From contig CM035355.1 in assembly GCA_020137815.1 (NCBI GenBank), positions 806,001 to 870,000 of the forward strand: a stretch of 64,000 nucleotides of DNA. Direction: 5' to 3'. The translations under genes were made by a program, and so were the position numbers. Positions 1 to 64,000 of the stretch are shown here, one piece after another (the stretch's first letter is position 1; the number at the start of each line of letters is the position of its first letter). Under the pieces are notes generated by a model that did not search any database, was not told the DNA's origin, and saw only the letters and a list, made by a program, of their open reading frames with translations. This DNA is from Hormiphora californensis. Lineage: Eukaryota > Animalia > Ctenophora.

Positions 1-453
1 TGGACCGAAAAATCATGTTTTTTGGATTGAATAACAATGTTCATTCCGATCAAAAAAATGAACTTTGAGCTAAAAGTCTGAAATTTTGTGGAACTTATTT
101 ATTTGTCCCATAGAGTAACTGTGCAAAATTTTAGAGCTCTACGATATCTGGAACTATGCTAGTCTAGGGGGGACATTTTTTTTGCCCAACACGTTATAAT
201 CTGTAATATTATATACTCAACAAGCTCCCAGCTTTCCTTCCTTTCTAATTAGGGGCTAACAACTGAGAGCTGTAGTAGTAGCTGGGAGGTGAGCAACATG
301 ATTCATAATTCAGTATGATGTTGAATTGCATGAATTGTGATGAACAAAATACACTTTGTTTCCCTTTTCAACTTATTTTTGGGAGCGAAAGGAGTACTAA
401 ACCTAATACATTAGTTAATTTTGGTATTTATTTCGCCAAATCCCCCTTTCAAG

Positions 454-1783
454 CAGGAAGCGACCGAATATTCGGTTCGGTTCGGTTCGGAAATTCGGTG
501 TTTTTTGGGCGGTGCGGTTCGGTTCGGTTCGGTTCGGTAGGAAATTTTGGCCGAACCACCGAATTTTTTGGTCAAAAAATGCCCAGAAATCGGGCTTTTT
601 CATGCAAAATTTTTCAATTATTTCACGAAAATTGTATGGATTTCAATGTCAATTTCGAATCGGTGGTGCTATGTGGAAATGATTTCGCTAGTTAGCGGGT
701 TCGATATGGATTGATTTGATACCTGACTTCCCGTCGAATCGTGTCCTCATGAGAGGGTCAACAAATTCAGAAACTTTTTTTTTCAAAAAATTCATGGAGA
801 GCACCGATCAAGGTGTTAAGAATCATTCTCTGAAATTTTGTAAAAAAGTTTGGAAAATATTTCAAAGTCAATTTTATGGAAAATTTTCTATGTCAATTTT
901 TGCGTACGAATCGTGTTTCGAATCGGTATTGCTAAGCGGGAGTGATGTTGCTAATTAGTGGGTCCGAGATGGATTATGCTGATACGTGATCCCCCATCAA
1001 ATCTAATTAGGAAGTTTAGGGGAAACGATTCATGTTTCAATAAATCCTGCTAATTAGCGAGAGCACTGCCGCATAGCATCACCGATTCGCAACACGATTC
1101 GGACGGCAAAATTGACATATAATTTTTTACCGAAATTGACTTTGAAATATTTTACAAAGTTTTTTCACAAAATTAAATGTTTCTCTAAAAATTCATGGAG
1201 AGCATCGATCAAGGTATTGAGAATCATTACCTGAAATTTTGTGAAATTTTTTTTGTGAAAATATTTTAAGTAAATTATGGTATACGAATCGTGTTTCTAA
1301 TCGACAATGCTAAACGGGAGTGATGTTGGTAATTAGTGGGTCCGAGATGGATTGTGCTGATACGTGATCCCCCATCATGTCAAATCTAATTAGGAAATTT
1401 AGAGAGACACGATTCATGGTTCGTTTAATCCTGCTAATTAGCAATACCATTCCCGTATAGCATTCCCGATTCGAAACACGATTCGTACGCAAAAATTGAC
1501 ATAGAAAATTTACGATAAAATTGACTTTGAAAATTTTTTCACAAAATTGACTTTGAAATTTTTTCAAACATTTTTTAACAAAATTTCAGAGAATGATTCT
1601 CAATACCTTGATCGGTGCTCTCCATGACTTTTTAGAGAAACATTTATACAGAAAAAGTTTTGTATGGTTCGGTTCGGTTCGGTTACCGAAATTCGGTTCG
1701 GTTCGGTTCGGTTCGGTAAAAAAGTTTTTCAAATTCGGTTCGGTTCGGTTCGATGGAAAAAACCCCGGTTCGGTCGTTTCCTG
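454..1783. mobile_element. Non-autonomous hAT-like DNA element (MITE), 1330 bp
   Basis: TIRs CAGGAAGCGACCGAA (454) and TTCGGTCGTTTCCTG (ends 1783), 1 mismatch. Exact 8-bp TSD CTTTCAAG at 446-453 and 1784-1791. (GGTTC)n subterminal arrays and internal inverted repeats; no transposase ORF. An 8-bp TSD with CAG termini fits the hAT superfamily. Confidence 0.85.
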
Positions 1784-2789
1784 CTTTCAAGCTAAGTCTA
1801 CCTTTGTTAGATACCTTAGCAACCGATACAAATTATCTGTCTGGCGGTGCCAACCCAATGTGAGCGGGATCTGAGCACACTGATTGAATTGAGAACGGGC
1901 TGGCCAGACAGCAGTTTATATGTCTACCAGGTTCTCGTCTACAAACTGTCCAGGTTCCTTATTGTAGCAGCCAGTTGTTATGTAGCAGGTTATTTTACAG
2001 AACCCTCTCTCTCAGTGTAACAGATCAGAGAGCACACAGTTATTATGGGCTATAAAGGTAGACTTAGTAAATATACTCTGACCGGCTCTGACGTTCATCT
2101 TACTCATGATGTGACCCATGTTTTTATGAAGGATAGGAGAGAGAGGTAAACTGAGATAGTTTAACATTACTGCTGGTATCTGTCGTCTTTATCCCAAGTT
2201 TAGTAACCAAACTTTAGTAGCCCAACTTTATGCCTGGTGTATAGTAGTATATAGTAGTATTCTGTTGGGGAGTTCTAAAGAGTTCCCCCAATGTCTTACT
2301 GATTAGCCTCTTTCGGAGCAATTACAATTACTGCTTTCGTACTAATGAACTGTCGATATTGCTTCATTGTATTAGAAACCTCTTTATCAGTCATCTCTCC
2401 CTCTTGATAAGTTATATATGGTACCCAAATCACCCTCCCTCTTGATATAACTAATGTGTGGTACCCAAATCTCCTCAGAATGCAATCCCATCACTCCTCG
2501 ATGGTGAGGAGGGCATCTAATGCCATACCCAGGGTTCTGTCGGCCAAGAAGGGCGGTGGAATAGTCAGACGGTTATCTACTTACTTGCGGGGTATAATAT
2601 GTCTGTTGAGCTGCTATGTTTTAGTTGATATTAGTCGAAAGCATTGATAGTAATTAGAAGGCAGCTGTTAATTGTAGCCTACTTCATCAACACATTTAAA
2701 CGATAACATATATATATGTACTGAGTTACGACGCTACTGGCTACGCGCTACCCTGTCCCTATAAATTCGTGAATTGATCTGACACCGGA

Positions 2790-2791
<2 letters not shown>

Positions 2792-2870
<79 letters not shown>
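2792..2870. repeat. (GA)n microsatellite
   Basis: Uninterrupted GA run read directly. Similar tracts lie at ~6172-6260, 31568-31636, 32200-32250, 58117-58290 and 58414-58460. Confidence 0.95.
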
Positions 2871-2873
<3 letters not shown>

Positions 2874-3069
2874 GGCAGGTGGCAAGCTGTCAGTGTCACC
2901 TAGTCCCTTAACAATCTGCTTATTGTAAGCGGCCTCTCTCGACTTGTGATCTGTTAGTATTAAGACACTACGCTCTCACTATTATATTACCCAAGTTGTT
3001 TCCATTTGAACCCCTACTACTAGACTGCTAGAGAGACCTCGTTAGAGACCTTGTTAGACCAGGACCGCC

Positions 3070-6000
3070 ATGTCCGCTAGTTGCTACATTGAACTGGATG
3101 AGGGGCCTGCATGTGAGAGACACTCAGCTATACAGTTTGTTGTTGTTTGTCAGGAGGATGTGGTGTTTGTTAGCCACTGCTGCTGGTTTTATGCTACACA
3201 AACATCCCACATTCTAAATTCTACTTGTTCTACATCACTTTGATATCCTGACTGTTTCTCTTCCCAGCAGCGGGAGAGGGAAACAAGACACCAGGGTTCA
3301 AGGTAAAGGGCCTCAACAATACAGACTGGGGGTCTACTGGATTCACCACCTCTAAAGAACCATGAATCTGAGAGCATGACGAAGATAATGATCAATGTGT
3401 CAGGGAAGAAGTTTGTAATCTACAAAGAATATCTACAGAGGTGATTTGTTATGACGATTGACTGCTTGAGATTTTGCGAATCATGTATAGTCTGCTGATT
3501 CCTAAACATACAATCTGCTGTTTCATTATCCAACTATATCAAAGTACAAACTACCCCCAGGTACCCCCAGACTCTCCTAGGATCGGACGATTTGGAGCTT
3601 TACTACGACGCCACCTACAAGGACTACTTCTTTGACAGTAACCCAGAGGCGTTTGAGAGTATATTTGATTTCTACTTGTATGGAAAACTGTATGAACCCG
3701 CTACTATACCAAAGGAAATGTTCCAGGTTCGGCATGTTGGTGAAAAAAACAGGAGTAACTAGTAGTAACCTGACTACTTCGGTGTTCCCTACTATAACCA
3801 CTGGTTATTAACCAGCTAAAATATGAAGTACCACTACCTAACTAGTAGTTAGTAACTACCTGTGCAAACAGTTCTAACCAATTCTCAAACTAAGAACCAT
3901 ATTTCCACTTTACTTCCACTTCCAGGACTCAGTGCACTTTTTCCGAATGATGTCAGTGTTTGAGGAGGAGGAGGAGCTGCAAACTAAGCAGGAGGAGGAA
4001 GTATTCCAGGAACGGGCCTCTACACCAATGATCAGCAGATTCAGGGGCCAACTGAACCACATTCTACAAAACCCGAGCATGAGCGTACCAGGTGGGTCAA
4101 GACTGTTGAATACAAGGTCAAGGTGAAGTATCATTTTGGGAGATTCCAGTATCAGGTAGGTGGAGAGTAACAACTATCATCACGATAGCCAAACCAAAAA
4201 GAGAGAACCAGTATAATTTACTGTGGCGGACATTAATCTGGATTCAACTATGATACTCCCACCTCTCTTTATCACATCTCCCCACTACTCCAGGCAAGGT
4301 ATACGGTTGGATTGATCTGCTCTGTATCTTTCTATCCATTGTACTCATGTTGTTTGAAACGGATCCCAATGTTGTGGAGATGATTGATGATAAAACGTCA
4401 CCCGTTTCTAAAACATGCTTCATCATCGAGTCAATCACTGTCATCTACTTTACATTTGATGTCTTGCTAAGGTGAGACCTGGGGTGGATTTGTGCAGATA
4501 AGAGATGTGTACTGTTATTTTCAAAGTTAAGAGTGGAATAAATGATAAGACCAATAGTAACTTTGTGAGATGTACTGGGATGGATCCATTGTGCTTTTAA
4601 TATCTGATCCAAATTTCAAACTACCCACCTAACTCTTTCCCAACATCTACAACTGTTCACATCCTATTATCACAAACAGGAAGCAAACAGAAAGATCAAC
4701 TACCTGATTACAGGTTCTTCGTTACGTATGAGAAGTGGAACTTTATCAGGCACCCCACGACCTGGCTAGACGTGTTCACTGTATTCCCTTACTATCTGGA
4801 ACTGTTCATTGACGTCACCAAGATGAAGAGTTTGAAAGTGCTGAGGATTGCACGAATTGCACGGTAAGCATGGGGGATCGGGAACAGGGTATGACCCAAG
4901 TAGTACAGTCGGACCCCGATTTAGGGACACTCTCGGGGGAAAGGCTCTTGTCCACTAAATCGGGGTGTCCACTAAATCGGGGTCAAATAAGGTTAATTTC
5001 CTATATCGGGGAAAAAAAAAATCCTGTCCCTAAATCGGGGTGCCACTAAATCGGGGTCCGACTGTATACACTACTGACTAAACTACTGACTATATATTAT
5101 ATCTCCATTCTCCAAGAGTTTTAACAAACCGAATATTTCTCAATGCCTATTTTGCCTACAGACAAGATCTAAAAAAAACATCTCCCTTCCCCACCCAGAG
5201 TTTTAAAGCTGATAAAGAAGAACAAGAGGTTAATGCTGATAGCCACGGTCCTCTCTCAAAGTGTCAGCGAGCTAAGCATGTTGATTATAGTGTGGAGTAT
5301 GTGTATTACTGTGGCGGGGTGCACCTTCTACTTTTTAGAGGCAGACGCTAACCCAACCATAGTATCAGGTAAGGGGTGAGAGACTGGAACTGGACTATTA
5401 ACAAATCCACACCCAGCTTTTGTCCCCTGAATGAACAATTAACACACTCATTTGTTCAAGCCTAAAGGCCAGAGTTATGAATTCCTGATTCAAATTACCA
5501 GGGTGGTGAACAACCTAACTATTTAATTAGTTAGTTAATTCCTCAATTAATTAACACCCCCTCCCCCCAGGTGTAGACGGGTTGTGGTGGGCAGTTGTAA
5601 CAATGAGTACTGTTGGGTATGGGGACATTTCACCGGTAAGAGGGGGTTAATTAGGGGTGATAGTTAATTAACGTTAATTAGAAGCGTTATTACCCTGCCA
5701 AAATTTTATCAGACGTCCTATCAGACACACAGCTGTTGCGTGGGAGAATTGATAACATTTTGGCAGGGAAACATGAGATTATTGGTCAAGATGATCCTAG
5801 TCCCTGAACACATGCTTCATACCTTGTCTCATATAAGACCCTCCTCTTCGCACCGGGCCGAGGTTGCGCGATGTACAGTCAGTGTGTGACAATTCATACC
5901 CCAGTCTCCAGCACCCCTCCCGCCAACACAAACCTCCAGCCCCCACCCCTAATAACACATACCACTGTCCTCCAGGTATCAATCCTAGGGAAATCCTTCG

Positions 6001-6155
6001 CCACTGTCTTTGTGTATATCTCCATGGTATTCCTGGCCCTCCCTCTCACCATCATAGTTGGGGCCTTCTCTAAACAGTACGAAGCGAGGAAGTGCATCAG
6101 CCTGAAGGAGAATAAGAGTGTGTATAAGGTGGATCAAGTACAATCGGAGGATTAG
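3070..6155 (+). CDS. Voltage-gated K+ channel alpha subunit, Shaker superfamily (T1-S1-S6), 9 exons
   Basis: Manually spliced GT-AG exons: 3070-3112, 3268-3440, 3561-3726, 3926-4091, 4294-4471, 4714-4863, 5199-5368, 5571-5635, 5976-6155. They give T1 (INVSGKKF...YPQTLLG...YFFDSNPEAF), S4 KVLRIARIARVLK, pore WWAVVTMSTVGYGD and S6 SMVFLALPLTII. Exon 1 joins in frame only if one extra base near 3326-3327 is removed. Confidence 0.92.
4906..5064. mobile_element. Tc1/mariner-pogo-type MITE in Kv intron, 159 bp
   Basis: TIRs CAGTCGGACCCCGATTTAG / CTAAATCGGGGTCCGACTG. TA flanks at 4904-4905 and 5065-5066. Internal CTAAATCGGGGT repeats. Confidence 0.85.
5693..5768. repeat. Short intronic inverted repeat (possible minimal MITE)
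   Basis: CCCTGCCAAAATTTTATCA vs TGATAACATTTTGGCAGGG: 19-bp arms with 1 mismatch; no convincing TSD. Confidence 0.55.
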
Positions 6156-6180
6156 GGATGTTACGTGTAATAGAGAGAGA

Positions 6181-6242
<62 letters not shown>

Positions 6243-6685
6243 GAGAGAGAGTGACAGAGAGACAGTAATGAGTAAAACCAGAGGGACTTCCAATATAAAA
6301 GATCTGGTATTATATGACTATCTTGCCAGACTAAAAGGAGGGAGTATTATAATTGCCTCTAGATAGAGGGGACAATGACATGATAAAAAGTCTCGTATAC
6401 AGTGTGTGTAAAAGATTGTTGGTAAAGAATACAACTTCAATTTCGCGTCAACAAGATAGTCTCTCTCTCTCCCTTCTTTGATCTGTCGCATGATTATTCA
6501 TCCTGGACCGGGGTAGCAGCATTGTAACGGTTAGAAAACAGGAGCGGGTACATGTATATATTGTCGGTATAATTAGAATACTATAGCGATTAAAGTATTC
6601 GCTGTAAAATGCAGGGTTCGGAAGCGACTAAAAAAGCAGGCCATCTCCTCTCTTCCTCTCTGAATTGTCCCTTATTATCCCGAAT

Positions 6686-9387
6686 TTAGGCCGTCTTTTT
6701 GTATTCGTCAAGCTGAGCAGTCCAGTTCTTCTGCAGTCATGGGTTTCTTCTTTTCTCGTTTTTCTCCACCACCACCATTACCCCCTCTCCTCTGACCTCG
6801 GCCTCCCCTGTTTCCACCTCGAGACCTGGTGGGAGATAGCTGTCAGGTGATGGGGTTGTTGTTGGAGATTGCTGTGGTGAGGGGGTTGTTGTGGGAGATA
6901 GCTGTCAGGTGATGGGGTGGCACAGGGAAGGTGATATGAAGTGGTTGGGTGGTGAAAATAAAGAAGACTAAGAGGGGCGCGCACTGCTAAGTGTAGACTG
7001 ATAAATGCTTACAACATGTGACTTTCTAATAACTGCGCGCCCTCTCTCCTAGCAATAGCTCTTTGTGGGCCCGCGGGAGAGCCAAGAGAGTGAGGGAACA
7101 GCTGTGACTGAGAGATAATGCATGTGGAGTGTAGCAAAGAGAGCTAGAGAGAGAGAGAGAGAGGGGATGATGTTTCCTCACCTGTTATAGCCACCACCAC
7201 CACCACTGCTGTAAGGTCGAGCAGCGGGAGGTTGATATACTGGCTCATCTGATACTAGCTCGATAAACATTGGTTTGCCATCCAGCGGCACGTTGTTATA
7301 CGTTTTTAGGGCTTTAGTGGCATCCGTCCTGTTGACGTACATGACATCAGCTGTACCAAGAGACCGGCCTGATCGGTCAAAGTGAACTGAATAGGATCGG
7401 ATGGCACCAAACTCACTGAACAACTCCTGGGAAGATGGGGGGAGGGGATTAGCGGGTTTGAGGGTGGTTTGGAGGTGGTTTAGAGGATTTGAGATGGTGG
7501 GAGGGGGATTAGAGGGTTTGAGAGAGAGAAGTGTTTAACTTGTATGACCTTGGCTTGTTGGTTTCATCTACAAATGTTTTTCATTTTGTCATGACATCAG
7601 ACATGAAATGACAGACATGTTTTAAAATCATATTGTTTTAAGGCCAGAGGGGGGGGTCGACGGGTTTTTTGGGGTGTTTTTTGAGGTATACGTTATATAC
7701 GTTATATACGTTATATACGTTATATAAAATTTTCATGGACAAAACAAATGTTAACCCCTATAATTTTTGAACGGGGGCCTTAATCAAAAATCGCTACATC
7801 AAATTTGAAGAACACGGTCTCTAGAACAACTATGCCAAACGGCAAGGTCTGAGTCCTAGCCGTTATTTCAGGAAGTGAGGCAGGATGTCCCAAAAAAGAG
7901 CAAAATTAGAGGCAAAAAGGGCTTTTTCCGCATATTTTGTAAACCCCCAAAAAATCAAGAAGTAGTTGGAGTAACGACATAAAACTTTTCAGGAAGTTGT
8001 ATCAAGACAAGACGAAGCCTTTGGTACAATGATGGATGTTCTAGACCCCACCAATCCTGATTTATAGGGGTTAACATCCATTATAGGCCAAATGTTAACC
8101 CCCAAATTTTGGCCAAACGGTGCGCGCAACATCGATGACGTCTGTTCTAATCGATCCGCCTTGCCCAGCGCTTTCATATAACGTATACCTCAAAAAACAC
8201 CCCAAAAAACCCGTCGACCCCCCCCTCTGGCCTTAATGTTTAAAGATATTATTTAGTATAGGAAAGTGCTATTAAAACACAGATCAAGTGAGGATTAATA
8301 AAGCAATGAAGAGTGTGCGTGTTTAATTAATCAACCAATACATGTTTCCATATACCAATAGATATAACCACTCACCCTGATATCCTGATCGTTAACACTG
8401 TATTCCAAATTACTGATGATCAGCTTGGTACCTCCACGGCTTCCACCACCACCTCCAAGACGTCCAGAGAACTTGCCATTACGGGCACCTCCCTCGAACT
8501 TGTCGTGATCCCATCGACCAGATGGAGTGTCCTGGGGGAAGTGGAACTGAGGAAATCCAGGGATTGTGGATGAGGGCGCTAGGGTCAGATTGTAAAGAAG
8601 AAAAACGGTATTGGAGAGCGAGTATTGTGAGAGCGAGTTGAAAACTATCTTACTCTCGTTAATTAAGCTCGCATATTTCAAGAAACTTTTAAAGAAGAAA
8701 CTTTTTTCTAGGAAACTATAGGTGTAAGCAATCCAAAAACAAAAAGAATTTCTCCTTTATCAAGAAACTAAATAAGTTAGGGGTGTTCTATTTTGTTGTG
8801 GTGTCTCTGAATTGTGTGATTTACATTTGAAAAGTTTCTTATAAAAAAGTTTCTTACTAAAGCGTTTCTTAAAAAACGAGAGTAAGGTAATTAGAAATAT
8901 AAGTTGAATGTTGAGAACCTACCCTGCTGTACGGGGTTTGTCTGTTACCACCCCTCCTTGATCCACCACCACCTCTGGAGTTTCCACCACTACCTCGACC
9001 ACGACCTGATGAGTTTCCAGCGGCACTGCCACCACCACCTTGGCGTCTGCCTCCTCTCTTTACCTGGTGAATAGGTGTGGTGAAAATAAGAGGCCCTTGG
9101 GTAACTACACAGGGAGTGACAGGTGAGAAGGTGAAGGGACCGAGAATAAGGATCGGTTGATTGTTTATTAGCCGCATATCAGAGAGGAACGCATACCAGC
9201 GAGGAACACGTTCTTCTACAAACAAAAACCCCGTCTACTCAATTTGTCCAGCCGGAAGGAGAAAACTAAACTTCCTCACGGTTAAGGGACCCTTTAAAGT
9301 TTAAGGGAGGGGCAGATATAAACGTACCATGCTTGGTTTTGCCTTGATGATATCATCCAGAGACATTTCCATTTGTTCTTCAGTCAT
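6686..9387 (-). CDS. ALYREF: THO complex subunit 4 / Aly-REF mRNA export adaptor, 5 exons
   Basis: Exons 9387-9328, 9063-8923, 8531-8376, 7426-7182, 6825-6686. N-terminal MEMSLDDII motif, RGG region, WDHDKF motif, RRM (KLIISNL...VHFDRSGRSLGTADV...YNNVPLDGKPM). The C-terminal TAEELDAQLDEY motif is restored by removing one extra base at 6719/6720. Confidence 0.93.
7642..8232. mobile_element. TTAA-flanked MITE with GG termini (Kolobok-like) in ALYREF intron
   Basis: ~55-bp TIRs GGCCAGAGGGGGGGGTCGACGGGTTTTTTGGGGTGTTTTTTGAGGTATACG. TTAA at 7638-7641 and 8233-8236. Purine-purine termini fit Kolobok better than piggyBac. Confidence 0.8.
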
Positions 9388-10264
9388 GGTGAGAGCTACT
9401 ACCTAGATATCACGGTGGATGGATTGCTCACTAGCTCACGTTGTTGATCGCCCCCTGGTCCTCTATCCGCGAGGAACAGAGAGACCGGGAGAGCGAGTGA
9501 TCCAAGTGGGTCAAACTTCATTAAAATTGGGTTTTCAGAATGGGTTTTCAGATTGGTTATTTTTCAGATCGGTTTCAGGTAGCAGTAGGTGAGAGAAAGA
9601 TGTAGAAGATCTGTAGAACGGGGATAACAAAGCCGCCAGCGGAACTGATTCCAAAGGTCTGGCGACACAAATTGGTCTTTGCAGCAGTTGTAGATGACAC
9701 TAGATGGTCAAATTTAATATCTGTAAATATTTGTCTTGCTCTCTTGGTTAGGGTTGGGCTTGTTTGCCACCAGTCAAGCTGGGAACCGAACCGAGAGCAG
9801 AAACGAGAAAGAAAGTGTTCACAAAAAGTGAGCCAAAAAAGGGCGAGTAAAAAAAACTTAAAAATAAATATCAATTTGAGATGATTTTTGCGCGCCGCGC
9901 ATTCAAAATCGCAGATAAATTCAAGGAATGCCGCGCGTTACGTCAAAAATTAAACGAGAGTTTTTGTTAATTTTGACGTATCATAAAATTCAATCGAACA
10001 CAAAACAAGGAATAACAACAACACAACCAATATCAACCATATTTAGCACAGAAGGGGTGGGGGTCTTTTTACCATTTTTCAAACGATCATATCTTGTTGA
10101 CTTTGAGTCTCTAACTCAATCATATATCTCTTGTTGAGTAACCCCTTTAATAATCCAAGTTTAAAACATAAAATACAGACAAACAAGGTTTAAAAAGTAC
10201 TGTCTCAATAACTCAATTGTCTTCAGATGTGTAATTGTATTTATAATTTAGTTACAATCAATAT

Positions 10265-10296
<32 letters not shown>

Positions 10297-10384
10297 AACA
10301 CAAGATGGATAATTTATCCTTCACTGTCACAATCTGGCTAGTTACATATATCTACTACATAATGATCTGGGGTATCAGGTCGAG

Positions 10385-13300
10385 TTACTCATTTCGGAGG
10401 GGTCGGTACTTGGTCCCTTTTGAGCATCCCTTGAACTGAAACAAAAGGGATGAAATAAATAGATAAATTATTCTAGCACTTGCACGTTCCCAGACCTAAT
10501 CAAATTGGTAAAACCGAAATGGGACTGAAATGTGCACAGAGCCACACTATAGGAGAGTTGTTGGGTAATACAATACACAGGAGATTTGCCTGGCTAAACT
10601 GTGTTACAAATGTAAAGGGAGGGTTAGAACATAACAACAGAAGATGTGGAACTACCTTGAAGAACATGGTTAGAGTAAAGGAGGTGAAAAGGCAAGATGC
10701 AATGATCCACTGAACTTGTTGCTGTTGCAGGTTGCCTGCACGTGTTAGATTAAGGAGAAGGACATTTAGCAGCGCTCCACATGCCTGTAGGGAGGGGACG
10801 TTAGAACTAGTATAAGTAGTACATAGTATCAAAAAGGGGGCTGGCGCCGTATGTATTTTTGAATTTTGTGCCAAATAAGAAGGAGAAGTTACAGTGGTTA
10901 TCAGAAATTCATGTGTAGATTGCAGGTTAAATTGGGTTAGGAGATGTGACCTTATCTGTGCAGTGTGCGTGTATTGGTAGGAAGAGCTATCGCCTAGACG
11001 GTAGACCCTATACATGATAAAAAATTTTATTTTATTTTTACATACCCCGGAGGTGAATACTAGTCCATAGTTACTGGTAGAGTAAGTCATACCGAACCGT
11101 TTTAGAGTTGCAGTAGGCAGTAGTGAGAAACTACCTGAAGGGTAGTGGGGTTGTACTTTCTCTATTATACAACGAGATGAAACATAAGTTGGAATCTTGG
11201 TAGTGTCCCTTGCCAAGTTTATTATGTTCTAAGTTCTAACCCTCCCTTTACATTTGTAAAGGAAGGGGGCGGGGCTCCCGAAACACAGTCTAGCTAGGCA
11301 ATGCCAAGTGGGACTTTCACAACACCTACCTCCCACACAGAAGAAGAGGGCACACACGTATATAGCGTAGCCCCATTTATACTGCATCCAGTACATGAAT
11401 ATTAGCAGGGTTCCAAACGTGAACTGCAGACACCCCATACCAATCTGCGGGGGGAGGGGGAGTTAGTTTCATTATAATGAGTGAGATAAATTTCAACATT
11501 TGACCTGGTTCCCTTGGCATGTTACACCCCTGCACCGATGGGAGCTATAACAGTCAGCCTTAATGTGACCTCATACCTTGTAACCGGCGGTGTCTCCGAA
11601 AGCACCCCAAATGATTCTGCTGAAGGCATTGAAGATACTTCCAGCAGAGCCAATAGCGGCCAGGAAGAAGTCATCTTTGATAAACCCAGCACCTACCACC
11701 TGGGAGGTCGGATGGTCAGATACAATCTTCATTGAACAGTGTACGATTATTGAAAATAACCAGAAAAATCTCTTGGATCTGGTGCTCTCTTGGACGCTCT
11801 CGAACTTTATTTAGGTTCTAGATTACACCACATACCTTCCAGTAGGTTCCAACATAAGATATCCCCTGATTATTTAGCAGGAACCCACACCACATGACCC
11901 AGAAGTCAAGGTGTTTTATCATCTCTCCCGGTCTCAAACTCTCCTCCTCGGTGTTGCCAGTATCCTCTTCCTGGTCAGCCTGGGCGATGGAGGAACGGGA
12001 CTGGTAGGAGTCAACTTCAGAGGTATCACCAGTCTGTATGGAGGGAACACAATACAGCGACTACTATATCTAGTTCAATGAGTTACCATGGTTACCAAGG
12101 TAACCAAGGTAACAGCAGATTAGTTACATTCACATACATCAACCTGAGTAGTGAATGAGGTATATTCTGTGTTAGGGGGAGCTTTTAGCAGCAGATTCCC
12201 AACTAGTTGGATCCCTAAGAAGCACGCTGCCATAACTTGGAAACATGAAGGGTACTCGGTCCAGAATCTCCTTGTCTTGGGGGTCACAAAAATACCTAAA
12301 GTGGGAGTGGATTTATAAAAAATCTGCAGGCATCACCTCCCAAGAAATGTCAAGAGATTACTGAAAGTCAAATTCCCAACAGAAATCACCCCCCTGCTCA
12401 TCACAGTATAACCCCCCCCCCTCATCTAAGGATAGTGGGAGAGAAAGAGAGGTTACCCATCACCCAGATATTATACACTCACGTTTCATTATTAACGGGG
12501 GCATAAGGTGTACAGTTGGCGTGTACATTATCAGGGTTAATGTACATGGTGATAATGGGGTTGAAGACGGTGGCTCCCATCCCAAATCCGGCGACCACAC
12601 ACCCAGCCACAACTCCTTTAATCGCTGGTAACCACTGGGAGATGGAGAGATGGGGTATTATTGGGTGAAGGGGGTAACCACTGGGAGATGGGGTATTATT
12701 GGGTGAGGGGTTACGGGGGTAACCACTGGGAGATGGGATATTATTGGGTGAGGGGTTACGGGGGTAACCACTGGGAGATGGGATATTATTGGGTGAGGGG
12801 TTACGGGGGTAACCACTGGGAGATGGGGTATTATTGGGTGATAGGGGATAACCACTGGGAGATGGGGTGTTATTGGGTGAAGGGGGTAACCACTGGGAGA
12901 TGAGGTATTATTGGGTGATAGGGGGTAACCACTGGGAGATGGGGTATTATTGGGTGAAGGGGGTAACCACTGGGAGATGGGGTATTATTGGGTGAGGGCT
13001 GAGAAGGGAAATACGGTCCCTTTCTTTCTGTTTGATACAGATACATCATTGAATGCCGCATTTTACCTTAATCGCGAGAGTCATGGTGGTTGAGTAAGCG
13101 AGACCGATACCGAACCCGAATATCAAGCCATACGTCAGGATTAGGCCATAGAATGACTCAATTGACCAATAGGACACGAACACTGCAGACCTGAAACAGC
13201 ACGACTGTAAAATTTAATTTGTTGTTTTGGGCGAAAAATATAGTTTGGAGAATTCTGTCTGGCGGCGCCCATCTCTATCTCTCTCCCTCACTCACGTGTT

Positions 13301-13968
13301 AACTATGCAGCCAATTAGAATGGTTAACCGGGATCCTATTTTCTTCTCTAACAGCCCTCCAAAGTACATAGAGGACCCCTGACCAACCACCATCAATGTA
13401 AATATCCATTGTGTGTTCTGAAAGGAGTGATTTGCATAGCTTGAGGTGTTGTGTGTAACAATATGACGGAGCACACCACTGTGATATGGATTTATCAGGT
13501 TTATCAAGGGGGATAAACAGTTGAACCACTGACAGAAACAACATCAATTAGACCAACACAAGGAGGGACGCTATGTGAATCATAGAGTCCCCTCCCCATA
13601 CACAGTTTGGTGACGTTGTCTCTCTAGAGAGGTGACGGTGCCACCAAATACCCCACCTCTACCCAACCTGTACAGGCCAGTACTTACTGTATAAGTGATA
13701 GTTGTAAAGCTTGTCCGGTACTTCAGATACGATACAACGTAGCTACTGATGTTACCTGGAACAAGAGGGGGGTAGCATTAGAACAAGTATTAATTATTAA
13801 TATTTGCTGTGACAATTTCGGGGAAGTATGACAGTATGCCAGTATGTTGTATGTATTCGCAAATTTCTACATAATATCATACCAACCGAAGCAGTAAAGT
13901 ACTCCTAGAGTAAGATGAATAAGACAGGCACCAATCAAAACTAATATCCCACGCCATGTCCTATTCAT
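10385..13968 (-). CDS. Major facilitator superfamily transporter (OxlT/monocarboxylate-transporter-like), multi-exon
   Basis: ATG 13968 gives MNRTWRGILVLIGACLIHLTLGVLYCFG. Later exons give GGLLEKKIGSRLTILIG, TYGLIFGFGIGLAYST and WLPAIKGVVAGCVVAGFGMGATVF. Last exon ends ...KYRPLRNE* at 10385. Some internal exon boundaries are approximate. Confidence 0.8.
12627..13000. repeat. Intronic minisatellite (~38-45 bp unit, ~9 copies)
   Basis: Repeated GGTAACCACTGGGAGATGGGGTATTATTGGGTGA(AGG/GGGGTTACG). The first unit overlaps an MFS exon 3' splice site. Confidence 0.9.
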
Positions 13969-14100
13969 AGCTAGAGAGGGAGAGAGCTGTGTGTTATATT
14001 ACAGGAGAAATAAGGGACAAATTAGACAGATGGACAAACGGGCAGGAATTGCACTGTGAGTATCGACAGGGGTTGGGCGTTGGTATACGAAGCATATGCC

Positions 14101-14488
14101 TTGTTATGTTCTAACCCTTCTTTACATTTTCGGGGCACGGTGAGACATGGTCACTGGGTTGAACAAGGCAAGCATATGCCATGGTGAAGAAAAAGACATA
14201 ATATAACAAAGACAAACAATACATAGAGTAGTCTCAAGAGGAACAAGCACTGGTATACACTCTACAAGTTACATACAATATACATTGAACTAGTCAACAT
14301 TTAGTTGACAATTTATTCAATTATAGGATGACTGTTGCATGTCAGAGCATTGGCCTGACCGCGTGAGAACTGTGGTCAGAGCATTGGCCTGACAAACTGT
14401 TTCACCCCCTCTCTCCTTGTTGAGTACTCAACAACTCTCTCCGGCCTCCGCGAGAGTAAATGTAAAGGAGGGTTAGAACAAAACAACG
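14101..14488. mobile_element. Probable MITE with ~29-bp imperfect TIRs
   Basis: TTGTTATGTTCTAACCCTTCTTTACATTT (14101) vs AAATGTAAAGGAGGGTTAGAACAAAACAA (ends ~14488). The same terminal motif recurs at ~10609-10638 and ~11224-11255. TSD not identified. Confidence 0.55.
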
Positions 14489-16410
14489 AAACAGCACCTC
14501 AATTGTTGAATATCGTTACTTGCTCACTCTTATCCTAGATACTATCTAATATAGAACCTGCCCCTCGCTCATTCTTATCCTGCCCCTTCACATGTATTTC
14601 CCTTCTTGAAACTTTATGCCGAGATCTCCCCTGCCACAAATACCCGTAATGAGTGAGGGAGGGGTTATTTCGTAACCAAGATGAGTGGATGACATGGGAA
14701 CTCTAATAGACAGACCAAGGAGAGCGGAACATGATGTTTCAGGTTCCTATCATGTCCCAAACAAACAAATTCCAGTGAATTGAGACAAGGAGTTTAAGAA
14801 AATAACGTTTGTGATAAAGAACATGTGACCCAAGCCCGACCCAAGTGCATATTATATCAGGTTACGGCTTGAATTCGTCTTGATAACACATGTTGTAGAC
14901 ACTTTTGTTCGCTTTTGAGGTAGTTTCTAACGTCAAAATACCGCTATTAGAGGACTAACGAACATTATACGAATATCGGAGAGGAAGGAAGATGATGAAA
15001 TTACGCAATGCCTCTCAATCCCCTCCCCTTCTCTCTCAATCCTCCCTCTCATCGATATGTTACAATAGATTTCGCACCATAGTGCTAAAGAGGAGGCATG
15101 GCTATCATGCTATTGGCTAATGAAGAAAGAAAGAGGGGAATGATCAGTGATTGAGATTTGAGTTTTGACATTCAAAGACCAGTAGAGACGGAATTTGGGT
15201 CAGAATCCTATTATAAACATACAGGGTCACGTTTCTATATGGACACTGTATCCTCCAAATTGTCTTTCATTGTACCACAGCAGCTGCATGCATTGGCAGC
15301 AATCTTCCACGCATGTCACACACAGGAACATCGAACCTACGAGACGTTTTGAGGGAATGCGCTCGCGAGACGCACCCAGCTGCTGACATTAACACGAAAA
15401 GTTCGTTTGGCGTCCGCGCGCAGAAACTTATTGCCACAATGTCACACTAACGGTCGATAGTACACAACTGTAAATCCTGCTTGCCACACATAATTTCACA
15501 CCGGTGTGTCCCTTCCCTTTGGAGGAGGAGGAGGACTAGATGGATCCTGCCAGTTTCCTGAGAGGATCTGCTGAAACTTCTCCCGCTGTTCTTTCTGGGG
15601 CCGAAGGGTGTAGAGGGCGAACAATCCACACATGATTAGAAATATCGTGTACCGTCTTTTGAACGTATCTGAAAAGGAGATAGAAATATAAATTTAACAA
15701 AACTCATATTTATTGGTAAAGTTAATGTCTATAATAAGATCCTCATATTATTAATTTACCCATGGCAGAGCGGCGTTTTTTGTAGCTTTGAAGCCGGGGT
15801 AATGTTTCCTCAAGAGTTAACCACCGTCCCGGTGTATGGGTAAAAGGTAACTCTAGGTTACCATCAGCGTTATCCTTAGTAGACAGAAAACGTCCCTGGC
15901 AGAGGCTACCCGATATCCTAGGGAATTAGGATATTTATTGAGAGATGTACAAACCTAGATATACTGCAATCGAGGTTAGGCAAATCGAGGTTTGATTATC
16001 CCATCAAATGAGCAATTAACTCTTTTCTCACACTCACCGTGATGAGATCTGCACTGGTGAGCGGGTGAAAATTAATCGTAACATTTTATTGGTGCCACAT
16101 TAACTAAGAAAAACAGGGGGGTTTTCAGGGTTTGTGTGCTTGGAAATACACACAAAGAATGTACAAGGTTTATACACAACTTAACAACACGAAAAATAAA
16201 TCTGTACAATATAATATGTGAACTGTGCAGGATAAAAAGACTGTACACAACAAAACACATGCTCTGACTGGCTCTGATCTCTCTTATATATCACACCTCT
16301 TATCATCACACTTCTGACCTCTCTGAAAAATATACATTTCGTCTCTTTCAATTACGAAATTATCGCTCCAAACCCCTCCTAAACCCCTTAGTTCTGTCTA
16401 GTGTCCCCCC

Positions 16411-17742
16411 TCATGATCCATTTCTCATTGTCTTGGCGATCAGTTTGCATGTGTCTTTGTGTTTCTTCCAGTGTCCAACCTGGCACTCTCTCCCACAATA
16501 CCAGGAGGTCTGACAGCCAGAACACCTCTTAGCCGCTAACTCTCCACAGGCCTCACATCGTGGTGGCTCAGATATCAAATCTGACATCACATCCAGATCA
16601 TAGGTCTTAGCAAACTTGTCCGCTTGTTTCTTCAACCGATCTTTACTCATACAGAAGATTTCTTTGTGATGTTTTGCTGCTATTTCGGCCCACTTTCCAG
16701 CGCATTTTGCCTCTAGTGCGGTATAAAACTCCGGGACCTGTTCCAGGATTAGGGGAGGTCGGGAGGTGGGGGCTGATATCAGTGTCAGTTCCTCTAGGTA
16801 CCGCTGTAATGTCACCAGAGCGGGTAGAGCGTCTAGTATGACAGGATTGAAATGTGATCTTAGTTTCAGGATGGCAGATTGGTTGGCTGAGTTCAGTTGG
16901 TAGTTAGGTTGGCAGTGTTCCGAGAGAAGGAATTTTAACATTCCAATCCAGACTTGGCCCTCCAGTTTACTGAGCTGCCGAACATCATCGTGAGAACATT
17001 TCTCCCACCTCTGTGTATCATACTTCAACCACTGTCCCCCATCCTCCCTCACTCTCCAGGGTGGGTTGTCAATCAACCCCGCGAACAGGGCCGGGAAATC
17101 GTAGGTATTGAGTAGTCGAGTTGTAACCCCTAGAGATACATCCTTGGAGTGCTCAGCTACATATCGGACAATAGCAATACACTTTAGGGCCACATCATAA
17201 CTGATCTTCTTGTGACGTTTGATCAGCTCCTCACGAGCACTCTCAACTTTAGTTGTCTCAACAGATATCTTGTGCCAGTCCTCATCCCCGCTCACCAGCC
17301 ACACTAACTTCCCCTGACAGTACTGCAGTAGATCATGTAGTGAGTCACCAGCCGCCTCATTACACTCACTATGGTACAGTAACACCTCCAACAATCCCAC
17401 TAGCTGGGCCTCGTAGAACATTATCACATAGGCTGGGAAGGAGGTTTCAGCATTGAAATCCGTATCAAATATCTTGGGGAGGACATTCCGTTTCCACAGG
17501 TCAAGTGCGACTAGTTCGTGGATTAGGAGTGGTAACTTCTCATGGGTCATAAGCAGCTCCTTGATGTTCTCCTCCACATTATTAGTAGCATCAACTACAG
17601 CCTGGATATTTAGTTTCTCGACATGCTCTCTCTGGGCATCCCATTTCTCAGATCCTATGTCACGGACAGAGAAAGTTCGGAGGGCCTCAATGTATGCTTC
17701 AGCCTCGTTGTGGTAGAGAACTGATTGGACTGGCTCTGACAT
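16411..17742 (-). CDS. ZMYND10: Zinc finger MYND domain protein 10 (axonemal dynein assembly factor), single coding exon, 443 aa
   Basis: N-terminus EAEAYIEALRTFSVRDIGSEKW...EKLNIQA, then LIHEL...WK and KLEGQVW, with a C-terminal MYND finger CEACG...KRCSGCQTSWYCGRECQVGHWKKHKDTC. Confidence 0.95.
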   Translation of the reverse strand: MSEPVQSVLYHNEAEAYIEALRTFSVRDIGSEKWDAQREHVEKLNIQAVVDATNNVEENIKELLMTHEKLPLLIHELVALDLWKRNVLPKIFDTDFNAETSFPAYVIMFYEAQLVGLLEVLLYHSECNEAAGDSLHDLLQYCQGKLVWLVSGDEDWHKISVETTKVESAREELIKRHKKISYDVALKCIAIVRYVAEHSKDVSLGVTTRLLNTYDFPALFAGLIDNPPWRVREDGGQWLKYDTQRWEKCSHDDVRQLSKLEGQVWIGMLKFLLSEHCQPNYQLNSANQSAILKLRSHFNPVILDALPALVTLQRYLEELTLISAPTSRPPLILEQVPEFYTALEAKCAGKWAEIAAKHHKEIFCMSKDRLKKQADKFAKTYDLDVMSDLISEPPRCEACGELAAKRCSGCQTSWYCGRECQVGHWKKHKDTCKLIAKTMRNGS

Positions 17743-18079
17743 GGCGCTGGAATGGAAGGTGTGGTTAGTGGCTGAGGGGGTTAGGGATTAGGGAATCAGG
17801 GGGTTAGGAAGGTGTGTGTTTAGTATTACAAGTAGAGAATGTGACCGGAAAGAGAGGAACTGAACAGGGGGGGGGGGTAGAACTGTATCAACCACAGCGG
17901 AAGAAAAACACAGTTCTTGATGATAAGCATGTGATATATTACGTGAGATAAACAATACTATAACACAACACTGTACAAAACAATAAATACATAACTTAGA
18001 CTCTGATCACGTGTAAATAAAATTAGAATGCTCTTCATAATAAAAACTGTCAACTCATTCTGCTAGAATTCTTCACATG

Positions 18080-18093
18080 GTTGTCATGGTAAC
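18080..18093. promoter_or_regulatory. Candidate RFX X-box upstream of ZMYND10
   Basis: GTTGTCATGGTAAC fits the X-box consensus and lies ~340 bp upstream of the ATG, next to TGACGTCA (18101-18108). An identical 14-mer lies at 21507-21520. Confidence 0.45.
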
Positions 18094-18113
18094 AACCCTG
18101 TGACGTCACACCC

Positions 18114-19931
18114 TCATGACGTCATCATGTCCTTCTCAGGTTGGCACAAGTCCAATTTGGGGATATACTGGGGAACATCACACAACTGAGTTTGAAGCAG
18201 CTCAATCTCTTTAGCCATTACAGTCCGTTCTCTCAGTAGGTTATTCTTATTCTGAACCACACTGTAAAGCTCTTCAGCCGTTTTGATGATATGAGATTCA
18301 GCCAACTTTAAACTTTTCGTCATCTTTTTCTCGTTCTCCCGAAGTGTCTTGGTTTTCTGTGACACCGAACCCAATTTCTTTTCCACCGATTGGTATTTCT
18401 GGGTGAGAATAGTGTGTTCCTTTCGGAGAGTGTTCAGTTCCTGATTCATTGCGGTGGAAGATTCCTCAAACTGTTTCGTGGATTCACAGTGTGCATTCCT
18501 CCATTTGGTAGCCAGATTCTGCTGTTGAGACAAGAGAAGTTGCAATTGGGATACAGTCTCACTGTGTCTTGCCCGACACTCCTCCAACTCAGCTTTTGCA
18601 GTTGCCTGGGTCTGACTAGACACCAACTTGAGATGTTCAATGGTCAGAGAATTAGTTTTCTCCAGTGACACTTTGTCATTAATTGTTTTGTTCATTGCGA
18701 TCTTCAAGTTGGCGACCTCATCATTTAGAGTTGCTGTGTCCAGTGTTAACTTCCTCACAGTTTCTTCACTAGATGTTAACCTCCCCTTACATCGTGTCAA
18801 CTCTCCCTGGAGTTGAGTTACCTCCCTCTGTCGATCGTGTAACTCCAACTGAACACTATTCTTGTTCAGTGCCACTGCGTTGATAGCATCATCCCGCTCC
18901 CCCAGTGCTGCCCGCAGTTGATCCCGGAGTTGTTGGGAAGTCTTATCGACCACCTCTAGACTGGTGAGACCTTGTTCCCGGTACCGCTCAACAGTTCTAA
19001 TTAGATCAGCCCTCTCACGATCACCCGCATCAAGTTGTAGTTGTGCCCTCTGTATCTCATTCTGTGCAGTGGTTAGTTCCCGTTCCTTCTCTCGTAGATT
19101 CTCCCTGACCTCAGCCATGGCCTCATCGTGAGATTGTTGGAGTTCAGCCTTCGCTTGGGTGACCTGCACCGAGTGTCGCTCTCTAACTCTGTTCAGCTCA
19201 TCAGTTGATCGCTTTAGTTTGATCTCCAGGCTCTCTTGGTCCGATCGAGCTCTGTCCACCATCTCTACACTCTTTTTCACTTTCCCCATCGCTTCCTCCT
19301 CCCTCCCTCTCATCACTTCCACGAGACTTTGTAAACTCATCAGTGCTGTCTCCATCTCCTCCCTCTCCTGCTCCCACTTGCTATCCGGGCTGGGCTCTGC
19401 TGATTTGTTGTGAACGGGCGGCATGTGTTTATAGTCATCCACTTGTTGTTCTGCGTCCCTGAGTTCCGCTCGGAGAAGGGACACTTGTCGTTGTAGGGCA
19501 CTCACCTGCTGTTCGTATACACCCCTTTGATCGAGTAGATGTTGTAGGAGGGAGGAGTGAGCGGCACCCACTGGACCACCTAACAACTCCCCTCCCCCGG
19601 TATCCTCCCCCAGATCCGTGACATCCAAACTGATGTGTTGTTCCAACTCCTTGTGTAGTGCCTGGTTCTGTCCCACCAATACCTCACATCTGTCCCTCAG
19701 GGCTGCAAGAGACTCCTTGTAACACGTGACCTGTCTCTGGAGATGGTTTACTAGCTCCTCGTGCTGATCCACAACAGAGGACACCTCATTCTCTAGAGTT
19801 GCTATGTTCGGGGTACCGGGCTGGTGGACGGGGACACGGCCCGGTTTAGCGGTGTCTGACAGGAGGGTGGAATTGAGGGATTGTCTGATATCAGCCAGAC
19901 TGTCCGCTATCTTACGACTTCGCTTTTCCAT
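18114..19931 (-). CDS. Long coiled-coil protein, SDCCAG8/CCCAP-like (centrosome/cilium), 605 aa
   Basis: Single ORF with heptad periodicity. Segments HLQRQVTCYKESL...VLVGQNQAL and REEEAMGKVKKSVEM resemble SDCCAG8 from memory; orthology unconfirmed. Confidence 0.65.
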   Translation of the reverse strand: MEKRSRKIADSLADIRQSLNSTLLSDTAKPGRVPVHQPGTPNIATLENEVSSVVDQHEELVNHLQRQVTCYKESLAALRDRCEVLVGQNQALHKELEQHISLDVTDLGEDTGGGELLGGPVGAAHSSLLQHLLDQRGVYEQQVSALQRQVSLLRAELRDAEQQVDDYKHMPPVHNKSAEPSPDSKWEQEREEMETALMSLQSLVEVMRGREEEAMGKVKKSVEMVDRARSDQESLEIKLKRSTDELNRVRERHSVQVTQAKAELQQSHDEAMAEVRENLREKERELTTAQNEIQRAQLQLDAGDRERADLIRTVERYREQGLTSLEVVDKTSQQLRDQLRAALGERDDAINAVALNKNSVQLELHDRQREVTQLQGELTRCKGRLTSSEETVRKLTLDTATLNDEVANLKIAMNKTINDKVSLEKTNSLTIEHLKLVSSQTQATAKAELEECRARHSETVSQLQLLLSQQQNLATKWRNAHCESTKQFEESSTAMNQELNTLRKEHTILTQKYQSVEKKLGSVSQKTKTLRENEKKMTKSLKLAESHIIKTAEELYSVVQNKNNLLRERTVMAKEIELLQTQLCDVPQYIPKLDLCQPEKDMMTS

Positions 19932-20347
19932 TACAGCCTAGATGGGGGATGGTGGGATTTTATTTTATAGTGTCATTTACAAAAGAGTTAAAAATAGAAA
20001 GAGTAAGATTTGACGGGCCCATGATTGGATTGAATCGAAGAATAGAACATTTAGTAACAAATGAGAGACCGAAGGGGGAGGGATAATGAGGGAGGGGTCC
20101 AGGATAATTAGTACCGCCCCCAGCTGAACGAATCAAAGAGAGAGAAACAGCTTGATTAATTACCATTTGTAAAATCAGTACACAAACACACAGTACACAA
20201 AACTAAGAATGTTTAGAAACCAATTGTCAACCAAAATGTATTAATTAAACCAATTGAGAACCAGCATCTGAGATTTGGCACACGCTTGATATCATCTCGT
20301 GTGAAGATAGTACTTGAACAACTGTATAAACAGTAGTGCGTGCTTTC

Positions 20348-21137
20348 GGGGGGGTTCCGGCCGGAATTTATGAGGATTTTTGAGGTCACCTCAAAAATCC
20401 TCATTTATTATTTGCTGGACAAGCCCTCAAAAATCCTCAAAAATCCTCAAAAATTTTTCGTTCTATTTAAACATATATAAAGATTATATTTTAGAGGTAT
20501 AAAATGCACTGATTATCAATTCAAGAGCTCTTGTCTGTGCTCTTTGGCTTCCCACACTTGAAGCACTGCTTTCTTTTAGCAAAGTTATTAACTTCACATG
20601 CTTGACAAGACCCCGGTGCCCAGATTTTCAAAATTTTAGATAAATACGATTTTCAGTCAAATATGCGGCCAACTTTGTCCCAAAAATCAACGATTTTGCT
20701 GCCTAGTAAGATAAATGTCTAGAAAATTTTTAGAAATCATTTATAAAGTTTTCAAAATTTAAAAAAAAGTGTCCCCACCCGGGCCCGGTTGGGAATCGAA
20801 CCCGGGCCTTACGCGTCAGAGTGGAGGCAGCACAAATTTACCCCATATTTACATTGACGATTTCGCCTCATTTTGAGGAATTTTGAGGATGTTTTTAGGG
20901 CCATCACCAAGGTATCTGGGAAAATTGTCTAACTGTTTTACTCCTATTAAGGAATGTGTATGCCCAATAATATGCGTAATCGTCAAAATTTTTGTAAAAA
21001 CTATAAAATAATTGTTGAGGATTATTGAGGATTATTGAGGATTATTGAGGATTTTTGAGGATTTTTGAGGGCCCTCATTAATTCGAAAAACGCTGGACAA
21101 GACCTCATCCTCATTAATTATTGGCCGGCACCCCCCC
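20348..21137. mobile_element. MITE with 9-bp TSD and G7/C7 termini (Mutator-like)
   Basis: Ends GGGGGGGTTCCGGCC / GGCCGGCACCCCCCC. TSD CGTGCTTTC at 20339-20347 and 21138-21146. Subterminal GAGGATT(A/T)TT decamer arrays in both orientations. Confidence 0.8.
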
Positions 21138-21553
21138 CGTGCTTTCTTCAATAAATGAAGGCAATGATTTTGTCCGATAAACAATTAAAAATGTGACGTT
21201 ATCCAAAAAATGTGTGCGTAAAAACTTTTAATTAACCAATAGTAAATAATCAAGTAATAATGGCGGGGGGTAATGGATTGTGTGTTTAGTTGATTCGCGT
21301 ATGTTCATGCCAAATTAAATTCCCTGATCGTTTTTTATGAAAACCCTCAAAAGTTAACAGACAAATATGAACAATAAATAATAAACTAATCTCCTCTCTC
21401 TGCAATACTATACGCTCTGTTAATAGCCCTCTCAGCTCACTGTTAAATATATCTATAATAACCTCTCTCTCTAACGACATTCAAGCCCATCAACATGTAA
21501 CGAGTGGTTGTCATGGTAACCATGGTCCAATAATTCCGTAACACCCTGTTACA

Positions 21554-24500
21554 CTACACACTCTTGATCTTCTGGGCTATCTTCTCAGCCACTGCAACCA
21601 GAACACCAGTGTAGTCCCCGGAGATAGTGTTGGGGAAGATACTACTGTCAACCACACGGAGACCCTCCACACCAATCACTTTCAGCTCATCAGTTACCAC
21701 CTAGGAGGTTGTTATGTATTGAAAAGGGGGATACAAAATCAGGTTACTTATTACTTATCGCTCGCGCTCGATGGAAAATTGTTATTATTCAAGAAAGGAG
21801 TAGCTACGTAACCGGTAACTCCCTCTTTACAAGTATTATAAAGGGGTATTGAATAGTGTACGGCTGTCGACTATCCCCTCAAAGTCTACACACTCCAAAC
21901 TAGGGAGGGGCTGTAGGGATCTTGGCATCCCTATCTTACCTTTCCAATGGCACAAGTTCCACTAGGGTGGCCGGCAGTAAAAGCAAACTGTTTGATAGTC
22001 TGAATCCAGGCGTCATCTGTGTCAGACTTGGACTGGGGTCCGGGAAGGGGGACCTCCTCTCCCACCAGAGCAGCCATGGCTTTAGTACCCACCAACTTCT
22101 GTACATACCTGGAGAGAGAGAGGAGAATAGTTGGAAGAACAAACCGAACCAAGTATGGAAGTTTACAAGTTAATTGTGCACGATTGGCTCACAGATTCCT
22201 CCCTTCCCATTATGTCATTAGCCATCCCAAAAGGTCTACTAAACAAGTACCTGACACCGGAGAGAAGGCTCTTCAGATCAGCCTCACTGGACAAATACTG
22301 GGGGTCGACAATGGGGGGATCGTGGATACCTACACCCCTCAATCTGACCTCCCCAGTACTCTTGGGATGCAGGAGGGTGGGAATGAAGGTGAACCCTTCT
22401 GTGTTGGAGTCGTATAGTCCTGCGTTAAAGAGATCCTCTAGCTCGTACTTGATTCCTAGAATCTCAGCCTGGTTGAGGGATAGTGTAATGTACAAAATAC
22501 CCCGAGAAAAGGATAAATAGTATCCATAGTAATGGTAACCATAGCCTAGCTATGGTAACCATGGTAACATGACGTACCTGGTTAGGCAGGGCCACAGCTC
22601 TCAGCATGTTCACATTAATATTTGGCTTCTTTCCTCCATTTTCAGTGTCTACAAACACAGTAGTCTGACTCTGAAGTGTCTCAGACCACGGCCCACTTTT
22701 CTTGAAGTAGTATTCGAGGAAACTCCGTGCGCTTGTCACTTTGTCCATTGTCACAGACACTTTGTCCTCAGTTTTGTATCGCATCCATAACTTTAGGGGG
22801 TCCTTTAGTCCTTTACCAACGGGCAGAGTGGAGACTGACTGGATCTGTGGGAGAGTTGAAAAGTGGTAATTATATCCATTATTTGTAACCAAGAGTCCTG
22901 AATGAGGTTTGTTGTAAAGATTTAAACTTATTGGTACCTTATGTTTCTTGAGTTCCTCTTCAGGTCCAATACCACTGAGCATCAACAGTTTGGGGGTCTC
23001 AATGGCACCTCCTGTCAGTATTATCTCTTTCCTGGCCCTAACTGCCTTATTGACTCCATCCTGAGAGAATACAGTTTGGAAATATATCTTCTATTGGCAT
23101 GGTGTGTGTTTATTGCATGTTGAATATGAAGCTGCTGATCAACCAATACGCCTTTCAAACTATCTTATTGTCTTTTCTTCTTCTCCCTCTCTTTCTATCT
23201 CTCTCGCTCTCTCTTCCCTTCTTACCTCATTGTACACAACTTGTGTAGCTCGATTTCCCGAGAACAGAATCTTGCTTGCTACAGAGTTGGTGGTTATGTG
23301 CACCTTGTATCGGCGATTGACGGCAGGCTCTAAAAATGCCCGAGCAGCTGACCACCGCTCACCCTTCTCCATCATGAAAAGGTTCTGAGAGACTCCTACC
23401 TGTTCCCGTGAGGTGTAGTCAACCTGAAAGAGAGATGTGTGTGATACCTGGGGTTGGAAAGGAATATTAGGTTGTCCCAGAAAGAATGTCGTGTCCCGTT
23501 TTCTCGAAGTTGGCCCATCGATTTCGATTTAAAACTTTTCTAGCTCGTTCATTTAACCCTTGACTCTATGAAACAAGTGTCTATTTTGAAAAAATTGATT
23601 TTCGACGCACCCTGGCGAACCCGGAAACAAGCGAGCTAAAATTTCCGCTGAACGAGAAATATGCGCATGTTGAAAACACTGCTGTACTTTTTCCTGTGAG
23701 TGTCTGTAAGATATTACACTACCCCAAGCTTGTTTATTGGACAATTCTCTATCGTTTGAGTGGTGGATGAAGACACAGGTCAGAATTGTTGCTGAGCTAT
23801 GGAGCTCTAAAAATTTTTGGTCAAAATCTGAAATTTCCACTTCCGGGCCACTTCTGAGTTCATTCGATTGGTGTATTGACATTCTTTTTGCAGCTTTGAA
23901 TAGTCCCGACTAAGCTTTTAGTCATAGCGATGTTGGCGATTTGATTTGGTAATGTTTGAAGATGAAATTTGGAAGTTTTTGAAAGTAGCCTAAAAACAGG
24001 TCAAAAACAGGGGTTAAATTTTTGATTTTTTCGCTTTTGCACAGTATATTAGCTTTGTCTGACGCTTCCACAGGTTGCGTCGAGACTAAAATCGCATAGG
24101 TTCCTTAACTTTGGACAATTTGCTATCGTTTGGTGCCATTTGGAGTTCTAAAAGCTCAAAGGGCATTATTTCAGAGACGTTTTAAGAATTGGAAAACCTC
24201 CGTTCAGCGGCACCTCGACTTTGGGTTTCAAAATACCGAATTACAAACGGATGAAATGAGCATTTGAAATTTTGGACACGTTCCTGAGTTAGGAATCGCC
24301 ATATTGACAAGATAGAACTGGTTAGAAGTCTCTAACCCATGTATTTCTCCTAAAAATCGGTACACGACATTCTTTCTGGGACAACCTAATATTATATGCG
24401 AGGCAGTAGACTGTATTATAAGGAAGTTGTATGGCCATAACTCAATATCACCCACCTGTTTCAGACCGAGCTCATGGGCAGCTGCACTGAACGCTGAAGA

Positions 24501-27500
24501 AAGGGGACAATTCTCATCTCCTCTTGACACTGGCAATTCCCCATCTGTCCCATGGAACTGACTAGAAGCAATATCGACTGCCCTCTCTCCCTGCATGAAA
24601 TATGGCAGCAAGCTATCCCAGGTCCACTCACTTCCCCATAAGCTGAAATCCTCCACATTGCCCCGTCCATAGATCATATCCCCAATACTACTGCTGCCAC
24701 CCAGCACCCGACCCAGAGGCAGTGTCATCCTATTGTTGATAAACCCCTGGGCAGAGTTTTGCTGGGGAAGGGTTTTGTAGTTCCAGACCAAGTTCTTGTC
24801 AGGGTCAAGGAGATTAACACTGGCAACAGGAATTCGGATGCTATGGTCATAATCAGGTCGACCTGCCTCTATTACTAGGATGGACGTGTTAGCCACCTCG
24901 GCTAACCGATGGGCGAGAACCGATCCAGCAGTCCCTCCTCCAACTATCACATAGTCGTACTCTTCTCTGAGGGATAAGATAATTTAAATAAAAGAGATCT
25001 GAATATAGCTCAACCACTACCCCTTCTGAGTTCCACCTCCCCTAGGTCCCCCCCTCCAGGCCCCAGGACTCCGGAACGCCCAATAATCTTACTATAACAC
25101 CCAATATTAATAACTAATGACGATAGGGGAACAGCAGCTGTACGGTTTGTTTACTGCTGTAACCATAGCAACACTCATTATATCGTTTTAAGGAACACGT
25201 GGGGCACACCGGCTAGAAATTATACCTTCCCAACCTACTATGAGCCGTCATATTTCTCATTCTGTTTTATTGAAGCTGACTCTATGTAGCTCGATCTAGT
25301 TTACTGATTTTAATGTCCTAATGATTCTCTTTTCTCTTAGTTAGTTTGCAATGTTTTAATACCCACCACACCAACTAGTCCTTTGCTCCACACTTTAACC
25401 TCTTGAAATATTTACCAGTCCAAAATGAGTTGCGATGATCATGTACTGGGTAACGCAACGCAAGTGCAACTATGGATGGAAGAGTTTAATGAAATAAAAA
25501 GTATTTTCCTGTGGTGTAGTACCCCGCCAGCTATTATTGGAGTTTCTCTCAACACCATCTGTCTGGTCTACTTTCTACGTTATCAAAGGAACAAACTTGG
25601 AGATCACATGGTTATTTTGCTCTGTGTCGCCGATATTATGGTCTGTATAACTTGTTTTTGGGTACAAGCCATCAGATGGGAACCGTCCTTAAACCTCAGA
25701 TTAACAATGAACGCTGTACATTTTTGTAACCTTTGTACAATCACAGCCGTATTTAACTTATGGTACCTCCGCATGAAGTCCATTTTAAAACCATTAAGTT
25801 TCACAAACAATCGACATGTTTACGGAATCGTTATCGCTGAAATGATTTTTGCAGCTGTCAGCTCCATTGCAGGCAGTCAGAAATCTTATGAAAACAGCGT
25901 TTTGAAAATGTTAAGTGGGACTAGTAGACAGGTAGATCAAGTGAAGGGAGACCTTTTCGGCTATGGTGTATTTAGTATCCTGTTATTTTCAACCAACGCA
26001 ATAGTGTTATGTTATTCTCTACGAGCTCAGTCAAAATTAACTGTTAACATTTCGGATACGGCCGATAATTCTACCAAAAAGCAAGCGGGAGTAACGGTTT
26101 GCCTGTTTGTTGCAGTTCAAATGTTTTATGGATTTTGTCTGACGGGCTGGTTTTTATGGCTTATGGAGGCGGAACTATCACGACTCAAAGCACAGGCGGG
26201 AAAAGTCTGTGTTTCGTTAAATGAAACAGACTACAAGTCAATGGGTTACGCACAAATTATAAACCCACTGGCTTGTCTTACATCTGCACTGAACCCAGCC
26301 ATTAACATTTGGAGAAATCACAAACTAAATTCCTATGTGATGGGAATGTTCTGAAGTCGACAAGAAGAACAGACAAGTGTGGGAACAGAATCAGCAAACG
26401 CATAGTGGAAGTCGACTGGACATTTTCCCATTTCAATTTGTCCCTCCTCTTTTCCTTCCAGGACACCGGAGCGCCCAATATCGGTTTGTTTACTGCTGTA
26501 ACTATAGTAACACTCATTATATCGTTTTAAGGAACACGTGGGGGCACACCGGCCAGAAATTATACCTTCCTAACCTACTATGAGCCGTCATATTTCTCAT
26601 TCTGTTTTATTGAAGCTGACTCTATGTAGCTTGAGCTAGTTTACTGATTTTAATGTCCTAATGATTCTCTTTTCTCTTAGTTAGTTTGCAGTGTTTTAAT
26701 ACCAACCACACCGATAATTCCTTTGCTCGAAACTTTAACCTCTTTAAATGTTTACCAGTCCAAAATGAGCTGCGATGATCATGTACTGGGTAACGCAACG
26801 CAAGTGCAACTATGGATGGAAGAGTTTAATGAAATAAAATGTATTTTCCTGTGGTGTAGTACCCCGTCAGCTATTATTGGAGTTTCTCTCAACACCATCT
26901 GTCTGGTCTACTTTCTACGTTATCAAAGGAACAAACTTGGAGATCACATGGTTATTTTGCTCTGTGTCGCCGATATTATGGTCTGTATAACTTGTTTTTG
27001 GGTACAAGCCATCAGATGGGAACCGTCCTTAAACCTCAGATTAACAATGAACGCTGTACATTTTTGTAACCTTTGTACAATCGCAGCCGTATTTAACTTA
27101 TGGTACCTCCGCATGAAGTCCATTTTAAAACCATTAAGTTTCACAAACAATCGAATTGTTTACGGAATCGTTATCGCTGAATTTATTTTTGCAGCTGTCA
27201 GCTCCATTGCAGGCAGTCAGAAATCTTATGAAAACATCGTTTTGAAAATGTTAAGTGGGACTAGTAGACAGGTAGATCAAGTGAAGGGAGACCTTTTCGG
27301 CTATGGTGTATTTAGTATCCTGTTATTTTCAACCAACGCAATAGTGTTATGTTATTCTCTACGAGCTCAGTCAAAATTAACTGTTAACATTTCGGATACG
27401 GCCGATGATTCTACCAAAAAGCGAGCGGGAGTAACGGTTTGCCTGTTTGTTGCAGTTCAAATGTTTTATGGATTTTGTCTGACGGGCTGGTTTTTATGGC

Positions 27501-30500
27501 TTATGGAGGCGGAACTATCACGACTCAAAGCACAGGCGGGAAAAGTCTGTGTTTTGGTAAATGAAACTGACTACAAGGCCATGGGTTACGCACAAATTAT
27601 AAACCCACTAGCATGTCTTACATCTGCACTGAACCCATGCAATTAACATTTGGAGAAATCACAAACTAAATTCCTGGGTGATGGGAATGTTCCGAAGTCG
27701 ACAAGAAGAACAGACAAGTGTGGCAACAGGATCAACCAACGCATAATGGTCTTTTTTTTTTAACTTGTGCAAAATTTTTTCCGAAAATGACATAAGTTCA
27801 GTTTTTTCGACTTTTATCATAGTTTTTTTCAAAAAATATTATTTTCCAACGAATATTATGTGTAAAAGTGTATAGGGAATAGATTTACAGGCAAAATAAA
27901 TTAAAAACTCATCTCGTGAGGTGCCGGTGACCATGTTTGCAAAAGCGTGTGCCATTCCGTCAAATTTTAATATTTTTTCCTAAAATTTTCGAAAATATGC
28001 TGAAAAATGTCCAATATAAACACCTTTAAAATATGTAAGCAAACTTACTCAATCTATGAGGTGCAACCGGTGTTTAAAGTTACACTGTATACTTACAGCT
28101 ACTTTTAAGCCCGTAGCACCTCACGTTTCACGACTTTTCCTAGCTAGATACTTGCAGTAGACTCAAAACCATCATTTGTACCAAAAAAACTCCAAAAATT
28201 TTGCTCAATGAGTGAGGTGCACCCAAAAAACTGTATTTTCTTCAAACGCTAATTGCACCTCACTCAGTGAGTATATAGTTCTAAAAGTGGCCTTAATTTG
28301 CTCATATGACATCACCAAACACTACCTAATCGATTCCAAGGTCATTGCTCAACCTGTGAGGTGCAGTGGAGAAGTAGGTAAAATATGTCATTTTTTGAGG
28401 GTCTGCACCTCACTCGCTGAGTAATTTTTAGAGCAAATTTTGGGTAAATCAGGAGGGAAATTGTCTAATCTTGCTTTAAGTTTCAATTCTTTATTTACTC
28501 ATTTGACCCCTAGTGAGTAAACTTTTAGCTCTAAAATCGGCTTGCACCTCACCAAATGAGTAAATTTTTCCATGGTTTTCACCTCATCTGATGAGTGAGA
28601 AATATCCCCACCATTTCTGAAAGTTTGGAGATTTTTGATCAAACGGTATTTCTACAAATCGGGGGCACCTCACGATAGTTGTTTTGTTCAAACCGGGGCG
28701 CGGGGAGGGAGGGTCGAACAAGGCAACACGATAGCACCTCACGGCGTAGAAATGCTATAGCACCTCACTGGAGTAAGCTAGAGACTTCGTTCTTTCACTA
28801 AATTGAACTTGTAATATTTCTCGATTTTTTGAGGTGCTGAGTAAATTTCCAGTGGCCACAGCGATTTTGCTATGATCATTTGAAAAAATTTGGTAGTTGC
28901 ACAAGTTAATAAAAAAAAATGACCTAATGGAAGTCGACTGGACATTTTCCCATTTCAATTTGTCCCTCGTGGGGGACACCGGCCAGAAATTATACCTTCC
29001 CAACCTACTATTATATGAGCCGTCATATTTCTCATTCTGCCTTATTGAAGCTGACTTAATGTAGTTCGAGCTAGTTTACTGATTTTAATGTCCTAATGAT
29101 TCTCTTTTCTCTTAGTTAGTTTGCAGTGTTTCAATACCAACCACACCGATAATTCCTTTGCTCCACACTTTAACCTCTTTAAATGTTTACCAGTCCAAAA
29201 TGAGCTGCGATGATCATGTACTGGGTAACGCAACGCAAGTGCAACTATGGATGGAAGAGTTTAATGAAATAAAAAGTATTTTCCTGTGGTGTAGTACCCC
29301 GTCAGCTATTATTGGAGTTTCTCTCAACACCTATCTGTCTGGTCTACTTTCTACGGTATCAACGGAACAAACTTGGAGATCACATGGTTATTTTGCTCTG
29401 TGTCGCCGATATTATGGTCTGTATCACTTGTGTTTGGGTAGAAGCTATCACATGGGAACCGTCCCTTAACCTTCGACTGGCGATAAACGCTGCACATTTT
29501 TGTAATCTTTGGACAATTATAGCTGTATTTAACTTATGGTACCTCCGCATGAAGTCCATTTTAAAACCACTAAGTTTGACAAACAATCGAATTGTTTACG
29601 GAATCATTATCGCTGAATTTATTTTTGCAGGTGCCGGATCCATTGCAGGCACCCAGAATGACACTTATGAAAACGTTCTGAAAATGTTAAATGGAACCAG
29701 TAGACGAGTGGGTCAAGCAAAGGTAGAAGTTATCACCTATGCTGGTTCAAGTATCTTGTTCTTTTCAGCCAACGCTATTGTCTTATGGTATTCTCTAAGG
29801 GCTCGGGCAAAACTAACTGTTAATATTTCGGATACGACTGATGATTCTACCAAAAAGCGAGCAGCGGTAACGGTTTGCCTGCTTGTTGCTGTTCAAATAT
29901 TTTCCGGTTGTATTCTGTTGAGCTGGTGTTTATGGCTTATGCAGGCGCAACTATCTCGACTCAAAGTACAGACGGGACAAGTCTGTGTTTTGTCAAATGA
30001 AACTGACTACAAGGCCATGGGTTACGCACAAATTATAAACCCACTAGCTTGTCTTACATCTGCACTGAACCCAGCCATTAACATTTGGAGAAATCACAAA
30101 CTAAATTCCTGGGTGATGGGAATGTTCAGAAGTCGACAAGAAGTACAGACAGGTGTGGCAACAGGGTCAACCAACGCATAATGAAGTGGAAAGTTGTGTA
30201 CTTCATTAGACATTAGTTGTCCTGTTCTGAATTCTGATTATGATATGCTATTAACTAAAATTACTTTATTCAAACATAAATATTATTTTTATTGGTTCTT
30301 TAAAATTCATTGATCCATAACCAATAGCAAAAAACCATCCGGGCGCAGCCTGGTCAGAAAGTGTGACATAGATCGTGATCTTATTGTTGAATAGAGCTGG
30401 CTTGAACATCAAGATTTGATAATGAGATTCAGTTAGAGGATGAAAACATGCCCAAATAAGGAATTAACCCACTGATGATCAGAGAAAATATATAAACCGA

Positions 30501-30809
30501 CAACTTTCTCGTTAAATAGTTTCAACTTCTAACTCAACTACTGAAGACTATATTCTTACCATCACCGTACATTAAAATCAAAAGTATATTTTGTCCCATT
30601 TTGTCCCACAAGACCCTAACACGTCCTATCCCATCCACCACCCCCACAGATTCCCCCTCAAGATATTATTACCTGATGGTATGCGAGGGGTAAACTGGCT
30701 CAAAGGGCTCACAGAAGGTATAGAATGCTGCCAGGATGGCCAATAGGACAACTCCCCATGCCTTCTGACCGGTAGTCAACGGGGGACTAGGCTTGGACTG
30801 GTAGGACAT
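21554..30809 (-). CDS. GMC (glucose-methanol-choline) oxidoreductase with N-terminal hydrophobic anchor, multi-exon
   Basis: Exon 1 (30809-30673, MSYQ...WGVVLLAILAAFYTF...TIR) joins in phase 2 to exon 2 at 24966 (EEYDYVIVGGGTAGSVLA...GRVLGGSS). Later motifs ETPKLLMLSGIGP, LLHPKSTGEVRL, HPSGTC and GVEGLRVVDSSIFP. TAG at 21556-21554. Confidence 0.88.
23467..24389. mobile_element. Mariner-type non-autonomous element in GMC intron, 923 bp
   Basis: TIRs TTAGGTTGTCCCAGAAAGAATGTCGTGT and its reverse complement ending at 24389. TA flanks at 23465-23466 and 24390-24391. No transposase ORF. Confidence 0.85.
25425..26354 (+). CDS. Intronless 7TM rhodopsin-like orphan GPCR, copy 1 (nested antisense in GMC intron 1)
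   Basis: 309-aa ORF with seven hydrophobic segments: TM1 GVSLN, TM2 LCVAD, TM7 SALNPAINIWRN. TGA replaces the AGA/CGA of the paralogues, shortening the C-tail. Confidence 0.8.
   Translation: MSCDDHVLGNATQVQLWMEEFNEIKSIFLWCSTPPAIIGVSLNTICLVYFLRYQRNKLGDHMVILLCVADIMVCITCFWVQAIRWEPSLNLRLTMNAVHFCNLCTITAVFNLWYLRMKSILKPLSFTNNRHVYGIVIAEMIFAAVSSIAGSQKSYENSVLKMLSGTSRQVDQVKGDLFGYGVFSILLFSTNAIVLCYSLRAQSKLTVNISDTADNSTKKQAGVTVCLFVAVQMFYGFCLTGWFLWLMEAELSRLKAQAGKVCVSLNETDYKSMGYAQIINPLACLTSALNPAINIWRNHKLNSYVMGMF
26765..27746 (+). CDS. 7TM GPCR copy 2 (apparent +1 frameshift at 27637/27638)
   Basis: Near-identical to copy 1. Reads AAC CCA T GCA where copies 1 and 3 have AAC CCA GCC; removing one base restores the frame to TAA at 27744-27746. 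Confidence 0.75.
27748..28924. mobile_element. Non-autonomous TIR element with 4-bp TAAT TSD, inserted at the GPCR copy 2 stop codon
   Basis: Imperfect TIRs GGTCTTTTTTTTTTAACTTGTGCAA / TTGCACAAGTTAATAAAAAAAAATGACC. TAAT at 27744-27747 and 28925-28928. The equivalent empty site is visible after copy 1 (GCATAGTGGAAGTCGAC, ~26400). Confidence 0.8.
29200..30181 (+). CDS. 7TM GPCR copy 3, more diverged (apparent +1 frameshift at 29331/29332)
   Basis: ATG at 29200 aligns with copies 1 and 2. Reads AAC ACC T ATC vs AAC ACC ATC; the remainder is ORF 29312-30181. Confidence 0.75.
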
Positions 30810-30986
30810 TACAATCTAAAACTCAAACCATTCACCTAGATAATGGGATTGGCGATTAATATTGCGTTGAAGAATGATGAACATTGTGAAATATAAAGGT
30901 GAATGTAGTCAGAGACAAAGATGAGTGAGATTAACAGAAGCTGCAAGAAAGAAAGATATGATTTTCCCGGGCCAGGGAATCTTTAA

Positions 30987-31436
30987 AGGTTGACAAGATA
31001 CCTAAAACTTTTCGTATATCGTCTTATTTTGATTTATCATTAATTTTCAGCATTTTTTCAGAATTTTTTGTCGGCTAGAAATATGTGCAAAATAGGGGGT
31101 CTACTGACAAATGAGTGTGCCTTTTTTTAAATTGATAACGTAATATCTCCGGTTCCTGATGAGATACAGAAACCGTTTTGGTAGCGTTGGAAAGGTCTTA
31201 TTGAGACCAATCCAACGCAACCAAGATCAAGTCTTTATCTTTTGAGGAACCGGAAACGTGAATTTCAATTTGCGAGACGCAGTGAGTGTGCCCAGTAAAA
31301 CCAGTGCTGACAATATCGGTAGACCCCCTATTTCGAATTTTTTTCTAGCCGGCAAAAAATTCTGAAAAAATGCTGAAAATTAATGATAAATCAAAATAAG
31401 ACGATATACGAAAAGTTTTAGGTATCTTGTCAACCT
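30987..31436. mobile_element. TTAA-flanked MITE with ~95-bp TIRs (Kolobok-like), 450 bp
   Basis: AGGTTGACAAGATACCTAAAAC... / ...GTTTTAGGTATCTTGTCAACCT. TTAA at 30983-30986 and 31437-31440. Confidence 0.85.
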
Positions 31437-31565
31437 TTAATAGCAAGGTAAATCCTCAAAAAGACAAAGAAAGAGAGTAGCGGTATGAGAGTCAAAGAAT
31501 TTGCAGCCTAAGTCGACGAAGGACTAAACGAATACTCTCAACAAGTGTGTGGGTGTTAGAGAGAA

Positions 31566-31641
<76 letters not shown>

Positions 31642-32195
31642 AGAGAGATATATCAGAAGAGAGACTAGAGTCGCTCTTCTCTCGAGCTCGGCTCTTCTCT
31701 CCTCTCCGCTTTTCTCATCGCTCGCTCTATCCTCTCGCATATCATATCTCGTCGTGGACGGAAGTTTGTAACTGGTTAATTACCTAGTGTTGAAAGCAAA
31801 GGCTAAGAGAATCCATTCGAATGGGAGAATGGAAACAAAGAGAGATAAATGGTGACGAGCAACGATATTATTCAAGCAGAGCTCCTAGATGTAGAAATAA
31901 AATGAAAGCAAGAGAGCTAGAGAAGGTTTTTTTTGCTTGACAAAATATGAACAGAAAATAAATTTGATCTTCATGTCCCAGATTCTTATCAAAACAAAAA
32001 AAGAGTATGCCCATTGGCCTCAGGAAAAAAAGGAGCAAGCGGTAACCTGATTAGTGTTTGTGCATTATATATAAACCCCAGCTGCTGCAGCCAAGACCTG
32101 CTGAACTACTTACACATCATACAAGATAATGGTTATATTATGTGAGAGTGAGAGAGTGAGTTAGAGAGATAGATGGAGAGATAGATGGAGTGAGT

Positions 32196-32254
<59 letters not shown>

Positions 32255-32977
32255 AAGAGAGAGAGTCGGTCGCGCAGCGCTCTGTGCGCTTTTCTCTCTC
32301 TCTCTCTCTCGCTCCTCGAGCTCGGAGCGCCACTTCGCTCTCGCTCGCGTGTGACCGCCTGGAAGAAGTTAGGTTCAAGCACAGAGCCGATTCAGGTAGG
32401 TAAACTAGAAAGTGGTGATCACTGACCACTTGAAGATTAAACCACAAATTAGTCACAAGAAGATGTAGATTGTAGATGTGAGCAAAGAAACGAAGCAAGA
32501 GAATGAGAGAAAAGAACTGAACAAAGCGCTTGAGCAGTTTCTATGAAATACATTTAGTACACAGCTGTTGAAGCACATAGCAGCAGGGCCAGATTAGATT
32601 CCACGGCACAGTGAGACAGTAGAAAATAGTCAGTATATATCGCCAATTCTGGAAGAGAGAAAATGACAAAGGGTTGAGAAAAAGGGAGAGAGTGGAAGAG
32701 AGACAAAGGGAGAGAAATAGAGAAAGAGTGTGAGAGAGAGAGAGAAAAAAGTACGCAAAATTCAGTTAAAGACATAGAACGGCTACAAGAGAGAAGAAAA
32801 GCGGTAGTAACTAGTGGTAGCAGGTAGCTGTCTGGGAACGCGACAAAAGAGAGGGATCGAGTTGGCAGTCATTGTCATGATCTTGGAACCACTGCGACAA
32901 GATTCAGCTTGAAGGATTGAGAGAGAATAGTGCTATCTTCCAGAAGTTATCTTAAATTGAGATCTCATCTAGCTTAA

Positions 32978-34283
32978 GGGTACACCTCGGCGAAATTTTT
33001 GTCGAGTGCCCGCTTAGCTCACCATATAATGGGGTTGTAGGGCATACCCAGGGGACCTCAAATATGCAATTTTAGCCCTTAACTCGAATTCATATTTTTG
33101 CTATAGCCCCTCAAAGTTGGAAAAAATAGGACCCTAAATCGCGGTTTTTAAGGTTCCTAAATTTTAATTTCAGGGCTGGAAGGCTGAAATTTTGGGGATT
33201 TGTAGAGGATACCAAGGTGTATCAGCCCAAGCGGTGAGTTTTTAAATGGTGCTCAATTTTTTGTCTGAGACCATTTTACATTTTTTCAACTTTGAGGCCA
33301 TATTTGGACATGTTCCTATGGACCGTTAAGGCTAAAAATCGGATATTTGGTGCTCCTGACAATTGTCAAAGTAGCCACAAATTTTCAGGAGGTCCGAATT
33401 TGAAATGTGGCCTACAGGTTTCTTTTTGTAAAGTACATATTTTAGGAAAACATAAAATGGATATATCTCAAAAACGGTAGGTCCTAGCGATCTAATTTTG
33501 TGCTAAATCGATTCAGCGGGTCCGATTTTGGGGGGGGGGGTCGTCTCCTAGACATTTTGCTCTAAGTCTAACCGTTTTTTCAGAAATCGTATTTTAAGAT
33601 TTGTACATGTTTAGCAGAAATGCTTCTAGCTAGAGCTAATCTTACCTATTTCTGCTAAACGTGTACAAATCTTAAAATACGATTTCTGAAAAAACGGTTA
33701 GACTTAGAGCAAAATGTGTAGGAGACGACCCCCCAAAATCGGACCCGCTGAATCGATTTAGCACGAAATTAGATCGCTAGGACCTACCGTTTTTGAGTTA
33801 TAGCCATTTTAAGTTTTTCTAAAATATGTGCTTTACAAAAAGAAACCTGTAGGCCACATTTCAAATTCGGACCTCCTGAAAATTTGTGGCTACTTTGACA
33901 ATTGTCAGGAGCACCAAATATCCGATTTTTAGCCTTAACGGTCCATAGGAACATGTCCAAATATGGCCTCAAAGTCGAAAAAATGTAAAATGGTCTCAGA
34001 CAAAAAATTGAGCACCATTTCAAAAATCACCGCTTGGGCTGATACACCTTGGTATCCTCTACAAATCCCCAAAATTTCAGCCTTCCAGCCCTGAAATTAA
34101 AATTTAGGAACCTTAAAAACCGCGATTTAGGGTCCTATTTTTTCCAACTTTGAGGGGCTATAGCAAAAATATGAATTCGAGTTAAGGGCTAAAATTGCAT
34201 ATTTGAGGTCCCCTGGGTATGCCCTACAACCCCATATGGTGAGCTAAGCGGGCACTCGACAAAAATTTCGCCGAGGTGTACCC
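32978..34283. mobile_element. Fold-back (giant palindromic) TTAA element, 1306 bp
   Basis: Arms of ~640 bp are near-perfect reverse complements (GGGTACACCTCGGCG...CGCCGAGGTGTACCC) around a ~26-nt spacer at ~33622-33647. TTAA at 32974-32977 and 34284-34287. Confidence 0.9.
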
Positions 34284-35569
34284 TTAAGGTACATCAACGA
34301 AATAATATTGAGAGACCTGTGAGCAAAATAATATCCCAAATTAATTTTAGCAAATAATTTAAGGTCACGTCACGCAGCTGCAAAATTGTTCACGTGGAGA
34401 AAGACACGACGTATACACGTATTCCCGTGGGGTTATGAGACAATAAATATATTCGTGTGACATGCAAATGACACATTACTAAAAGTGGAGGTCACTCAGT
34501 GAACTTCTCTCTGTTTCTCTCTATATTTATTTCTCTCTCACTCCCTTTTCTCTCTCTCTCTCTCCCTCCCTCTCTCTCCCTTCTAGTTCTAGTTCTCGAT
34601 CTCCGTAACTCTCTCTTCTTATATTTTTCCTGTCTCTCCTCTTTCATTATTGCCTTCTTTCTCACTCAACCCACATTCTCTCTCCATACCCAATCTATAT
34701 CCCTCACCATCTACTACGTATCAAAATATCAAGTATCTCTTCAACTCTCTCATCCGACCATCTCTATGTCTTTCTCAGACAATAAAATCTCCTCTCATCA
34801 CAAACAATGATCATGTAACTTTATCCTTACTCTCATCAATCCCATCTCTATGTTCGATCCTTCTACCTCATTAACGTACAATTATCAACGTCTCATCATC
34901 CATCGTATCTAATGAAAGAAAGGTACACAAGATCCGCTACCATAGAATAGTACCACGAGATCAAGTACAGAAATAAGGTACATGATCTCGAGACGACTAG
35001 TCGATCGACCAGCTCAGGAACTGAGAGAGTAGAGACACGCTTATGTAGACGATGACAAGAGGTCCGAGAGCTCGAGAGCGTAGATTAGATAGCAGAGCTC
35101 AGTCTAGACGCGATCTCTGATTCTCCCTAGACTCTTCCGACCCGAGAGCATCGCAAGTCGACATGCCAGGCTCTCCCTTCTGGAGGTGATTAGTGGGAGA
35201 AGAAAAGATAGTGTGGTCTAGTGTCTATTTGATGTCTGACTAGTCGTGGGATAAACGCATAACATTTTAGCTGCAGGACGAAAGATAAAAATACTTTAAG
35301 TTCGCACATAATTTACCTCATAATAACATAACGCATAGAAAATTGTTTAAAATCCCTCAACTTAGGTCACACATTGACTTGAAATGCAGTAGAAAACAAC
35401 ACACTAGGTAGGAAATATATGGAAACAATACATCACACCAAAATCTGGCATTCTAGTTACTTCCTCCTTCACACACGGCTTATTCTTTCTCTTTCCCCTC
35501 TTTATTATAACTACTATTCTTTCTCTTTCCCCTCTTTATCTCTACTATTCTTCTCCCTCTCTCTTACTT

Positions 35570-36646
35570 TCATTTGTTCTGCTCCACAAGATATTCAATA
35601 AATCGTCCAATATTAGCAGCAGCATACCGTGCTGTGATCGGTTCCACCACACTAGCCCTCTTGCTCTTCACTGTGACCCCTTCAGTCAGGTCGATACCTT
35701 CATTCTTGTACAGACCAGAACACACCAAAACACTGTTAACACCAGCTCGGTTCGCCCCAACTATATCAACATCAATATTGTCCCCAATCCCATACACCTC
35801 CCCCAAACCCTCCGAATAACCCAACTCAATGGCCTTCCGCCGCAAACATTCGATAGCGTAACTGTAGGTAAGAGGAGTTGGTTTCCCGCACCACGTCACC
35901 TCCAGCTCCCTTCCAGCCATCTCAAGATACAGCGATGATAGCATGTGGAGGAAGGCCCCGCACGCTAGCCGGGGGAGATGATACTCACTAGCCCAAACGA
36001 GATCCGGGTTACAAGCGATAACTGGGAGTTGGGGTGACCCCTTCTTGACGGACCGACCCAGGGTTCCCCCTGTTAGGAGGAGGTCAAGGAGAAATTGGAC
36101 ATGGGCATCCCAGTCAACAGGGGTGTTCGCTATGACAATTCCCTCGATAGGCAGATAGGGAGGGAGGGTATCGGGCAGGGTGCCAGACTCAAGACTCACC
36201 CTCTTTTTATGGCTGATAACATCAAACATTGGGATATCACGATGTACATCGCGAATTGTAACAGGGTGCCGAAATCCTAAATCTCTCGCACAGTCGGGGA
36301 GAGAGGAGCCCTGACCCGCGAAAAATACCGACTTTCCGTGCCAATCAGTAAATGTCTTTAGTGGTGTATTTACAAGCACTATCTGATCTCCAGTCAGTTT
36401 AACCCCCAACCTCTCCGACAGTTCCTCCGCTTTAGCTTCCTCAGATCGGTAGGAGCCATTTGTTAGAAACACCACAGGTTTAGTTAGGTTGCCCTGGCCA
36501 TCAGAGATCCTTCGAAACCCCTCGACAGTGTTGGGGATGGTTTTAGGTCCTCTGACTAGGACTCCATCTATATCAACAAGGAGGCCGAATGTAGATGCTG
36601 ATCTGGTGAGGGTTGAGAGGAACCTAGGGCTGCATCTCCTAATCAT
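35570..36646 (-). CDS. HDHD5: HAD-superfamily subfamily IIA hydrolase (HDHD5/CECR5-like), 358 aa
   Basis: FGLLVDIDGVLVRG, VFLTNG, CNPDLVW, GKP and IGDNIDVDIVGAN motifs; Arg/Ser-rich mitochondrial-type N-terminus. Confidence 0.85.
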   Translation of the reverse strand: MIRRCSPRFLSTLTRSASTFGLLVDIDGVLVRGPKTIPNTVEGFRRISDGQGNLTKPVVFLTNGSYRSEEAKAEELSERLGVKLTGDQIVLVNTPLKTFTDWHGKSVFFAGQGSSLPDCARDLGFRHPVTIRDVHRDIPMFDVISHKKRVSLESGTLPDTLPPYLPIEGIVIANTPVDWDAHVQFLLDLLLTGGTLGRSVKKGSPQLPVIACNPDLVWASEYHLPRLACGAFLHMLSSLYLEMAGRELEVTWCGKPTPLTYSYAIECLRRKAIELGYSEGLGEVYGIGDNIDVDIVGANRAGVNSVLVCSGLYKNEGIDLTEGVTVKSKRASVVEPITARYAAANIGRFIEYLVEQNK

Positions 36647-36992
36647 TGACGTCTAGGGAGGGATAGTGTTAGTTTTAGTTGCATGTGGGGGTAGTAAATT
36701 AAAAGTCATCCTGTTTTGAGACCAAAAAGAAAATCAAAAACACGAGATTTTTTTGAAAATTGTGTATAAAAGTAAAATACACGCTCTCCAACTCGCACAA
36801 ATATGGTGTTAAATATGCTTAAGTTATATACAAAAAACGACCAATCAGTCCCTTAATATATATCACTCTTCCTCTCGTCTACTGGACCATGCGAGGCGTA
36901 ACAATCAATGTTGTCAGTAGAAAAATATCATGACTATCATCAGGTCCGAGGAGGGAGGAAGAGTTGGGACACGACATGCTCTGGAGATGGAG

Positions 36993-39900
36993 TTACCCCT
37001 TTAGAGAGGACATACCTGCTCGCATAACCTGGGGGAGGGGGAAACGGGTTAGAAACAGAAATTAAAACAAGGAACAAGAAAAATGAAGAACTGTATTTTG
37101 TTGTGGTCAAATTAGTAACTTGTCAAATATTTACCTCATCAACAATGAGAAGATTGGATGAGATGACAGTACAGGAGTTGAGAAGCTGCTTCTTCACACA
37201 GTAGTTATCCCAAATACCAGCCTCAGCGGGGTAGAACGCCTCCCCGGTGGTGAGGTCCAAACCAACTGGCCTGTCAACTCCCTTGTACTCTTGGAGCATC
37301 TTGACGAGGCAGTCCTGTGCGTCATGTCCAGCGTTCTGGGCCAGACACTTGGGGATGATGAGCATGGCAGTGGCAAAGGCCTCAACTCCAAGTCGAGCCT
37401 TGCCTCGGACTTCGTTCTTGTACTCGTTGAGAGCCTGAGAAAGAAGGGAAAGATAAAAACTTAGCAATATCAACTTGAAACACACAAAATATAACAATTT
37501 GAACAGAACTGTTTTAGCCAGATCAGGGGGGATCATTTAGTTACCTGGTAGATAGCGATCTCCATGGATCCGGCTCCAGGGACAACCTGTTGGTCCTCTA
37601 CGGCATTCTTGACAGCCCTGAGTCCATCCCTGACGGCATCCTTAATCTGAGTGATGGTGTGCTTGTTGGGTCCCTTGATCAGGATAGTGACACTCTGGGG
37701 GTTATCGCACTCCTCGATGAAGGAGAATTTGTCATCACCAAGAACGTGCTCGTAGAAGAGACCAGCATGACCGAGATGTTTGGGGGAGAGATCATCCAAG
37801 CTGTTCACTGCAGTTCCACCACATGCAAGGACAATTCGCTCCATGTTTCGGCGTTTGGCACGTCGAAGAGCAACGATTCCCTCCCGGGCAAGGGCGTCAA
37901 GAGAGTTAGGGTCAACTCCCTTCTGGTTGATAACAACGAAACCTTTGTCGGTTTGTCCGCAAACCTCTCGTTTCAGGTCAATAATCTGATGGAATTAGCG
38001 AAATAGTTAGTCGGTTGAAACTGAAACAATGTAATACATGATTTTATGAGTCTCGTATTTTGTTAATTTTTCATGTATCTTACCTGCTGGACTTTGTCAT
38101 CACAGAATGCCCGTTCAGCCTTGACAAGCTTCTCCCTCTGATCAGCGCTCTTGTAGAAGAATCCACTGTTGACCTCGCTCTTCTCGTACTCAAGACTGAC
38201 ATTGCAAGTCAGAATAAAAGCATCGGTGACTTTCTTCTTCATATCGGGGTGTCGGGCACCGTGATCCATTACAATTCCCTTGACCAACTGGGTGTCCATG
38301 TCGGTCTTGTGTTCCATAGTCATGATCTCAACCATGTGGAGGTCAATGGCCTCTCCCTCCTTCTGAATGGCAAGGACAGCGTCCACGATGCACTCAGTCA
38401 GATGGTCAGCAAGAGAGGATTTAACCTGAAGTGGGGGAGTCATGGTTTCAAACTTTTCAACACTACTTTAAACAAATTAATTTGAGGTGGTCCTTGTGGC
38501 TGCCTCAATGGTCGTTGCAGATAATGGCAAGAAGAAGAGAAACGAACGGCACAGCCACGACGAGACGAAGTCCACAGACGTAACATCATCCTGTCCCCAA
38601 CTTTCCTCTTCCAAGGATACTGTCACAAACTGTCCTACATGCTCCACAGGTTTCGTTGAATTTACGCCCTCTTATCAATCAATTCTGTGTGACAATTGTC
38701 AGTCCTGGTACCACCCAACATGTGCCAGTCTATCTGACCAACAATTCTCTAATCTTCAATTATCTGACGCCAAATGGTTCTGCCACAACTGTTGTCGTAT
38801 TCCTGATTTCCGGAAGGCCCAGCCACTGCAATGTGACTGGGGAGATGAAGATCTTATCTCCACCTTTCAGTTAGCGTCTAAAACAATAGCAACGTGGAGA
38901 CCTAATTTGTTTAATTTACCCGGTGGCTCTGTAGGAAGATCTTATGTGGCAGAGGCCACACGGCTAGTGACCGCTTGGGCGATCCCAACCCGCCTTGAGC
39001 GAATCTCAATCCACGCTCTCATGCTCATGGGACCGCTCCTATTACAGAACCCAGGAAAGAACACTAAACCGGGAGAACATCGTGAAATACTGAAACGCCG
39101 ACTAGATTTATGGAAGGGCGGGCAGTTCAATGAACTTCTTGCCGAGGGTAAGATCATCCAGTCTAGGCTTGCAAAAGGACCCGCCAGTAACTCTAATCCA
39201 CAGCGTACCTTTGCCCGACTCATGTTTCATGGAAGGGTAGGTGCAGCTTTGAGGGTCCTGTCCACCACACCATCTAAACCCCTCGAGATTACGGAGAAGG
39301 TTATTGACGAGCTGAAATCCAAACATCCGAAAGGAAAGGGAATCAGCTTTGAACACCTGTACAGCACTGATCCTGCACCCAAACCTGAACCTATAGTGTT
39401 CTATGACATCAGCGCCAAATCCATTAGGGATGCGGCAGGGACCACTAAAGGAGGGGCTGGGCCAAGCGGGACCACTGAGAAACTGTGGGCTAGAATGATC
39501 TGCAGCAAATCGTTTTCCAAGGAAGCTGATGCTTTAGCACACGCCCTCGCCCTCATGACCAGACGGTTATGTACTGTACATGTTGATCCTTCCACCATTT
39601 CCCCCCTTCTTGCATGCCGACTCATTGCCCTTGACAAGAACCCAGGCGTGAGACCAATCGGAGTCGGTGAAATCCTGCGCCGAATTATTGGACGAACAGT
39701 GTCCTGCCATCTCAGACCTGATATTCTCGAGGCAGCAGGCCCACTCCAGCTGGCAGCGGGTCAACAGGGAGGAATTGAGGCTGCGGTACACTCCATGAAC
39801 ACCATGTTCCACGACGATGGTACGGAAGGCGTTCTCCTTGCTGATGCATCAAATGCATTCAATGTGATCAACAGGCAGACTGCCCTCGTTAACTTGCGAT

Positions 39901-42900
39901 TTCTCTGTCCCAACCTTTCAACCTTTGCTACCAATTTCTACCGCTCCCCCACCAACCTCTACTTATCCAATGGCCAAATTATCCTTAGCTCAGAGGGAAC
40001 TACCCAAGGATGCAACATCGCCTCTCCGTTTTACTCTATAAGTGTACGACCACTGATCAACTCACTATCGCTATCTAATGCTAAGACTATATTCTACGCA
40101 GATGATGGCGCGGCTGCTGGAAAACTTGCTGCTGTGAAACAATGGTGGGACACACTGTGTCTTGCGGGTCCAGGCTTGGGTTACTTCCCTAATGCTAAAA
40201 AGTCCATCCTCCTAGTGAAACCCCAATTCCTCGCTTCGGCCAAGTCCTTGTTTAGCAACACAAACATTCAAATCCTGACAGAAGGAACAAGGTATCTAGG
40301 TGCCCCTCTTGGCTCTGATAGTTTCAGGGATCATTTAGTTACCTGGTAGATAGCGATCTCCATGGATCCGGCTCCAGGGACAACCTGTTGGTCCTCTACG
40401 GCATTCTTGACAGCCCTGAGTCCATCCCTGACGGCATCCTTAATCTGAGTGATGGTGTGCTTGTTGGGTCCCTTGATCAGGATAGTGACACTCTGGGGGT
40501 TATCGCACTCCTCGATGAAGGAGAATTTGTCATCACCAAGAACGTGCTCATAGAAGAGACCAGCATGACCGAGATGTTTGGGGGAGAGATCATCCAAGCT
40601 GTTCACTGCAGTTCCACCACATGCAAGGACAATTCGCTCCATGTTTCGGCGTTTGGCACGTCGGAGTGCAACGATTCCCTCCCGGGCAAGGGCGTCAAGA
40701 GAGTTAGGGTCAACTCCCTTCTGGTTGATAACAACGAAACCTTTGTCGGTTTGTCCGCAAACCTCTCGTTTCAGGTCAATAATCTGATGGAATTAGCGAA
40801 ATAGTTAGTCGGTTGAAACTGAAATAATGTAATACATGATTTTATGAGTCTCGTATTTTGTTAATTTATTATTTTCTTACCTGCTGGACTTTGTCATCAC
40901 AGAATGCGCGTTCAGCCTTGACAAGCTTCTCCCTCTGATCAGCGCTCTTGTAGAAGAATCCACTGTTGACCTCGCTCTTCTCGTACTCAAGACTGACATT
41001 GCAAGTCAGAATGAAAGCATCGGTGACTTTCTTCTTCATATCGGGGTGTCGGGCACCGTGATCCATTACAATTCCCTTGACCAACTGGGTGTCCATGTCG
41101 GTCTTGTGTTCCATAGTCATGATCTCAACCATGTGGAGGTCAATGGCCTCTCCCTCCTTCTGAATGGCAAGGACAGCGTCCACAATGCACTCAGTAAGAT
41201 GGTCAGCAAGAGAGGATTTAACCTGAAGTGGGGGAGTAATGGTTTCAAACTTTTCAACACTACTTTAAACAAATTAATTTGAGGTGGTCCTTGTGGCTGC
41301 CTCAATGGTCGTTGCAGATAATGGCAAGAAGAAGAGAAACGAACGGCACAGCCACGACGAGACGAAGTCCACAGACGTAACATCATCCTGTCCCCAACTT
41401 TCCTCTTCCAAGGATACTGTCACAAACTGTCCTACATGCTCCACAGGTTTCGTTGAATTTACGCCCTCTTATCAATCAATTCTGTGTGACAATTGTCAGT
41501 CCTGGTACCACCCAACATGTGCCAGTCTATCTGACCAACAATTCTCTAATCTTCAATTATCTGACGCCAAATGGTTCTGCCACAACTGTTGTCGTATTCC
41601 TGATTTCCGGAAGGCCCAGCCACTGCAATGTGACTGGGGAGATGAAGATCTTATCTCCACCTTTCAGTTAGCGTCTAAAACAATAGCAACGTGGAGACCT
41701 AATTTGTTTAATTTACCCGGTGGCTCTGTAGGAAGATCTTATGTGGCAGAGGCCACACGGCTAGTGACCGCTTGGGCGATCCCAACCCGCCTTGAGCGAA
41801 TCTCAATCCACGCTCTCATGCTCATGGGACCGCTCCTATTACAGAACCCAGGAAAGAACACTAAACCGGGAGAACATCGTGAAATACTGAAACGCCGACT
41901 AGATTTATGGAAGGGCGGGCAGTTCAATGAACTTCTTGCCGAGGGTAAGATCATCCAGTCTAGGCTTGCAAAAGGACCCGCCAGTAACTCTAATCCACAG
42001 CGTACCTTTGCCCGACTCATGTTTCATGGAAGGGTAGGTGCAGCTTTGAGGGTCCTGTCCACCACACCATCTAAACCCCTCGAGATTACGGAGAAGGTTA
42101 TTGACGAGCTGAAATCCAAACATCCGAAAGGAAAGGGAATCAGCTTTGAACACCTGTACAGCACTGATCCTGCACCCAAACCTGAACCTATAGTGTTCTA
42201 TGACATCAGCGCCAAATCCATTAGGGATGCGGCAGGGACCACTAAAGGAGGGGCTGGGCCAAGCGGGACCACTGAGAAACTGTGGGCTAGAATGATCTGC
42301 AGCAAATCGTTTTCCAAGGAAGCTGATGCTTTAGCACACGCCCTCGCCCTCATGACCAGACGGTTATGTACTGTACATGTTGATCCTTCCACCATTTCCC
42401 CCCTTCTTGCATGCCGACTCATTGCCCTTGACAAGAACCCAGGCGTGAGACCAATCGGAGTCGGTGAAATCCTGCGCCGAATTATTGGACGAACAGTGTC
42501 CTGCCATCTCAGACCTGATATTCTCGAGGCAGCAGGCCCACTCCAGCTGGCAGCGGGTCAACAGGGAGGAATTGAGGCTGCGGTACACTCCATGAACACC
42601 ATGTTCCACGACGATGGTACGGAAGGCGTTCTCCTTGCTGATGCATCAAATGCATTCAATGTGATCAACAGGCAGACTGCCCTCGTTAACTTGCGATTTC
42701 TCTGTCCCAACCTTTCAACCTTTGCTACCAATTTCTACCGCTCCCCCACCAACCTCTACTTATCCAATGGCCAAATTATCCTTAGCTCAGAGGGAACTAC
42801 CCAAGGATGCAACATCGCCTCTCCGTTTTACTCTATAAGTGTACGACCACTGATCAACTCACTATCGCTATCTAATGCTAAGACTATATTCTACGCAGAT

Positions 42901-45215
42901 GATGGCGCGGCTGCTGGAAAACTTGCTGCTGTGAAACAATGGTGGGACACACTGTGTCTTGCGGGTCCAGGCTTGGGTTACTTCCCTAATGCTAAAAAGT
43001 CCATCCTCCTAGTGAAACCCCAATTCCTCGCTTCGGCCAAGTCCTTGTTTAGCAACACAAACATTCAAATCCTGACAGAAGGAACAAGGTATCTAGGTGC
43101 CCCTCTTGGCTCTGATAGTTTCAGGGATCAGTTTGTTTCAGACCAAGTGAGCGGCTGGTGCCGTCAGCTAGAGGAACTTTCATCTGCCTCTGAAACGGAA
43201 CCGCAAGCGTCTTTCTCAGCTTTCTGTGTGGGATTATCTAAAAAGTGGCTGTTCTTGATGCGTACTACACCCAATATATCACACCTCTTTCTCCCTCTAG
43301 AGCACACCATCAGGACTCTCTTCCTCCCCAAAACTATAACTCCCCACTTCAGCGATACCCACAGAAACATTTTCAGTCTCCCTGCTAGGAATGGAGGTAT
43401 TGGCATATCTGATCCCACCAAAATCGCGGACGATGAGTATGCTAGATCTGTTGAAGCTACTGCCCCTCTTTCTGAACTCATAAACGAACAGAACACTCAT
43501 ATTACCTCAGAGAGAGCGGACAGAGCCACAGTGGATCTCAGTGTTGCCAAACACAAGGTTCTAACGGCAAAGAGGGCTAAACAAAAATGCGACCTTGAAA
43601 CTGCATCAGCTGAGCTAGACCCCCGACAACAACGTCTCCATGAGGAGCTGTGCCAACGCGGAGCCTCCACCTGGGTAACAACCCTCCCTCTCGCTGAACA
43701 CGGCTTCCTTCTCAACAAAGGGGAGTTCCACGACGCAATGTCCTTACGGTATGATTTCCCCATTGAAGGTATATCCCATACCTGCATGTGTGGAAAGCCT
43801 AACAGTATGGAACACTGTCTGTCATGTCCTCTTGGTGGCTATGTTCACCTCCGCCACAATCAGATAAGGGACCTCACCGCTAATCTTCTCTCCGAGGCTG
43901 GATGCACAGACGTTACTATTGAACCACATCTCCTTCCCATCACTGGAGAGAAATTCAAATACAAGAGTGCCAACACCGAGGATCAAGCCAGGCTTGACGT
44001 GTCTGCTAGGAAGGTATGGGTCGACATGGACAAAACGTTCCTTGACATCAGAGTTTTTAACTCCCGTGCAGACTCTAACATCAAAAAGTCATTGAAATCT
44101 GCCTTGGCCTCTCACGAGAAAGAGAAAAAGAGGGTGTACAATGAACGAATCTTGGAAGTAGAGAAAGCCTCTTTCACACCCATTGTTTTCTCCACCACCG
44201 GAACCATGGGACGCGAAGCAGAAAGGTTCTACCGCAGACTGGCAGTTCTCCTTTCCGGGAAAACTAAACAATCCATCCCTGATGCGGTACGCTACATCCG
44301 GCAGAGATTATCCTTTTGTCTCCTCAAAACTCTCATCGTCAGCCTCCGGGGTTACCGAGGGAAGACTATTACACCATACTATTCAAGTAGTATAGATATT
44401 AATTTATTGTATGTTTAATTTATTACCACAGTGTGCTTATATATAATTTGATTGTTATCCGTATAATTTTAAACCTCTTTTCCCAAAAGTAATGGTAACA
44501 ATTAACAAACCACATATAATGCTTCAAAGAAAGTTATTTATACCCGGTATTAAATGCTAACATTCCCCTATATGTGTACCTTGGTTCGGAGAGAAGTCCT
44601 GGCAACATTGATAAGGTCATCCCTGGAGCATTTCTTCTGGGCCATGGAATCCAAAACTTGGATAGCCTTCTTCTTCGCCAAGTCGAAACCTTCAGCCGCA
44701 ATACGGGGGTGAAGTCCGTCTCCGATATATACCTTGGCCTGCTTGAGGAGCTCTCCAATGATCAGGACGTTGGAAGTAGTTCCGTCACCGGTAATATCGT
44801 CCTGGAAAGAAATTTAGGGATTAAAACTCTCGTCTAATGTTCTTGTACGTTCATTATTTTCCAATCCCTGACGTTCTCTTACCTGAGCAGTAGCAACACG
44901 AGCGATAAGAGAGGCAGTGGGATGCTGAATTTGCATTTCGTGGAGAAGGACGTTTCCGTCCTTAGTGATCTTGATATCTCCAGCTCCACCGACCAGCATC
45001 TTCATGGTACCCTTGGGTCCAAGATTAGTCCTGAGGACATCTTGAAGTCCCATGGCAGCTGGAATAAAGGAGTGTTAAAAACTGACAACAATGGTAAAAA
45101 CGTATAATACAGGAGTGACTAGACTGGCTCGTTCCTTACCGCTGATGTTCAGGTCGAGCGCCTGGGCGGCTCGGGCAACCTCTGCCTTGGGGTTGAGCTT
45201 TTTTACTGCTGCCAT
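36993..45215 (-). CDS. CCT6: T-complex protein 1 subunit zeta (chaperonin CCT6); exons 4-5 duplicated in this assembly
   Basis: Exons 45215-45140, 45058-44883, 44801-44580, 41222-40881, 40783-40343, [duplicates 38425-38084, 37985-37545], 37434-37135, 37028-36993. Motifs [26 protein letters not shown] and DHGARHPDM; C-terminus [10 protein letters not shown]. Confidence 0.95.
38445..40333 (+). mobile_element. 3'-truncated duplicate of the CRE-like retrotransposon (SL + PHD + RT, no RLE)
   Basis: ORF 38487-40349 is identical to the first ~616 aa of ORF 41284-44418, then runs into CCT6 intron sequence at the duplication junction. Confidence 0.88.
41242..41283 (+). other. Spliced-leader (SL) exon sequence forming the 5' end of the retrotransposon (second copy at 38445-38486)
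   Basis: GTTTCAAACTTTTCAACACTACTTTAAACAAATTAATTTGAG matches my recollection of the ctenophore trans-splicing leader (not verifiable here). It lies between the left TSD and the element ORF, 21 nt before ATG 41305. Confidence 0.8.
41305..44418 (+). CDS. Retrotransposon ORF: PHD finger - reverse transcriptase - CCHC knuckle - RLE endonuclease (~1037 aa)
   Basis: PHD CPTC..CDNC..H..C..CHNC (41428-41589). RT motifs [37 protein letters not shown] (42892-42903) and YLG, followed by [10 protein letters not shown]-terminal [26 protein letters not shown] and EKEK (PD-D/ExK type). Confidence 0.93.
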   Translation: MVVADNGKKKRNERHSHDETKSTDVTSSCPQLSSSKDTVTNCPTCSTGFVEFTPSYQSILCDNCQSWYHPTCASLSDQQFSNLQLSDAKWFCHNCCRIPDFRKAQPLQCDWGDEDLISTFQLASKTIATWRPNLFNLPGGSVGRSYVAEATRLVTAWAIPTRLERISIHALMLMGPLLLQNPGKNTKPGEHREILKRRLDLWKGGQFNELLAEGKIIQSRLAKGPASNSNPQRTFARLMFHGRVGAALRVLSTTPSKPLEITEKVIDELKSKHPKGKGISFEHLYSTDPAPKPEPIVFYDISAKSIRDAAGTTKGGAGPSGTTEKLWARMICSKSFSKEADALAHALALMTRRLCTVHVDPSTISPLLACRLIALDKNPGVRPIGVGEILRRIIGRTVSCHLRPDILEAAGPLQLAAGQQGGIEAAVHSMNTMFHDDGTEGVLLADASNAFNVINRQTALVNLRFLCPNLSTFATNFYRSPTNLYLSNGQIILSSEGTTQGCNIASPFYSISVRPLINSLSLSNAKTIFYADDGAAAGKLAAVKQWWDTLCLAGPGLGYFPNAKKSILLVKPQFLASAKSLFSNTNIQILTEGTRYLGAPLGSDSFRDQFVSDQVSGWCRQLEELSSASETEPQASFSAFCVGLSKKWLFLMRTTPNISHLFLPLEHTIRTLFLPKTITPHFSDTHRNIFSLPARNGGIGISDPTKIADDEYARSVEATAPLSELINEQNTHITSERADRATVDLSVAKHKVLTAKRAKQKCDLETASAELDPRQQRLHEELCQRGASTWVTTLPLAEHGFLLNKGEFHDAMSLRYDFPIEGISHTCMCGKPNSMEHCLSCPLGGYVHLRHNQIRDLTANLLSEAGCTDVTIEPHLLPITGEKFKYKSANTEDQARLDVSARKVWVDMDKTFLDIRVFNSRADSNIKKSLKSALASHEKEKKRVYNERILEVEKASFTPIVFSTTGTMGREAERFYRRLAVLLSGKTKQSIPDAVRYIRQRLSFCLLKTLIVSLRGYRGKTITPYYSSSIDINLLYV

Positions 45216-45954
45216 CTCTAGAAAGGGCTAAGGAGGATTAATTTAAATTGTTTATCTATATTTTAGTCAGAAATTAATCACATTTTTATAGCTCCAGGCT
45301 TAGACGCTGCCAGATCCTTTACTCAGCGGCCTGAAGTGCAACTGATTTGAAACAGCCAGTTTCATAAATCAAACGAACACTGTTAGTTATTGAATGAGTT
45401 ATGAGTTAGGAGCACCTGCAAGGTTTTTGGAACCAGAAGCGTGTTTGCCCTGTTTGGAACGGGACGTTTTTTGAACCTCAACGTTTTTCCGAACATTTTT
45501 GTCGAACATTTTTGTCGAAATTTAAATTTTAAATTTTCTTCCAGCGCGCGGCGCAGAGCGAACAGAAATTATGTCCATATTTGGCGCGTTTCACTTTTAT
45601 TGCGCCAACGCGGTAAAATGACACAACACGCTGCAAATGTTTTGAATGCGCGCGAACTCAACCAAATTTTGAAATCTGATTCACGTTTTGTGACAAAACC
45701 TTGGCATGCGCTGCAGACCCCAAGTGCGCGCGTTTTCCACGGCTTTAAGGGCCTGTAGCATAGGCCAAGACAAAACCCACAAATTTTGGAAGTTTTTACC
45801 AGAATTTTCTGTCTTCTGTCTTCTGTATTGTAAATTGCTGACCTCTGTTCATTCTGGTCTTAGCTGCAAGACCACAAATATTTTTCGTGATTGGCGAAGT
45901 ATTTTATCAATATTTTGCTAAATTCAATTAGATTTTTCCAGATGATCCCGTGAA
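45216..45954. promoter_or_regulatory. Probable bidirectional promoter between head-to-head CCT6 and WD40 genes
   Basis: Divergent ATGs 740 bp apart. Cluster of GCGCGC motifs including E2F-like TTTGGCGCG at ~45580. A similar GCGCGC cluster lies upstream of ALYREF (~9885-9940). Confidence 0.5.
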
Positions 45955-47112
45955 ATGCCCGGAGAACTTGAAAGTCATGTGCTAAAATCGCACACCGGAT
46001 CGGTCAACAGTGTTTCTTTTCTTGACCACGATACTAAATTCGTCTCTGCGAGTGATGACTACAGCCTTAATGGTTGGGATGTGGAAACACGAAAGAACAT
46101 TTTCAAATTAAAAGGTCACCAAGCTCCCGTAAAAGCGTGTGTGTCAGCCCACGACGGTAATCGAGTCATTAGTGGATCATGGGACAGGACTGTTCGAAGC
46201 TGGGATTCGTCAACGACCAATTGTCTTTGGACAATCCAGCACGAGGCACTTATCCTAGGCTTATCCTTCAACGAGGAATCATCTCTAATTGCAGTCTGCT
46301 GTGATGACAAAACGACAAAGGTTTGGGATAACCGATCATATGAGGAAGTGGCCACTCTAACTGGTCACGAGAATTCGGTTACTTGCGCTGCTCAAAATGG
46401 AACGACCATCGCAACCGGAAGCCTTGACAAAGACATCAGGATCTGTGACATCAGGACGGGGGCCCTTTTGCTCTTGCTATCAGGACACACCTCCGCTGTT
46501 TCCTCCCTCGACATGTCCACTGATGGCCACAAGATCTGCAGTGCCAGTTGGGATAAAACTGTTCGGGTTTGGGACCTCCATGCAGGAACATACCGGACCC
46601 AGGGACCACGGATTATGTACGAACACGAGGGGTGTGTCAGCTGCTGTAAGTTTGCCAGCGACAACGAGAAAATTGTAAGTGCTGGGTATGACAAAACTGT
46701 GATCATCTGGGATGCCATGGCAACGAAAAAACGGCACCAAATCCGGGCACATGGTTCCTGGATTAATGGGGTAGCGATGAGCAGGGATAGTAGGTGGTTG
46801 CTGACCTGCAGTAAGGACCGTACCATCAGAATGTGGAATGTGAGCGATGCTGACAAAATGCCGGTTGTACTTCACAACAAGCTATCAATGGGGTACAAGT
46901 ACACTGAGTGCACGGACTGTAGTCGTACCTTCAAAGTGGAGCAGCGTGATTTAATAGAGACTGGTGAGGAGTTGACGCAGTGTGTGTACTGCAGGATGCC
47001 AGCACGAGATTACTATCTAAATGCAGGGGAGAGTGCTGCGGATTTGAAAGCTGCTAATGCTGATATGATACAGAAATCCCCTGTTCTGCAAGATGTTGCA
47101 CAAGAGGCCTAA
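45955..47112 (+). CDS. WD40-repeat protein (7 repeats) with C-terminal CxxC...CxxC motif, 385 aa
   Basis: Repeated GH...WD units (e.g. GHTSAVSSL...SASWDKTVRVWD); C-terminal CTDC...CVYC. Confidence 0.9.
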   Translation: MPGELESHVLKSHTGSVNSVSFLDHDTKFVSASDDYSLNGWDVETRKNIFKLKGHQAPVKACVSAHDGNRVISGSWDRTVRSWDSSTTNCLWTIQHEALILGLSFNEESSLIAVCCDDKTTKVWDNRSYEEVATLTGHENSVTCAAQNGTTIATGSLDKDIRICDIRTGALLLLLSGHTSAVSSLDMSTDGHKICSASWDKTVRVWDLHAGTYRTQGPRIMYEHEGCVSCCKFASDNEKIVSAGYDKTVIIWDAMATKKRHQIRAHGSWINGVAMSRDSRWLLTCSKDRTIRMWNVSDADKMPVVLHNKLSMGYKYTECTDCSRTFKVEQRDLIETGEELTQCVYCRMPARDYYLNAGESAADLKAANADMIQKSPVLQDVAQEA

Positions 47113-47680
47113 CACTCCCCCCTGGCCCCTCTATTGATGCAATAAAGTGATTGCAGTAGAGCTCTTGCACAATGACTTTAACCTATATTCAGAGTTTTTA
47201 GTATCCCTGTCCCTCAGTGTAAATATATATTATCCCCCTTTGTGTACAGTTATCATGTAAAATATCGATAAGTTATTGAATAATAATATAAGTTTTATGC
47301 GACGTAGTCAATTCCTTTTCTTACTAATCCCTTATCCCATGCGATCCTAATCACATCTTCCTTTTTATGAATTTGTCCCTAAATTGAGTTTTGTTGGAAT
47401 AGCATGTCTATGACCTGTCCCTTCTTCGTTTGTGTGTCTGTTCTATCTTGAGGAGACCTGAAACTGTCTTATCTCACCCCCCCCTCTCCTTCTCGTCATT
47501 GACTCTCCTCACAAGTGCTTTATCTCTGTCATTCTCTATCTTCCTCTTCCTTCTCTAGATTTTCTCTCTGTAAAGTTTCTCTCTCCGGCACTTACTGCAG
47601 CTCCCTCGCTATCTGTGTTCAACCTCCATCTCTCTCAATATATCTTTCTCTCTTCTTCTCTCTCTTTCTCTCTCCCCCCC

Positions 47681-47712
<32 letters not shown>

Positions 47713-48405
47713 CTCCCCTGCCCGTTTGTTCCTCGGGTCACTTCCTCCCCGCCACCCTACCAAACCGGTTTGACGGCCGCCTTTTGCTCTCTCTATCTCT
47801 CTATCACACTCTCACTTTGACTCTATCTACACTCCCTTCTTCTCCGTGACTTCCCTGGAATGCTGCCGGCACGAGTGGAACTGAGAACTTCACCTTCGCA
47901 TTTTATTCTAAACAGTTAATATTATCGGAATAAGAACACAACAATTCTCCATCTTTTCAATATCTTCACACAAAATAGTGACATTGCAACTTTCAAGCGT
48001 GCCGATTTTTCTAGAACATGCCCCTTATCAGCCTCATTTTATTGAATGGGCTTGAACAATCATTAAAATTCATGATCCTTCTACCTGATTCCTTTTCATA
48101 CTCTCGGTGTCACAATGTTCCACCCTAAACCATTGTTTTAGTTCTGACTCCTATTCTCCCAGAAAAGCTGCCCCAGAAATCAGAACCCTCAGAACCCCAA
48201 TCTAATTTATACCCTTTTTATCACCCTACCACCCCAATATCAAAGGGTGCATTACCCCCATTCTAAACTCCCTCCCTCCCCATTCTAGGTATAGCAACCC
48301 CATTCTAAACCCCCCTCTCCCCAGACTAAACATCACTCTACTGCCCCAGACTAGGCACCCCCATGTCGATGTGTTGGTGAACAGAGCGCCACCTGATCGT
48401 TATGA

Positions 48406-51400
48406 ATGATGGTCACTGAGAAGCCAGTACCCATGAGCCCGTGTGGCCAGTTCATCAAGACAAGTCATGAGCTAGGCAAGGGCAACCAGCGGGTCGTATA
48501 CCGTGGAGTTGATGTTAGGACGGGACGATGTGTCGCCTGGTGTGAACCTAAGGTACGAACTGATGTTATATCATCATGTATATCACTTCGAACAGCGGAT
48601 CTGCCTTGCTTGTTTTGAACCGTTCGTCCCATCGTGGAGAACGAACAGTTCAATCACGTACATATTTGCCTCGTTGTTGTTTTTTCAAAAACAAACAGGG
48701 CAATAGTGTTTATAATTTGGGCATCCTTCCAGTTCTCTGGTGATTTTAGGGCGTGATGTTTTACTCAAATCAACATTTCACCCAACCTTTTACTTCAGCT
48801 TTCTTTCTACGGAAAGGATTTATCAAATTGATCTTTCTTCAATCTCTAAAAAACAGTAAAAACTCAACTCTCCATATACCCCTTCCCAGTTCAAGAAAGA
48901 GAAGGATTTCATCTCCTTTATCCGATCCTCTATCCTCCTGGAGACAGTTCACCATAAGAACATTGTGGCCTTCCTAGAGATGTGGGAACCCTCACCCTCC
49001 GGTAGCAGGACACCCATCCTCATCACTGAGTTGATGAGCTGCTCTCTTACACAGTGAGTTGATCAAGGGATAATACAGTGAGTTGAACAAGGGTGTTTTT
49101 ACATATTAGATTTGGGTTCTTGGTTAGGGTTTTTACAGCTGGGTTTCCAATAAGGGAGTGTCCCCAGTGGTCAATATAAACTGTGATTTTTACTGATTTT
49201 CAAGACGTGTACTTCATTACCTATACAGTGTAAAATGTGTCCCCCTCTCTTTCTGATATTTTATTCACTTTTTTCCTTCCCTCGGCAAGCTAAATCTGGC
49301 GACCCTAGTGTGTATGTTATTTCCTCTGTCCTGTTCTCACACCACCACTAGGGACAGTGAAATATATGCGTACACGTACGTGTGTTTACTAGTCATTCCT
49401 GTCTCTTTTCTTCTTTCTCTTTCTCTGACTATATTTTCTCTTTCTCTGACTATGTTACTAAGTGTGTGAAGGTTAGTGTTGTCTCTCTCTCCTCCCTGGT
49501 GGCTGAGGAGAGTAACCTAACTTGTTACATTAACAAGAATACACATGTAACCTAACTTGTTACTAACAAGAATACACATGCATATAGTTGCAATGGGGCG
49601 TGATATATACGTTTTGTAGGAGAACTGCTTATTGTCTCTATCTCTTCCTTTCTCTCTCTCTCTCTATCAGCTCTCTTTCCCTCTTCCAAAGTCTTTACAA
49701 TTACCCATTTCTAAGGAAATAACGAATGAAAGTCCCCCCCCCCCGGTGTGTACAACTACTCACATGTTACATTGTTTGTTCACACTATGTAGTACATCAC
49801 ACCTTCTTTGTACAGACTTCACCGCCACTATCACTACATTGGTGTGTTCTAATAGTGTTCTAATAACCCAGGGGGTGTCCTCCAATAGCCTAATGTAACC
49901 CATCTTTGTATCATTAGCTGCACACTGTACATGCAGACCAAAATGAGTGTACTAAAAGCCTGAAAGAGAGAGAGGGAGTAATGCCTGAAAGAGAGAGAGA
50001 TAGAGTGAAGGAAAGAGGGAGAAAGAAAATGAGATTGGGAGGACGGGTGAAGAATAAAAAGAATTGCTGCTGCAGCTGTCGAGAGAGTGTTCCTGGAAAG
50101 AGATGGAGATAGAAAGAAAGGGAGAGAGAGAGAATGGAGGTACTGAGGGAAAATGAATGTTCCAGTCTATGACGCTATCCACATTCACACCTCTCCCTTT
50201 CTTCCATTGACCATTTTATACATCTCTTCCAACTATTGTAGTTGACACACTGACACTCTCATGAAACACCAAAATATTGGCAGTACATTCACTTAGTAAA
50301 TGTATTGATTCACAGATCTTTACCTCCCTGTCCCTCATTCCAATGTATGATTCACCCAATGGGAGTTGACAGAGCTTGGTACTTGGATGTGTACTAGCCC
50401 AATTGGTTGGATGAGGCTTTAATTTGACGACACTCTTCAAAACCTACCAATTGGCAATACTCTCCCACTATAATAATGTACTTCTCTCTTTCTCTCCATC
50501 TATCTTTATCTATCTTTATCTATCTCTCTCTCTATTCTGAGTGCCGTAAATCTACGACAACATGGATGATCGTGATTAGAGACCTATTATAATCCACACA
50601 AAGACAGGGAGAGAGGGAGATAGGGAGAGAGGGAGAAGGAGAGAGAGAGAGAGAGAGAGAGGGAGATACAGAGAGAAAGAAGGAGAGGGAGAGAGAGAGA
50701 GAGATGGCTTGTTTGATTGTTTGTCAGTTCGTTCGTCACATATTGTATCATGTCTGTGTGTGTGTGTGTGTGTGTGTATTTGGCATTATTTCTCTAAATC
50801 TGCAGTTCTTGGTAACATCATGGCAAATTTTTGTTTTGGCTTTTGCCAATGAAGACGACACGCATGGATGTTCCGTTTTGCACAGAAAAAGAAATAAAAG
50901 ACAGCATTTAGTTCAGCAGAACTCATGACCAATTGATTACGTTGTGTTTCTATCTCTGTCAACATGTTTCCGCCTCTTTTCGGGTACCAGCTTCCGTCTC
51001 TCCAACTATGTCATGTGCAGGGACACTGTGTGTTTGTCTGTGTGTTTGTGTGTCTGTGTGTTTGTCTGTGTGTCTGTGTGTGCATGTGTGTGTGTGTGTG
51101 TGTGAGAGGCGGTAAAATGTCCTCGCTTCCAGGAAGTGGAAGAAATGTAGACATAATATTGACATAGAGAAACTCCCCTCTCTCTACTAGCCCCCCTCTT
51201 TCTCCCTCAGACTCTCTCAGTATCTCTGAGAGACTTCCCACCTCTCTGTATTTGTCTTTCATTCCCTATCTCTATCAGTCATCTTTCTCTGGAACAGTAT
51301 TTTTATTTCTCTTTTCCCCCGAATATTCAACCTATTACTCCTTAGTATTATTTTCGCCCAATTTAGCCTTGATTGGCTATGAAACATGGCCTAATGCACT

Positions 51401-54400
51401 TAAGGCTTTTAGAAGACCATTCTGACGTCCTTGGGTAAATCATTTAATGCATTAAATTCGAGAATGGTGAGGGATAGACAATATTCCTATTCCTCATTTC
51501 GTCTTTTCTATCTGTCTTTATTCTCTCTTTAACCCGCCTCCTCTCTCCTTTGATTAATTGGTGCTCTTAATGAGCAAAGAATGTGGGAGAGAGTGTGTGT
51601 GAGAGAGATAGAGAGAAAGAAAGAGAGTCAAGTGAAACAAGAAGATAAGATAACATAAATTTTAAGAAACAAAATGATCTCTACCAATAATACTACCCGA
51701 CAAACTCTCTATCACCTGATTCTCGTGTTAATTAGAACCAGGGTTAATTATCGATCACTTGCACTATTATGAACGGAGTTGATTAGTGGAAATTATCCGG
51801 GCCACGATATTGGCGTAACGCCAAATTATATGGAAATAACATCCGTAACGTCTCCTTTCCTCTAACTCGTAAATAATATATCACTCTCACTGAGCTTTCT
51901 CATCACTTTCGAATCATGGGGGGTCTAGAGAGAAGCCCCTGATAAGAGATAAGACCTGGCATTCTCGTCCATTTCTCTCCCATTTCCTATCATTCTCTCT
52001 TTACCCCCTCCCTCTCCTCTTAAAGTTTCCTCCCTAACCCCTCCTTCCCTCCCCAGGCATTTCAAAGGCTCCCCCCGTGGGTTCGACCATGCGGTGATTC
52101 AATACTGGGCGAGGCAGGTCCTGGAGGCGATTAAGTATCTACACTTTAACGGATCTCACGTTATTGTACACAGGTAAATACAGGTAGAATAATCGGGGAT
52201 GGTAATCGTACTTGTTGTTTTTTAGAGTTGCTACCAATGCTATAACCGTCTGGAGATTGTTGCTTACTGCATCTTCAATATTTTAACTATCAAATACCAT
52301 TACTTAATGGTGGTGATCTAAGGGAGGGGGGTTGATGATCGTCTATCATGTTGTGGTGGGGGACTACTCAGGAGAAGGGTTTACTAGACAGATCTCTGGT
52401 ATTTAGATTTGGGTGGTGCCACAATGTATCAAATACTAAATAGTCACTGCGCTGGCAAGCGCAAAGGTGACCATCTCCTCCCCCCCCCCCCAGCCGCGCG
52501 TGCCAGAATGCAGTAATAAGTTTTTTCAGTTTTTAGCCAAAAATGGCATTTTGCGACGCCCATAGCGAGGCCCCCACTGCACCGATCAGTCTGAAATTTG
52601 GTATACAGTGTCACATAGTCTAGATCTACTGTAGTTTAAAAGGGCAAGTCTCTATCTCTTTCAGTTTTAGAGATACAGCATCGTGCCAAAAGCAATAAAT
52701 GTCCCGGGTCTATCTATCTATCTATCTATCTATCTATGGATAGACGCTGTTTTTACCAAATTTATAATCATTTTTGAGAGAAAACGACATAAGATAGACA
52801 CTTCTCGTTTGTTGCATTCGAAAGATAATCGTTCGAATTGTGTAGTCGAATAGTTTTCATGTTCTAGGTCCACCCAGAACGTCTTAACAAAGTGTCATAA
52901 AGAAAAGACATTTTACAAATCAACCAAATTTCTTTGAGCTCAGTTTACACCCTGAAGACTGATTGAAAAACGGAGACCACACTTATGAAAGATAATCGAC
53001 TAAACTTTCAGAAACTATATCGCAAATTTGTGAAACTCTATTTCTAAGGGTCTCAAATCGCGTCTGAAGTGTTAAGACTGTATGAAAATAGATATGACGA
53101 ATGTGCGTTTTTCGCCATAGCGACCTTAAATCTTGTCCAATCGATCTCAAACTTGGTCAGCCTCTTTAACTAGATGAGGCTGATAATAATACATCCACAT
53201 CATGACGTTATAACGTCGTGACGTCACGTTATGACGTCACAATGACGTCAAAATTGAAATTTTTGTATTTCAGCGATTCCGGACGGTCTTTACACGTTCT
53301 GCTACGTCCAGACATGTATAACATCGTATTTCACATCGGAAAATACCAAAAATATACCCAAATTATGCCAAAAACTAACAGAAATTAGTTGGCTGGAAAG
53401 GTGACCACTTTTGTTGTCAAACTGACACCTTTACTCGGCCCGGGTTACGGATATCATCGATGGGGCAAATCAGGGGGAAAATCAGGGAGTTGGAGAGAGA
53501 GAAAGAGAGCGAGAGAGATAGAGAGATAGAGATAGAGAGAGAAATCAGAGAGGGGAAGATAGTGATGTCAAAACCCGGAGAGGGCAAAGGTGTCAGTTTG
53601 ACAACAAAAGTGGTCACCTTTCCAGCCAACTAATTTCTGTTAGTTTTTGGCATAATAGAATATATAGAATGAAAAGTTGATAAGAGAAATAGGTGGGATG
53701 TAGAATAAAAAAGTTGACATGAGACAGTGAGAGAAGCCAGCAATATAACTTCCAAGTTCGAGAGACGCCTAGACTGAGAGGTGGGGGAGGTGTTATAAAA
53801 CGCTTCTTAGTGCGGTTACGTAATCCTTTAGAGAATCTTATTTATGACTATGACACAATGTGTGTGCATACATTATAATACCGTCCGGCTCAGGATGGAC
53901 AGGGGTCTGGGCCCTTTGCTAATTGCATATAATATGAAGAGAGATCTGAGAGAACACCCTGTACGGGTACATTATTAATATGACGTGATCAACTGCTATA
54001 GCCCAACTGTTGTGTGTGGGTGTTGTTAATACATTACCATTGAACGGGTACATTGAGAATATAAAGATGTTTCTAAAGTTGGGAATCTGTATTTTACTGG
54101 GATATTACTCAAACTTAGAGATTGGCCTAGGTCTGGGAGATTCAGTGATATAAGATCATGAAATGAGAGAGGAATGTGTGAACCTCGCATAAACAATATC
54201 AGATCACATGCTTGAATCCGATCTGTGGAACTTCCACTGTGCTAGAACACATGGATTTGGAAAGAAATAAAACACTTGGAAATATAAAATAAATTCATAT
54301 TTTCTATCGAGAAATGGGAATAAAGAACTAGTAAAGAGAGGTTGCATGAATTGCTTGATAGCATGCTAAACGGCCCTGCTAACTATTTTCTGTCTCCATT

Positions 54401-57400
54401 TCAATCGTTTTCAGTCTCGATATAATGCTCTTTTAATCTTTATCATCTCCTCCTCCTGTCTTTCTATCTTTCTATCTCCTTCTATCTTTATTTAACCCCA
54501 ACCTCTCTCTCAGGGCGATCAGGTGTGATCACATTGGGATCAACCAGTCTTCAGGGGATGTGAAACTCAGCAGCTTTTGTACGGCTGTCGTCAAGGTAAC
54601 TATCTATTTTAAATAGCCCCATATTAGGTAACAATCTCATTCCCCCTCTAGAGTCCTTATTCTGATATACCCCTCTGATATACCCCTCAAATCCACCATT
54701 ATTTCAATCCCCCTGACTGCCTGTATTAATTTCTCAAACCTCGTGCACAATATATTATGTTGTTTATTTCCCATGATGAATATATTCTCATCACCCAACT
54801 ACCATATCGACCAACTGTCATATTACGGTTTTAACTGATTGCCTATAAGACATGGTGTAGGATAATCATATTTTGTCGGGACAGTGTTAAAAGGATTACC
54901 TAGATACAACTTGAGAGAGAGAGACATACTTCTTAGACGTAACAGGGTTTTGTTTGTATAAATCACCAGACATTATAAGCCACTTTGAGTGTGTTTAGAA
55001 CATTCAATGACGTGTGTATTTGACAAAGCAATCTCGTGTTTATCATACGATTAGTGTCTACAAAATACCACCCCTAGAGACTGCTGCAGTGGTCTCTAAT
55101 CGCCAGCCCCTACTACCCCAGCCCCTATCTAAATCCCTAACTATCTCCCCAGCACCCCTACTAAACCCCCTATCCCCCAGCAACCCCTACTAAACCCCCT
55201 ATCCCCCAGCAACCCCTACTAAACCCCCTATCCCCCAGCAACCCCCCCCCCCTGGCCTAACTCTATATCCGCAACACCCCTTTACTAACCCCTACTAGCT
55301 ACTAAGTACTGCCCCAGCCCCGTCTAACCCCTAATCTCCGCAGCACCCCGGTAAAGAGTTGGATGAGCTAGTGGAACCCCCTGAGTTCATGTCACCAGAG
55401 ATGGTGCGGGAGAAGTACGACCAACGGACTGATGTTTACAGTTATGGTCTAACTCTTCTTGAGATGATAACTCAGGTGAGCAGACAAACAAACAAACAAA
55501 CAAGCAAATAAACAGAAAAACAAACAAACAAACAAACAAACAAACAAACAAACAAACATAAAACCTCACTCGAAATATTAATTATTCATTTCGCATAATG
55601 GGCGGTGGGGTGTGGGGTGGGGTGTGGTTTCAATCTACTACAACATAGTGCTCTATATTTTATGTACATTGTACCCCCTAACCAACTCTCACACGCCTTC
55701 AATACCTGAATGGAAGTTTAAAAAGAACCTAGATCTAGCTAGATTGCTACAGAAACAGACGTGCAATGAGGGCGTTGGCGTTATAGCTGTCGGCACGGAG
55801 TGTCCAGACTTTTTAATTACCAATTACAAATTATATTATATGCATACTGCAGTATGCACTGTAACACACACACACACACCAACTCTTGCTTTGCTAGGTT
55901 ACTTTATTACCACAAAGCCTGCCATGGTTTCCCGATTCTTGTGGTAAAGTAGTAGTGGTATAGTGGTAGGCCATGGTTCACGGTCTTTTGAGAAGAACCG
56001 CAAACTCCTTTACCACTATACTACAGTCGTACAAAGCCTACAAATACACAGACACACAGACAGATAGACAGACACACGGACATAGACACATACACTGTTT
56101 GTGGGTACAGCAGTTTATAATCTGCTATTATTATGTGCGGCCAAATAATAATGTAGGCCGCTAAGATCAGTGTATACTAATTGCGTGTATGTGAGACTGA
56201 CAGAGAGCTAGCAAGACAGATGTTAGTGTGTGAGGGAAATCTCTTGTGACGTATAAACGGTCTACCTGGGGGGATATATCAGGAATATTTCTCGGGACTT
56301 AGCTTCCTTTCGATTGTACTCGATTCTTCCTTTTACACCTGCTCTAAGCATGGGAGCTAAAAGAATTCTAGGAATTTGTCGTTTCTATTCAGTCTCACTT
56401 TATCTCTACTACTCCATCCTTCTTCATCCCTCCTGGAGGGAAAGGAGGGAAGGGGACACTCCAACTATAACGTGCTGTTGGGGATATATCAGGGGATATT
56501 CAAGTAAAATAGAAATGGATTTATAAATTGTAACATAACGGAACGATCTATGATCCTTCTTAGAATATTCCGATGCATTAAAGTGCATATATATTCTCCC
56601 TCGAGACTCTCTCCAATAGTTCCAGATCCTTTCTCTATACCTAAAACTTGTTCGTGACCATTTAAAACTTTAAAAACTGCGGGAGAGGTATCCGCTACTA
56701 ACATCTGACTACTAGAAGATTCGGTTTGTAGAAGCCTACTTACGATATGGACTCCAGGAATAAAATTATGAGCATACCAGTGACAAAAATAGTTGAATTG
56801 TTGCCAAGATTGTCGATATGGATATCTCTCACTTTTTGAAGCTCCGCCTATCTTTCTCTTCATTCCAGTTGGGAGAGAGAGAGAGCATTTTACCCGATTC
56901 AGTCTAAAGACTGGAAACTGAAACCTTGCACTGGAGATTCTGGATTGGCAATATATAAAATTCACGAATTATATTCGACTCTATACTAATGAACATGTCG
57001 CCTATTAATATTATATTCCCCTTACACGACGCGTTCTCAGAAGTCCCAAGAAAATTAAACAAATCTAAAACTCTATTCTGGTATTACAATCTTTCTGGGA
57101 AGGAGTCGAAAATTTCAGAATAAATTCTGGGAAAATAAATCTCTGTTTGGTCTACTATTAGATAATTACTGAACTCAGTTTAACATCCAACTAAACATCA
57201 CCCACGGCCACCCTCCCTACAAGAGTAACAATATCCAACTAACTATCACCCCCCTCTCCAGGAGTACCCCTACGAAGAGAGTGACACGACCAGCCAGACG
57301 CTCAGTTGCCTACAATCTGGTCGATACCCAAAGGCCCTTGAGTCCGTTACATGTCCCTTCAGTAGGAGTCTTGTTCGGGGCTGTATAGAGCATGATAGGG

Positions 57401-57845
57401 ACGAGAGGATGACGATGGAGCAAATCCAAAATCATCCTTTTTTCGAGGTAATTATTAATTAGTCCAGAGAGGTATAGAGAGCCGGTGCCATTCTTTATAT
57501 CGCTATTGGGTTTTATCTCTTGTTTCATGTGTTTGTCTAGCAATATAGTTTGTGAAGCACTAGGGGTTGTTGTTCAAGTGCCTGTATACTACCTCCTTGT
57601 GTTCAAGATGTGTCCCTTATTCCCCTATTTGTCTCCCCAGCTACAAGTGTTCTGTGTTCTCTCCCCCTTCCCTTTCTGTCCAGCTGCAGGGAGAGTACCG
57701 CCCTCCGATGAAAAGCACGGCTCGCACCACTAACGGCCATAGCAACCATCATAACAACCACCATCTCCATAGCAACGGGAAGGTACTGCACTCAGATTAT
57801 CCAACGTGCAAACCAAACGGTTTTAAATGTCCCGCCCTCGTTTGA
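48406..57845 (+). CDS. WNK-family-derived pseudokinase, 7 exons, ~330 aa
   Basis: Exons 48406-48552, 48890-49053, 52057-52173, 54514-54595, 55344-55475, 57262-57447 and ~57690-57845 have consistent phases. WNK-like motifs VAWCE, ITELM, PEFMSPE..EKYD..DVYSYG..LEMIT.EYPY and HPFF, but HRAIRCDH and KLSSF replace the catalytic motifs. Confidence 0.85.
52441..53656. mobile_element. Helentron-associated (HINE/DINE-1-like) non-autonomous element plus a 71-bp inverted repeat pair
   Basis: Terminal hairpin TGCGC-TGGCAA-GCGCA next to AAAGGTGACC, a motif that recurs at ~53397. Internal (CTAT)n at ~52710. Perfect inverted repeat 53362-53432 / 53586-53656. Classification is by architecture only. Confidence 0.5.
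55105..55343 (+). repeat. C-rich intronic tandem repeat ending at a 3' splice site
   Basis: Repeated CCCCTACTAAACCCCCTATCCCCCAGCAA units leading up to the acceptor at 55343. Confidence 0.75.
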
Positions 57846-58115
57846 TTTTAATTGTGACACATAAAAACGATTATATATCCTTTTTCTGTGTGTTATGCTT
57901 CCATTGAAAAACCACGTACCCGCCAAAATAATGATTCATTAACCCTCTCTCTCATCGTCATGGTATTTTTATAACCTCGTCTCTTTTTTGGTAGCATTTC
58001 CAAAAGTTAGCTAACAATAAACTTGCGCTGTGCGTTCAATCGTACAACAAGATCTTCTAATGTAGAATATTCTTCATGCTTCAATTAATCTCATCCTCTT
58101 CCCTCTCTATCTTTG

Positions 58116-58233
<118 letters not shown>

Positions 58234-58244
58234 CTCTCTCTCTG

Positions 58245-58295
<51 letters not shown>

Positions 58296-58409
58296 ATCTA
58301 TCTCTCTATCTTTGAATCTCTGTCTCTCTCTTTGAATCTCTGTTTTTATCTCTCTCCCTCTGTCTCGCTCTGTCACTCTCACTTGCACTACTTATAAAAC
58401 CACTGATGG

Positions 58410-58463
<54 letters not shown>

Positions 58464-60699
58464 TTTTCTCTCTTTCTCTCTCTCACTCTCTCTCTTTTCT
58501 TTCTTTCTCTATTTCCCTCTGTCTCGCATGCAATTACACCCCGCATATACACATACAGTGTGCATGTTTAGTGTACAAATACGAAAATCTTTCCCCTTCC
58601 TTTTTCCCCCCCTTTTCTCCTCTCTCTAATCCCCTCTCTTTACTCTCCCACTCCTCCCCCTTCTCTCTCTCTTCTCCTCTTTAGCACCTATTATTTTTAT
58701 TATCTTCCCTCTCTTCTGTGTTAAGAGCTGTCGAGAGTGATAAAATGGGCATGAGACGTTGCGAGAAGGATAGAAAAAAGATAGTGAGAAAGATAGAAAA
58801 TGCTGTCAGCTTCCGGAAGGTCTGATCAAGAGTTTTTAAAATGAAAGGTCTTTTGATCGAACTTAGTCATGATAATGACTAATAGAATGAACACACATGT
58901 GTGTGAGACCGATTTATCAAGATGACGTCATAGCGTTCTATTACATTACAGTTCTCTCCAGCTCCCCCTCCCCGCACCCCCCCTCTACATAATTCAATCA
59001 GAAACTTCATCTGTCTGTTCCTGAATGCCGCGTGGGATGAGTTTAGATCACGATCCTCTTTTATTTGTGCACATCTATCACTTTTATAAAGGAGCCAAAA
59101 TCAAAGACAGAAACTATATAAACTTAAAATATTATGGCGGCTTCAGTGTCCGATTCGGCTAGCAGTAGAGAAACGCTCCAGAGTTGAGGTTGGGTATTGG
59201 GCGTGAGGTGCAGTCTACTGCTGTGTATGTTTATTTTCTATGCAAACACACTATAGAAACATCGGGGTGGTACAGCCTATTTTCACTAACGTGTAAAGTG
59301 TGAACTCAGTCCAAAATAAGAGGATACGGGTTGTTTTACTAGTTTTGATGAAGGATGGAGTCTTCACCCCCTTACGGACAATGGGTTATATGGACGGTCA
59401 TAGTTTGATTCGAACAGATTGTCACGTACTATGGTCACGTGTTGCAAACAGAGCAATATTATTGGTCCACCAGCTAGTCACGTGACTTGATTCCTGTCTG
59501 TTATTGGTCAATACGGGCTTCTCTCTCAACAATGCTCAAGATTAAAAAGTAAAGAACGATAGGAGGGAGGAGGAAGTCGAGTTTGGGGAGAGTTGAGTGT
59601 AATTGGGAGGGCTTTGAAAGGGCCCCTCATATCTTTTATCTTTGCCTGGGGGTCTGGAAAAAAAAGAACCAAAACGGGCAGGGGGAAACTTTAAAAAGGG
59701 GTTGCGTTAGACTCCTAATCAAAACTCTCTCTCTCTCTCTCCCTTTCCCCCTCTTTCTTCCCCTCTCTCCTTACCTATCTCTCTCACACTTAATCCCCGG
59801 TACAGTTGTACCACACTTCAAAAATTAAAGGCCAAGAACCGGGATTTAACCACTTCAAAAATGGGGCCCCAAGGGGGTTTTAAAAAAACCGTAAGACGGG
59901 AAAATGGGAAGGGGGGATAGAAAAAAAAAGAAGAAGTGATAATTCGCTCCAAGACCCCAAAAAAAGAGCGCAAAAAAAAAGGACCCAAATCCCTTTAAGA
60001 GGAATTTAGAGACAAGGACAGCTGAAGGGCCAGAAAAAACCCCAACCCTCCCGCTTTTTAAAAGTTGTTTGTTTGGGTGTAGTTTTGTGTTAATTTTTTC
60101 ATGGCGTTTTTTTGGTAAAAATTGGCTCTGAGTAAGGGAGCTGAGAGATCATTATAAATTTTTGGGAATTCCCCCCCTTTTTTCCTTTTTTTCCCCTTTT
60201 TTTTTTCCAAAATCCTCTACCCTTATCCCCTCTCTTCTTTTCCTTTTCTTCCTCTCTTCTTCTCCCCTCTCCTTTTTTCCCCCTCTCTCTCTTCTCTTCT
60301 TTCTCGCCTTTCCCGGGTCTTCTCTTCTCTATCCTCAATAAACCCTTCCCAACCCCCCAGATGACGAACCCCCTGGGTGGCTAAGATACAGTCAGAACAA
60401 AGGGGAGGAGAGTTGACATCAGTACTCGACTGAACAGAGGGGGCCCCCAAAACCCAGTGGGAACTGAACTGAACTGGAAAATTGGGAACTGAAAATTGCC
60501 GGTTACACTTGCTTTCAGACCGTTTGTTTTAGTTATTTTAGCATTTGCTCCTCATGTTAGTTAACATGCACTCGTCTTTTGCTCTTTTTGCTCGGTAGGG
60601 ATGGGAGGGACAGCAGATCAGCAGGATAGATGAGGAGGGGGGCAGGCGGCAATCCTCTGGTTTTTTGTATTGGATAATAAGGTGATTATAAGTGGTGAA

Positions 60700-61340
60700 T
60701 ATGAATACAGGTGAAAAACTGAAATAGTGAAACGCGTCCTGCATCCATCCTCCCTTACAACCGTCCCTCTGGCCCTCATATACACAATCCAGCAACTCCT
60801 GCTCAGCAAAGGTGACAAGAGATCCAGAAGCGCTCCTTGTTGACACTCCCTCAAGAGAATCCCAAACGGTCCTCCTCCAACGAAAAAAAGTCCAGCAAGA
60901 TCCACATTAGTCCCTGTGTATTCTTGACGCAGTGGACTCCTCCCTTGGTCTTCCTCCAGTCTCATTACCGCTGGCAGAGGCCTATGAGCTATTGGTCGAG
61001 GGGATAGGGCTTCCCGGGGCTGTAGGCCAGAGGTGACGGTTGTAGGTGGTTGAGTTAGTGTGAGTGAGCAGGTATTGTGTCGGCAGATGATATTGGTATT
61101 GGTCCATCTTCAGTCAGTAGCTGAACAGGTCGACCAGTCCTGTCGAAGAGAACAGGTGGGTCCAGATCAGACCAGCCTCCCATCCTAACTCCTGACTGTT
61201 AGTCTCTGCAACACTCTTGACAGCCCTCCTGAAAAGATTCATCCTGAACTTAGCCTCATCTCCAGTGTAGTACTTTCCCTCGACTGCTTCATACTGCGAG
61301 AACAGCCTTCCAAGGGCGCATGGGATATGCGAGGGCATTC
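60700..61340 (-). pseudogene. Papain-family (C1A, cathepsin L-like) cysteine protease, frameshifted or low-quality sequence
   Basis: I29 propeptide-like EGKYYTGDEAKFRMNLFRRAVKSVAETN, then DWRK...VKN.QG, CGSCWTF and EQELLDC...DGCKGGWMQDAF, spread across frames. Confidence 0.7.
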
Positions 61341-62949
61341 GATGGGCAAATGGGATCGGCCGCAGCAGCGATAGGGACCCAGCTACGATGCAAGATAGTC
61401 GTAGGATAGATGTAAGACATGTTGTTTGTAGTAGTTGTTGTGGTTGAGTTCTTGGTCCGTTTGAGGGGGTATTTATACTGTGTCCGCGACCTCTCTCTTA
61501 GCACCTAGCACATCATTGAATCAAATGCCATTGTTAGTTGCTAATTTTCAAAAGTGATTTCATTTGAAAAGTGCTCAGAGCGAGAATTGGGCCACATAAC
61601 TTTACTCTAGTAAATTTTGTGAATAGACACATAACATAAGAGAATATTTAAATCTCTCAGAACGCACCTGGAGCGCATTATTAGAGTCAGCCTTATAGAA
61701 CAGTTTTGTTTTGTTTTCCATTGTTGTGAAGCGCTGGTAAACACCATTAGCACTGGCCTTTGTTCTTCTGAGGGGGTCTAAACAACTTTATATTGAGTAA
61801 AGTCTGTATTTTATTCTCTGACAAATCTAGGTAGTCCAAGAGGGTAACTTATCCTAACCAAATGTATATTTTAGGTACGGGGCGAGTACATAAAGGAGGG
61901 AAATCTTCAGGATGCAATTCTCCAGCTCCAGAAGATAATCGAAAAGGTAATACACATGTAATAGACACGTGAACTCTTGTTTAAAATTCTTCTTCTCGTT
62001 TTCTTGTTCCGATACTTGGCGTCAGTCCAATAAAACAATTGTAGATGGCTGGATTGAGTCGAAGCGCATTTTCAATCACATATTCATTACCACAGTTCAC
62101 ACAATTCAATAGAGAGAGAGAGAGAGAGTGGGCGAGGGTCTTAGGAGAACGAGAAAAGTGGGGGAAAGTGAGAAAGTGAAAGAGAGAGAAAGGGAGAAAG
62201 TAGAGGGAAAAGTGATGGGGGAAGTGGCGGGAAAAAGGGAAAGTGTAGAGGGAACAGTGCTTTCAGAGAGAGGGGAAAGAAAGTGAGGGAAACAGGATTA
62301 GGAAGAAAGGGAAAGAGGAGAAGGATGGAGGAAAGTGAAAGAAGGGTAGGTTATGTAGAGGAAATATGAAAGTTAAGAAGGGAAAGGTGAATGCGTTAGA
62401 TAAAGATGTGTGAACAAAGTGAAACGTGGGGAAAGTGATAACCTAAACGAGAAAGGGAATGAGCGGAAACATCCCAAGTGAAAGAGAGAGTGTGAAAGAC
62501 GAAAGAAAGTGGTGGTGAAATGGAAAGAGAAAGTGCAGGAAGAAATGTGGAAATATGAGATAAGAGGAAGCGAAAGTGTAGAAAGGATAGGGGGGAGGGG
62601 GAAAGATGGAAAGTGAAAAGAGAGAAGAGAGATCGAGAGATGGAGGGGGGAGAGGAGAGAGAGAAATGAGCAAACCGAGTGAGAGAATGAAAAGTATGGC
62701 GATGTTAAAGTTGGTATAAATCTCTGTATACTTTGCTGGAGAGAAAAGGGCCGCAATGTGGCAGTGAAGCTATAAATAATTCAGAGTTCAAAGAAATGAT
62801 TTTGGGGATCGTTCAAACCATTTTACAATTTGGATATTTCTTCCTGCTTTCCCAATTACTCCGTCTATGTCTCTCTTCCTTTCACCGCACACGGCTTTTC
62901 ACAAGACACACTGCTCAACATGTTCCTAGAATCAAATCACGTCCCCTGC

Positions 62950-63790
62950 CGTGGAGTCTCACATGGTCGCAATCCCTGTCTTCTGATTGGTTGGTCAAGT
63001 CACATGGTCACAATCCCTGTCTTCTGATTGGTTATGTTGGAGTCCCATGGTCACAATCCCTGTCTATATCTTGCATGGTTGTGAAGTCCACAGTCACAAT
63101 CCCTGTCTTCTGATTGGTTGGTGGAGTCACATGGTCACAATCCCTGTCTTCTGATTGGTTGGTGGAATGGAGTTGAGTTCACGGTTATAATCCTGTCTTT
63201 GATGGTTGTTGGAGGTCACAATGGTCACAATCCATGTCTTCTGATTGGTTGGTGGAGTCCCATGGTCACAATCCCTGTCTTCTGATTGGTTGTTGGAGTC
63301 CCATGGCCACAATCCCTGTCTTCTGATTGGTTGGTGAAGTCACAGGTCACAATCCCTGTCTTCTGATTGGTTGGTGAAGTCTCACAGGTTACAATCCCTG
63401 TCTTCTGATTGGTTGGTGAATTGGTGAAAGTCAGTCTACTCATGTCACAATCTCTGTCTTCTGATTGGTTGGTGAAGTCACATGGTCACAATCCATGTCT
63501 TCTGATTGGTTGGTTTGGTGGAGGTCAATGATCACACAATCCATGTCTTCTCTGAATTGGTTTTTTTGTTATGGATTGGTTGTTGGATTTCCAATCGATC
63601 ACAATCCCTCTCCTTCTGTGGGGGAGGATTGGTTGGTCAAGTAGTCAACAATAGTGGGGTCACAATCCCTGTCTTCTGATTGGTTGTTGAAGTCACATGT
63701 CACAATCTCGTCCTTCTGATTGGTGGTGATATAAAGAAGTCCCATGGTCACAATCCCGGTCTTCGATTGGTTTTGTGGTTCGACCTCACA
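62950..63790. repeat. Minisatellite, ~39-40 bp unit, decaying toward the window end
   Basis: Repeated CACATGGTCACAATCCCTGTCTTCTGATTGGTTGGTG(G/A)AGT. Confidence 0.9.
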
Positions 63791-64000
63791 TATTGTTTAA
63801 ACCATAGTGAGTGTTTGATTGGTTGTTGGATATTGTTCAAAGCTTTCACATGACTTCTGGTGGGATCGGTGTTTTGAAAAGTGAGAGATTGGGGGGGAGA
63901 TTTGAGGTTTTTAGGTGAAGAGAGAAGAGAGGAAAAGATGATGGAAGGAGGAGGGAGAAGAAGAGATGGATTGGATTTGGAAGGATGTGAGAGGGAGGAA

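Follow-up and report, generated by a model that had tools for sequence, protein, structure and literature searches.

We suggest that the element lying in an intron of the CCT-zeta gene of Hormiphora californensis is a recently active, non-site-specific retrotransposon of the RLE (R2-type) class, and that its trans-spliced RNA has been copied into DNA up to the capped 5' end; this account as a whole we regard as probable. The element RNA would gain the 43-nt host spliced leader (SL) by trans-splicing, as most host mRNAs do, and target-primed reverse transcription would copy that RNA up to its capped 5' end. It would follow that a full-length insertion has the SL at its start, within the target-site duplication (TSD), and that an element with no obvious promoter of its own owes its cap as well as its 5' end to the leader.

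An RLE-type retrotransposon headed by the host leader

The window analysed is a 64,000-nt stretch of contig CM035355.1. The features discussed here are as follows, with positions counted from the first nucleotide of the window except for the last line.

37529..43137, no strand: tandem duplication in the assembly, two 2.8-kb units (host exons and 5' part of the element)
38443..40340, plus: second SL and initial 1.9 kb of the element (1895 nt compared, 99.9% identity)
41221..44577, minus: CCT-zeta intron holding the element in antisense (RNA contig junction; flanking exons are CCT zeta)
41235..41242, no strand: left TSD, AGTAATGG, 8 bp, repeated at 44488-44495
41243-44487, plus: full-length non-LTR retrotransposon, TSD-flanked, SL at its 5' end
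41243..41283, plus: genome-encoded copy of the host SL, 41 nt, equal to the published SL and to the SL RNA gene exon
41284..41304, plus: 5' UTR, 21 nt, GTGGTCC...CCTCA, identical in 4 of 4 genomic copies
41305..44418, plus: single intact ORF, 1037 aa and stop (ATG 41305, stop 44416-44418)
41428..41589, plus: PHD finger, residues 42-95 (Pfam PF00628, E 1.4e-5)
42439..42906, plus: RT core, residues 379-534 (Pfam RVT_1, E 2e-8)
43783..44352, plus: CCHC zinc knuckle (C827, C829, H837, C841) and predicted restriction-like endonuclease (invariant columns, Foldseek)
44419..44487, plus: 3' UTR, 69 nt, AAA at its end, common to most 5'-truncated copies
44488..44495, no strand: right TSD, AGTAATGG, same 8-mer as on the left
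G000:C12:270309-273551: second full-length copy, own TSD (AAAAATCG), SL|GTGG junction as in the first

The 8-mer that the initial annotation gave as a TSD is indeed present at both ends (41235 and 44488); a ninth base, T, is ambiguous, being common to the start of the SL. The same annotation described a 42-nt leader, of which the identity as SL stood but the length did not: 41 of the 43 nt of the SL are present (41243-41283), the first 1-2 nt (AG) are missing, and the G at 41242 is only possibly SL-derived. The integrated SL ends TTAATTTGAG.

On the minus strand, the flanking exons match CCT zeta (TIGR02347, E 3e-50 and 6e-49), and in an RNA contig position 41220 is connected directly with 44578, the intron ends being CT..AC on the plus strand and so GT..AG on the minus. 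The intron is thus 3357 nt long and would measure ~104 nt without the insertion, in agreement with the earlier claim that excision restores an ordinary CCT6 intron of about 100 bp. The leader lies within the TSD and inside this intron, and so is carried in an insertion at a non-SL site, as had been proposed. Two features had been missed at that stage. The element is antisense to CCT zeta, and the duplicated unit in the assembly takes in host exons together with the first 1.9 kb of the element. Its two copies (37529-40340 and 40327-43137; 2812 bp) are 99.47% identical, with 12 of the 14 mismatches falling in the 914-bp host part. It is because of this tandem duplication that the second copy of the element is cut on its 3' side at 40340.

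The reading of the ORF as PHD-RT-RLE is supported by Pfam for the first two domains and by a structure model with Foldseek for the third. Only the PHD (PF00628) and RVT_1 matches exceed the Pfam curated cut-offs, and no Ulp1 protease domain was found in this Pfam search. The best PDB sequence matches for the PHD region are the PHD domains of Pygopus and DIDO, and PHD_Pygo is annotated on homologue clusters. The ORF has >1100 homologues at 40-57% identity. In an alignment (A1) the ADD motif of the RT is invariant, and the invariant columns of the C-terminal part include, besides the four zinc-knuckle residues, E873, D898, D914, E938, and K941. Searching the PDB with the ORF sequence did not reach R2, and a profile search gave a weak match at R2Bm residues 937-987. 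With an AlphaFold model of the C-terminal endonuclease region (pLDDT 83), however, the top seven Foldseek matches all came from R2 elements (E 8e-6 to 4e-4), with PD-(D/E)XK nucleases next in line; as modelled, the C-terminal endonuclease is of the RLE fold. We conclude that the element is an RLE-type (R2 supergroup) non-LTR retrotransposon with one ORF encoding PHD, RT, CCHC, and RLE.

The leader is that of the host, but its locus is not an SL RNA gene

Over its 41 nt the leader is identical to the published H. californensis SL, which is present on 56% of Iso-Seq reads from this species (PMC8527503). In RNA contigs the SL directly follows the cDNA template-switch adapter and leads into many unrelated sequences. 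The initial annotation had recognised the leader as the host SL and held that this would fall if the 42-mer were absent from the 5' ends of unrelated mRNAs; the published sequence agrees with the identification, and the leader does head many unrelated transcripts. In the genome, 507 matches to the 41-mer were found at ≤3 mismatches (0 for the reversed control), including two in the window, where 0 are expected.

Genuine SL RNA genes number ~16 in the assembly. They are characterised by conservation upstream of the exon, by a GTAAG donor, and by an intron with three stem-loops and a CUUUUGG Sm-like site (fold z of -4.1); L086 and L087, for example, are real SL RNA genes with upstream region, donor, stem-loops, and Sm-like site. 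The SL at 41243 has instead a CCT-zeta exon upstream and the UTR and ORF of the element downstream. SLs bearing the promoter (15) and matches to SL plus intron (15) coincide in locus, on C5, C9, C11, C12, and in an array on C13 spaced at ~740 bp, although two members of the C13 array matched one of the two patterns and not both.

This bears on the proposal, also made in the initial annotation, that the donor copy resides within an SL RNA gene, like CRE/SLACS/CZAR and NeSL, and is driven by the SL promoter, the dispersed copies being off-target. The GAG|GT junction does resemble an SL donor, and several relatives read GAG|GTATGA at this point. However, after the GAG the intron of the SL RNA genes begins GTAAGCTGAG while the element begins GTGGTCCTTG, promoter and intron matches fall at the same loci, and the spacing of the C13 array excludes a 3.2-kb insert. 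No common target sequence is apparent among the insertion sites of the copies read. None of the ~16 SL RNA genes found contains the element, and all keep their exon-intron junction. A donor copy in an SL RNA gene is contradicted for this assembly, and we consider it a very improbable source.

Copies of the family and signs of activity

SL-headed copies of the element proved to be dispersed, with none in the SL RNA genes found. In the second full-length copy, on C12, the SL is short by ~5 nt, and a third copy (L043) retains just its last 8 nt. Some 15 copies are 5'-truncated (14 of the 16 copies read) and stand at unrelated sites. Their TSDs are variable, 7-13 bp where recognisable, and most copies share the end of the 3' UTR and a short A run (A tails of 0-8 nt), one of them (L039) ending ~20 nt short. 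TSDs, 5' truncations, and a common 3' end are the footprints of target-primed reverse transcription.

Between the two full-length ORFs, 76 codons differ synonymously and 11 non-synonymously, and third codon positions account for 75 of the 89 nucleotide differences, a pattern of purifying selection in a family that has been active. Recent activity is, in our view, a likely part of the overall explanation; the lack of site specificity is seen directly in the copies read. All four copies of the element 5' UTR in the assembly are preceded by the SL, and no SL-less master copy of this 5' UTR was found there. RNA contigs covering the body of the element come from a marine metatranscriptome, at low depth and 90-97% identity, and may reflect DNA carry-over. 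Since the SL is DNA-encoded in every copy, an RNA contig that contains both SL and element is no proof of splicing.

SL copies across the genome and in relatives

Of the 507 SL copies in the genome, approximately 97% are something other than SL genes. The 70 SL loci read head 32 repeat families and have unrelated upstream flanks; most of the ~500 genomic copies thus appear to be 5' ends of retroelements. Related RLE families (64-69% nucleotide identity) are also SL-headed. Most other SL-headed families open with ORFs of 250-490 aa without a Pfam family, which may be ORF1-like. A shared RLE clade was considered for the other families starting GTGG...CCTCAA and rejected, as tblastn related just L004 and L078. 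A hammerhead reading of the families with SL+CTGATGA...GAAAC was likewise dropped: Rfam found no hammerhead at gathering threshold or at E up to 1, returning only generic hairpin matches on inverted SL pairs.

Homologues from marine metagenomes (37-43% aa identity) carry distinct leaders ending TTGAG, called SL-like by alignment only, with the junction at the same position. In a predicted hairpin (z -1.7), the CCTCAA of the element 5' UTR would pair with UUGAG|G at the end of the SL, but such predictions of pairing between SL end and 5' UTR are not significant (z -1.0 to -1.7). A CTCAA motif occurs in 10 of the 32 families, compared to 0-4 in control windows, an enrichment that is inflated by related 5' UTRs.

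Source of the SL-bearing 5' end

As judged from sequence, the copied template is an SL-bearing RNA, because the junction lies at the exact end of the SL exon, is shared by the second full-length copy on C12, and is matched by the SL-like leaders of relatives. An SL-capped template had been inferred from the window copy at the outset, and these comparisons strengthen it. The SL could also have been joined at the level of DNA or cDNA, by the reverse transcriptase switching template from element RNA onto the SL RNA or another SL-bearing mRNA, as in U6/L1 chimeras. LINE reverse transcriptases are known to switch template at 5' ends, and one locus (L053) shows slippage-like repeats within its SL. 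However, a switch onto the SL RNA would bring the SL intron along, and independent copies and lineages all have the same junction, whose position is moreover conserved between species. We regard template switching as extremely unlikely.

With a trans-spliced template as the preferred reading, two accounts of how the 5' end is supplied in each cycle have to be weighed. In the first, put forward in the initial annotation, transcription reads through from upstream, the integrated SL serves as outron, and a fresh SL would be spliced at its terminal AG, so that every copy would yield an identical capped RNA and the element would need no promoter. The absence of an SL-less master among the 5' UTR copies, in a family that is nonetheless apparently under purifying selection, argues for such self-regeneration, as do the 0 differences over the 57 nt of SL and 5' UTR between lineages with ~10% synonymous divergence and the identity of the SL to that of the host even in families only ~65% alike. 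In another family the junction varies by CAG (L001 versus L010, L014, and L020), which fits re-splicing at a nearby acceptor. Conversely, the acceptor would be GAG, a weak one; G is the least used base at position -3 of 3' splice sites. Families with a strong TTTCAG right after the integrated SL (L005/L025, L007, and L016) still retain the SL, and the pattern for SL-SL tandem junctions, which would be relics of such a process, gave 0 matches. Furthermore, host read-through cannot feed the window copy, because the element is antisense to CCT zeta. We regard self-regeneration as a tentative proposal, possible but less likely than not.

Alternatively, the integrated SL and 5' UTR might act as an internal promoter or initiator, in which case the SL would be inherited and trans-splicing would have taken place only when a lineage arose. 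Internal promoters are found in many LINEs, and the SL sequence of Ascaris doubles as a promoter element of its SL gene. The lack of SL-less masters is equally expected here, and 5'-shortened SLs are common among the copies. However, an inherited SL should drift, yet RLE-type, ORF1-type, and hammerhead-like families all carry the exact host SL, and homologues from other organisms have other SL-like leaders. We consider internal initiation rather doubtful.

Building on copying from a trans-spliced RNA, a broader picture can be drawn, which we offer as speculation and would not expect to hold in full. Ctenophore retroelements of several classes may have lost their own promoter and control of the 5' end, and may depend for both on the SL machinery of the host. 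The integrated SL would be a working part, renewed in every cycle by trans-splicing at this copy or beside it, and the 5' UTR may have co-evolved with the SL end so as to pair with it. Most of the ~500-700 SL loci would then be self-propagating SL-capped retroelements, maintained across ctenophore species.

Comparison with known systems

CRE1/CRE2, SLACS, and CZAR of trypanosomatids and NeSL-1 of nematodes resemble the Hormiphora element in being RLE-type, having a single ORF, and being physically tied to the SL sequence. However, they insert site-specifically into SL RNA genes, while the Hormiphora element is inserted at random and has the SL exon within the insertion, at its own 5' end. It therefore lacks the site-specific insertion in an SL RNA gene that characterises the CRE clade. 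It also differs from the NeSL clade, many members of which target SL1 or small-RNA genes and have an N-terminal Ulp1, in its random targets and in that no Ulp1 was found.

We know of no SL-headed HERO element. Elements of the HERO clade bear an RLE and are mostly without target specificity (PMC4640811). The Hormiphora element shares this non-site-specific integration, but the resemblance is one of behaviour only, as clades are defined by RT phylogeny; its random integration is the behaviour reported for HERO, and unlike that of CRE, to which the initial annotation had likened the element. R2, which has an HDV-like ribozyme at its 5' end, is likewise an RLE element that manages without its own promoter, its 5' end being formed when a longer transcript is processed, and its C-terminal domain has the fold predicted by the model for the Hormiphora element. 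However, R2 is specific for rDNA, and its self-cleavage leaves a 5' end without a cap, whereas host trans-splicing in Hormiphora would give a capped leader that is copied into DNA.

According to excerpts of two reports on dinoflagellate retrogenes, relics of the DinoSL in DNA at the 5' end prove an mRNA intermediate (PMC6050394, PMC5585692). The Hormiphora element, too, is a retroposed sequence that begins with a DNA-encoded SL. As far as those excerpts go, the dinoflagellate cases are retrocopies of host genes, often with tandem relic SLs, whereas those in Hormiphora are autonomous retroelement families with a single SL and no tandems. In Hydra, ~30% of TE Iso-Seq reads begin with the host SL, as stated in an excerpt of the report (PMC12220107), which implies that TE RNAs can use host trans-splicing. 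In that excerpt the SL on TEs is reported at the RNA level, while in Hormiphora it is found in inserted, TSD-bounded DNA across families.

Implications

The H. californensis genome paper reported 718 leader copies, termed leader loci (PMC8527503). We found ~16 SL genes, and every other copy read was the 5' end of a repeat-family insertion. For annotation this means that Iso-Seq first exons placed on the 'nearest SL locus' mostly sit on transposon heads. Our literature search brought up no account of SL-headed retrotransposons from ctenophores. The classical link, with the element in the SL gene (CRE, SLACS, NeSL), is reversed in Hormiphora, where the SL is in the element. These would be autonomous non-LTR elements copied from SL-capped RNAs, with the leader included in full-length copies, and the SL would serve as an inbuilt tag of full-length retrotransposition events. 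Copying of SL-capped RNA is thus a possible third route by which a retrotransposon obtains a defined 5' end, beside internal promoters (L1) and ribozymes (R2).

An intact retrotransposon within a CCT-zeta intron

The organization first described for this element holds, with the leader measuring 41 nt:

Features of the element and its partial copy
41235-41242, left target-site duplication (TSD) AGTAATGG, identical to the copy at 44488-44495
41243-41283 (+), leader, 41 nt, between the TSDs
directly after the leader and ending before ATG 41305 (+), 5' UTR, 21 nt
ATG 41305 to a stop ending at 44418 (+), single uninterrupted open frame, 1037 aa
after the stop at 44418 (+), short 3' UTR, 69 nt, with AAA at its end
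44488-44495, right TSD AGTAATGG, identical to the copy at 41235-41242
38443-40340, partial second copy from a tandem duplication, spliced leader (SL) plus the element's initial 1895 nt

On both sides the exons belong to CCT zeta, encoded on the minus strand (TIGR02347, E 3e-50 and 6e-49), and 41220 is linked to 44578 in an RNA contig, placing the element antisense within a CCT-zeta intron of 3357 nt. Without it the intron measures ~104 nt by the same splice, in agreement with the ordinary CCT6 intron of ~100 bp proposed initially. Overlooked in the first reading was a tandem duplication, in which 37529-40340 is repeated at 40327-43137 (2812 bp, 99.47% identity), so that the SL is present again together with the element's initial 1895 nt. 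The two units together span 37529-43137, and each comprises CCT-zeta exons and the 5' 1.9 kb of the element; of the 14 mismatches between units, 12 fall within the host part (914 bp) and two within the element part (1895 bp). This may be a genuine event after insertion or two haplotypes joined in assembly; a genuine duplication would break up the order of the CCT-zeta exons.

The leader, which the initial annotation had matched to the ctenophore SL, is identical to the SL printed in the H. californensis genome paper, where 56% of Iso-Seq reads carried it and 718 genomic copies were counted (PMC8527503). Many RNA contigs from a marine oligo-dT run map to the window, concentrated on the SL bin. 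In these a template-switch adapter tail (...GCAGAGTACGGGGA) lies immediately 5' of 41242 and, among the loose ends listed, the contigs diverge after 41283-41290 into unrelated sequences. The leader is thus carried by unrelated mRNAs, and the first argument that could have refuted the SL reading, its absence from them, fails.

Pfam places a PHD finger at residues 42-95 of the ORF and RVT_1 at 379-534. Homologues exceed 1100 proteins (~1000 aa each, 40-57% identity), including one from Mnemiopsis leidyi and clusters labelled cnidarian; invariant alignment columns include C827, C829, H837, C841, E873, D898, D914, E938, and K941. A structure model of residues 780-1037 (pLDDT 83, pTM 0.79) has R2 retrotransposon proteins as its best seven PDB matches (E 8e-6 to 4e-4), followed by PD-(D/E)XK nucleases. 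Together, these establish a PHD-RT-CCHC-RLE architecture (with RT standing for reverse transcriptase and RLE for restriction-like endonuclease), bearing out the PHD-RT-RLE assignment made at first.

Dispersed copies and SL RNA genes

A DNA search of the genome (110.7 Mb, 45 contigs) returned, besides the window copy, a second full-length one on C12 with 97% identity, the partial copy from the duplication, and ~15 5'-truncated copies, most sharing a common 3' end. Recognizable TSDs (7-13 bp) are every one different, leaving no target consensus. The C12 copy is flanked by its own TSD, AAAAATCG, and shares the SL|GTGG junction, with its SL missing about the first 5 nt; a sister copy (L043) retains just the final 8 nt of its SL. 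Both full-length ORFs are open. Of the 89 positions at which they differ, 75 are third codon positions; 76 codons changed synonymously and 11 non-synonymously, which shows that selection kept the protein functional as the two lineages separated. There are no differences over 57 nt of SL and 5' UTR, and two over 69 nt of 3' UTR. CRE, R2, R4, and NeSL elements are mostly target-specific, and HERO mostly not (PMC4640811). The PHD finger (window 41428-41589) is Pygopus-like and occupies the place that R2-type elements give to zinc fingers or Myb domains that bind DNA; through it the element may be held to histone marks instead of DNA sequence, which would fit its random targets.

One type among the SL copies followed by GT has all the features of an SL RNA gene: conserved sequence upstream of it (...CCATCAGC|AGTTTCAAAC), a donor (GTAAGCTGAG), an intron with three predicted stem-loops (fold z -4.1), and a Sm-like site, CUUUUGG, single-stranded between stem-loops 2 and 3 in the predicted fold. 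Promoter-plus-SL and SL-plus-intron patterns each matched 15 loci in the genome, and these coincide except for two C13 array members, each matching just one pattern. This gives ~16 bona fide genes against 507 SL matches, with divergent pairs ~530-610 bp apart and an array spacing of ~740 bp.

SL RNA genes in the H. californensis assembly (G000)
G000:C5:6431345-6432003, divergent pair (L086/L087)
C9:4528289-4528870, divergent pair
C11:221861-222519, divergent pair
C12:4023262-4023324, single gene
C13:3181656-3195390, array

The initial annotation had offered, as one alternative, an off-target copy from a source resident in an SL RNA gene. In this assembly we reject it, because the element sequence after GAG (GTGGTCCTTG) differs from the SL RNA intron and the array has no room for a 3.2-kb insert.

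Other SL-headed families

Related RLE families (64-69% nt identity) also carry the exact SL at their start, ahead of differing UTRs. The 70 SL loci read sort into 32 families whose upstream flanks are unrelated; most begin with an ORF of 250-490 aa to which Pfam assigns no family. In six loci (L002, L003, L009, L012, L019, and L021) the SL is followed directly by a hammerhead-like CTGATGA/stem/GAAAC core, at ~position 1500 in each; these look like Penelope-type repeats, and Rfam gave generic hairpin hits with no hammerhead match. L009 and L012 carry a second, inverted SL head-to-head with the first. The commonest SL+GT family in the sample (9 of 30 SL+GT loci fetched: L061, L073, L074, L076, L077, L079, L081, L083, and L090) begins GTTTCGTTTTTCC; its 404-aa ORF matches nothing in Pfam. 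At L054 3120-3340 (G000:C9, ~2248.3 kb) two different elements of the RLE clade are arranged head-to-head with 180 bp between them, both with the SL shortened to the identical last 12 nt (AATTAATTTGAG). In L053, at ~400, an internal SL segment is tripled (TTTTCAACACTAC), much as slippage or a template jump at the 5' end might leave it.

Within one family, L001 differs from L010, L014, and L020 by a CAG at the junction, which looks like alternative acceptor use, and a TTTCAG acceptor is retained directly after the SL in three others (L005/L025, L007, and L016). Both suggest tandem or alternative trans-splice acceptors.

Origin of the leader

Element RNA probably receives the SL by trans-splicing, and full-length reverse transcription would then copy the SL-bearing RNA. 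This fits best because the junction lies exactly at the exon end and recurs across independent insertions and lineages, and because the leader in unrelated families is identical to the host SL. In all four genomic copies of this family's 5' UTR, the SL stands directly ahead; the integrated SL is therefore reused, or else the assembly lacks SL-less masters. One route to reuse would be splicing of a fresh SL at the AG of the integrated one, as proposed initially. We regard this as rather doubtful: the GAG acceptor is weak, other families still keep TTTCAG after the SL, and no SL-SL tandem relics were found in the genome, all of which argue against efficient re-splicing. Reuse as a transcription start, with the leader inherited through internal initiation, seems unlikely, as the leader of every family perfectly matches the host SL, contrary to simple inheritance. 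A CCTCAA motif in the 5' UTR is predicted to pair with the SL end, and CTCAA follows the SL in 10/32 families (which are not independent) vs 0-4 in control windows; the predicted fold of this pairing was not significant.

Among homologues on marine metagenome contigs (37-43% aa identity), the following carry AT-rich leaders 14-50 nt upstream of the ORF:

Metagenome homologues with an SL-like leader
L091, 1-70
L092, 266-362
L099, 28-102
L101, 1-70
L124, 744-812

Although alignable with the Hormiphora SL, these leaders are distinct from it, starting like AGTTTnAA and ending TTGAG, and adjoin the element at the same point. In L101 the leader is at the very contig start; L124, of the same family, has unrelated sequence upstream of it. 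Being SL-like by alignment, these leaders offer comparative support rather than proof. Three metagenome lineages read GAG|GTATGA onward, resembling a strong 5' splice site.

The RLE elements CRE, SLACS, CZAR, and NeSL target SL genes, whereas in these H. californensis families the host SL lies within the inserted DNA. SL relics on dinoflagellate retrogenes (PMC6050394, PMC5585692) and the SL on Hydra transposon transcripts (PMC12220107) are already known. The searchable literature yielded no ctenophore autonomous retroelement families whose inserted DNA starts with the host SL and which make up nearly all of its genomic copies. Judging by the 70 loci read, retroelement families appear to account for nearly all SL copies in the H. 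californensis genome.
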